A stretch of DNA of 64,000 nucleotides, taken from NCBI RefSeq assembly GCF_006345805.1, contig NC_043009.1, positions 4,278,001 through 4,342,000 on the forward strand, read 5' to 3'. The position numbers and the translations under genes were made by a program. Of this stretch, positions 1 through 64,000 are shown one piece after another (the stretch's first letter is position 1; each line of letters begins with the position of its first letter). Source of the stretch: Octopus sinensis (lineage: Eukaryota). The notes under the pieces are model-generated. The model was not told the origin of the DNA. It saw only the letters and a program-made list of their open reading frames with translations, and did no database searches.

Positions 1-424
1 TATATCAGGTGTTAGTAAATACTTTATTGAAAGCTGAAACTTCTCTTTGACGCCACTCAGTTTTAGGATGTTATGCTCCTTAGTTGCTTCTGAAGAGCAA
101 CAACCTGAAACTCGGGGTTGCAGTGTAACAAAGTGTCAGTATGGCTTCGTATGTGCATGCGTTGTTATAAGTTTTTTTGTTTAAAAAGGAAACGAATAAA
201 GTATTATGATTTAAGGCAAAGAAATCTGTTCACTGGTAGTGTTTGCATTCGTGTATTTCAAAAATAACTCTTACAAAAGTTGTCAATTTACACACATGCA
301 CACAAACACATACATACACACACACACGCGCGCAGATATATGCATATATCGAAAAGATCAAACGTCTTTCCAGAGCCGTAGATACATACGGTTCTTGCAT
401 TCTGTGACTTATCTCTCTTCATCG

Positions 425-560
425 ATTACTCATTTTTTCCCAGCTGAGTGGATTGGAGCAACGTGAAATGAAGTGTTTTGCTCTATAACACAACTCGTTG
501 CCTGGTCCAGGAATCGAAACCACAATCTTGCAATCATGAGTCCAACACTCTAGTCACTAA
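425..560 (-). mobile_element. Family C tRNA-derived SINE, 5' half
   Basis: The reverse complement (..GTGGTTTCGATTCCTGGACC..AGCAAAACACTTCATTTCACGTTGCTCCAATCCACTCAGC..AAATGAGTA) aligns by eye with the copy at 16126-16376. Confidence 0.75.
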
Positions 561-1238
561 AACAATATATATATATGTTCGATTGCGCACACGCACATAT
601 GTGTAAACGCATATATACGATAAATTTTATAGATAGGTTTTTGTACAGAAGTATATTGTCAAAATAATATTTATTATCAATAATGCATGTTTATTTCGAT
701 AATCTAGTATAGGCGAAACATCGTAGAAAACTGACACAATTTGGTTATAAATATATAACTAGATAGTTATGGACATGCTGTATTTCGCTGGATATATATA
801 TGTATCTCGTGATGGTATTACACAATAAAACTAAATATATTTGCTGTAGTTATGAAGTGGTCTGGTAAGATGCAGGTAATCCAATCCGGAGCGAAACATT
901 GGTCGATTACCCTTGTCTCACTGAAAGTCATAAACTGATATACGATATCGTGGGCAAGCTTTAAGATTGCTTGTTTATGACTGTTGTTACTATGACACTC
1001 ATACGTTTCACAAGGATCGAACGTAGGCCTATGGTTCCTTTTTTTTTTTTTTTTTTTCCCCTTTTTTGGAGTTGTGTTTGTTTTTTAATTAGTGAATCAT
1101 TAGTATGTGCACGTTAGTAGTGTTAAATGTGTTGACTCCGTATGATTCTGCAGAATAATATCTAAGGCTTTTAACCAAGTAATTTAAGAACTAATAATGA
1201 TATGAATATACAGACTATATATATATATACATACATAC

Positions 1239-1271
<33 letters not shown>

Positions 1272-1480
1272 TATATACATATTATATTTGTAAAGAGGAA
1301 AGGAGAGAGACAAGGCAGGCAAGCAGATAGGTAGAGACACAGACATCCAGATGTATTGCTACACACCCAGAAGAATAATTAAGATCGAGATAGGTACGAT
1401 TGGCAAATATGTCTGCGTGTGTAGGAGTTTATATATGTGGTTTCGCACGGTGCCCTCAAGTGGTGTGTAAATGTGTCGTC

Positions 1481-1520
<40 letters not shown>

Positions 1521-1669
1521 TATTCATTCTTATCTTCTGTTGTATTTTGTACGCACATTGAGTATAGGTCTCTTAAGAGAGCAGGTGGAATAATTGATAG
1601 AGAAAGCAAAGGCATATAAGTGTGTACATCTGAGTGTATGTATGTAGATATATATATATATATATGTTA

Positions 1670-1702
<33 letters not shown>

Positions 1703-2271
1703 ACCACATAGCACGCACATGTTCACATTTATGCCTACTTATTCAGAAACCGACATACAAAATCATAGATGAGAAAAACAACAAACGGCGCGACAACAAC
1801 TATAACAAAAACAAGAACAATAAACAACGAAATGGGGAACAGAAGCGCCATGGCTCATTAAATGTACATTTAGAGTGCGCGCGTGTATGTGGGTTCATGT
1901 GTGAGTGTGTTGACCGATGGTGGGTAGAGAACGAGAGAAAGTGGGGAGGGAGGGAGAGAGAGAGAGTTAGAGAAAGAGAAAGATGGAGAGAAAGGATTAG
2001 AAAAAGAGGGAAAGAGGGGAAGCGAAAGTCTATAATGAATAGATAAAAATATAAAATATTTCTTTCCTAATATATATGGTCATTATAATATCATTATAGC
2101 GATGTGATAAAGCAGTGACAAAGGGGACAAGAACAACACCAACATTAGTGGCTACATCACTAACATTAATGGCAACAACACCATCTATAATAACATAACA
2201 TATCAACAAGGCAACACTAATGAAAATAATCAACAAAAGCACTATTGAAGTCCTTCAGATAATTTATTCTA

Positions 2272-2426
2272 TTGGGTTGTCCGGAAAGTTCGTGCCGATT
2301 TTTAAAGGAAAGAAAAAAGGTCAATAAATACTTGCCATTACATCTTTAATCAACCAAATATGAATCCTTTGGTTGTTAAGTGCGTCTCCATCTTTCTTTT
2401 AACTTGAAAATACCCTCTTCCCAGAA
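2272..2426 (-). mobile_element. Mariner transposon 3' end (transposase C-terminus plus TIR)
   Basis: Minus strand reads FWEEGIFKLKERWRR..SYLVD*, the typical mariner transposase C-terminus. The end TA|TTGGGTTGTCCGGAAAGTT resembles a mariner TIR with its TA target. Confidence 0.8.
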
Positions 2427-2820
2427 TTGATGTGGTTTCATGGCAATCAATTCATCAATATATATAGAAAGCTACACCAATGCCAGAAGGTCCCAGCAAT
2501 GCCATCACGCTTCAGGACCAGTTATTGCAACAGCCTGGGTTTCAAGGGTCCACAGCTTTTTTATATTCTCCCAAAGAGCCTGAGGAACTTGCACAAAGTA
2601 GATGTAGGGGTTTTTTAATCAAAGCTGGACCTCTTCCTGTCAAGAGTTCCTGTCAAGAGTCCCAGATGAACCTACCTCACGGCAAGAGGTGCAAATGAGG
2701 GTAGCTATATCAAACTCCATGCTTCACCAAGTGCCACATATTAGAGGAGTCGATTAGTAATAACCGTGTAGCAAAACGGCGGTGCATCAGCATGGCCACA
2801 GCTCTGAGCTGAAACTAGAG
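2427..2820 (+). mobile_element. CR1/L2-group LINE, 3' end of ORF2 plus 3' UTR/tail
   Basis: Translation gives NSLGFKGPQLFYILPKSLRNL..VF*SKLDLFL..VP(shift)DEP..SNSMLHQ. This matches the NSL-x-x-RGP-x-LFN-x-LP..LRN..KLD-x-FL..VPDEP C-terminal motif of this LINE group. The in-frame stop and frameshift mark it as dead. The tail is at 2775-2820. Confidence 0.75.
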
Positions 2821-3247
2821 AGAATATATATATATATATATTATAACAAGAATGCTAAGTGAGACTTTTGTTTTCTATGATGGTTGTGTATGATTTGAGT
2901 GAGAGTTTCAGATATCATTTCTAGCTGGCAGCAGAGATGGTACACGTTCCGTCGGTGAATTTTATATTTGCAATAGAGACAATGTTACGAAACATAAGTT
3001 GATGAAAGTATTGGCAAGGAAATCTTACTTGGAAGTAAAAATGGACAAAAAGCCAGCAATGCTATATCTTTTCCTGTGATGTTATTGCATGACAAAAAAT
3101 AAAAAGATACGACAGATTGATTCTTATGTACATATCACTCTATGTGTATGTCAGGAAGCAATTGATATTCATTGAAATCAAATGGTCAACCATTCATGAT
3201 ATCCTGTATCCGTTTGTATTTACATATGCCATTCATGATGAATGTTC

Positions 3248-3292
<45 letters not shown>

Positions 3293-3420
3293 GCATGCAC
3301 ATACACACACATACATACCTATGTACTGCTATACAAATACATATATGAATATACATACTCACCATGCACGCATACATATGTACACACACACATATATATG
3401 TGTGTGTGTGTATGTATGTA

Positions 3421-3458
<38 letters not shown>

Positions 3459-3486
3459 CGTCTTCTAAATGTTTTACGTTCTTGTC

Positions 3487-3539
<53 letters not shown>

Positions 3540-3660
3540 GACACACACACAGAGGCAGATAGATAACGAATGATTCTGTGTATGCGCAGGTGAGGGGTAG
3601 GTATTTGTTTACGAATAATAAATAGCCCATTAGATACACAGGAACATACAGACACGTGTT

Positions 3661-3710
<50 letters not shown>

Positions 3711-3892
3711 AGAATAAAAGAGTGATGGGGGAGATTCCTTCGACACACTGTAATGTATGCATATACATTTTGGTGTTAGTGTATTTCGTTCCGAGTGTGT
3801 TTATGAATGCAAGTTTTAAGCATATGCATCGTGTGTACGCGTGTGTACATTTGTATTGTAATGTCTGTGTGCGCACGAATGCGTTTGTACGT

Positions 3893-3923
<31 letters not shown>

Positions 3924-4349
3924 ACCGCCATCTACGTGTTTCAGCTGATTAATTATACGAGCAATATGTGTCATTAAATCCAGAGTTAATGAGTCGAATC
4001 TAATGTACTACTGATAAGTGGCGTACATACTTGCAGTCACTGAGTAAGACACAGAGCAGAAAAGAAAGAGAAGCACATACACTCACATAAACCCACACAC
4101 ACGCACATACACACACACACACATACACACTCACACACATATAGACAGACACACAAGTAACGAGAAGGGTAAGGAAAGAAAGAGGTGGCGCGAGACAGGG
4201 TGCGGGGATGTGATTGTATAACGGAAGAGGTAGGGCGAAGTCGATGAAGTCAGGTCAGGGTTCATGTCAGCTGATGTCTCTGGATAGGAAACAGAGATAG
4301 ATGCTGGGGTTGGGGAATGACTTACATAGTCCAGAGACACGGCATCATC

Positions 4350-4381
<32 letters not shown>

Positions 4382-4568
4382 AATGTGGTTGTATGGAAGG
4401 AGAAACAGAAGTACTCGATGCTGAAGTCGAGTCTGGAATGTAAAAAATTGACCAGTCTTTAACAGAAAATATATTGTAACTCCGATTTTCGTATCAAAGT
4501 GATCACTTAATTATTAAACAACAGAAAGCATCTTAATGTTGGCTGACAGCAATCGAATATACGGACTA

Positions 4569-4779
4569 CAGTAATCCCTCGACTATCGCGGGTGTTACGA
4601 TCTAAAACACCCCGCGATAGGTGAAAATCCGCGAAGAAGAAACAGTACTGTACTGTATATCTTTTTAAACTTATTTTTTTAAATTTGTATATATTCATTT
4701 TATTATAAGTGCAAAACAACACCACGGAGGAATCGATGTAAGCTTAAATAATAAACCGCGATATGGTTAGGGATAACTG
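4569..4779. mobile_element. pogo/Tigger-like MITE (about 211 bp)
   Basis: Left end TA|CAGTAATCCCTCGACTATCGCGG and right end (reverse complement) CAGTTATCCCTAACCATATCGCGG form imperfect ~23-bp TIRs. The right flank is CA, probably a mutated TA. There is an internal imperfect hairpin ATCGCGGGTGTT..AACACCCCGCGAT at 4585-4618. Confidence 0.75.
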
Positions 4780-6038
4780 CAGAGAGAGTGAGACAGAGAG
4801 AGAGAGAGTGAGTGAGTGAGACAGAGAGAGAGAGAGTGATTGATTCCAGAATCTAAACTCGAAAGATATTTCTAGGCCTTGTGCCAGATGTTCACCTTGT
4901 GTGATTTGTCACAAACTCTCTATAACTTATTCCAGTCTTCCCTTCTGTACCTAGGGCTGGTACCACTGGTTTCATTACATATAATGCTATCTAACTTCTT
5001 TCTAGCTCCCCTGTATACCCGAACCCTATCTTTCTGACCTTATCCAGAGAATTGCATGGGGTTCGCATAGTGGGGACGTGTTGTTCATTATCCTAAGTCT
5101 TCTATCGGTATGTTGATTTGTGTAGCAAAATTGAGTTCTTGCGAACAACATATTTCGATGCTATGGGTTTCATGTAATAGGAGCGGAGTGGAGGAGCTAC
5201 ACTCTGTTGTTCACAGCCTCTAAAACACACACACACACACACACGCACACTCACACACACACACACACACACACACACAACACACACACACACATACATA
5301 TGTATATATACATATATGTGTGTGTGTATATATATATGTGTATATATACGTTTATATATTTGTTTTGCAAGATTCTTGATGTGAAATCGTGTGTTGAAAC
5401 AGATGTTGTTGCATTTAGGAATGGTCATTTTGCCAGTTTAGCCAAATAAAACACACACATATATATATGTATATATATATATGTGTGTGTATGTATATAT
5501 ATATATATACATATATATATGTATGTACAAAGTAAGATAGAGGTTATGAAGGTAACCCACTATGGGGTAATATCCGTAAGTTGATGATCGAAATAAATTT
5601 GTTCCTCCATTTTCTTATTTATATATGTATGTATATATGTGTATATATATATATATGCATGTGTGTTTGTGTGTGTGTGTGTGTGTATGTGTGTGTGTAT
5701 TGGCATGCAAATCTTGGGATCATTATATTTGATTATGTTTTTATACTGTATAATATGAGAGAGATTTGTCTAGTATTTCTAGCATGCTGGTTTGCCATAT
5801 AGAAATTTCGTTCTTGAAACTTGACTATCCCTACCATAGTGTGACGAGGTCAAAGCATACTCGGCTGGCTTTCAAACTCAATACTTCCAAGATAGAAGCA
5901 AATCGTTCAGTCGCGAATATTGTGTCGTAGATACTAAAAAATGCTTAGCATATATCCTATTATATAACAGTCTTGTAAATAATCATATCATATTTCTAAC
6001 CATTTTGTATGTATATATGTATGATACATGTATTTATG

Positions 6039-6117
6039 TCTTTTTTTCTTTCTTTTTGCAGGTAAGTACGCAGAAGCATTTCTGTCATCTTATTGCCAAA
6101 ATTAAAATCAGGTAGGC
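6039..6117 (+). promoter_or_regulatory. Fused 3'/5' splice site (candidate recursive splice site) with downstream alternative donor
   Basis: Unbroken pyrimidine run 6039-6057, then GCAG (AG at 6060-6061), immediately followed by GTAAGT (6062-6067). A second donor, CAG|GTAGGC, starts at 6112. Confidence 0.55.
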
Positions 6118-7025
6118 TGATTTCTAACGTTTGAAATAACAGGAACAAAATAGCAGTGTTATTATTGTATATGTGTATGTGTGTCTATGTGCGTAGAAAG
6201 CAATAAAAAAAAGCCAGCTTTGGCCTGTTTGATTCGATAGTTCTGTATCACTGCCCTTGTGTTTGTAATGCTTCCGTACTCCCAAAGAATCTTATGAACT
6301 GTCGCATGCAAATTAACCAGAAATCCTCTTTAGAGTTTAAGGAGGATGATCCCGACAAAACTCTTATTTAAAGATCAGAACGAAATTGTTAACACACACA
6401 CACACGCATATATACACACACACAATCTTTGTATCAGAGTATTCAAGAAGAATTGTAGAAAAAAAAGTTGTGTCACATTTTTAAGATTTACATTTATAAA
6501 TTTATTATTGCTATTTATTATAAATATTTATGTTATACTTGTTCTCTATAGCTGTTACGCTAACACTATACATTTCAATATTACATACATTATAGCATGT
6601 TAAACATCATCACTACATAATATTGCATTATTAATAGCCGGCGAAATGGCCGAAACTTTAGAATGATAGGTAGAAGGCATCATTACTCGCAGCGATCTCG
6701 CTTAAATTCCAGCCATGGCTATCTTTGCCTTTCATCATTTGCTCTAATGATGACAACGTACTAGTCATGGGTGGTTGATTTTCAAAACAAGATGCTATTC
6801 TATATTTGATTCGGCTCTTTGTGTTCTTATTTCAAATCCCGCCAAAGTCGACATATTCGCTTGATACGCCTATAGTTTTAACATCACAATCTTTCAAGTT
6901 CGATGCCTTTAACGGACTCCTTGACACTCACAAACATTTGGCTATGTTTCCACATTGAGTATCACCGACCAATCTTAGCGGCCTTGTAAAGGGTAATTGA
7001 GCCTTGACTTACCTTTTGATCAGAA

Positions 7026-7414
7026 TACTCTTTTACTTGTTTCAGTCATTTGACGGCGGCCATGCTGGAGCACCGCTTTTAGTCGAGCAAATTGAGTCCA
7101 GGACTTATTCTTTGTAAGATTTGTACTTATTCTATCGGTCTCTTTTGTCGAGCCGCTAAGTTACGGCGACATAAACACACAAGCATCGGTTGTCAAGCGA
7201 CGTTGGGGGACAAACACAGACACACAAACATACACACACACACATATATACATATATACGACGGGCTTCTTTCAGTTTTCGTCTGCCAAATCCACTCACA
7301 AGGCTTTGGTCGACCCGAGGCTATAGTAGAAGACACTTGCCCAAGGTGCCAAGCAGTGGGACTGAACCCGGAACCGTGTGGTTGGTAAGACAGCTACTTA
7401 CCACACAGCCACTC
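7026..7414 (-). mobile_element. Family A tRNA-derived SINE, near full length
   Basis: Minus strand shows an A-box-like TGGCTGTGTGG, a B-box-like GGTTCAGTCCC, a CCTTGGGCAAGTGTCTTC segment reminiscent of CORE-type SINEs, an internal (TA/TG)n tract and the GGCGGTGCTCCAGCATGGCC..CTGAAACAAGTAAAAGAG-type tail. Confidence 0.9.
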
Positions 7415-8394
7415 ATTATTGTTATTGTTATTTATTAATATGTCATCTCATTATTCCTATATACTACAGTATTGCAATAAATTGTAATTATATAACTATG
7501 TGTGCGCCTTGCTTCACTATATATTTAGGATATATTATATTTACATATTGATAAATTATATCCATATATCTCTACACACCGGAATACATTATTTATTACA
7601 TGTAAATATAAATCACATTATTAACATATCTTATGTTATTGCATTCAACTTTTTGACTTATTCTTCTCTTGATATTTGAAGGAGCAATATTTCCAAAATG
7701 CCAGAATAAATTTGGAGATTAGTATTTAGATTTGTTTCGTGATATACTTGCTTTTCTTGTCATTATAATAACGATTTATTTAAATCAAGCTCTTGTATAA
7801 TAGATAGTGAAGAAATTTTTTTCAGTTCTCACATCTACGTATTTTTACAATATTTCTTCTTCCTCTTGTTAAATACTGCCTTAATACACTTTTACACAGT
7901 TACTCACACACTCGTTTACCCGAGAATCTGAATTCCATAATTTAAGTTTCGATGATGAATTAAAAATGATTTTTACATCCTTAGCTATCTCTCTATATAA
8001 TAGCCATTTATATTCATTATTTTTCATTAACTGATTCGGCAAACTGCGGTCATGATTTGCAGTATTTGTCCATGATTTTTTAATTGTGAATTTAAATTAT
8101 GGTGAGGCCAATTTCATCAGTGAAAGAGTGATTTCATAAAATATTAGTCAAATACTGGGTTTGATTTAATGAGCTTGAAATTTCCACTGAACAAAAACGT
8201 AATTGCTACTTTGTGACCTTCTACAAATGGTAAAATCATTCACGATCTGACTGTCGAACCGGGCTTCAGTTTTCATTTGACAGATATTTAAAAGTACGCC
8301 ATTTTGGTGTGAAATTTTTCCAAGTATTTAATCATGCTACCTACTATTTCACGATATACGAATTACACACACATACATATACACATACACACAG

Positions 8395-8426
<32 letters not shown>

Positions 8427-8434
8427 ACACACAA

Positions 8435-8490
<56 letters not shown>

Positions 8491-8505
<15 letters not shown>

Positions 8506-8668
8506 CGACGGGCTTCTTTCAGTTTCTGTCTACCAAATCCACTCACAAGGCTTTGGTCGGCCCTAGGCTATAGTAGAAGACACTTGCCCAAAGTGCCACG
8601 CAGTGGGACTGAACCTGGAACCATATGGTTCGTAAGCAAGCTACGTACCACACACCCAATCCCACGCC
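8491..8668 (-). mobile_element. Family A SINE, 5' half, with expanded internal microsatellite
   Basis: Matches the head and central part of 7026-7414 and runs into a long (CA)/(TA) tract at about 8360-8500. Confidence 0.85.
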
Positions 8669-8696
8669 TATACTGAACCCGGAACCTTGTGATTCG

Positions 8697-8728
<32 letters not shown>

Positions 8729-10648
8729 TATAAAGATACACACACATACACAAAAAGTAAGACCCTTGGTTCGAGTTCACTGCATAGCATGAGAGGATAA
8801 AAACTGCAGGGGCTTGTAAGATGGATTATACTAGTAATTCGTATATTCAGCATTGTCACATCAAGTAACAACACTGAATCTGTGTGACTGCTTTTCAGTT
8901 AGCAGTACACATAAATAGATGATTTAAGAGAATACTTATCGCCGTAGCTGACGGAGATCCTTCCCGTGCGCGCGCTCAGGGGAGGTTTTCTGTGATTCAC
9001 CAAATTCAGAAGTTACCTTGGTTTATAGCTTCCTCAGATTTATTTGATTATTTATTTTCTGTTTTGGATTTGTTTCGATTATATTGTATTGCTTTTTCCA
9101 CTCCTTAAATAACTTCAGCATCGAGGGACGGACGTAGGGAAGAGACGCAGAATGGGAAGAGAAACAAACGGGTAGAAGCAAACAAAAAACTGCAAACAAA
9201 CCAAAGCAAAACAAAACAATAAAGGAAAACATTGAAACAGTTCGAGAGAGCTGGCGACGAGCAAGGGAGATGAGCTGAGAGGTTAGAAAGGGGGAGATAA
9301 TCAAATAACGCATTTTGTTTGCTTGCGTTGCTTGCTCAATACAAAGAACACTTCAAAACCACACACACGCACGCACGCACGCACGCACACACAGCCACAT
9401 TTTTTTCTCTCTTTCCACCCATTAACTCTCGTGGGACCGGCTGCTTCTCCAGCATGTCCATATATCAAAAGGTATTACAGAAGAAACAGGGAAACATTTC
9501 AACTACCCCTGAATGGCTTTTGGCGGGTGGCGTTTCTGAAGAGGCACTCATAGACAGCGCATTATTTCCAATATCTAGACAACATTTACATTTACACATG
9601 TGTTAACCTGGCTGCATAAAAGCGAGAGCATGAAATATTTGGGCGAGAAACTTTTGAGTGGTGAGAGAAGGGAGAAAAAAACGAAGATATAAAAATTGAA
9701 AATAAAAATGGCAAAAGTATAAATATATAGAATAAAAATCAATGTGTTGGTAAGGAAATGTGACGTAAAATAGGACGGTTTTGTTCCTTTTTTTTGTCAA
9801 ACCTTGAAAAGGAAGAGTGAAAGACAAATGGTAAGGCATGAAGTATAAAGGGTGCGTGTAATAAATGGTTACGTAATCATAGTGAGTGGGAATGTGAAGC
9901 GTGGGTGGCGGTTGTATATACAGATAGAAGAGCAATGATCCGCAGGAAAATTCGCGAAGGCACACACGCACACACTCACACACATATATGTACTCACATT
10001 CTTATAATACATATTTGTTCACAGATATATATATATATATGTGTGTGTGTATATATATATATTTATAAGCACGAACGCGCATATACAATCATATATATTA
10101 TGTATGTACATAAATATGCGTACATATAAGCTTGATGTGTATGTATATATTTTATATATGTATAGGTAGATATGTGCAGTGTGCAGTGTATATATATATA
10201 TAATGCGCTTGTGTGTGTATGCATTTAACAGCTGTGTGTGTATATATATCTATATATAAATATATATATATATGTATATATATATAGTGTGTGTGTGTGT
10301 GTCTAAAGTTATCCAACTTTAAATGTGCTTATAAAGGATATTTAACCCCCGTTATCAACATCTGCGAAACCTCTTTGCTTTTAGGAATCAATTTTATCAT
10401 CATGATCACTAACAGCCCCAATACTTCTCTTGCTTCCACCACCATAACAACAACAAAATCTATCGAAACAACAACAGAAGGGAGGCCCAAATTGATACCA
10501 GAGCCACCATAACTATCACCCGAAATTATACCAGAAAATAGGATCCTTGTATCAGCATCCTTTAGAGGGCATCAAAACAACCATCTCTATCGTTATTGAC
10601 AATGGATTTCAACGCACAATCTCATAAGCGCACCGACATTTACGCACA

Positions 10649-10910
<262 letters not shown>

Positions 10911-11049
10911 CATTATCTTTTACGTGGGTTCGATATGATTCACCATTATAGCTCGAGTGTTTGTTTTGATCACACACACACACTGACACATTCGTTTTTG
11001 TTTTTCGAAATAGCTGTAAAATCCTTATGATATATATACATATACATAC

Positions 11050-11095
<46 letters not shown>

Positions 11096-12270
11096 TAGAG
11101 AAGTGATTGTAGTCAACTGCACACCACTTTGTTATCAGTGATGCATTATGCAAGCACGAGATGCACGACTAGCGTGCACAACATACAATAAATACTCAAA
11201 TAAATACACAAACATGGACATAATAAAGCTGACTCTATTTAACATATGACGTTCCTGTCAACAAATAAATGGCCGATACGTTGTCAAGATAAATATTGAA
11301 AAGTCAGATGTGCAACGGATCAGAGAGAGAGCCGTGACACAAATGAAACAACACAAAGAAATAAATAAAATTTGATAGCCTTCCAATGTTGTCGTTCATG
11401 TTGTTAAACGTTGTGGTTGTTGTTGTTGTTGTTGTTGCTGTTTTTTTTGTTGTTGTTACTGCTGCAAAAGGTTTTATGGAAGAGAGAGAGAGAGAGAGAG
11501 AGAGTATGGGTGTGAGAGTGTAGGAAGGTGAGAGAAAGAATTTATGAAATATTGAGGTGTGAAAGATTTGATATATTTGCTAATCATTAAACCTCGCTAG
11601 AATGAACCAACTCCTACGCTGCTTTCCTTCATGCCTCTTTTCTTCTTTCTCACCATCTCTCTCCCTCTATCTCTCTCCCTCTCTCTCTCCCTCTCTTTCT
11701 TTCTGCGCACCTATCTATCTGTCTTTCCATCTCCCCATCTATCTCTGTTTATTTCCAATCCTACGTTCAGTCTCTTCCTTTCAATCTCTCAGCCTCTCTC
11801 CTATTTCACTCATAGCTTTTCTCTCTTTTACTATGTGGCTTTATATTTTTCTCCCTCTCCCTCTCCCTCCCACCCCCTCTCTCATTCTATGTTTACCATT
11901 CTTTCTAACAACATTCTCAGTTTTTCATTCATTTATTCAATTATTTTTTTATGCCTGTTTCATTCCCACCCCCCATCCTTTCTCTCTCTCTCTCTCTCTC
12001 TCCTTTCTTTCTTCCTTCATGGAACTATGCAATCTATACATACCAGTCATGATCTGTTGTCCATTCAATCTTCCATACTTCCTGTCCTAAATATTTTAAC
12101 GCATTCTTCAAATATACAGAATCGTCATCGCCATCATCGCCGACAAATAATCATTGTTGTTGGTTTGTTAGTTTTATCGCATCACCAAAGAGCTTGGTCC
12201 TTGGATTCATTAGCCTCGCATATTTAATTTCATGAACGCCTACGTTAATTTCATGTGGACTTCAAGCGAG

Positions 12271-12482
12271 TATCTTCTACTTGTTTCAGTCGCTGGACTG
12301 CGGCCATGCTGGGATGCCGCCTTCAAATATTCTTGTGCAATGAATCGACCTCCAGTTATTATTATTTTTTACGCTTGCTACTTATTTCATCGATGTCTTA
12401 GGCCGAACCGCGAAATTGTGCGGACGTAAAGAAATAAACAATGGGTTTAAAGCGGTGGGAGGGATAAATGTAAACACAAAGG

Positions 12483-12559
<77 letters not shown>

Positions 12560-12569
12560 CACATATATA

Positions 12570-12609
<40 letters not shown>

Positions 12610-12685
12610 TATATCAGTTTTCATCTCACAAATCCACACACAAGACTTGATCGGCTCGGAACTATAGTAGAAACACTTGCCCAAG
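12271..12685 (-). mobile_element. Family A SINE, diverged
   Basis: Tail (CTTGTTTCAGTC..GCGGCCATGCTGG) and CCACACACAAG..CTATAGTAGAAACACTTGCCCAAG blocks are recognisable; the internal microsatellite is expanded. Confidence 0.75.
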
Positions 12686-15132
12686 AGCCCACGTATTTTC
12701 AATTTGTTTTTATTTCATATCCTTACCAATAATTATTTTTTCTTAGTTCTGACGTCTCTGTAGCATATGGACGATGGTGTTCATCTTATTAAACAGATAA
12801 ATAAGTCAGAGAGAGAGAGAGAGTATAGTATTGTTTTGCTGACGGTTGGATACACTATGTCCTATTTCTGCTGTTGTGAAAAATCAAGTATACTCTATAT
12901 TGAAATGTTTAAAGATCAATAAGAAATATCGTGCAAATCTGTAAAAATAATAATACGAGATGATATTTAGTTGCTCTACCCCAGATGAATGAAAGGTAAA
13001 TTCCACTCTTTGCAAGCTTCGGACTTTTTCCACCAGACGTTAAAATTTTGACTAGATAAAGCATGGCCTGAATATTTAAGAAGTTCGTTTAAAAACCAGG
13101 AGGTCCCGAGCATGATCCCTCTGTGAATCGGCTTAAACATAGTAATTGAAATTATGCTGGCAAAATCTGTAATTGAAACCCGCTGGGTAGGTTGTTCTTG
13201 CAATTCAAAGGGTACAGCCTTGTCACACCAATTCTGTCTGAGGATTACATTAATAGCAAACATGTCTGGAATGCTCATTCGCTTATACGTTAATTTAAGA
13301 GCAGAAAATTTGGTTGAGTAACCAACTGACTCCTCATTGCTTAAACAGATTTAGAACCAACCGCAACATCTTTAAAAATGCTAGGTAGCTCAAACAAATA
13401 GCAATGTCTCTTGTTTATAGAAGGCATATGCTGTCTCTTTGTATTTGCGTGTATGTGCGCACGAGAAGGAAACAGACTGACAAATAGACAGTGTATAGGG
13501 GCGGGGTGATTTGTTCGAGGGAATGAACGAGGCACAATGACACAATCAAGACAAAGTTATTGTTGTTTTGACTCTGGACAGTTTTGATCGAACTGATTTG
13601 TGTCTAAAGATATTCTATTCCAATCAAACTGCAAACTGAAACACATTATCCAGAGTGCTCTAAAACATCAAGATTCCATTTTGGGAAAGAATTGGTCGCT
13701 ATTTCTACCAAGTCAAATGACGTATTCAGTGTAAGCTCAGCAAATTACTTATTGCTGGCAAAAACACAGAATTTTCTTTTGCAGCCACCATGTACTACCA
13801 GTTGATCTACCAAATATTCTAACACGATTGGATAGTCCAATTTACATATCAAGCGCATTCCTCACAACTGGAACGTACATATTAATTGCTGACTAAGATA
13901 CTCTGTTCAAACAATTGTGTTACACCACTAAACTTAGTAGGCATTTAAGCAGTGTGATACTGAATAGCTGATGGGTTTGCTGTGGTACTGATGAAAGAGC
14001 AATTACTCTTGAAATATGCATATACACATATTCCCTGTTTTTTCTACCTTCGATCGCATTATTTACATAAAAAGTATTCCTTCGTGAAACGTAACTTGCT
14101 GTGCTGACTTTGAATTCTAAGGGAAATATTTTGAGAGAAACTCCGAAATTCAGCAAAATACTATATCTCTTTGTCTAAAATATCTCACGGTATTCAATTT
14201 TACTGTTTTACGTTTTGAGTTCAAATCTGACTTGATTTAACATCTTTGGTTTTAGGTTGCTTTTTTTAAAAATTATTTTCCAGCCGTCTCTGAATCATTT
14301 GGATTAAATAACAGTCATTATATATTGCAGTCGTTTCATTCGACATTACTATTAGCATTAATATTAGTATTATCAATGCTGCTTAAACGGATGACTAGTA
14401 GGGTTTAGTTTCTCTAGGGCCACATTCTTTATAAAGCAAACAAAAAAGAAATGTGTTTGCTAATTCCTTTCAGGTCTTCATTTAACTGCAATTAAGCCTC
14501 ACACGCTTTTTCTAAAATAAAAATTAAAATATATATAAAAATTTAAACAATTATTTTTCTTCCTAATTTATTTATGAGAAAGTCATTGCGAGTGAGAGGT
14601 GTCAAATGTCTCAACCCTTGAGACACATCCAAGTATTTAGCATAAAACCGTATAGGCCTTTGTTTTTTCCTTTTTTTGACTGAGTTTATTTCTGCACTAT
14701 TTCTCCATAACTAACCAACTCGCATGCTATTCCATGTAGTGTCGTGCGTGTAATGTAAGTTTGTGTTACATCCAAACATATTGTAGTACTTGTACGTGCC
14801 TGTGAGTTTGTGTTTGAGTATGTGTGTGTGTATGTGTGAAAGAGAGAGGGAGTGGGAGGAAGAGTGTGTATTATTCCATTGTATGGGATTTTAACTAAAA
14901 TGACATTTAAATGCCCCCATAAAATACGCATTTACACGTAAAAGAAAAAATAGATTACGTGGTGCTTGTTGTCCAAACGCTCGATACATGTCCCATAGGA
15001 ATCCTGCAGATATCATGACACCCGTATAATTTGCTGAGGTCTTTCCAAATAATAACAATAATAATAATAATAATAACAATGCTTAAAAATAAATAATTAA
15101 ATAACTAAAACAAAGATATATATATATATATA

Positions 15133-15176
<44 letters not shown>

Positions 15177-15479
15177 ATATATATAATATATATATATGTA
15201 TGTATGTATGTATATGTAGAAATTGGCGTTTGTCCTCTTGTCTCTTCTCCCGCTGTTCTGGGGGAAGTTGGTGGTTTGGTGGTCGCGTTTGTTAATACCG
15301 GTACTGCAATAAGAGCTGTGATAGTTGTTGTGATTATTGCTAGAGTTTTAAATGTGATGATGGTGATGTTTGTTGTTGGTTGTTGTAATGGTGGTTTGTG
15401 TTACCAGAAATGTTCAATGCTGTCAATGTAGCTTTTATTGTTGTTGTTGTTGGCATGTTGTCATGTTGGCAGTTGCAAT

Positions 15480-15910
15480 AAATGGTAAGTGGAGAAGGTA
15501 GTGGTTGTGATGGTGTTGTTGGTGGTGGTGGTGGTGGGGAGCTCTGCTCTAGATGAGGTGTTGAGTTTGTGGCTGGTGTTCTAGTTTATGGTGGTGAAGG
15601 TATAGGTGGTGGTAGTGGTGGTGGCTGTGGTGGTGGTGCTGGTGGTGCTGGTGGTGGTGACGGTGGAGGTTGTGACGACAATAGTCATGGTGATTTTTTT
15701 TTCGATGGCGATAGGTTATGATGGCGGGGGTGGAAGAATGCTCATAGTGATGTCCGTGGTAATGATGTAAGTGTCGATGGTGACGGTGGTGGTGGTGGTG
15801 GTGCTGCAGCTGGCAACGCTGTCAACGGTGTTTGCATTGATGATGATTGTGATGACACTGATACTGGTGATGATGGAGTTGTGATGTAGTTGGTGTTGAT
15901 GGTGGGGGTG
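15480..15910. repeat. Degenerate (GGT)/(GAT) low-complexity tract
   Basis: Direct reading. Confidence 0.8.
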
Positions 15911-16125
15911 GAGATAGTAGTAATAATGTCTTTATTATGGCATTGAGTACCAAGACAAACGGTGGTGTTATGCGATTGCTGAACTATCGTGATGGTGTGA
16001 AGTTAGTGTGGTGGCGATGAGGTACCGGTGGTTTTGACGGTATTATTATTATCATCATCATCATCATCATCATCTCATCATCATCATCATCATCTCATCA
16101 TCATCATCATCATTATTATTGTTGT

Positions 16126-16376
16126 GGAGGTGCGTGGCTTAATGGTTAGGGTGTCAGCATCATGATCGTAAGATTGTGGTTTCGATTCTTGGACCGGGCG
16201 ACACGTTATGTTCTTGAGCAAAACACTTCATTTCACGTTGGTCCAGTCCACTCAGCCAGCAAAAATGAGTAAATGCTGCGATGGACTGGTGTCCCGTCCA
16301 GCTGGGGTACACATACGCCATTGAAACCGGGAAACTGGGCCCATGAGCCTAGCTAGGCTTTAAAAAGGGCGCATTT
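16126..16376 (+). mobile_element. Family C tRNA-derived SINE, full length
   Basis: A-box TGGCTTAATGG and B-box-like GGTTTCGATTC. The central GCGATGGACTGGTGTCCCGTCCAG resembles the V-SINE central motif (from memory). It ends in an ATT repeat. Confidence 0.85.
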
Positions 16377-17249
16377 ATTATTATTATCCAGCGTGTTAAA
16401 GATTCTGCCAGATCGACACCTGAAGGAACTGTGACTATATCGATCAACACTGTTTAATCTACGATTGATATAATCGATTGTTGTCTTTCTCCTAACTGAG
16501 TCCTTGTGCCTGTGCAAGAAAATGATATTAACTGTATGCATTAGAAGTGCAATGTCTTAATACTTTTGGAAGTAAAAATGCCAAACTAATGATTCTATAC
16601 TTCTATCTACAGTTTAACTTCATTATTTCGGAAGTTAACCTTATAAAATTACTGCAGGTACAGTTCATGCATTTACAACAGTATTCCTTGTTTCTACACT
16701 CTCTTTTCGCTTTCTGCATTTTTATAATTACCGGTTTCCAACGTTGTATCGTTAGCAAATCTTCATTAGTATTAAAACAATTGTAAAATTGCCATCAGGT
16801 TGCAAGCATTACCCTTTGCAGTCAGTAAGCCATTTTGAGATAATAGTAGTTGAACTGAAGTGGTGGTAGTGGTGGTAGTGATGGCGTTGTTGGAAAGAGA
16901 TATGACTGAAGTTGGGGGTTTCTCGTTAATTAATTAGGCTACATCGGTCTTGGAGTACTTCTCACCACCAATTCCCCCCCCACTTCTCGCTAACCGAACT
17001 AACTAATTAGTGATAGGGAAATGTATTGATACAAGGAATTCTGCCAAGGGCTGAGATTGAACCTAGTGTCCTTTTGTTCAGGAAAACAGAGTCCCACACT
17101 TTCACTACCCTTAATTGCGAAGATGTTCCACAACCCTCAACGAGAGGTGAAAGTAAGGTTTTAGGCCAAATTTTACGTGCCGGGGAAACTGAAAGAAATT
17201 GAAAAACGACACAAAATAAAATGCGAAGATAACTAACATACTCCAACCC

Positions 17250-17445
17250 ATTCTTCTTCTTCTTCTTCTCTTTCTTCTTCTTCTTCTTCTTCTTCTTCTT
17301 CTTCTTCTTCTTCTTCTTCTTCTTCTTCTTCTTCTTCTTCTTCTTCTTCTCCTTCTCCTTCTTCTTCTTCTTCTTCTTCTTCTTCTTCTTCTCCTTTCTT
17401 CTTCTTCTTCTTCTTCTACTCCTCCTCCTCCTCCTCACTTCCTCC
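17250..17445. repeat. (CTT)n polypyrimidine microsatellite
   Basis: Direct reading; source of the poly-K ORF 17007-17438. Confidence 0.95.
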
Positions 17446-18526
17446 CTCTTGTACTTTCTTATTCATCCCTTTCTCCCTTTCATACCAACAAACACTGATG
17501 CTTTCTTTTTCAGTCAGTTTCTACTCCATCGCAACTTCATTCATTCTTTGAGTCTTTATTTTCATTCCTTCACATCTCTTCCCTCAGTCTTTCATCGTCT
17601 TTCTACACTACACACTCATACTCTCTCTCTCTTTCTTTCTCTCTCTTTCGCTCTCCTCTCTCTCTCTTTCTCTCTCTCTCTCTCATTCTTTCAACTTTTT
17701 CCTCGTCTACCCAAACCTTCTCCACTCCCATTCTGTCGTATCTTCCTTTCTCTTTGTCATTCTCTTTCTCCTCATACACAGATGCTGACACATACTACCT
17801 GTTTTTCTACCTTCACCCACCCCACCCTCTCTCTCTCTATCTCTCTCTCTCTCCCTCTCCCTATCTCTCTCTCTCTCTCTCTCTGATCACTTTATGTACA
17901 CAGATTCACTCTCTCTCTTTCTCTCAGGCAAACCATTTACTCAAGCACACTCTCCCTCCCCACTTCCCATCCTATTACGTTCACATTCTCACACCTACAC
18001 ACTTCACCTTTCATTTTGTGACCCCACTCTTCCTCCTCTCTCTCTCTCTCTCACCCTCTCTCTCTCTCTCTCTCTCTAACGTTCCCGTATTTACATTTCT
18101 TCTGTGCATCTCTATATGTCTCCTTCTCAACATCTGAACCCCTTTTCTTACTCCTTTTCCTCTGCCCTCTCTCCAATGATCAATCCATTAAATCATTATT
18201 GAGTGCCATAAATGGCCGAGTGGATATTTTGCCACAAGGTCCAATCCCACACAACGTAATTCTTGCCTAATCTTACAACACCATTCTGTTATGCTGTTGG
18301 TCAAGACACTTAACACTCCTTACCCTCCAGCATCTTACCTAATTAACAATTCATTCTCATTACTGTTTTTGTTAATATTATTGTTTTCCTTCCTTTTGTT
18401 TTTGGTTATTCTATTCCTCTTATTCATACTATAGTTACCCATGAAGCGCGAGTTCGTATCCCGATCCCATATCGGTTATTTTACTGCCTTGGCTGACAAA
18501 AGTTTACTACTACTACTACTACTACG

Positions 18527-18565
<39 letters not shown>

Positions 18566-18729
18566 GCTGCTGCTGCTACTTATTACTGCTTCCGCCGCTG
18601 CTGTTCTCTGTTACATTCAGTTTTAAATCGATAGCAGCAAGAACTATCATCTTCATCAGGTTTATCAAAATTTCCCTCGGTTTCGCTCCATTGCCAAAGT
18701 TATCAATAACGATAACAATAATACTTTCT

Positions 18730-18935
18730 ACAACAGGCACAAAACCTGAAATATGTGAGCAGGGGGAGGAGTTGGTTACATTGAATCCAATACGCAACTC
18801 GTACTTATTTTATCGACCCTGAAAGGAGGAAAGGCAAAGTTAACCTCGGCGGAATATGAACTCAGAACGTGAAGACGGACGAAATATCGCAAAACATTTC
18901 GCCCCGCGTGCTAATGATTCTGCCAGCTCGCTGCC

Positions 18936-18938
<3 letters not shown>
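18730..18938 (-). mobile_element. Family B tRNA-derived SINE (tail type 1)
   Basis: Minus strand shows head GGCAGCGAGCTGGCAGAATCATTAGCACG, B-box-like GAGTTCATATTCC, core CTTTGCCTTTCCTCCTTTCAGGGTCGATAAAATAAGTAC and a tail ending near GTGCCTG. Confidence 0.85.
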
Positions 18939-18980
<42 letters not shown>

Positions 18981-18983
<3 letters not shown>

Positions 18984-19338
18984 GTTTCTTATTTGAGCAG
19001 AAGGCCAGCAATTTGAGGGGATGCGATCAGTTGATAGAATAGATCCTTGTACTTGATCGGTACTTTCTTTTACCAACGTCGGAAAGATGACGACCAAAAG
19101 TGACATAGGCAGTATTTGAACTCAGAACGTTAAGTGATGGAATAATAATAATAATAATAATAATATAATAATAATAATAATAATGGTTTCTTATTTGAGC
19201 AGAAGGCCAGCAATTGAGGGATGCGATCAGTTGATAGAATAGATCCTTGTACTTGATCGGTACTTTCTTTTACCAACGTCGGAAAGATGACGACCAAAAG
19301 GACATAGGCAGTATTTGAACTCAGAACGTCAAGTGATG

Positions 19339-19339
<1 letters not shown>
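18981..19339. repeat. Tandem duplication of a ~160-bp diverged family B fragment, spaced by (AAT)n
   Basis: 18981-19140 and 19183-19339 differ by three 1-nt indels and one substitution. Confidence 0.9.
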
Positions 19340-19378
<39 letters not shown>

Positions 19379-19401
19379 TATCATTATTATTATTATTACA
19401 C

Positions 19402-19585
19402 CGGGCAAAATGCTTAGCGGTGTTTCGTCCGTCTTTACGTTCTGAGTTCAAGTTCCACCGAGGTCGACTTTGCCTTTCATCCTTTTGGGGTCAATAAATT
19501 ATGTACCAGTAAAACACTGGGTCGCTGTAATAGACTAGCCCCCTCCCCCAAATTTCAGGCCTTGTACCTATAGTAGAAAGGATTA
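19402..19585 (+). mobile_element. Family B SINE, 5'-truncated (tail type 1)
   Basis: GTTCTGAGTTCAAG..GAGGTCGACTTTGCCTTTCATCC core, then tail CCCCTCCCCCAAATTTCAGGCCTTGTACCTATAGTAGAAAGG(ATT)n. Confidence 0.85.
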
Positions 19586-20959
19586 TTATTATTATTATTG
19601 CTTTTATGTACAAGGTCATAATGTCTAACATTTATGGAATGTCTACAGTTGATAAAATCGACCCCAATACGAGTGTATAAATGTGAGGGGGGGAGTTTAT
19701 CAAGGATATTATGACTTAAGAGGAATGGAATTGGACTTATTTCGCGCACTTGCTTTCCCTAAATTCATTAGTGACCAATAACATTGTTTCTTCCTTTTTA
19801 ACACAAGACAAAGCAAACCTAAAATGATTATTAAATATAGGCACAAGGCCAAACATTTTATGGTCTTTGGGTTTAGAGGACTCATTCGATTCCAGTATTT
19901 GAGAGGTTCTTTGTATAACCACTCTCGGATAAACTAGAAAAATTAAAAGTAATGTCGATCTCGACGAGTTTTGAACTCAGAGCTTTAAACGCTCTAGCAT
20001 AATACCACAAAACATATTTATTTAATCCGTCTCCTTACCGACCCTGTTAAGCTACCATCTTTATGTGAAAGTAAACTCAAATAAATTACATTTGAATCCA
20101 GACGCGTATGAGGGCAAGGGTGGTTAAATCACATTGCTTTGTTTATTTCCGTTGTTTTCTTTCAAAGCTCCATCAAATTTGTCGCTATATCCTTTGACAA
20201 GGAACAAAACCAAATATTTGTAATCGATTAAATATAATTGTCCATTAAGTCATTTGCTGCTAAAATTACTGGTATGTGTTTTATTATCAAACTCTAGACT
20301 AGATGAGAGAGTGAATGATGAAAACCAAACAAAAACAGACCTAATATTTTCCTATACGGTATTTGAATATGAAACCGTCTATAAAAATAGATAAATATCT
20401 AAATAAAATAACTAAAAAAAGCAAGACATGAAAAAGACAATAATGACAGCAACTGATATAGGCGCTCAGATGTGACCCAGACAACTTAATGTACACAAAT
20501 TATGGAGCATATCAAGTATCAAAGACATCAGATTATAAACATAGGTTAAATATTTATTCATCGCGCGATCTAGTGAAATTCATGGAGTCAATTACGTATA
20601 TGTTTTTTACATTATTGTTCGTATCCATCAATGGGTGTGTTATGAATTGTGTTCATGAAGAATCAGTGTTGTTCAGGCGTTCATGCCTTTCCTTAAAGTT
20701 ATTCACAATATAAAAGGCGGAAGATAATAAACATAGTTCAAATGTTTATCAGAAGCTGTTGTGGTATATTCATTCAAAGGATGAGAGAATCGGCTAATAG
20801 TGGTGGGATTTCTGGTTACTTTGTGGTTGATTTTTTTATCTGCTAAATGCCAAATAATACAAACAATTACAGCAGGACTTACAATAAGGGTCGTAGTTTC
20901 TGTTTTCTAACAGCTTATCTTCCTTACCATCAACTCTACGACACAGGGGAAAGACAACA

Positions 20960-21560
20960 AAGAACAATGCTTTACAGCACATACAAGACAAAGCAACATA
21001 TTACACAATACTACATAACACAAACCAAAACAATAGCACCTAATTCAAATACTATAGCATGATACAAAACAAAACAACATAATAGAACGGACCTCACCAC
21101 AGCGCAATACATTGCAATAGAACATTTTATAACAGAGCACTATTTAACATAAGAAAACCGAACGCCACAATCTAACACAGGGAAATACAACGCAAAACAA
21201 CATAGCACAACATAACAGAACAGAATGCAATAGAACAGAAGGCATTCAACACCACACAACACAATACACAACAACAACACACACAGAAAATACGCAATGC
21301 GGCACAAAACAACACAACAAAATAGCACATAACACCACACAACACAACAGAAATCTATTCCGCATAACACAATAGTACAACATAATCCAACATCTGAAAA
21401 CACATTGCCCCACAACACAATAACCATGCACCTCAATAAAACACCGTAACACACAACGTAAAGCAAAGACCTAACACAACACCACACTTACAACAGAACT
21501 CTAATCAACGCAATCAACATAACATCGTACTACAAAGGACAACACAGCACCACATACCAC
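20960..21560. repeat. Degenerate pentanucleotide (ACAAC/ATAGC-type) array
   Basis: Direct reading; source of the C/V-rich ORFs 21140-21487. Confidence 0.75.
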
Positions 21561-21731
21561 ACAAACAGCTCAGAAAAACAAAAAAAAAGACCTCGATGAA
21601 GTAAACACTCTAATAATTATTGACGGCTTTTCAGGTTTCACTACTTTATGTAATTCCATCATTCCATAAAGATGTTTACAATAGCACCATCAGTAATATT
21701 CCTGGTGGTGGTGGTAGTAGTAGTAGTAGTA

Positions 21732-21776
<45 letters not shown>

Positions 21777-22519
21777 CAACAGCAGCAGGAGCAGCAATAT
21801 AGGCAGGAAGCCAGAGAAAAAAAAAAGCAAAATGACTAACTTTATTTATTCGGTAGCAAATTTTCTCGCAGATTTCAAAACCCAGAAACGATAAAGAAAT
21901 AAAAGTTTCTTTTTATTATATATATATATTTTTTTTTTTATTTTGGGGTGCAGGTGGAGTCATTATTATATCATCATTATAATTGTTATCGTTGTGGTTG
22001 CGCTTCTTGTCGCAATAATAATAATAATAATAATAATATAATAATAATATGATATTATTATTATTATTATTATATAATTGCTGGAAAAAATACTGCCTTC
22101 TTTGTTCATCTCTGATTTGATTCCAATCCAATTTTCTCAACGTACAATTTTTCTTCACTCTCTCAAATTTTGTTTCTTTCTTACATTGCTTTCTATATAT
22201 AATTCTTTCATTCTCCGTCTCCTCATCCTCCCCCTCTCTCTTTCTCTCACACACTCTCTCTCACTCTCTCTCTCTCCCTATCTGTCTATCTTTCTCTCCC
22301 CTTCTCTATCCATGTGATTTTTCCCCTCTTATTTTAGAATATTTTTCTATCAATTCCATATCGTTCCGTCTCTATTCGTTCTACCACTCCTTCTTTCTCT
22401 GATTTTGCCATACATATTATTATATTTTAAAATTATTCTATCTTCCCGCCGAACGTTTAAATATCCCTCATCTTTTATTTTCTCTCCTTTTATCTTTCAC
22501 TCTGAACTCGAATGCGTAC

Positions 22520-22571
<52 letters not shown>

Positions 22572-23367
22572 GATTGATATATTTGTGTGTTTGTATTTGT
22601 GCATTTTTCCTCTCTCTTTCTCTACATACATACACATACATAGACACACACGCACACAGTAAGAGAGATCCATCGTTATATAACTTACTAGTTATCCATC
22701 TATCAATCGTCTTGCCTAGTGATTGATCTCTTTCTCTTCTCAATATAACACACATACACACACACACACACACACTCGCATATATATATACATACACACA
22801 CCATCAATCTATCTATAACTTTAAATTACTTTAATTCTTTTATCAATTTCCACACATTCGTATACACATGCACACTCTACACAAGTTCTCTTTCTCTCCC
22901 TCACCTCTGCTCTCTTTAACAGAGCACATTGCTTTGTTTTTCATATAATTTACTTTCTGTTTAAATCCTGCGGTTCGAGCAACCTTTTGAAATTGCAATA
23001 ATTTTATACTCACTCACCCTCTCTTTCTTGCCCTACCCTCTCATATTCTATGTCTTTCTCTCTAACACACGTTTTATTTTTCCTCTATCTCCCCACCTTC
23101 CCGTCAATTCAATTCAAACTGACGTCACTCTTTCTTCTCTTTCTCTCTCATACTTTCTTTTATTCATCTTTGTTTGTCTCTCTTTACTTCATTAAAACTC
23201 TCTCTCTTTCTCCTCCTCCTCCCTCTACTCACACCCTCATTTGTATTTTTCTTTCTTAAGCATGCTTTGACCTAATGTTTTCGGTTGCCTCGGAGGGAAG
23301 AATTCACGCCTGAAGGCATATTTTGGAAATTCAATTCTTCCTACTTCAACCAACAAAGACGTTACAC

Positions 23368-23411
<44 letters not shown>

Positions 23412-24243
23412 TACACCAGTAACGTACAACATCACTAAATTAGTCGTTCATACGTACATACATGCAATCACATTGTCACAGACACATAGAGGCATTTGTA
23501 CAATTACATACGAACGCATACACACTCACACATACAGTTCTGAATACATATAAATACATAGAGCGACATCTGCATATCTGTATACGTATCTGCATATAAA
23601 CAAACATGTATGATCGTACACACATGTATACATAGGAAAAATCGAAAGCATTCTTATACATATACTCTAATACACGCAGCATAAACATGGAATCACACAA
23701 ATGCACACGTTAAGTACATGCATAGACAAACATATACACACAATTTAGATTCTATTACCACTAGAAACAGATATTTCGAGGATTTTTTAGTATGTTTTTG
23801 TTTTGCAGAAAAAAATTAAATAGTACACTTAAATATCGAAGCAAAAAAAACTGGGAACGAAATAAAGAATTTCTATAATAAATTTGATAAAAATACTAAA
23901 AATGAAGATAAACAAGGGTGTCAGCAAATTTCGTTTTCTAACAAAGGCACGTTCTCTCTAGTGTTGTTGTCCCTTTGTAGACCTCTATACTAAATTTTTT
24001 GTTCGTGTGTACGTGTGTGTTCGTGTATATATATATATATGTATGTATATGTATATACACTTTTACTTTTCATTATACAAACGCCAGCAATTGCAAGTTC
24101 GAACAAAATAAGGAAAAAATACATTTAAATTAAGAAAGTGAATAAAAAAAGCCAAGACTAAAATAAGATATATATATATATCGAGAGAGAGAGAGAGAGA
24201 GAGAGAGAGTTAGGTTAGAATTAAAGGGAACCCAATGAAATTT

Positions 24244-24289
<46 letters not shown>

Positions 24290-24769
24290 TAACAATAATA
24301 ATAATAATAATAATAACAATAATAATAATAATAATGACGTTGATGAAGTAAATGGTATGAATAATAAATATTTAAATAATAATGGAAAAATAGTGACGTC
24401 AGATTTTCTTGTATTTGTAAAATAAATTCTTGTAATTCCAATTGAAGTTCTTTAGAATAGCGAGTTTCTTCAATTCTGCCTTCGTTACGGTTTTCACAGT
24501 TTGTAACTATAAGCTGTTAGAGGAGAAGGATCGAGAAAAATAAATAAATAAATAATTGCATTATATATAATCAGCTGAAATTGCGACGATAATCTGGTGC
24601 TTGACTGAGGATACAGGGCTTCGAATGAGCCGTCCTTGTTTTATTGTATCGTCTATTGGGATGTTTTGTCGTCTCTTTTTGTATCACCTAGCTGTCCGAA
24701 TGTTTTGCGTTCTTGTTCCATTTATATATATATATGTGTATAATATATATATATATATTCTATCTGTTT

Positions 24770-24912
24770 ATTTTCTCGTGTTCTTTTCTGCTGAAGAGCG
24801 TACGCTCGAAAAGTAAAAGGCTTTCTCACCTTCCTGAGCGTTAAACTAATACACCTGTTTGCTGTTTATACACGTGTCTTTGTCTTTTGTTGTTTTGTAA
24901 ATTACAACTATA
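24770..24912 (+). mobile_element. Penelope-like terminal repeat fragment with hammerhead-like core
   Basis: CTGCTGA-A-GAGC-GTAC-GCTC-GAAA followed by a GAGCGTTAAACTAATAC.. segment. A related reverse copy lies at about 51235-51365. The PLE assignment rests on the known association of minimal hammerheads with Penelope-like pLTRs. Confidence 0.5.
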
Positions 24913-24942
24913 TATATATATTATGTGTGATAATAATGACAG

Positions 24943-25151
24943 TCCTTTCTCCTCCAGCACAAAGCATCAAACTTGAGGGGAGGAGATTTGTCGATTACAT
25001 CGACCCCGTTGTTTTACTGATATATAATTTATTTATCCCGAAAAGATGAAAAGAAATTTGAAAGAAATTTAAACTCAGAACGTAAGGACGGGTGAAATAC
25101 CGCTAAGCATTTTCCCAGCGTGCTAACGATTCCACGCCGGCTCGCCGCCTT
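24943..25151 (-). mobile_element. Family B SINE, diverged
   Basis: GAAATACCGCTAAGCATTTT..GTGCTAACGATT..CTCGCCGCC head, read on the + strand. Confidence 0.8.
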
Positions 25152-25176
25152 AATAATGATAATAATGATAATAATG

Positions 25177-25213
<37 letters not shown>

Positions 25214-25919
25214 CACCACCATCATCAGCAAGACTAATGATATAATTACCGCCACCACCATTGTTAATACTATATCATCACTAATACTACTACTTCTGCT
25301 GCTACTGCTACTGCTTCAGCTGCTGCTGCTACTACTACAGCAGGTCCTAATAATATCATCATCACCGTCGGTACAACAAAGATCAGAATTACAGACACTA
25401 CAAGGACCTCTCCCACTCCTACCACGGACCACCAATGTAGTAAGAACCACCACCCCCTATCCCCACCGCCAAAGGCAATGTCACTATCACAGAATCTACC
25501 ACCACCAACACCACAACTACCACCATTACAACTACTATGGACCACCAACAGAGAGAAAGGTTATCTACTAGACATTGTTTTTCCAAGTAAGCCAACGACT
25601 GAATCCTTGTGTGGTAGTCGCTAGTCATGCTAGAAATAGTAGCCAAATATTATTTCCCTCAATCTACATCTTACTATCATAGAAAATAATTAATTGCGAT
25701 AGAGCTAGTAGTAATACCAAAAAGGAATTTTGATATCCAACTTAACGTGGAGTTTGTGTTTAGAACACAGAATAATGTGTTATTTGCGTTGGGTTCCATG
25801 TTCTGATGCAACCTCTACGTTACTTTGGCGATCAAAATTACCATTCAATATCTTAGAAATGGGGATATTCAACAATGCAGCGATGGGTTATTTTCATATT
25901 TTCCTTTCTACTAAAAGCA

Positions 25920-26341
25920 TTTTGGGGGAGGGGTTAAGTTGATTACATCGAACCCGGTGTTTTACCGGCACTTAATTTATCGACCCCGAAAGGATGAAAG
26001 GTAAAGTCGACCTCGGCGGAATTTTAATTCAGAACGTAACGGCAGATGAAATACCGCTATGCATTTTGCTAACGATTCTGCCAGTTCACCGCCGTTTCAT
26101 ATATTCTTTTCTACTCTGGGCACAAGGCCCAAAATTTGGGGGTGGGGTATAGTCGATTAGATCGACCCCAGTACGCAACTGGTAATTAATTTATCGATCT
26201 CGAAAGGATGAAAGGCAAAGTCGACCCCGGCGGCATTTGAACTCAGAACGTAAAAGACAGACGAAATACCTATTTCTTTACTACCCACAAGGGGCTAAAC
26301 ACAGAGAGGACAAACAAGGACAAACGGATTAAGTCGATTAT
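25920..26341 (-). mobile_element. Two adjacent family B SINEs, the second joined to a type-2 tail
   Basis: Copies at about 25920-26094 and 26107-26270. The junction GAAATACC|TATTTCTTTACTACCCAC is at 26270/26271. Confidence 0.85.
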
Positions 26342-26389
26342 CATGAAACACATAATAATCCTCTTCCTTCTCCTCTAATTCATCATCAT

Positions 26390-26850
26390 AATCACCACCA
26401 TCAGCACCGCCACCACCGACACCATCGTCTCCTCCATCACCGCCACGACCACAATCGGCCCACCACCACTGCCACCACCACCACCACCATTAGCCTCGCC
26501 ACCACCGTCAACCACTGCAACCACCATCAGCTCCGCCAACACTGTCACCACCGCCATCAGCCCCTCCACTACCGACATGACCACAATCAGCTCCATCCAC
26601 CACCACCATCATCCCCACCACCACCATCAGACCCTCCACCACCGCCACGACCACCATCAGCTCTGCCACCACCGCCACACCCACAATCAGCACCGCCACC
26701 ACCACCATCAGCCCCGCCATCACCAACATCACCACCGACACCACCACCACCATCAGCCCCTCCACTACTGCCAAGACCACCATCAGCTCCACCACTACCG
26801 GCACCACCACAATCAGCTTCGCCACCACTACAACCACCATCATCATCATC
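26390..26850. repeat. CAC-rich minisatellite, ~30-nt unit ACCACCATCAGCYCC(G/T)CCACYACYGCC
   Basis: About 11 degenerate copies of the ACCA(C/A)ATCAG anchor are visible. Confidence 0.75.
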
Positions 26851-27189
26851 ACACTCTTTTATCATCTTCATCACCATTGCTATATTCCTTAAACTCATCA
26901 TCATCGTCAGCGCCATCTATAGAGATATATCATCGCCATTATAACATCCTTCTTGTTGTAAGCATAAACATCCTCCATCAATACCGTCGAGCTTTTCTTC
27001 AGCGACGAGCAACACAAACGCAACGACAACAGCAACCACGTCAATATCACCAACAACAACAACAGCTCGACCATCTCGGAAAAACTGAGGGTACGAATAT
27101 TGATTCGTGATGTTGCTTTTTATAAAAAGAAAATTCGTTGCACCATTAAAAAAACCATCAAAAATAACAGCAACGATGAGAATATTACT

Positions 27190-27382
27190 AATAATTAGGG
27201 ATTCTATAATAATGAAACAAAATAGTAATAATAATAATAATATAATGATGATGATGATGATGATGGTACTAGTAATAATAATAATAATAATGATAATAAC
27301 AACAACAACAATAATAATAATGATGATGATGATGGTAGTAGTAGTAGTAATATTAATAATAACAACAATAATAATAATAACA

Positions 27383-27419
<37 letters not shown>

Positions 27420-27427
27420 TAATGATA

Positions 27428-27459
<32 letters not shown>

Positions 27460-27550
27460 GGTAATAATGATAATAATAGTAATAATAATAATAACAATAA
27501 TAATGATGATGATGATGATGAAGAAGAAGATAATTATTATTATTACTAAT
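27190..27550. repeat. (AAT)/(GAT)/(AGT) compound trinucleotide tract
   Basis: Direct reading. Confidence 0.9.
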
Positions 27551-28333
27551 AATTAGAAATTATATTGGTAGAATAATGGTGATGATGATGATGATGGTAC
27601 TTTGTTGGTGTTGTTTTCCTAAAAAGGGGAAGAGATATGACGAAATATATGAAGAAAGACAAAAAAATAAAAGAAAACCAAATCCCAAAAAGCAAAATAA
27701 ACAATAACATGGAAAGGTCAAATAAGTGTAAAACCAGATTATGACATTGTGAATGTTATCAAGAACAGGAACTGACGTCATCTTTGTGTGTGCGCGCGTG
27801 TATGTGTGTGTGTTCTGTGTGGTGTTGAACCTGTATTAAGTCTGTCGGAAACATGCATGCATTAGAATAAATGTATGTGGCTAGAAGTGTACGTATGTGA
27901 GTGTATATATATATATATATATAGACGTGTATGTATGTGTTGTGTGTGTGCATATGCTGTATCGTGTGAGTTCGTATGAGTACATATGCCGAGCTGTATG
28001 CTTGTACGTTTACATGATTTCTCATATGAGTTAGTGGTTGCGATTCATTAAGCATGTTGTGTATGCAAGTGTCTGTATAAATGTTTATGTCTTTGCATGT
28101 ATATACAACTGTAACTTGGGTATTGTAATAGCATTTGCCCTGTATGTAAGTGTGTGATTGCTATCCCGTACGTATCTGTACGTGTTTATAGAAGCGTGGG
28201 GCTAAAACGTATATAGATAAGAATACCGTCTAGCAGGAGTAAAAATACACATATACACACACATATTCGATGAATACACTCTTACACACGTGTTTGTGTG
28301 GTGTGTGTTGTATATATATACTCTCTCTCTCTC

Positions 28334-28742
28334 TTTTACTCTTTTACTTGTTTCAGTCATTTGACTGCGGCCATGCTGGAGCACCGCTTTTTAGTCGAGC
28401 AAATCGAACCCAGGACTTATGCTTTGTAAGCCTAGCACCTATTCTATCGGTCTCCTTTGTCGAACCGCTAGGGAACGGGGATGTAAGTAAATACACCAGC
28501 ATCGGTTGTTAAGCGATGTTTGGGGGACAAACACAGACACAAACACACACATACACACACATACACACACATATCATATATACGACAGGATTCTTTCTGT
28601 TTCCGTCTACCAAATCGACTCACAAAGCTTTGTTCGGCCCGAGGCTATAGTAGAAGACACTTACCCAAGTAGAAGTCACGCATTGTGACTGAACCCGGAA
28701 CCATGTGGCTGGCAAGCAAGCTACTTACCACACAGTCACTCC
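28334..28742 (-). mobile_element. Family A SINE, near full length
   Basis: Colinear with 48108-48492 from tail to head. Confidence 0.9.
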
Positions 28743-30754
28743 AGGTAGACATTCCGATATTTTATTCATATTTTATTTGGCTACGGATGAAATATAAATG
28801 GAATGAAAAATGGTTGTATTGTGGTGATTCGTTATGGAATCTCGTATGTATTTCTCAAAATTAAGGCTTTAGAATCTTACGAAGGGAGATAACTGCAGGA
28901 TGAGGGGTACGTCAAGAAGAAAAGGAAATTGTTCAAAGTATGTAAGGTAAATTGTAACAGAGAGAGTATAAGCCGAAACTGTGATGAACTTTGGCCGCCT
29001 GAGCATATATTTGTGCTTGTTTGCATACTACCTTCTTTTCCGTATTGCTTCGTCTTCCTGAGTCCCCTTTTCCATGATATGAGTGTGTTGAATGAGCACA
29101 TTATGTACATATACAGATATGTAGCAACATATGTATACATTTTATTGTGTCGTAGCGTTACACAGGAACTTAGATATTACAGCATACGTTATCGTATTAT
29201 CTCGTGTTTGAACCTACGTGTTCATTTGAAGTGAAGATTCAGGCAAGGGAGGTCACATTAACATCTTTGTATGACCAGCAATAATAACTCCTGTATCAGA
29301 AATATCAAGAAATTAATATCAATAATGAGATAAATCGTGCCAATGAGAGATACTGTATGCGTTTTGCTCTCTACTACAATTATTCGTCAAATCGTACCCT
29401 ACTATCTTAAATAAGTAACACTAATTGGCCCAGCCTTGCAAAGACAAAATATGTCCAAAAACGAATTGGCAGTTATGTATAATTGGACAGCATGCCAAAC
29501 TTGGATAAGGTAGTTAAGTGGAGGTCGTGTGTGTACTAAAATCTACATATGATAAAGACCAAGCTAAGGTTATCTAGGACACACCTGTCCAAACATGCAA
29601 CGAGATCAAGTTGATCATGGAATGTAATGAGAACCTATGTTCTCTGACACACAACTTGAGAATTTCTGACTATAATGTCGGACAAAATGTATGTAAGTCT
29701 CAGCAAAAATACAAAACCCTTGAAATGATATTAAATAGGATGTCGGGTATGAAAAGGAAAAAATAAATGCTTAAAGTAATTGGGTGAGTACTAAGTATAA
29801 ATACAAACATTAAGAATAACACAGAAACCATACCAATTCGACGTTGTCCTCAGCCAAAAATGAAAAAGAAGTCTTATATGGCACAACCCACATCCTGTGC
29901 TAAACACTATCAATTCAATAGTCTTATACGCAATACATTGTGGACAACACAATACATTATCGCCACACGTTCATAATACACGACCAGCGTAGCACACACT
30001 GTGCACAATTATCGCCCAATAAAAACAAAGTCACATATCGTAGACTACGTTTTCTGTCTACATCAACAATAAAGTAACGCCAGGAACGACAAGAATTACA
30101 CTGTGTGTGTGTGTGTGTGTTTGTTTGTTTCTCATAGTAATGGTAGCTAGTCGTTGTGGGTCTCCGTCGTTTCACGAAGAGAGCTCGGTGCTTTGGCCAA
30201 CAGAACAATCGGCTCCTGAATACACGTGTTGAGATTTCCTTTCACAAATGTACACTTAACGCGAGACTCCGACAGAATCATAACAGCTCTAAACAGCTTA
30301 CGCCTACCCAAGTTCGCTCACAATGTACCAATCAGCCCGAGGCTATTGGAAACACACACACACATGCACAGAAACACACAAACATACATACTTATGTATA
30401 TATATATATATATATATATATAGCATAGCATAGCAGCTGTAATATACAGATAGTATATTAAAGACAATACTGTAAACCCCTCAGTAACGCAGCTGTGTAC
30501 TTTATTGAATTTCGCATGAGGTTGTTGAAAACGTAATAGCAATACAACTGGCAGAAACTTCGGAGCGTCGAAAAAAATACTTTGCATTCTTTGTTGTGGA
30601 GCTTTGGGGTCAAATCTCACCATGGTCGACTTTTAGCTTTGCAGAGTAAATAATACATAAAATACTAGCTAAATACTGGGGTCGATTCATCGCCTTTTCC
30701 CCATCACAAATTTTGAGTTTTTACGCTTTTGACAGAAACATTACTTGAGTTATT

Positions 30755-31101
30755 CTTTTCGGCTTTAGGCACAAGGCTCGACATTTTTGGAGAGGGAGTC
30801 AATCGATTAGATTGACCAAAGTGCGTAACTGGTACTTAATTTATCAAACCCGAAAGGATGAAAGGCGAAGTCGACATCAGCGGAATTTGAACTCAGACCG
30901 TAAAGACGGACGAAATACCTATTTCTTAACTACCCACTAGGGGCTAGACTCAGAGGAGACAAACAAGGACAGATAGACGGATTAAGTCTATTATATCGAC
31001 CCCAGTGCGTAACTGGTACTTAATTTATCGACCCCGAAAGGATGAAAGGCAAAGTCGACCTCGGCGGAATATGAACTCACAACGTAACAGCGGACGAAAT
31101 A
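30755..31101 (-). mobile_element. Family B SINE dimer (type-2-tailed unit plus type-1-tailed unit)
   Basis: Two cores with the junction GAAATACC|TATTTCTTAACTACCCAC at 30919/30920. Confidence 0.85.
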
Positions 31102-31459
31102 TGACTGTGACTAAAGACTTAACACTTAGACTAACGAAAAACGAAGGAAATACAATGACAAAAAATATATACATAATTAGAAGAAGAAACAAAAAGCATT
31201 TATAAGACCAACAAAAAGGAAAAGATCGCCACTACCACAAACACCGCCATTATCATCGCTACCGCCAATAGCTTGCGACAGCGACTTCTTTGCACAACAA
31301 CAGCAACTATTGACAGCGGCATGGAGAAGCTTAAACTTAACATGGCTTCAACTGGATATATTTATGGCCAGGGGCTATAGTGTGGCCTAATTAGGGAAAG
31401 ACAGATTGAATAAGGAAACAGTTAAGATGCTGTGAACGCTCGGTGACGCGGATTATAGT

Positions 31460-32045
31460 GGTGAGGTCGGTGGTGGTGGTCGTGGTGGTCTTATAAGAAC
31501 TGAGGCGGTGGGGACTGCAGTGGTAAAAATTGATGGTAGAGGTGAAAATGGAGATGGTTGTTGTTGCGGTAGTTATTGTTGTTGTGATTGTGTTGGGGGG
31601 GGGGGGAGACATGGCGATTGAGTCGGTGGGGTGGCGGAGGGGCTTTGTCAACGATGCAGTTGTGGTGGTGGTGTGTGGTGGTGTGTGGTGGTGTGTGGTG
31701 ATTGTGGTGGAGTGCCATTGGTGACTGGCTGTCAATGGCCTCCAGAGAAAGACATCGAACAAGTAAAAGGGTTTATAACTAAAGATGTTGCGAATGCATT
31801 CGTGGAAGGTGGTAGAGTCACCAAAAGGAACGGCAGGACATGGTGCTCTCGATGATAGCGGCGGCGGCGGCGGTGGTGGTGGTGGTAGTGGTGGTGGTGT
31901 TGCTGTTGGTGGTGTTGCTGTTGGTGGTGTTGGTGGTGGTGGTGTTGGTGGTGGTGGTGATGGTGGTGGTGGTGCTGATGGTGGTGTTGGTGGTGGTGGT
32001 GGTGGTGATGGTTGTGGTGGTGGGGGTGGGGGGTGGGGGTGGCTT
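31460..32045. repeat. Degenerate (GGT)n tract
   Basis: Direct reading; source of the poly-P/G/T/V ORFs. Confidence 0.9.
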
Positions 32046-33093
32046 TGGTACAATGTCTTGGTGCCTGTGAGGACCACTAGGGTGGGCTGAGAGTAACAGA
32101 ATAGCAGTAAGTAACAGTAGGTAGGTCGGGGCTATATAAGAGGATAACAATGGTTACAGCGGTGTTATAGTGTTGATGGTGTTGATGGTGGTGGTGGTGG
32201 TGGTAGCAGCAGCGGCAGTAGCTGTGGTAGTAGTAGTCTGCGTGTGTCCTGTGGACTTGGTGCTAATAAGTTGGTGCCTTTAAGGACCACCACTAAAGTT
32301 TGGGCTGACAGCATAGAGATAACGGTAAAGGAGAATGAAAACGGGGTAGGGGGAGAAGTGGAGGATGGTGGTAGTGTTAGGGGTGAGGGTGTTTTTACTG
32401 TAGATAGTGATGGTGGTGGCGGGTGGGAGGGTAGTTTGGTGGTGCGTGGATGTGGGTCGGTGATGGGTGGCGGTGCTTAGTAGATAGTCATTGAGGTGAT
32501 AGTTGTACTGACAGAGAATTGAATTTATTGTCAAATATTTTCGTGTTGGTCACGTGGTTCTTATTGGTGGCGCTGCCGCTGTTTGTCACTATCGACGCGG
32601 TCGATGATAACGATGTTGTTGTTAGCGGGGATGCTGGTTGTGGTATGAGGAGTAATTGTGTACAGAGGTGGGGGTTGTAGTAGCAGTATTGAGAGGAGCT
32701 TATACCTAAGGTTTCGTGTTGATGCAGACGATGACTACAACGATGAAGGTGTTGGTGGTGGTGGTGGTGGTGGTGGTGGTGGTCATGGTGAGAAGGATTT
32801 TAATGGTGGTAAAAGAGATTGTATTTGCACGATGGTGACGGTCGTAGCAGTGTTTTGAGTAGGGATTGTTTTTAAGGTTTCCTGTTGATAAAGAAGCTGA
32901 TGATGATAGATCGGTAGATAGATAGACAGAGAGCGAGAGAGAGAGAGAGAGAGAGAGATAAAGAAAGAGAGAGAGAGAGAGAGAGAGAAAATAGAGATAG
33001 ATAGATAGACAGATATATATATATACATAGGAAAATAGATAGATAGAAGTAATGCAGGAGAGGTAATCTATTGTGTTTTTACTTTTAATACTA

Positions 33094-33142
<49 letters not shown>

Positions 33143-33249
33143 ACACACACGCACGCGCGCGCACACTTAAGACGACTGTTTGTGTTGAGAAAGAGCAGAT
33201 TCCCTGTAGAGCATGCAGAACAGAACCGCCTTTACATACACTTTGTACG

Positions 33250-33284
<35 letters not shown>

Positions 33285-34199
33285 TCTCACTTCCACCACC
33301 ATACATACCACAACCACCTACCACCACCACCACCACCACACCACCGACGCTGACTGCCAAACTCTTCATGAGATATAACCGCAAGAACCACTTCTGTATT
33401 CTTAAACGACAACACTAACCCATAATTACATCCTCTTTCACGCACCCACGCACCCACGTATCCACCCAACTACTTTTGTATTTTCTAGTCTTCGTCCTTT
33501 TCTTTCTTTCTTTCTTTCTTTTTTTCTTCCTCCTTTTGTCCATTCCTTCCAGTTGAATAATCCATTCCACACTCGTCTACACTACAAACTCTTGATATTC
33601 CACACAGCCTTACACACACACAACCACACACACACATATACACACATATACACACACATATGCACTCATACGCGCACGCGCCAAGTAGCACCCTGCTACT
33701 CTCTTTATCTATCCATCTGTATATATTTACATCTACCCATCCATCCATCCATCCATCTATTGTTTCATCTATCAATGCATTCAACGCCCCCATCCATTCA
33801 TTTGCTGATCCACTCGTCGATCCGCTAAACCACCCGTCCATCTATCTGTCCATCCACCCGTCCACGAGTACTTCCACTTGATTTTCTTACCCGACAATAT
33901 GTATGCAACGATTCGTCTATTGTATTAGCCATATAATAAATATTTGTCTATCTAACATGCATAGGTAGATATCTATCTTTCTACCTTACATTTTTTCATC
34001 TCTTTCTTCCTCCCCCCTCTCTCTCTCCCCTCACTCTCTCTCTCTCTTTTCCTCTTCGTTTGCGTAAATATATTTATATATATATACATACATACTTGCA
34101 TACACACACACACACATATAATAACGAAATTTTACAAAATGTATAAATGGATGATGAGTAAAGCACAGTTTCGGTTACCTGTTCTTATCCGTGGATTTA

Positions 34200-34325
34200 T
34201 TGCAGGAAGTTCGTAGTGGCATTTGATGTAACAGTATTAATAAAATAGGAGATGGAATGTGCAATAGACTTTATTGGGTACAGCACATGTTTCGAAGCGT
34301 TCTGGGTCTCTTCAGGTACATCAAT
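34200..34325 (-). mobile_element. Penelope-like terminal fragment with minimal hammerhead-like motif
   Basis: Minus strand reads GTAC-CTGAAGA-GACCCAGAACGCTTC-GAAACATGT-GCT-GTAC..AATAAA. The palindromic ACATGT after GAA is typical of PLE minimal hammerheads. Confidence 0.55.
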
Positions 34326-34369
34326 ATACGTGTATATATATATATCTATATATATATCTATATATATAT

Positions 34370-34417
<48 letters not shown>

Positions 34418-34555
34418 CACACCGTTTTATGCATGTTAATCTCAATTGTTCTATGTATGAACAGGCATACACGGAGGAGAGTGCGCACGCTCTCATGCAT
34501 ATGTGTGTGTATATTTGTCTGTTATTTTATGTAGGTATATAAGTATATATATATA

Positions 34556-34599
<44 letters not shown>

Positions 34600-34679
34600 G
34601 TGTGTATGTATGTATTTGTATGTGTTTAGACGCAGAATCACCGAATAGTTAACAAATTCACTCTGCAATCGAGACGTCC

Positions 34680-34908
34680 TATTTCTTTACTACCCACAAG
34701 GGCCTAAACACAGAGAGGACAAACACGGATAGACAAACGGATTAAGTCGATTATATCGACCCCAGTGCGTAACTAGTTATTTAATCGACCCCGAAATGAT
34801 TAAAGCAAAGTCGACCTCAGCGGAATTTGAACTCAGAACGTAGCGGCAGACGAAATACTGCTAAGCATTTCGCCCGGCGTGCTAACGTTTCTGACAGCTC
34901 GCCGCCCT
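34680..34908 (-). mobile_element. Family B SINE monomer with type-2 tail and 16-bp TSD
   Basis: Full head to tail. TGCAATCGAGACGTCC is duplicated at 34664-34679 and 34909-34924. Confidence 0.95.
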
Positions 34909-35644
34909 TGCAATCGAGACGTCCGCTTTGAGATCCACCCGTGTAGCATCTTGCGCAAATGTCTTTTAACCACGGATTCTGAATGAGTCGGAACTCGTTA
35001 TTCGTAATGGCTAAACGAATAAAAGCAAGACATGTGTTCATCAGATAGATTTGAAACTGCAATTCAAACAACCAGCTTTGACACAGTATATTCCACACGA
35101 ACTCTACTGGAAGAATGACGTCAAGAGAACACACGACTGTGAAATACTCAGCCATTTCACACGCTAATGCAATCAGCGAGGATTTTCAGTCTAGCGAGCG
35201 ACTGAATACTCGTTGTCGACCCCGACGGAGAACCTTTAATTTAAGTAATGCATTGCCTGTATATATATATATATATATTGCTGATAGTGTTGCTTTTGTA
35301 TATATATTATATATATATATATATATACAAAAGCAACACTATCAGCAATCATTTAAAGACTATCTAAACGCTGGTTATCTATAATTGCGCGTACACATAT
35401 ACACAATCATACTCTCACACATACATAAATACATACATACATACATACATACTCTCACACATACATACATACATGCATACATACATATTAGTTACACTGT
35501 TTTACCGTTAATTTCCACCAATGTTATATAATACGTCATAGAGAATTTGCAAAGGTGGATTGTATTACAGCATAACATATCTTCTCTTTCCTCTCTGGCA
35601 CGGTTGGTACTACGGCCTGTTACTGGTTTTTAATGTTATTGCAA

Positions 35645-36000
35645 TCATCATCATCATCATCATCATCGTCATCATCATCACAATCATCATTTCCATCACA
35701 ATCATAATCATCATCCTCATCGTCATCATCATCATCATCATCATCATCGTCATCATCATCGTCGTCATCATCATCATCATCATCATCATCTAATATTCAT
35801 CAGCATCAGCAAGATCACCATCGTCATCATCATCATCAGCATCATCCTCATCATCATCATCATCATCAACATCATCATCATCATCATCATCATCATCATA
35901 ATATTCATCAGCATCAGCAAGATCGCCATCATCATCATCATCGTTAACATCACCATCGTCAGTAGAAGCAGCAACGCCGTCGTCGTCGTCGTCGTCGTCG
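35645..36000. repeat. (CAT)n tract with a duplicated interruption
   Basis: TAATATTCATCAGCATCAGCAAGATC occurs twice inside the CAT repeat, near 35791 and 35899. Confidence 0.9.
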
Positions 36001-36112
36001 ACAGTCACATAATGCTTTTCTCAATTTTCAATGTCTTTTTTTTTTATTTTTCGTAAATATTTCTTGTTAATATACACTTGATGACTGTTACCAGTGTCCC
36101 GGTATTCCTTTC

Positions 36113-36148
<36 letters not shown>

Positions 36149-36263
36149 ACTTCTACTACTACTTCTACTACACATCCTCTTCATCCTAGACATCACCATT
36201 ACCTTCATCATCACAATCCCAGTGACACCCCACTTCAACTCTACTACTGCTTTGTTCAGCATT

Positions 36264-36298
<35 letters not shown>

Positions 36299-36601
36299 CA
36301 TCGGCATCTAACCGCCTCCACCTTATTATTCTCCTTCTATCTGTCGTCGTTGGAATCCCAACTTCTTCCTCTTCCTACTCCTACTCCTACTCCTCCTCAT
36401 CATCATCACCATCAAGTTGCCAACGTGTTGGCTCCAACATATCTAACATATTGACACAATGGCATGTAATATATTTGCTATTTTGAACAACTTCATGTGG
36501 TGCTCATTACACGTATTGTTTGGACCACAGAATATGGTAGCAACACAACTGTGATATATATATATATATGAATATGCATATATATATATACATATACATA
36601 C

Positions 36602-36660
<59 letters not shown>

Positions 36661-37554
36661 CACGTCTTCAAGCTTTTGTTTTATGGTGACATTTTTCATA
36701 ATGTCATTTGAGTTCTGTGCAAACAGTAAAGTATCTAAATACACCATTAAATTTTCTAGACTTTCATGGTCTCGTCTTCAAGACGAAGTGATGTTGTTGT
36801 GTGTTGCACAGCTTGCGCGTTAGAGTGATCGCTTGAGGAAGACATTCTTTCGCAAGCTTGGAACATTGACTAACAGATATTTTAAAATCATTTATCACTG
36901 ATATTGTTTCCATCATTAATCGTTAATCTTGTCGGTAAAAATTAAAGACCATATATTTGTTCGACTAAAAAGTAGTACCTCTTATGTGTTTGTATGTATG
37001 TGTGTGTGTGTATGTATGTGTGTGTATGTGTGTATGTATGTGTGTGTGTGTATGTATGTATGTGTGTGTATGTGTGTGTGTATGTATGTGTGTGTGTATT
37101 TAAAGATGGAGGAAAGGAGAAGAAGATGGACCTAGTAATTAATGTATACATAATTTCATTGGTCACTCACTCACTAAATAGTATGTGTGTGTGTGTGTGT
37201 GTTGTGTGTGTGTGTGTGAGTTTGTGTGTCAGCGTCAGTGTGTTTATATGTCTGCATCGGTATATACATAGAATCATGCACACGCATACATAATTATACG
37301 GAATTACATACACACTCACATACCCCGTATACATTTGGAGAAACCCACTCTTTATGCATACATGTGTACAATTAAAATTTTTAAGCGTAAAACCAGGTGA
37401 GTAACTATACATAAACATCAAGAATATATGTAAGCAACCTTCTCATCAAGTTCGCAGCGGGAGGGTGCCAAACATATTCCACCCAAACCACCAACCCTGT
37501 AGTATTTTCTAAACTGTTCTCTGCCGTTGCGTATGCAAATGTGTGAGGGATGTA

Positions 37555-38060
37555 TATAATATAATATATATATTATATTATATATATATATATATATAAT
37601 TATATATATAAGTGTGCATATATATGTGTACATATACATATATATGTATATATATATATATATGTATACATATACATATATATGTATATATATATATATA
37701 TATATATAATATAATATATATATATATATAATATATATATATGTATATATATGTGTGTGTGTGTATATATATATGTATATATATATATTTATATGTATAA
37801 TATTATGATATATATATATATATGTATATGTATATATATATATCTATATATATATATCTATATATATATATTACATTAATATATATATATATATATATGG
37901 TATATATATTCTATATATATGTATATATCTTTATATATATATATGTATATATATCTATATATATGTATATATATATATATGTATATATATATGTGTGTGT
38001 GCATGTGTGTTTGCGCGTGTGTGTGTACGTATGTATACGTATGTACGTATACGTATATGC
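37555..38060. repeat. Degenerate (TA)n/(TG)n tract
   Basis: Direct reading. Confidence 0.9.
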
Positions 38061-39066
38061 ATGCATATAGGCACACTCTGAGACAGGCACACATACCCAC
38101 TCGTTAACTCATACGTTTTGAGTCATTCCCTCAGCAGGATACAATATTACATATCTATCATCATTGCTATCGTTGTTGCTGCTGCAGCCATTGTTGCTGA
38201 TATTGTTGTTGTTGCAGTTGTTGCTGTGGAAGACTCAGTTGTTGTTATCTTTGTTATTTTTGTTTTTGTCATAGTCGTAGTCGTCATCGTTGATGTTGAT
38301 ATTGTTCTTGTTATTGTGTTGCTGTGTATGTTTTGCTTTGAATTGAAGTCATGCCGCTTTTATTTATACGATACAAATAAGAATACAGGTAAGCTTTGGA
38401 CCTTAGAAAATGCTCCCTCTCCTTTTGTCTGGGTCTTTATTCTTGTCACTCAGTGTCTGCTCCTGTTTATCTGACTGTATGCATATTTCTCTCTGTCTGT
38501 CTGTCTCTCTCTCTCTCTCTGCCAGTCTCCTCCATCTCTCACTCCACCTCCCCAGTTTCTCTTATCACTGCTGTAATTTTTTCTTTAGTCTCAAGCATCC
38601 TACATTTCTTCCTTTTTCTCATCCTCATCATTATCATGGTCGTCGTCACCGTCCTCCTTTTCTTGACCTCCTCCCTCTCCTCATATTTTGTCTCATCCTC
38701 GTCCTCTTCGCTCACCTCATCCTGCGCCGTCTCCTTATGGTACTCATCGTAATCATATTCTTCCTCCGGTTTATCTTTCCATAATGACTATTGAGAATAA
38801 GGCCACTTACACCATCGACTCCCAAACAAATATCAGCTCCACGTATATTTTCTGACGATGCTGCTGATATTATAACCAACAACAAAACCGGCAAATTTTC
38901 GCAAAGACAAAGATTATGCACAATAAATCCATGACTGTGTGTGTATGTACAGGTGTAGGTCCATTTATATGTGCGTAGGTATGTATATTTATAACACAGA
39001 TCCTTGAAACCTAAGGGTTTCCTATTCACCAGCAATCATCAGCCTAGTTAAGTTTTAACTTATTTT

Positions 39067-39197
39067 TTTCTACTCTAGACACAATTCCGGAAATTTGTGG
39101 GGAGGATCCAATCGATTAGATCGCCCCCAGTACGCAACTGGTACTTAATTTATCGACCCCGAAAAGATGGAAGGCAAAGTCGACCTGAGCGAAATTT
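39067..39197 (-). mobile_element. Family B SINE, 3' part
   Basis: CAGTACGCAACTGGTACTTAATTTATCGACCCCGAAAAGATGGAAGGCAAAGTCGACC core on the + strand. Confidence 0.8.
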
Positions 39198-40179
39198 CGA
39201 AAAACTGAATTTTGAAAGAATATTTTCGTTTTGCTAGATCTTCGGCCAAGTTTATTGCATATATTTTGGGAAAGATTTTCGAATGTTCATTAAGTACGGT
39301 GAAGCATTATCGTTTTCACTCATGGAAAATTTATCCATAAAAAAAATTTTGTGTATTCAGCAAGAAAAGATATAATTTATGTATCAATAATATTGTCATT
39401 GACATACATTTACATATATATATATATTTATATATAAGCGTGTGTGTGTGTGCTTGCTTTTATATAGAGATATATGTGTATACAATATATGTGTGTGTTA
39501 CACATATGCATGAATAAACATCTCATACAAGCACACATGACATATTCACACGGACAATCACGTCACGGTCGACCACACATGTATATGCATGAACGCACAT
39601 AACACATACATACATATTTATATACATATATACATACCTATTTATATATATACACACATATTTATATATATATACACATATTTATATACATACATACATA
39701 TTTATATACATACATACTTACATACATATTTATTCATATACATACATACATACATATTTATATATATACATACATATTTATATACATATATACATACATG
39801 CTTACATACGTGTACACTCAAACTTTCCTCCGTATATATATATTCAGAAAAGAAATGATTGATTGATTGATCGGTCCGATCGATAAGCTTTATTTCCAGC
39901 TGGTTTAAATTACTGTTTATCAATCTCCCAAAATTCCAGACATGTTTTTTGTTCACCAAAAAAAAAAAAAAAAAGATTGAAAAAAAAAAAACATCTGATG
40001 AATGACATCAGGATTGAAACTACGGCTGTGTAAATCATAGAAGCGATTCGCTGTCACTTGTTGTTTGAAATATTTCTTATCTCCCAGTCACTAATGTGCT
40101 TCTGCTGAAATTGGCCTTGGCAATCAATTTTTCACCCAAAACGTGTCTGCTTTTCCTGTCTGCTACTTCAATTTTTATC

Positions 40180-40245
<66 letters not shown>

Positions 40246-41072
40246 TGTGTCTGTGCGTGTGTGTGTGTTCGTTTTGGCTTCCTGTATATCTATGTCTGTA
40301 TTATCCTCGTCGCCGTTGTTATTCTTATTTTTTCGACTGTTTCAGTGTGTTTTTTATGTCCGTTAATCTGTAATGTTACAAACACACACGCATGCATTCA
40401 CACATTTGCATGCGTGTGTGTGTGTTGTGGTATGTTTGATGTTTTCAATTTACTTTGTATTCCGACTTCAATTTTTCATCAATGATATCGTCTACCTTCA
40501 AGTTCTCTCACTCTTTCTCTCTCCCTCTCTCCCTCTCATTCCTTGTCATTGTTAATCTCTACAATTAAATATGTACATATATATAATACATATATATGTG
40601 TGTCTTTGAAAAGCCAGAAGCTGGAGAATTTTGTCCAAGAAAAATCTTTTTACAGACGCAGTGTGTTTTTTAAAAACAATATACTTCAGAGCTGGGAGAA
40701 AAGATATCGCCTCGGCTGCGACCGCTAGAGCGATTGATACGTATTTCACCGTTGTTGCTGTTTGTCAATTTGTCCACTTCACGTACTCGAATCAGTTCTG
40801 AAACAAGATGGAAACTATCAGTTTGAAATATATAGAGACAGTGTTTAAAATATATATTTGTGCAGCGATTGTGCTGCACAAGTAGAATTAATTTCGAATT
40901 ATGCGGCTCTGTAAGTGAAGCTTTAATATTGAGCTAGTTTTATTGCATAATCTCTATATATATGATACAACAATTCGGAGGAGTAACTGCCATGCTCCAT
41001 GAGCAATAAACACGAGCTTGTAAAAATTTCAGCTTGACCATAAGTTTGACGATAACTTGATTGCTGAGTACT

Positions 41073-41385
41073 CCCACACTATCACATCAACAACTACGAG
41101 ACAGACGCAGTCTACAAAGTTACTTTCATTTGCTCCACCATCAAGGACAACTTCTCTCTAGAGATAGAGATCAACAGATGTGTTAGAAGTGCAAATCTCA
41201 GCACTGGCTAATTTGATATCGGCGCACATTATGGTAACACTCAACAGATCTTTCGTCTTCAGCTATATGGGGACGAAACCTAGAAATCTGTCTATTTCAA
41301 GCATGACCTGAGTCTTAATACCTTCTATCTACGCAGCCTGAGATGGCTTATGAACGTCAAGTGAACTGACCGTGTTAGCAATAAC
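41073..41385 (+). mobile_element. RTE-clade LINE, decayed RT C-terminal fragment
   Basis: Translation gives INNYETDAVYKVTFICSTIKDNFSLEIEINRCVRSA and LYGDET*..LNTFYLRSLRWLMNVK*TDRVSN. These parallel the RTE motifs (I-D-N-Y-E-L-E-V-V..F-T-Y-L-G-S-T-I..N-L-S-L-D-x-E-I-N and L-L-Y-G-S-E-T-W..L-N-x-F-H-L-R-C-L-R..W-x-D-x-V-x-N). Confidence 0.8.
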
Positions 41386-41739
41386 CCACTCGGTAATATC
41401 ATATTTAGTCCGAGACTAGACTACACCCGAGCTTTGCGAATGAAACAGGGTGAGTGTAAATCGAAAGGTAACTTTTCTGATCTATTATACCAATAATTGA
41501 AAGTTCTCACCTTCTCCCATATTATGCTACACTGATTCAGTTTAGGAATTCAGGTCGACGTAAAGGTGTCTGTGAAATACTTTGTCACGTTAATTTATCG
41601 AGTATAGCTCTCAGTGACTACCTTGTCCAATGCATTCTTAATTATTTGAGACACTACTGTGCAATGTTAGGAATCATTCGCTGTCTGGGAATTATTATTT
41701 TTGAATCTCACAACGTGAGATATTCAGCAACAGTACTTT

Positions 41740-41936
41740 GTAGTAAAGATTGTTTGCCAACATAACATGGCAGCGCTGGTGTAGGACTAATGTTGCTGGA
41801 TTCCCTTGTTTGAAAATATAAGGACACATATCGTGTCGTATAGCCAGGTGGAGACGATGTCTCCTGAGGCTAAATTACAGCAACATTTGTCCTAAACCAG
41901 GACTGCCATATTATGTTTGCAACCTATCTTTACTAC
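41740..41936. mobile_element. MITE-like element with 59-bp terminal inverted repeats
   Basis: 41740-41798 and the reverse complement of 41878-41936 match with about 8 mismatches. Confidence 0.7.
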
Positions 41937-42665
41937 ATCATTCGTTGTTATTTCTAACAAATAGAGCGGCTTCATAGCTTCATATAGGGTCAATCTTTCC
42001 GTCCTATGTTTCAAGGTTTTGATGTGCTGGAATTAACAGCAAGAGATCTATCAAATCCCATCATTTTTTCTTAAAAAGGAAGGACACCCATTACTGTTGT
42101 TTGCTTCAGTGGTGGTGTTGGTAGTGCTGGTGGGGGAGTTGTAGGACCAGCTGGAGAGAAATGAAATCACTTTAATGCGTTTATTGCATGTGTGCGCTTA
42201 TATATGTATTCATGAATATGTGTGTATTTGTATATGTATATATATGCACAGAATACACTTTGATCTTAGCTAAAACGCTGCTTCTGTGTGTGTGGGTGTA
42301 TGTGTGTAGATCGATAGATAGGTAGATATACATGTAGAGATAGAGAAAGGGGAAAAGAAGATACGTAGGCATACATACACAAAGTCGCAAAATAACACAC
42401 CCACACCCACACAAACGCACATGTTTTTATATATATATATATATATATATACACGTGTGTGTGTGCAATGTCGACGTCTGTTGTCGATATTGGTCTTTCA
42501 TGTTTCACCAAACAACGTCTTGGTTCGATGGCTATATCCCATTTCGTTATTACTTCCCATAATTCCATAGAACTCCCACTCGCGTTGATGGTGTGGAGGC
42601 CATTTTGTTTTGTTTACTATTTCATTTTTATTTCTATTTCTTTATTATTATTATTATTATTACTC

Positions 42666-42714
<49 letters not shown>

Positions 42715-42716
42715 TC

Positions 42717-42758
<42 letters not shown>

Positions 42759-43473
42759 CTTCTTGGTCTTCAAAACGTAATTTTTTTTTTGTTATTGTTT
42801 TGTTTTGTTTGGAGGGGTTATTTTTGTTTTTTGTTTTGGTTGGGAATTGTTCTTTACCATTTCCTGTCACTATTTATATATTGTGCGTCTTTTTCTTCTT
42901 TTTTCTTTTAGTATTTCGAATCATCATTTATCTATGGTTTGAATATGTTTGTTTATGATATAAGTGTCTGTGTGTAAGTCAGATAGCATATGTATGTATA
43001 TACAACAGTTAATCCATCCATCCATACATATACGCATATATATATATATATAATATCGTGTCGCTAGCAAGAATTGTATTGATAGTGACTTCGAAGGTTC
43101 GGCCGGCTAAGCCCACATTGAACTAATATATATATATATATCAACAAGTCTATATCCCGATTCGATCTCACTTCGCGGCACCGTAGCAATGTGTCTTGTA
43201 CAAAAGACTCAGAAAGTGTGCCGCGGCAAGTAGTGTGTGTGTGTGTTTGTGTGCATGTGTGTATTGTATATATGTCCGTATCATGTGCTTTTGTATGCTC
43301 CCATTATATCCGGTAAACTAGCGCGCAACAAAGAATGATCGATAAAATGAATAGCATATATATATATATACATACATATATATGCAGATATATATACATA
43401 TGTACCTATATATACATACACACATATATATATATGCATATATATATATATATATATATACATATATACATAC

Positions 43474-43504
<31 letters not shown>

Positions 43505-44120
43505 GTGTTTGTGTGTGGTGTGTGTGTGTGGGTGTGTGTGTGTGGTGTGTGTTTGTGGTGTGTGTGTGTGTGTGTGTGTGTGTTTGTGTGTATGTATGTA
43601 TATATATATATATAGAATCGATATGATCGACCAAAACTCCTTGAAAATTGAGCTACTGAATGCCCACAGTCGACTGACTAAAACAGTGAAGATTGAAAGA
43701 ATAAAAGAATAATGGAATATGTGAATATCTCTGGAGAGTGCATTTCAGTTTTGTTTTGTTGTTCGTTATTATTATTCTACGAAATGACATTGTCATTCCA
43801 TCCATATACGCTGTGCTTTCGACATATGGTCTCATATTTTTGTTGGATGTGTTTCTTTGTAATATACATAATTGTAGGATGTGTCTTGGTTTTCTCCTAG
43901 CTCTGGGAAATAAATAACAGACTTTCTGGGGAATGCTCACTGTAATAGAATGGTAGGAATTCATCTGTCGTCCATCCACTGCATAATGTAAACTCCAGTG
44001 TCAAGCGTATGGCTTTTGTCAGATTCCCTGACACGTGGAGATATTCATATGTATGTATTGGTTTGCCTCTCCATTGATCCAACTCCCTCCCTCTTTGTTC
44101 GTCTGTCATTCTCTCATAAA

Positions 44121-44332
44121 CGAGGGGGTGCTGAAAAGTTCCTGGCTTTAAGGGGGTATCGCAAAAGGCCTGATTGGAATTCCAAATTTCCGAGTTCTTT
44201 TACAGGGCTTAGATAAACTGAAGGACCGTTGCAGTGTGTAAATCTGAGAGGGAAATACGTTGAATAAAATCATAACTGATCCTCCAGTATTTTCTTTTTA
44301 CCCAAAGCCAGGAATTTTTCATTACCCCCTCG
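44121..44332 (+). mobile_element. Internally deleted mariner (MITE, about 212 bp)
   Basis: TIRs CGAGGGGGTGCTGAAAAGTTCCTGGCTTT and AAAGCCAGGAATTTTTCATTACCCCCTCG|TA. The interior keeps the transposase end GLDKLKDRC..(shift)..LRGKYVE*. Confidence 0.85.
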
Positions 44333-44348
44333 TATATGTATTTATTCT

Positions 44349-44630
44349 TATGTATGTATGTATGTATGTATGTATGTATGTATGTATGTATGTATGTATG
44401 TATGTATGTATGTATGTATGTATGTATGTATGTATGTATGTATGTATGCATGCATGCATGTATGTATGTGTGTATATATGTATGTATGTATGTATGTATG
44501 CATGTGTATGTATGTATGTTTGTATGTATGTATGTATGCATGCATGTGTATGTATGTATGTATGTATGTATGTATGTATGTGTGTATGTATGTATGTATG
44601 TATGTATGTATGTATGCATGAATGTATGTA
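44349..44630. repeat. (ATGT)n tetranucleotide tract
   Basis: Direct reading. Confidence 0.95.
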
Positions 44631-44794
44631 TGTATCCATTTGATGCATTTGTCTTTAACGCCGTCTAAGAAACACACATTCACGCATAATCTCTATTGTT
44701 TCACTTGGCACGCTAAAAAACTAACCGCTTGAAGTATCTCTCAATATTATATGTAGTGTCTATATACACGTGTGTTTTGTGTACGAGTGCGAGC

Positions 44795-44847
<53 letters not shown>

Positions 44848-44903
44848 TATATATATATATATATGTATATATATATTATATATGTATATATATAATATAT
44901 ATG

Positions 44904-44940
<37 letters not shown>

Positions 44941-44995
44941 GTATATATAATATTATATATGTATATATATATATATATATGTATTATAATAGTAT

Positions 44996-45030
<35 letters not shown>

Positions 45031-45239
45031 TATATATATTATGTGGTGTGTGGTGTGTGTGTAATCACATATATATGACGGGTTTTTGCTTACTTTTCGT
45101 TTGCGAAGCTAAAATATCGCCCAGAGGAACCGAACTCAAAACCACATGTTCGCTAAGAGAACTTCTTAATCAGAGACATGAACCTGTGCATTTATAAAAA
45201 AAACCCGAATCTTTTCAAATGCAGAAATGCATCCATCCA

Positions 45240-45271
<32 letters not shown>

Positions 45272-45381
45272 CATACATGCATGCACATCATTCTCCATGT
45301 TAGAGTCTATAAATGAATATGTACACATACTTCGTTGTGTGCATCTAGAAAGACATGAAGGTAAAAAAAAGTAATAATCAC

Positions 45382-45981
45382 TTTTTATTATAGGCACAAG
45401 GCCTGAGATTTGAGGGGAGGGGACTAGTCGATTACATCGACCCCAGTCTTTCACTGGTACTTAATTTATCGACACCGTAAGGCTGCATGGCAATGTCGAT
45501 CTCGGCGTAAATGGAACTCAGAACGTAGCGATGGGCGAAATACCGCTAAACATTCCGTCCGGGGTGCTAACGATTCTTATTTCTTTATTGCCCACAAGGG
45601 GCTAAACACAGAGGGGACAAACAAGGACAGACAACGGGGTTAAGTCGATTACATCGATCCCAGTGCGTAACTGGTACTTAATTTATCGACCCCGAAATGA
45701 TGAATGGCAAAGTCAACCTCGGCGGAATTTGAACTCAGAACGTAGCCGCAGATGAAATACCTATTTCTTTACTACCCACAAGGGACTAAACACAGAGGGG
45801 ACAAACACGGACAGACAAACGGATTAAGTCGATTAGATCGACCCCAGTGCGTAACTGGTACTTAATTTATCGACCCCGAAAGGATGGCAGGCAAAGTCGA
45901 CCTCGGCGGAATTTGAACTCAGAACGTAACGGCAGACGAAATACCGCTAAGCATTTCGCCCGGCGTGCTAACGATTCTGCC
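45382..45981 (-). mobile_element. Family B SINE trimer
   Basis: Three cores (two type-2 tails, one type-1 tail) with junctions at 45575/45576 and 45761/45762. Confidence 0.9.
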
Positions 45982-47032
45982 TGTAAAATTGTGATAATGC
46001 GCACACATTGACAAAAACACCAACAGCTAGCAACTAGACGTGTTCACACAGAACGTAAGCGCACACGTACACTTAGAAGTATGCACATTCTGAGTCAACC
46101 ACATATTTACAAACCCCGCGAACTGTCTTAAGTCTAAAAGTCTTGTCACTTTGTTATCGACCGGCTTGAACTTTATGGGAGAAGAATTTAAATCTCAAAG
46201 AAACCATATAGATATACTCATATTCAGACACACGCACACATACACTGATATACCGATAGAGAACCACACATACATAAGCTCATAATGAATAATCGTTCAT
46301 TAAAAATATGTTGTAGAGCGATAGTGAGAGTTTGAGGAATTTAAAATGAATGAGATAAATACATAAATTATTTTAGAACATTATAAGAAGACGCAGAATA
46401 ATAAGCAAAATATAGAAAGAAAAAAAAACACACGAAAATAAATAAATAATGAATGGGAGAAATAATGAAAGAAAGGAATGGAGGAGGGAATGATGGAAAT
46501 GAGACGAAAGAGAGATTATAAAATCTTATTTTTCAGCAGTTTTCATTTGAGCGGATTAAAAGATATGTTGTTAATGTTGCAAATTTGATGTGAAAGATAA
46601 GTAGCTAATCCGAAGGGGTTGCGGAGGTCAGTAGGACAAGGTCATCCTACAAACATCAGACCCCTTCTCTGCATTTTTCACAGTACCCTTGGAAAATGAA
46701 CCCCACCACCACCACCACCACCACCACCACTTCCAAAATAAAAAAGAAAAGAAAAAGGAAATCCCTCCCGCCATATTGTGTCTGTCAAATGATGAAAATG
46801 TGTGATGGGGGAAGATGGGTAGAGAGAGACTAATAGGATTTTTCCCCTATGGACAATTTATTTATTTTTTTATTTTAAATATATATAATAATCTTCAAAT
46901 CTACAGATACAGTGCCAAGCAGTATTCACCTACAGCTCTCCGTGATTTGAGTTCAAATCCTGCCGACGATGACAACTTCCACTTTACTTCCTTAAGGATC
47001 GATAAAGTACGAGTTCAATTCTCATTCTTTTT

Positions 47033-47215
47033 AAGGCGACGAGCTGGCAGAATCGTTCCTCTGCCGATCAAAATACTCAGCAGCATTTTGTCCGTGCTTA
47101 TTTTCTGAGTTCAAAATCTGCTTAGGTCAACTTTGCCTTTCGTCTTTTCGAGGTCGATAAAATAAGTACCAATTGAGTATTTGAGCTGATGTAATCAACT
47201 TAGATTTTCCTCCGA
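47033..47215 (+). mobile_element. Family B SINE, diverged
   Basis: GGCGACGAGCTGGCAGAATCGTT head and GGTCAACTTTGCCTTTCGTC core. Confidence 0.75.
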
Positions 47216-47376
47216 AATTGAGTGTTATAATGACTGACTGTTTAGAAGGAAGGGACAAATATGTCTTCATGCATTTGTTCCGGGATTTTTACATTTTGGT
47301 TTCAAATCCCACCAAGGACAAATTCATTTCTTATCTCTCCGGGATATATACCACACACACACGTAATATATATATA

Positions 47377-47425
<49 letters not shown>

Positions 47426-47500
47426 TAGATAGATATAAAGAGAGAGAGAGAAAGAGAGTAAAAGGTGCCCAGAATGAGGAGGATGGAAAACCCGGAAAAA

Positions 47501-47879
47501 AGCTTGCTTAACAACCACATGGTCCGGGTTCCAGTCCATTGCGTGGCACCTTGGGCAAGTTGTCTTCTACCATATCCTTAGGCCAAACCAAAAGCCTTGC
47601 GAGTGGATTGGTAGACGGAAACTCAAAGAAGCCCGTCGTATATATGTATATATATATATATGTGTTTGTGTGTCTGTGTTTGTCCTCCTAGCATTGCTTG
47701 ACAACCGATGCTGGTGTGTTTACGTCCCCGTAACTTAGCGGTTCGGCAAAACAGACCGATAGAATAAGTACTGGGCTTACAAAGAATAAGTCCCGGGGTC
47801 GATTTGCTCGACTAAAGGCGGTGCTCCAGCATGGCCGTAGTCAAATGACTGAAACAAGTAAAAGAGTAAAAGAGTAAAA
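47501..47879 (+). mobile_element. Family A SINE, lacking only the extreme 5' head
   Basis: Colinear with the other family A copies; ends in GTAAAAGA repeats. Confidence 0.9.
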
Positions 47880-48107
47880 TATATAATGCGGTGGTGCCAT
47901 CCACGAAATTTATGTCATATGGTGTTGAGTGCAACATAAGTAACTCGTACCAAATGTGATGAATTTCAAGTTCTTTACTTTGTCTAGTCGTGAAGAGCAG
48001 CTTTTGTATCACGAGTGTTAAGTGTTAAGTTGCATGAAGCTAAATTAAACTGTTATAAATTCATCTATTTATCCATTGCTACTCAAGGAGATTGCATTCT
48101 GATTTTA

Positions 48108-48492
48108 CTCTTTTACTTGTTTCAGTCATTTGACTGCGGCCATACTGGAGCACCGCCTTTAGTCGAGTAAATCGACCCCGGGACTTATTCTTTTTGTAAG
48201 CCCAGTAGTTATTCTATCGGTTTCTTTTGCCGAACCGCTAAGTGACGGGGACGTAAACACACCAGCAATGTCAAGCAATGCTAGGGGGGACAAACACAGA
48301 CACACAAACATATACACACACACTTATATATATATATACATATATACGACAGGCTTCTTTTCAGTTTCCGTCTACCAAATCCACTCACAAGGCATTGGTC
48401 AGCCCGGGGCTATAGCAGAAGACACTTGCCCAAGATGCCACGCAGTGGGACTGAACCCGGAACCATGCGGTTGGTTACCACACAGCCACTCC
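48108..48492 (-). mobile_element. Family A SINE, full length, with 15-bp TSD
   Basis: TGCATTCTGATTTTA is duplicated at 48093-48107 and 48493-48507. Confidence 0.95.
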
Positions 48493-49473
48493 TGCATTCT
48501 GATTTTATATTCCGCCAAGGTCCACTTGGCAACTGAGATGCTACCTAGTTGATTGTATAAGGTACTAGTCGAGTTAAATAGCGGACATAAATATCCCAGC
48601 ATTTCAGGCCTTGTGCCTTTATTAGAAACTACGGTTGTTGTTTCAGAAGGTTTTTCTCGTCATTGAAAAAAAGAAAAAGAAAAAAGAAAAAGAAACAAAC
48701 AAAAATCCACTCCAATCGATGTTTAAAATCTGAAACCCCTTGAGAAGTGAAAGGATAAAAAAAAAGAAAGGAAAGAAGAAAGCTGGAAGCAAGGGTTTGA
48801 TAGAAGGGAGAGGAGAAGGAAGGATAACATGAGATGGGCGGATTAAGTTCAATGGGTTAGATGAGGACGTATGTTTTTGGTTGACCCAGTCCTGGCTTAA
48901 CATCCCCTTCTTCTCTTCATTTACTATACAGCCTCAATCCTCTTAATGCATTTAACTTACCCACGCACACACACACACACACACGAACATACACAGACAC
49001 ATGTACGTTGAACATGACCTTCACACTGCCGTCTTCGAAGTGACAATAGAGTTTTAGTAATATGCATTTCTTTTTTTCTTTGTTGTTGTATATATTTTAA
49101 GTGCAAGACTTTTACTGACTTTCTTTCTATTTCACGAGCGCGCACACACAACACACACACACACACACACTATTGTAATGCTCTTAAATTTGGATCTGGC
49201 TATAATCCTCAATCATTCAGTAGTATTTGGCTCTGAAGAGCTTCCTTTCTTACACAGTCTAAACATGCGAACACATAACTATGTGTGAGTACGTATTATA
49301 TATATATACATTTGTGGCGGACTTCTTTCAGTTTTCGTCTATCAGATCCCCTCTCAAGGCCATCGTTGGTCCAGGGTTGTAGTAAAGGAAACTTTCCCAA
49401 AGTGCTGCGCAGTGTAACTGAACCCGGAAATGTGGTTGAGGCAAACTTCTTACCACACAGCTTCGTCAGCGCC

Positions 49474-49520
<47 letters not shown>

Positions 49521-49627
49521 CTTGATAGAAATGGCAAGACAACAAAAGAATGAAAGAGATCTCGATATTATGTAAATAGAGGAATTTATCTGTAAATATA
49601 ATATATGACAATTATTCGGTAGCCATG

Positions 49628-49925
49628 ATATGGGTACAGGACGTCACCAACTGTGAAAACAACATGAGGTACGAAAACAAACGAGTAAAAAACGGAAACA
49701 GCAAGAGAAAAAATGCAAAACAGGTTGAGTAAGACAGAGAACACCCCTTCGTCAGTTGTTGGCTATCTACTCCTCACTCGAAATGAGATAGTCGACAACT
49801 GATAAACGTCGCTGTCTGCGTTACTTGTCCTGTTTTCCATTTTTTCTCTCGTTGTTTGCGTATTTAACTCGTTTGTTTTCGTACTTCATGTTGTTTACAC
49901 AGTTGGTGACGTCCTGCACACATAT
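49628..49925. repeat. Long inverted repeat (fold-back element, about 300 bp)
   Basis: 88-nt arms 49637-49724 and 49829-49916 differ at 8 positions. An inner stem is formed by TCAGTTGTTGGCTATCT and AGATAGTCGACAACTGA. Confidence 0.9.
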
Positions 49926-50050
49926 ATGCATATATATCATATATATAATATATATTTATTTATATATTATTTAATTGAACACCATGCATCCATTTCCAAG
50001 TAAGTTTATATATATATATATATATAATATTATATATATATATGTATATA

Positions 50051-50093
<43 letters not shown>

Positions 50094-50122
50094 TTAGACA
50101 GACAAACAGACAGATAAATATG

Positions 50123-50194
<72 letters not shown>

Positions 50195-51234
50195 GTGAGT
50201 GAGAGAGAGAGTGAGAAAGCATTTCTTCAAGTATATTTACATGTAAATCTACATTTTTATTTTTCACCCAAAAGCGTATAGTTTCACAAACACCAACAGC
50301 ATTTACGTACCCTCATTATTATTTTCCTTATATATACAAACGAACAGAAGACGCTACAATAACCATATCTTTAAAAAAATCATATAAAAATACATGCTGG
50401 TCTTATGGTAACGTTTCTGATCTGAGACTCTTAATGGACGAAGCTAAAGATGATGTGTCCTTAATCCTTTGGGTAAACGGATTTAATAATAATAAAAGGA
50501 AAAAAAAAAAACGTTTTGTTGGTTTAGGGAGATTATCTATAATTAGAACTAAAATCCTATCTTTAAAACGGGACAACGCATATGTTTGCTTTGTTCATTA
50601 GGTCACTTAAGGACAGGCGTCCTGAATCCCTTGCAATCGTATCGACTTAGGTGTTTGTTCTGTTTGTTTTGTTCACGAATCTTGGAGGCTTCGTTATAAG
50701 TTGTATTGTTGTCGTTGTTGTTGTTGTTGTACTAGTATTAGCATTGTTGGCAGTGGTGTTGGTGGACTAAATATGGCGGTAACAGTTGATGGTAGATACC
50801 AATCTTGTGTGGTATTCGCACGCACATATCCATCCATCTATCTATAGAGCAATACTTTCTTATATATAGTATACACATACATAAACACTGCACCTCTCTC
50901 TCTCACTCTCACTCAGCGTATATATATATGTATATATATGTGTGTTTATGTATATGTGTGTATGTATGTATGTATGTATGTATATATGTGTGTGTGTGTG
51001 TATTTATTATATATGTGTATATGTATAAATGTATTTATATATGTGTATATGTATATATGTATATATATATATATGTATATATGTATGTATATGTATATAA
51101 GTGTGTGAGTGTATATATATAAATATATATGCTTATAGAAAGTACATGAATACATGCATATATACACAGGGCACCACGTTCAAGGACTTTCTAGTCAAAA
51201 AATTTATCGCCCCCTGTACTTACATGTAGTCAAT

Positions 51235-51365
51235 TCAAATAAACGAATTATGAAATTAACGGACAACAAAAGGACGTGCACAGGGAGTGTCTTAGCTTGA
51301 CGCTCGAGAAATAGAGAGAGTTTTTGACGTTTCGAACATAGCTCCTCTTGAAAGATTTGACTGCT
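51235..51365 (-). mobile_element. Penelope-like terminal repeat fragment related to 24770-24912
   Basis: Minus strand reads ..AAGAG-GAGC-TAT-GTTC-GAAACGTC-AAAAAC..CTCGAGCGTCAAGCTAAGAC, paralleling the 24.8-kb copy. Confidence 0.45.
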
Positions 51366-51796
51366 ATTTCTACTACACAGAACAATCATATAGTCATTTC
51401 TTTATAATTTATTCGAAATAGTTGGCTCGACTTGTACTTTGGGTTTATACTTAATTTCATCCTTTTGAACTCCAGGTCCCAGCATATTCCCAAGTATAAC
51501 CATCATTCGTTAATGAAAACGACTTGGTAACACGTACCACGGTTTTTGGTAACTATTTAGGGTGCGTATGTTATTGCGTGGAGGAACAGACACTCCGACT
51601 CTCTTGAATTTTGATCTAGCAAACCTTCCAGGATATGATGTCTGGTTGACATTTTCAATTGAATTAACTGGAGAAACATAAAAAGCCTTTCCTTGGTCAT
51701 GCAGACAAGGCGTCACTTCCTCACGGTGCTAACCTTATGAACTCGTAATCGCGAACCCAAAATCCTAACTAGAACGACATGGGCCGTCATACTATC

Positions 51797-52002
51797 CTTT
51801 CTATTATAGACACAAAACCAGAAATTCAGCGGGAGGAGGCTAGTCGATTAATCGATCCCAGTGCTTAAAGGTTACTTGTTACATCGACCCCGAAAGCATG
51901 ATAGGCAAAGTCGACCTCGGCGGAATTTGAATTCAGAATGCAAGGATGGACGAAATGCCGCTAAGCATTTTACTTGGCGTCCTAACGATTCTACCAGCTG
52001 AC
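51797..52002 (-). mobile_element. Family B SINE (tail type 1)
   Basis: GGCAAAGTCGACCTCGGCGGAATTTGAATTCAGAA core and CTAACGATTCTACCAGCT head on the + strand. Confidence 0.8.
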
Positions 52003-52251
52003 CATACAATAAAATTAAATTGCAAAGTACAATAATTAAGCTCTGTATCCAAGGAAGTTTCTTCTACGATCTGTCCCTATAGCCCTCTTAAAATATACGA
52101 TTTTTCTCTAATACAAAAGAATATCTAATTTGAGAGCATTTGTCCAAATGGCTGATTTTTATTATGCTAATGTGCAAGGAATGCCCGATTGGGCTGCAAG
52201 GTGTAGATTACGCTACTTTTGAGGTCTGTACGCTGATTATTTTAATTTTTC

Positions 52252-52293
<42 letters not shown>

Positions 52294-52874
52294 CGTACGT
52301 ACGCATTTATGCATATGTATATGTGAATGCATGTATATTTATTCTTTTGTCAAAGAATTGCTACATACTTCTTTCAACTTTGGCAGACAAGAAGTAAAAA
52401 AAAAACACAATCACAAACGCAGAGACAACAAAAAAAGAGCAAAGATACACCAAAATATTTTTAAAAAAACAGCCAAAAAAAAAACACTAACAAAAAACAT
52501 AAATAATAAAATCAAAGTTTGTCGTACGCGTTGACTTTGATATATTTCTTTCTTTCCTTCTTTATTTTTTTTTTCCTTTCCTTCTTTCTTCCTTCATTTC
52601 ATCATTTCTTTCTTTCCTTTTCGTTCGGCCGATTTTTATCTTCCCGTATTTTATAGTCCATTCATGCTGGCCTCTTCACTAATATCTGCCAAACGATAAG
52701 CGTTCGGGGAATAGTTTTTATACGTCCTGAACTTTCACCTTGTTTTGATAATGTCAGTTAATATGAACATAAAACTCCCACAAATGAGAAATAAAATAGT
52801 ATAAAACAGCTAACCCCATGCTGTTCGGTAAAAGTGATTTTTTGTGTACCTGTTTTGTTGTTGTTTTTTTCGCA

Positions 52875-52908
52875 TACATATATATAAATATATACATAAT
52901 ATTTATGC

Positions 52909-52977
<69 letters not shown>

Positions 52978-53017
52978 ATATACATATATGTGTGTATATA
53001 CATATATATATATTATG

Positions 53018-53066
<49 letters not shown>

Positions 53067-53322
53067 ATATACAATATATATGTGTGTATATACATATATA
53101 TATATATATGTATATACATATATATATATATGTATATATATATATATGTATATACATATATATATATGTATATATTATATATGTATCACATATATATATA
53201 TATGTGTGTGTGTATAATATATATATATATATATAATATATATATATTTATGTATATATATATATATGTATATATATATTATATGTATATAATGTATTAT
53301 ATATATGTATATATTATGTATG

Positions 53323-53353
<31 letters not shown>

Positions 53354-53385
53354 GTGGTGTGTGTGTGTGTGTGTGTGTATGTAAT
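52875..53385. repeat. Degenerate (TA)n/(TG)n tract
   Basis: Direct reading. Confidence 0.9.
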
Positions 53386-54012
53386 GCATAAATATTGTGT
53401 GCGTGTATAGGCTATTATTTAGAGTATTTGATAATAGCTTCTATGCCTGTTTAATCAATAATGGCTACGGGTTTAATATTCATACATATTTACCCATACA
53501 CACAGGCATGTGTGTGTTAGCACACGTATGTATAATATATATATTATATATATATATATAATATATATTATATATATATAATATATTATATACATACACA
53601 TACTCAACTACACATACCCACATACAGATATATCTGTACTCGTTCACATACACACACAGACATTCGCATATAGACGCTTACAGACAGACAATAAATTTAT
53701 CTGGAATTATTTATGCTTATATGTAAATCGAATTTAAGTTGTCAAAACAGTCAATCACAGCTTGATTCAGCCCAAAATATATTTTCTTTTGCTGACCTCT
53801 ACAGGAAAGAAATAATTCATAAAAATCATAATCCAGAATCACCTTAAACAAATCAATTTACATACCCGCATATAAACATATAGACATCACACACTCACAC
53901 ACAGATATATACACACAAATATATATATATAGATATATATACAGATATGTGCCTGTATATAATATGTATAAAACAAACATTGATAAAAAGAACTCAATGC
54001 AGCTACTAATTC

Positions 54013-54446
54013 TTTTTACTCTTTTACTTATTTCATTCATTTGGCTGCGGCCATGCTGGAGCACCGCCTTTTTATTTTATTTTACTTTATTTTATTTTTT
54101 TAGACGAGCAAATCGATCCCAGGAATTATATTTTTGAAAGCGTAATGCTTATTATATCGGTTTCTTTTGCCGGACAGCTATGTTACGAGGACGTAAATAC
54201 ACCGACACCGGTTATCAAGCGGTGATGGAGGGACAAATACACACACACACACAAACATACACACACACACACACACATACACACATATATATATATATAT
54301 ATATATTCGGCAAGCTTCTTTCAATTTCAAATTCACTCAGAAGGGTTTGGTCAGCCTCAGGCTTTAGTAGAAGACACTTCTCCAAAGTGCCACACATAGG
54401 ACTGAATCCAGAACCATGTGGTTGGGAAGCAAGCTACTTACCACAT
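54013..54446 (-). mobile_element. Family A SINE, diverged
   Basis: Tail, central and head blocks are all recognisable. Confidence 0.8.
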
Positions 54447-56094
54447 AAAATTTGTTAACTTTGATTTCCTCGAAAGTTTTATTCCTCCAAACAGAACTGA
54501 AAACAGACTAAACTCGCGATCACTCTCAACATATATTTTTGCGCTTCTACACACCTTATACACATCCAAAAACATACTTACACACACACACAAACTCATG
54601 CGCATTAATGGACAGATACATACACATATACGCTCACATATGAACACCTTCCAGTGAACAAAGAGAATAGAATGGTATTACAGTTATATGTAGCGTATTT
54701 CACTCAATCAAAAAGTACATGACAGATCGTCAATCCTACTTTCACTTTCCCAATCTTCAGTTCATCCAATTTCCGAGACTGAGCACGCGCATACACGTGC
54801 AAGAGCATAGGGAGGGTTGCGGGTGTGGGGACGTACAAAATAGAGCTCAACACAGAAACATAAATGAGAGTTTATTAATAATGTGATTCAGGAGTTTACA
54901 TTCCGTTCAAAGCCTTTTATTAAAGTGCAATAAATCGATAAATACTCTACACGAGGATCCAGACCCTTCAATTACCTATGTAGTTTCATGTGCTATACCT
55001 ACATTCATACATAAAAACATACATATATACACATATACATATAGATACATACACGCGTATGTATGTGGGTGGACTTCCGTTTTCTACCTACGACGCATCA
55101 TTTCTGCTGACACTTAACCTAAGTAATTATTGGCTTCTTGTTGACATAAGATATAAGGACGCTCTTGATGAGAAGAAGAAGTGTTTTACTAAGTCCATCT
55201 ACTATATATATATATATATATAATCTCACTATTTTATCCACTACTCTCCACCATCACCTTTTCTATATTTAATTTACTCCTTATTTCACCGAATCCACCA
55301 TACCATCCCCTGGCTATCTTAAATATTTGATTGAAGAAATGTAATATTGACTCTATCTGGTATCTAACAAAGACGCTTGAACAATCATATGACCAAAGAA
55401 AAGTTGACATTATTAAGCAATAACAAAAGAAATTTTAACATGGGCTCGAGATTACACATTGTCTAAGGGGATAGAGAGTAGAGTCGATATAATCGATACC
55501 AATAGTTGATTGGTAAATATTTTGTCGACTCTGAAAGGTTGTAATGCAATATTGACACCTCCAGGATATCAACTAATTAGACTAAATATCCCAAGTCCCT
55601 TTGTATGATAGTACCACTCTGTCTGCCTTAGCCATGAAGCTTAATATCGATACGGATGTGGTACGGTCATTAGAGTATCCGATAGGGCATATTCTATGTT
55701 CTGGATATCTGCGCTCTCGGTTCAAATCCTGTTGAAGTCGAACTTTATTTTTCAACCGTCTAGAGTCAAAAAATAAAGTATTAATCAATTACTGGGGCCA
55801 ATAATCTTTAATCTTCTTTCCGAACACTCAGTTTGTCTACCTGTCTCTGTCTGTGTGTCTGTCTGTATCTCTGAATCGGTTGTGTTGCGCCGAGGGAAGT
55901 GTTGTTGCCAAGGTAGCCGCAACAAACTAAGTTAACTAAACATTTGTCTTGGGCGCCAGAAGCTAGATATGCAACTCAAATTCTGAACTTTGTCCAAATT
56001 TCTTAATCCAACTAAAATCGCAAAATCGCTAAAACTTTGTAATGAATCTCATACGTTAGTTCACAGTTATTGCTATGGAGCATTGTCGTAGCAT

Positions 56095-56345
56095 TAACAG
56101 GAAATTGAAACATCACCATTTGAACTATCTATACCATATTGTAAAAACTATCTGTGAAAAGCTACTACTCCTGTCGTAACTGCTAGAAGAAGAGAGAGCG
56201 TTCTCTGGCTGACCTACGTCATTGACGATCATGGTGCGGTGCCGGCCGTACTTGTAGCAGACAGCTCGTAGGGTTTCTTCTGTAATGGAGACAGACTGAG
56301 CGAATGGTTTGTAAAATACTTCTCTCAGCTTTACATCTTGTTTCA
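56095..56345 (+). mobile_element. Possible decayed RTE-like LINE fragment (EN-RT linker)
   Basis: Mixed-frame peptides LYHIVKTICEK and PAVLVADSS*..LSEWFVKYFSQLY loosely resemble RTE linker motifs (LY-x-I-x-K-x-L; RW-x-EYF-x-QL). Needs a profile search. Confidence 0.3.
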
Positions 56346-56429
56346 GTAATTGGAAAGTGACCATATTTTGGCACCATCTTCAACAGTATAGTCGACCTAA
56401 CTGACCCCAATTTTTCTTTTTTTTATGGC

Positions 56430-56558
56430 CAGTACATATTCTATCGAACCGCCAGATTATGTGGACGTAAATAAACCAAAAACTATAAGCGATGTTAGAC
56501 GGGAACATACACTCACACACACTCACTCACACACACACACACACATACACACACACAG

Positions 56559-56589
<31 letters not shown>

Positions 56590-56672
56590 AGAAGGCTCCT
56601 CACAGTTGCCGTGAACCACATTCATTCACAAGGCACCGGTGATCAGCTCGGGGCAATAAAGGAGAAGACTTT
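56430..56672 (-). mobile_element. Family A SINE, strongly diverged middle part
   Basis: TATTCTATCG..CCGCCAGATTATGTGGACGTAAAT and CCACATTCATTCACAAGGC blocks. Confidence 0.6.
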
Positions 56673-56923
56673 TGTCCCCTAAGTATAAGGCAGAGTAACT
56701 AAACTGAAAACGATGTGGATACAAAGTGAGATTCTTAAACTCCTCAGTTATGCCTATGTCTATTACAGGAGGGGAAAATCGTGCTATGCTGCTGGAAACG
56801 TTCGATGCTGAGCCGTTGTGCACTGCACCACAAATATAAAGAAGAGAGATAAAAAGGTATTGGCTCATATCCACACATTTATGGAGAAAAGAGGCTTTTG
56901 TTCGGAAAGAAGACACTAGTTGA

Positions 56924-57356
56924 GGCGGTTATCTGGCAGAAACGTTAGCATGCCGGACGAAATGCTTACCGGTATTTCGTCTGCCGTTACGTTCTGAGTT
57001 CAAATTACGCCGAGGTCCACTTTGCCTTTCATCCTTTCAGGGTCGATTAAATAAGTACCAGTTACGCACTGGGGTCGATATAATCGACTTAATCCGTTTG
57101 TCTGTCCTTGTTTGTCCCTTCTGTGTTTAGCCCCTTGTGGGCAATAAAGAAATAAGTATCGTTAGCACGCCGGGCGAAATGTTTAGCGGTATTTCGTCTG
57201 TCTTCATGTTCTGAGTTCAAATTTCTTTGAGGTCAACTTTGCCTTTCATCCTTCCCGAGGACGATAAATTAAGTACCAGTTACGTACTGGGGTCGATCTA
57301 ATCCACTGGCCCTCCCAAAAGAAATTCAGACCTTGTGCTTAGACTAGAAAAAAAAT
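56924..57356 (+). mobile_element. Family B SINE dimer with 12-bp TSD around the whole dimer
   Basis: GACACTAGTTGA occurs at 56912-56923 and 57357-57368. The internal junction AAAGAAATAAG|TATCGTTAGCAC is at 57156/57157. Confidence 0.9.
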
Positions 57357-58371
57357 GACACTAGTTGATGGTTAAATTAATTCATCGAGATCAACAGGAA
57401 TAAAACATTGAACGTAAATGGCTTTAATTAAATACCACATGGTATTTCGTCCGAGGACGTAAACATACGACTAAATGATGATATTGTTAATATAAAAATG
57501 TATCGGTGAATAATCTAGGCATTAATAGTTTTAACCGTTGACTGAGTTCTCCACGAAGTTGATAAAATAAATTGTCATCATTATACTTCGTGCGTGTTTT
57601 CTCCATCACTTTCCTGTCAGTTGCCCTTTAAACATGAACACATACACACAACGCACACAATATATATATATATATTGTATGTATTTTCATGTGCGTGTGT
57701 ATGTGTGTGTAGATAGATAGATAGTTAGATATAGATGTGTATATAGATGGAATTATATATACATGCGCACCCTCGCACTCTGTCTTACGCGCACACACAC
57801 ACGTACACACACACACACTTCCGGTTGCTACTGACAATGCGGCGTTGCTACTGACACTTATCGTAATTGACGTTTGAGCTATCCGTGTTTCGGTTGGACG
57901 AAAGTACAAATTGTGTTCTGCGTTCAGTGCCATTGCGGACACGGACACATAGAGAAGTTTATTGTTATTTATTTCTTTAATTGATAATGAAGGGCAATTG
58001 GTCAAGAAATTATGGTAAAAGGGCATGAGAAAGGGCGAGCAGTATAAAGATATGTAAGTTGGTGTAGGCTTTTATGTATGTATGAGTGTATATATATATA
58101 TATGTGGCTTACAAGAGTTTGCTATTATTTAACCCCAGGTCAACCCTGGTGTGCAAACCTATGATCAAAGGCAATGAAGTCGTGACCAACCCGTATTTTC
58201 CAGTGGTTTGTAAGAATATATTAGCTGTGGTATCCTTCATGTATTTATTTATTTGTTTATTAAATACAGTAAGTTGTAGCTTTGAGGAGATTTGGTTGAT
58301 TGCTGCTTCTAATAGGTCGAGCGACCACGTTAGAGTTGCCATCGTTAAATCGTACCTGAATCGATGACATT

Positions 58372-58437
<66 letters not shown>

Positions 58438-58529
58438 TTTCTCCCTGTAATATATATATATATATAACAAAAGGCATTGACACACATCTAAAACCATCTA
58501 TGGATTCGATTTTGAATGAGAAACATTGT

Positions 58530-58960
58530 TCATTCCGTTAGTTCAGTTTGAGGATCCATTATGCACAGAGATGCCGGACACTGATAAGTCGGGAATGGAT
58601 TGGACCTTTAACTTTACTTATACATCAGTTTTTTTCCCCTATTCCGAAGCTCACCAGGTTCTCTTGTTCTTTTCATATCGTTTACCTCCTCTAATTAACA
58701 TCAAGGTTTTTGTTCCGGTTACTTTCTGTTTACGTATACACAGATATGTTCCTTTACTTACCTTTGTCAGTTGCATTGAAATGCCCAGACACAGAGGTGG
58801 TAAGTCTCCAAAATTTTCCCATTTCCTGTTTTAGTTCCTTCTCATCTCAGTAATGAAGAAGGACTCTCTCTCCGAATCATCGAACAAATCCTCAGGACAA
58901 TATTATCTTCCAATTTCTGCCGCTCTTTACGCCAAAATGCCAGTTGTCACCGACGAAAAC
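58530..58960 (-). mobile_element. Probable decayed RTE-like LINE endonuclease fragment
   Basis: Mixed-frame minus-strand peptides FVGDN-WHFG, GERVLLHY*DEKEL and RLTTSVSGH occur in the order of the APE motifs GDFN-x-HVG, G-E-R-x-L-x-F-C..L and L-x-TY-x-SG. Confidence 0.4.
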
Positions 58961-60166
58961 AAAAGCCAGACTTTTGGAGTCCTGTTCCCACCATTACCAC
59001 ACACACACACAACACAGTATTTGTCCTTACGATTATTAAATTATCATAGCAAAGCCCATGCTAGATTACCTTTCCTCTAATTCCCTTTTTCCCAACCTCT
59101 CCCTTTTTTCTCGCTCTCAATCACAAACCTTTCTTAAGATACAGTAACCTATATTAAGAAAAGAAGGACATTTTCGAAGACATAGTCCAAGATATATTGA
59201 GTAAGAAAAAGCAGATAGATTGGATAAGACTGGAATGCTTTTAATCACAAGGTTTGCTCATTTGCAATCGATTTGGGGATAAATAACAAGTATAGCATCA
59301 TCATCATTCATCATCATCATCAGTAACAAGAACAACAGAAGTAAAAATAACACAGACGCTCGGTGATATTCTTAGGAATCCAAGATTCATTCAAACCAGA
59401 CATTGCTGCTAAAACATGTAATCATTCACGTGAATAACGCATACATATATATACAATCATACAGATATCAATTACATATAAATGCATGCAACCCAGAAAA
59501 TGGACGTAATACATACACCCGTATCCATCCAACCACACACACACACACACTGACTAACAATTATATGCAAACTCACACATGAAACCTAGAAAGACGTAAT
59601 ACATATACCCAGCCGCACACACAAACACGGAAGCTCATGCACAACGTACATACTCACTCAGACAAGTAGACAGGCGGTCAGAAAGGATGTGGGATTAAGG
59701 AGGGTAAGATGGTGTGTCAAGGTTCAACGCCAAATGAAGGGGTTCCGGAAATTTCATTAAACCATCCGGTTTCTGTTCATAGGAAGGGGGAGGGGGAAAG
59801 GAAGATTATCATGAAACTCTAACCTTGACTAGAGTTAGGATTCTGACTTAAGATTAGTCATCCCAGGTATGTACGACAAGCTATTTAAGGGGGTCATAGG
59901 TTGCTTATGGTCCTTAAGGGGCACTCGTAAAACAAAAATCATTGGCGTTTGATATCAGATAAAGTTAATAAAATTAGAAGCAATATATATCGGACTTTAA
60001 TTTCCTTTCTCACTCACAATTGCACTGCTTGATGTGTTCCGATCAATCTACACACCTATCTACATATCTATCTATCTACACATCTATCTATCTATTTCCC
60101 ACTCTTTTTCTCACTGTCCCCTTTTATGTCTACCTCAATATGCATGTGTGCGCGTGCTTGTGTATG

Positions 60167-60251
<85 letters not shown>

Positions 60252-60389
60252 GAGTCATCTTTGTGTTATGATTACTTTAAATTCAAGTGCCTCTGTGCGT
60301 ACGTATATATATATATATGTGTGTGTGTGTGAATGTCAGCGTATGTATACACATACACACACTCAAATATCTCTCGTTTATTTATTTAT

Positions 60390-60470
<81 letters not shown>

Positions 60471-61091
60471 GTCTAACTTCGTTTTCCTTGTCTGAAGCAG
60501 TAAAGGAGTCTGATTGATCCCCAATAGCTTGCATATGTTGTCTTCTTTCGCATACATCACCTCAAATTAATCCAGGTCCGCGGTTCACGACGGCCTGGAG
60601 TTTGAAGCAGCTGTATATGACATCATTTACTGTTTGGTAACACGTGACATTCGCTGAACTATCTTCTAAGCTGGCACCTGACAGGCATTCATTTGAAGAT
60701 TGATAAATTGTCTTCTTACAGCTATACCTCCCTTATATTTCTCTATCTTCACTGGAGAAGCGATTGTGATAAAGCTTTCAGTTAAATGATATTGTTTTCT
60801 ATTTTCTTTCTAATAGCTTATTTTATTATTTTATTCTGTATTTCATTTCTATTTTAGAAAAAAGTTTATTTGTTTCACGAACAGTCGTCACATTTTCACA
60901 ATTTTATTGTCTTACTTCACGCACACAGTCAAGAAGCGCATACATACACCCACGTGTGTATGTGTGTGTTTATGTACTTATGCGTATACATTTGTATACA
61001 TGTGGATATACGTATGTATGCAACGTGTATATATACATACATATATCTCTCTCTATATATATAGATATATATATATATAAATGTATGTATG

Positions 61092-61123
<32 letters not shown>

Positions 61124-61625
61124 CACGCGTGCATATTTATATAGCGAAGGGCTTTTCTTTCAGTCCTTTTAGATTGAAGTTACGACTTTGTTCGAGTTTA
61201 ATCTTTCGTATTAAAAAGTTTTCATATTTCATTATTTGTCATTTATGCTTAATTTGAAACAATAACGTTCCATTAACATTTCAAAGCCTTCTCGCCCCAT
61301 TTTTTCTGTATGAATTGAATATAGCAGCATCTTGTCACGTTTTGTAAAATGCGACAAGCGATGTTGGGAATGATGTAGTGCCTGCTAAAATCCTCGTCAC
61401 CAGGTTTAAATACTTTAATTCTTAACTCCTCATTTGTTTCATAGCAATGACTTTTGTCTTGTATTTTGCTATGGCTAACACTTCCATAGTGAATATAGGT
61501 TTTCTATATCGAATGGTTATTTTACGCACATTTTCTGTCTATTTTTGTTTGTTGTGATGGCGCTGAGTAGTAAATTCATAGTTAGTAGACAGTAAAATCT
61601 CGCACTTTACGTGTGTCGTAAGCTT

Positions 61626-61720
61626 AGTACTTATTCTATCGGTCGTTTTTGCCGAACCGCTAAGTTATGGGGGCCATAAATACACCACCATCGGTTGTCA
61701 AGGGAGACAAGCACAGACAC

Positions 61721-61779
<59 letters not shown>

Positions 61780-61908
61780 TACAACAGGATTCTTTCAGTT
61801 TCCGTCTACCAAATCCACTCACAAGGCCTTAGTCAGCCCGAGGCTATAGTAGATGACACTTTCCCAAGGTGCCACGCAGTGTGACTGAACCCGGAACCAT
61901 GTGATTGG
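61626..61908 (-). mobile_element. Family A SINE lacking the 3' tail
   Basis: Central and head blocks are colinear with the other copies. Confidence 0.85.
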
Positions 61909-62889
61909 AGGCCACCCCTGCGCCTACATTGTTGAAGTTGATTGTTGAAGTACGTAACTCGCAAGTTTGTAGTTTCATGCTGAGACGAATCCTTTCGGTT
62001 AATTATGGTATTTTGTAATATATTCTTAATCATTTTCTAATTAAGTTGTTTTCTGTTTTATGAGGTTATTATTATGACGTGTTCATCAGTTCTGCAACTA
62101 GGGTACAAATGCTGTATCTAGTGTGTTACACTTGCTTTTTATTTTACTTCATAAAAGATATAAAATGATGTTAGTGGTATCATCTGTGCAGCAGTTAGTG
62201 TTGAGGCAATGACAAGTTGATATATTCGAGAAAGAGTGTTGGGCACAAAATGGAATCCTAGGATACACACTAAGGTTGATGTAGTGTGGGTCAATCAGTT
62301 CATAGTATGATGACGGGATCTGACAAGGGAGAGAAATCACTGTAGCATACATACAGATATATAGACACACATGAATATGCGTTTGGGCACACGGATAAAG
62401 CCACTCACACACATACACACACACACATACACACACACACACACACACATGCGAGAGGTGATTTGTGCAAATCACGATATAAACACGAGGAGAAAAGGGG
62501 AGAAAGCGAGAAAGAAAGAGACAAAGAAGGGAAGAGAGATAGGGAGAGAGTGAGAGAGATATTTTACGCTCGAAGCTGACTTTGAAGCATATTAAATTGT
62601 GAGAGGAACAATCCGTGATTGGTAGTCTTGGTGATTAAAAGCAATCGGAAGTGCCTTCCCATTTAACATACATCGGGAGAGCGTTGCCGCCGCTGGAGCA
62701 GAAAAAATTATTTTTAGAATAGTTTCCCTTAGTAAGTGGATTTCAGGCCAGCAAATGTGTTTTCTCCGTTTTAGAATTGAAGAAAATGGAGATTCCAGCA
62801 AACTAGGAGAGTTATATTTATTTTTATTATTATTATTTTATCTATTTAATTATTTATTGGCAATGACCGAAAGAATCAGCTGCGTTTAC

Positions 62890-63070
62890 CGAAGCGGAAG
62901 GGCTTGAGGTATCCCAGACTGTCAGATACTTGGAAGCATCTTTCGCAGTACCAGATTAAGCGGATTACGGTCTTGAAGAAGTTACAGGGCTTGAGAAAAC
63001 AGTACCAGTTTGTAGGAATGGTTTAGTTTGTCCAATGTTTGAAGGTGGTGTTCTATGCCTGAAAGACTGT
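62890..63070 (+). mobile_element. Possible decayed RTE-like RT fragment
   Basis: GLEVSQTVRYL and, in another frame, VVFYA*KT weakly resemble LEVVDSFRYLG and VMLYGSETW. Weak. Confidence 0.25.
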
Positions 63071-63506
63071 ACATTATACAGTTGTGAATGAACGAGAGGG
63101 TTACCCTTAAATCCTTCAAATGGATGCGACTTGAAATGCTTTGGCGGGTGGATTCAGTCACTCGACTAGCTGTTTCTATTGGGATGGGTTAACATACCAG
63201 CGATAGTATAGACAAATTCAGGTACATCAATTTATTAATTGCTGGTGGGGACACAGTATTTCGTTTTGAAATCACAGTATACAACCAAGTATATTAAAGA
63301 GTTATAAGTCAATACTGTGTCTTACTTTGGTGTTAGCAGTGCGTTGTTTTTCTTTCTTTTCAATTTATCTCAACAGATTTTCTATAGATTTTAGAGCAAG
63401 CACTGGAATTTATGGTGTTTCGTATACGAATATGCATTCGTATACAAAACATAGTAACTTTCAGTCCTAGCTCTAAATTCCATAGAAAAATCTGTAGAGA
63501 TTGGTG

Positions 63507-63653
63507 CAGGGGCGGCTGTGTGGTTAGTAGCTTGCTTACCAACCACATGGTTCCGGGTTCAGTCCCACTGTGTGGCAAGTGTCTTCTACTATAGCTCGAC
63601 TAAAGGCGGTGCTTCAGCATGGCCACAGTCAAATGACTGAAACAAGTAAAAGA
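63507..63653 (+). mobile_element. Internally deleted family A SINE (head fused to tail)
   Basis: The intact tRNA-like head joins directly at ACTATAG|CTCGACTAAAGGCGG to the tail. Confidence 0.85.
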
Positions 63654-64000
63654 GGAAAGAGCAGAGTAAAAGAGAGATAATCTTTAAAATGGAGTATATC
63701 AAATACTACAAAACATAAAGTCTTTATTTATCAAAATCATTTCCCCCTCCCCCACCTAAGAGAATGTGCCATAATTACGAAACAGCTAAGATCAGCTTCA
63801 CTTGGGAAGGTCAGATAAACTCATGAGTCAAGAATTGCCAAACATTCACATGCTGTTTTTGTGAAAGAGTAAGCTTGCTGTCCGTCGATGTCGTGGCCAC
63901 GTTATTTCTGGCGAAGTTTTATCTGGTCAACTAACATGAAGTTCCATGCATTATTGGAGATTTGGGCATTGCGTTGTATAAGGATGGGCGTTGGACAGTT

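Follow-up and report, generated by a model that had tools for sequence, protein, structure and literature searches.

The junction at positions 6061|6062 on the + strand of the window (the whole 64,000-nt stretch of Octopus sinensis DNA that was analysed) may be a recursive splice site, or ratchet point, that opens a cryptic RS-exon in a long + strand octopus intron. From the DNA sequence, we put the probability of this reading at about 0.45; the crudeness of our scoring matrices and a possible repeat ancestry of the site, which the null models do not capture, argue against a higher value. What was observed directly is the architecture of the sequence, how rare it is statistically, and how strong it is compared with real octopus splice sites. 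A single motif at this site is a lead, not a discovery.

Architecture of the candidate site

The acceptor GCAG (6058–6061, + strand) scored 15.7 bits and is directly abutted by GTAAGT (6062–6067), which sets the acceptor/donor junction at 6061|6062. Upstream of the acceptor lies an uninterrupted 19-nt pyrimidine tract, TCTTTTTTTCTTTCTTTTT (6039–6057, +). The AG-exclusion zone (5971–6059, +) extends 91 nt upstream of the acceptor. Inside this zone, we located a branch-point-like TTCTAAC (5994–6000, +) whose branch A, at 5999, precedes the acceptor AG by 62 nt; this distance is long, yet within the range of AG-free zones of real octopus acceptors (27–164 nt). TTCTAAC alone is weak evidence, as CTAAC occurred 46 times on the + strand and 37 times on the − strand of the window. 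An alternative, weak branch-like yTnAy element (TTTAT, 6033–6037, +) has its A (6036) closer to the AG, at a distance of 25 nt. The first splicing step is predicted to join the upstream exon to 6062. The predicted regenerated (recursive) 5′ splice site, CAG|GTAAGT (6059–6067, +), is fully complementary to the 5′ end of U1. The fused motif by which recursive splice sites are recognized, published as (Y)nNCAG|GTAAGT (PMC2773006), is thus present in the sequence.

The candidate RS-exon spans 6062–6111 (+), and its 50 nt are not divisible by 3. Frame 0 was open (VSTQKHFCHLIAKIKI), and frames 1 and 2 contained stops. The unit is closed by the competing downstream donor CAG|GTAGGC (6109–6117, +), with GT at 6112–6113 and a score of 10.4 bits. 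When the window sequence was re-read, all coordinates that the sequence-only reading had assigned to these elements proved exact to the base. Its description of the unit as frame-shifting holds for the length, which is out of frame, but the property matters only for a cassette exon; as a constitutive exon, a 50-nt unit would be nothing unusual.

Two further features were observed around the unit. The 9-mer ATTTCTAAC, which contains TTCTAAC, is present twice, 128 nt apart (5992–6000 and 6120–6128), with one copy upstream of the acceptor and the other 8 nt downstream of the second donor. Moreover, the pyrimidine tract might base-pair with an A-rich run 140 nt further downstream through a weak inverted repeat (6037–6056 / 6197–6216; 20 nt with 75% complementarity), in which case the 50-nt unit would be looped out.

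A degenerate TG/TA microsatellite (6005–6039) directly adjoins the pyrimidine tract, so the tract may be low-complexity by origin. This proximity speaks for a chance or unused motif, in which CAGGTAAGT and, 50 nt further on, a donor-like GT came by accident to lie downstream of a T-rich tract beside a microsatellite, with the + strand silent or the site ignored by the spliceosome. We consider such an origin rather unlikely, although it carries a substantial share of the probability, and the results that bear on it are given below.

Strength and rarity of the fused site

Splice sites were scored with position-weight matrices for 3′ and 5′ splice sites, which were built from approximate metazoan frequencies and were untrained on octopus. 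The fused site scored 24.4 bits vs 13.3 bits for the runner-up among the 270 AGGT tetranucleotides on both strands of the window. A lead of 11 bits over all other AGGT sites in the window argues against chance. Its acceptor half (15.7 bits) ranked first among 6,566 AG dinucleotides on both strands, only four of which reached at least 14 bits. The sequence AGGTAAGT was found three times in the window, at 6060 (+), 58763 (−), and 7014 (−). Of the three, the copy at 6060 alone follows a pyrimidine tract, with 19 pyrimidines in 20 positions vs 10 and 8 for the other two.

In the 128 kb formed by both strands of the window, CAGGTAAGT at 6059–6067 was the sole 9/9 match to the U1-complementary consensus. 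Such a unique match would also suit a U1-binding site that suppresses premature polyadenylation and takes no part in splicing. That role by itself leaves unexplained why the top-ranked fused acceptor lies at the same place.

Several estimates of chance occurrence were obtained. Dinucleotide shuffles gave an expectation of 0.02 for Y12NCAGGTAAGT with up to two mismatches, and one perfect match was observed. Fused scores of at least 24 bits appeared in none of 500 order-1 and none of 500 order-3 Markov windows. The order-5 Markov expectation was 0.01; this model overfits, as it partly memorizes the site, and its value is therefore an upper bound. Multiplying the frequencies of strong acceptors by those of GTRAGT or GTAAGT, under independence, yielded 0.001–0.0024 fused sites per 64-kb window. 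Overall, the chance expectation for such a fused site was about 0.0004–0.01 per window, from null models that are blind to low-copy repeats inheriting such a motif by descent. Moderate scorers were not in excess elsewhere in the window, where one fused site of at least 14 bits was observed vs 0.8–2 expected. The fused site is a single outlier and not part of a trend.

On the scale of the genome, these numbers also favour chance. A 2.7-Gb genome comprises about 42,000 windows, and 0.0004–0.01 sites in each adds up to between tens and hundreds of accidental fused sites. In size, the octopus genome resembles those of vertebrates, in which unused motifs of this kind are many, with a sense/antisense ratio of ~1–1.5 (PMC2773006). 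The same report gives a sense-strand enrichment of recursive motifs in vertebrates of 1.0–1.5-fold and a background density of ~0.07–0.12 motifs per 100 kb at a permissive threshold (PMC2773006).

Comparison with real octopus splice sites

The reference for real splice sites was the LMBRD1 locus of Octopus bimaculoides (L001; chromosome CM046608.1, 44.7 kb, introns of at most 9.4 kb). Its exons were mapped exactly, which gave 13 introns with canonical splice sites, and the calibration of the matrices is limited to just these 13. Octopus uses canonical splice signals; GTAAGT was the commonest donor (5 of the 13 canonical ones), and GTGAGT was found in three. Scores of the real acceptors ranged from −0.7 to 14.2 bits around a median of roughly 12, and all 13 lay below the candidate acceptor (15.7 bits), which counts against an accidental motif. 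Among the real octopus donors, GTAGGT and GTAGGA come close to the second donor of the candidate, GTAGGC.

The best non-exonic fused site in the LMBRD1 locus scored 17.4 bits and is antisense to the gene. The presence of such a site in an unrelated octopus intron shows what chance can yield and counts in favour of an accidental origin, whereas the 7 bits by which the candidate exceeds it count against.

The AG-exclusion zone was considered as added evidence and rejected. AG-free stretches of at least 91 nt precede 2.6% of the AG dinucleotides in the window, where the background median is 10 nt; the zones of the real LMBRD1 acceptors have a median of 57 nt within the range given above. Five of 22 strong decoy acceptors also reach 91 nt, so the zone was given no weight; it is uninformative once the pyrimidine tract is given.

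We must also note that the annotated LMBRD1 protein includes a SINE-derived exon of 273 nt (L001 23068–23126 / 24924–25196). The junction into it lacks GT...AG: GAG|GTCAGC stands on the donor side, where the frame does not match, and TT|AGT at the acceptor. This exon is probably an annotation artefact or a case of non-canonical exonization.

The downstream donor and the RS-exon unit

A donor lies tens of nucleotides downstream of the fused site; the unit that it closes is out of frame, and the donor is weaker than the regenerated one, which is the arrangement expected of an RS-exon. The regenerated donor is predicted to score 11.8–12.8 bits where the upstream exon ends in AAG or CAG, vs 10.4 bits for the downstream donor. 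From a random position in the window, a donor of equal or better bit score (10.4) was found at +25 to +120 nt with P = 0.011; by a cruder criterion of at least 7/9 consensus matches, P = 0.053. With moderate thresholds and units of 25–300 nt, only two exon-like acceptor/donor pairs were present on both strands of the window, and the sum of scores was 26.0 for 6062–6111 vs 20.2 for 58771–58799.

The second pair (58771–58799, +) consists of the acceptor TTCCTTTACTTACCTTTGTCAG (10.5 bits), a 29-nt body, and the donor GTG|GTAAGT (9.7 bits). In reverse complement, the − strand copy of AGGTAAGT at 58763 overlaps the acceptor tract of this pair.

The probabilities of the fused site and of the donor are roughly independent, and their product puts the whole configuration at ~1e-5 to 5e-5 per window. 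By chance, it would be met ~0.5–2 times per 2.7-Gb genome, or up to ~20 times with the upper-bound estimate. That the extra downstream donor is improbable (P = 0.011–0.053) and the full configuration arises only about once per genome weighs against an unused motif. If octopus has even some tens of recursive sites, a site this good with a matching downstream donor is probably genuine rather than accidental; with essentially no such sites in octopus, the likeliest explanations are chance and an ordinary exon starting with GTAAGT.

An ordinary expressed exon of this kind could be constitutive, alternative, a poison exon, or part of a non-coding RNA. Here, 6062–6111 would be kept in mature RNA, perhaps shielded from re-splicing like the annotated RS-exons of mammals. 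A real short exon has just such traits, namely a strong acceptor, an extended AG-free zone, and a good donor at a distance of 50 nt, and frame 0 is open. Real exons far outnumber recursive sites, and mammals may have more than 6,400 expressed RS-exons (PMC8605326; PMC6224609). On the other hand, a 9/9 U1 site at the 5′ end of the exon would tend to remove it, as this site outscores the downstream donor for common exon endings. We roughly estimate that ~5e-4 of exons start with GTAAGT. Taken with the absence of coding signals described below, an expressed exon appears improbable, although not negligibly so.

Genomic context of the site

Coding sequence was sought across the whole window. Among ORF lists and stop-free segments in six frames, all ORFs longer than 90 residues were translated simple repeats, and the composition-based coding score was high only in low-complexity repeats. 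Searches of 222 non-repetitive stop-free segments (15.6k residues) gave no accepted Pfam match. An 84-residue open segment at 56128–56379 (−) resembled DUF5733 with E = 4e-4 and 20.8 bits, vs a cutoff of 27; this match was judged spurious, since an exhaustive search returned three weak repetitive proteins without coherent domains. Two chimeric homology searches, one of them a comparison of ORF segments with 5.8 billion proteins, found no match. Rfam families and tRNAs were absent from the window. No orthologous sequence was retrieved by exact ORF look-ups, by the comparison of ORF segments with the 5.8 billion proteins, or by an exact 26-mer search in metagenome contigs.

For an expressed exon, these results are unfavourable, as the open frames that surround the unit had no match in 5.8 billion proteins or Pfam and a neighbouring coding exon was not detected; the 16-residue peptide of the unit itself is below the detection limit. 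The lack of a detected coding exon across 64 kb is compatible with a very long intron, and the window could equally be intergenic.

The transcribed strand was approached through several proxies, and none had a usable asymmetry. GTRAGT was found 31 times on the + strand vs 45 times on the − strand, and AATAAA 74 vs 93 times. Pyrimidine runs and the observed/expected CpG ratio were uninformative on the transcribed strand. SINE orientation was equally uninformative, as the SINE in the LMBRD1 locus lies 7 times sense and 8 times antisense relative to annotated genes. Clustering of GCATG (Rbfox-like) near the site was not significant, as 3.9% of 700-nt windows do as well. That neither a transcribed strand, a host gene, nor an orthologous sequence emerged from these analyses favours an unused motif.

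The window is rich in microsatellites and SINEs. We found about ten copies of a SINE of ~400 bp with an internal CA microsatellite, eight on the + strand and two on the − strand (6990–7460, 8493–8661, 12273–12508, 28337–28741, 47501–47868, 48106–48491, 49302–49461, 54017–54445, 61618–61908, and 63514–63654). The family is abundant in the LMBRD1 locus at 70–92% identity, and peptides encoded by the window copies match three Octopus bimaculoides proteins at 64–85% identity. The SINE carries acceptor-like TTGTTTCAG and GTAAGT motifs and thereby raises the background of splice-like signals. A second repeat family, also abundant in the LMBRD1 locus, has about a dozen copies, interspersed or tandemly duplicated in units of ~180 nt and mostly on the − strand (18770–18939, 19398–19536, 24990–25132, 25931–26341, 30795–31101, 34680–34906, 39104–39197, 45426–45981, 47031–47202, and 56880–57307). 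Two top decoy acceptors, at 18819 (−) and 57040 (+), are supplied by this family. The homology of both families places the DNA in Octopus or a close relative, in agreement with its source.

Other parts of the window also have a distinct composition. The GC-richer blocks at 26300–27550 and 30000–34000 (0.39–0.44 GC) are built from trinucleotide and low-complexity repeats whose different frames encode poly-Gly/Asp, poly-Pro, poly-His, or poly-Ile; the blocks have no CpG-island signature. At 2403–2695 (+), two overlapping open frames (…SLGFKGPQLFYILPKSLRNL…) recall the C-terminal tail of a LINE ORF2; this is an impression only, and these frames had no Pfam or homology match.

The sequence-only reading had placed the site in non-repeat DNA. 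Neither the window nor the 44.7-kb LMBRD1 locus yielded another copy of the core (6058–6117), so the term holds to the extent of these 109 kb; the microsatellite adjoins the tract on its upstream side. A repeat-borne element was nevertheless considered, in which the pyrimidine tract would derive, in reverse complement, from the A-rich tail of a − strand retroposon of a low-copy family. On the − strand, ...ACTTACCTGC leads into an A-rich run and then the microsatellite, an order that resembles a retroposon tail, and the window is saturated with SINEs and the second repeat family. The core, single-copy within these 109 kb, argues against this origin, as does the finding that neither a target-site duplication nor flanking direct repeats are present around the site; a nearby ORF or Pfam signal is also absent. 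Together with the U1-binding role described above, a repeat-borne or non-splicing element has a very low probability.

Proposed mechanism

Each prediction of the sequence-only reading that the sequence itself can check was borne out, and its central proposal was that the window lies within a very long + strand intron excised in steps. We infer transcription of the region, its strand, the intron context, and every step of splicing that follows. For a recursive splice site at 6061|6062, the 50-nt unit (6062–6111) would be recognized by exon definition, through a very strong 3′ splice site (branch point, 19-nt tract, and CAG) and the donor at 6112. The upstream exon would then be joined to 6062, and the first segment of the intron would leave as a lariat. 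This junction would recreate a near-perfect donor, xAG|GTAAGTA, which is predicted to beat the weaker CAG|GTAGGC. If the regenerated donor wins, the 50-nt unit goes with the rest of the intron and is absent from the mRNA. If the downstream donor were used instead, the 50 nt would be included, the frame would be shifted, and the transcript would probably be degraded. In flies and vertebrates, skipping of cryptic RS-exons is favoured where the regenerated donor is stronger than the downstream one (PMC8605326).

In coleoid cephalopods, a large nervous system goes together with a genome that is vertebrate-sized and rich in repeats. To our knowledge, the accurate processing of giant introns in these animals is unexplored. 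At somewhat less than even odds, the features described here suggest that recursive splicing via exon-defined cryptic RS-exons operates in the giant introns of cephalopods, and that the candidate is the first such site identified in a mollusc or in any lophotrochozoan. Recursive splicing is probably old in bilaterians. If the candidate is true, it would argue that the bilaterian ancestor already had the mechanism, along with competition between donors at a short RS-exon that is out of frame, and that insects and vertebrates did not acquire it separately. Validation would extend recursive splicing to Lophotrochozoa and provide a concrete locus for functional tests.

Comparison with known recursive splice sites

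Experiments have documented recursive splicing in Drosophila and vertebrates; for a few other insects and for sea urchin, the evidence is motif enrichment (PMC2773006). As the sequence-only reading had stated, it appears not to have been described in cephalopods; our literature search found no report of it there, where co-mention of the terms was incidental, and likewise found none in molluscs. Known recursive sites lie on the sense strand of long introns, which are the longest few percent in flies and belong to long genes in vertebrates. In flies, they are present in 63–70% of introns longer than 40 kb (PMC6110457). The cryptic RS-exons of flies are ~50 nt long, generally out of frame, and followed by a weaker downstream donor (PMC8605326). 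For humans, only nine fully suppressed recursive sites have been definitively noted (PMC8605326; PMC6110456).

The closest likeness is to the Drosophila ratchet points, described in Ubx, kuz, and Bx by Hatton 1998, Burnette 2005, Duff 2015, and Joseph 2018, whose work is summarized in PMC8605326 and PMC6110457. The candidate shares with them the juxtaposed (Y)nNCAG|GTAAGT and a ~50-nt out-of-frame cryptic exon that ends at a weaker donor. In the candidate, too, the recursive donor is predicted to win, and coding exons were undetected around the candidate, so a very long intron is possible. It differs in that the host is a mollusc and in that the candidate is known from its sequence, whereas the fly sites are defined also by intron context, sense orientation, splicing intermediates, and deep conservation of the SA|SD core.

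The candidate also resembles the RS-exon sites in long neuronal genes of vertebrates (Sibley 2015, cited in PMC8605326; PMC6110456), in its exon-definition layout, the competing downstream donor, and frame-shifting upon inclusion. The octopus genome, moreover, is large and repeat-rich, as in vertebrates. With the annotated RS-exons that the exon junction complex represses from re-splicing (Blazquez 2018, PMC6224609), it has in common an exon-like unit that starts with a functional-looking 5′ splice site. Those exons are retained in mRNA and are mostly constitutive, whereas the recursive donor of the candidate is predicted to be stronger than the downstream one. Pseudoexons or poison exons in long introns, such as the DMD pseudoexons (PMC7175933), are similarly short, out-of-frame, intron-embedded units with good splice sites, but usually have no perfect donor fused to their own acceptor. 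If real, the candidate would thus be an RS site of a familiar kind in a new phylum.
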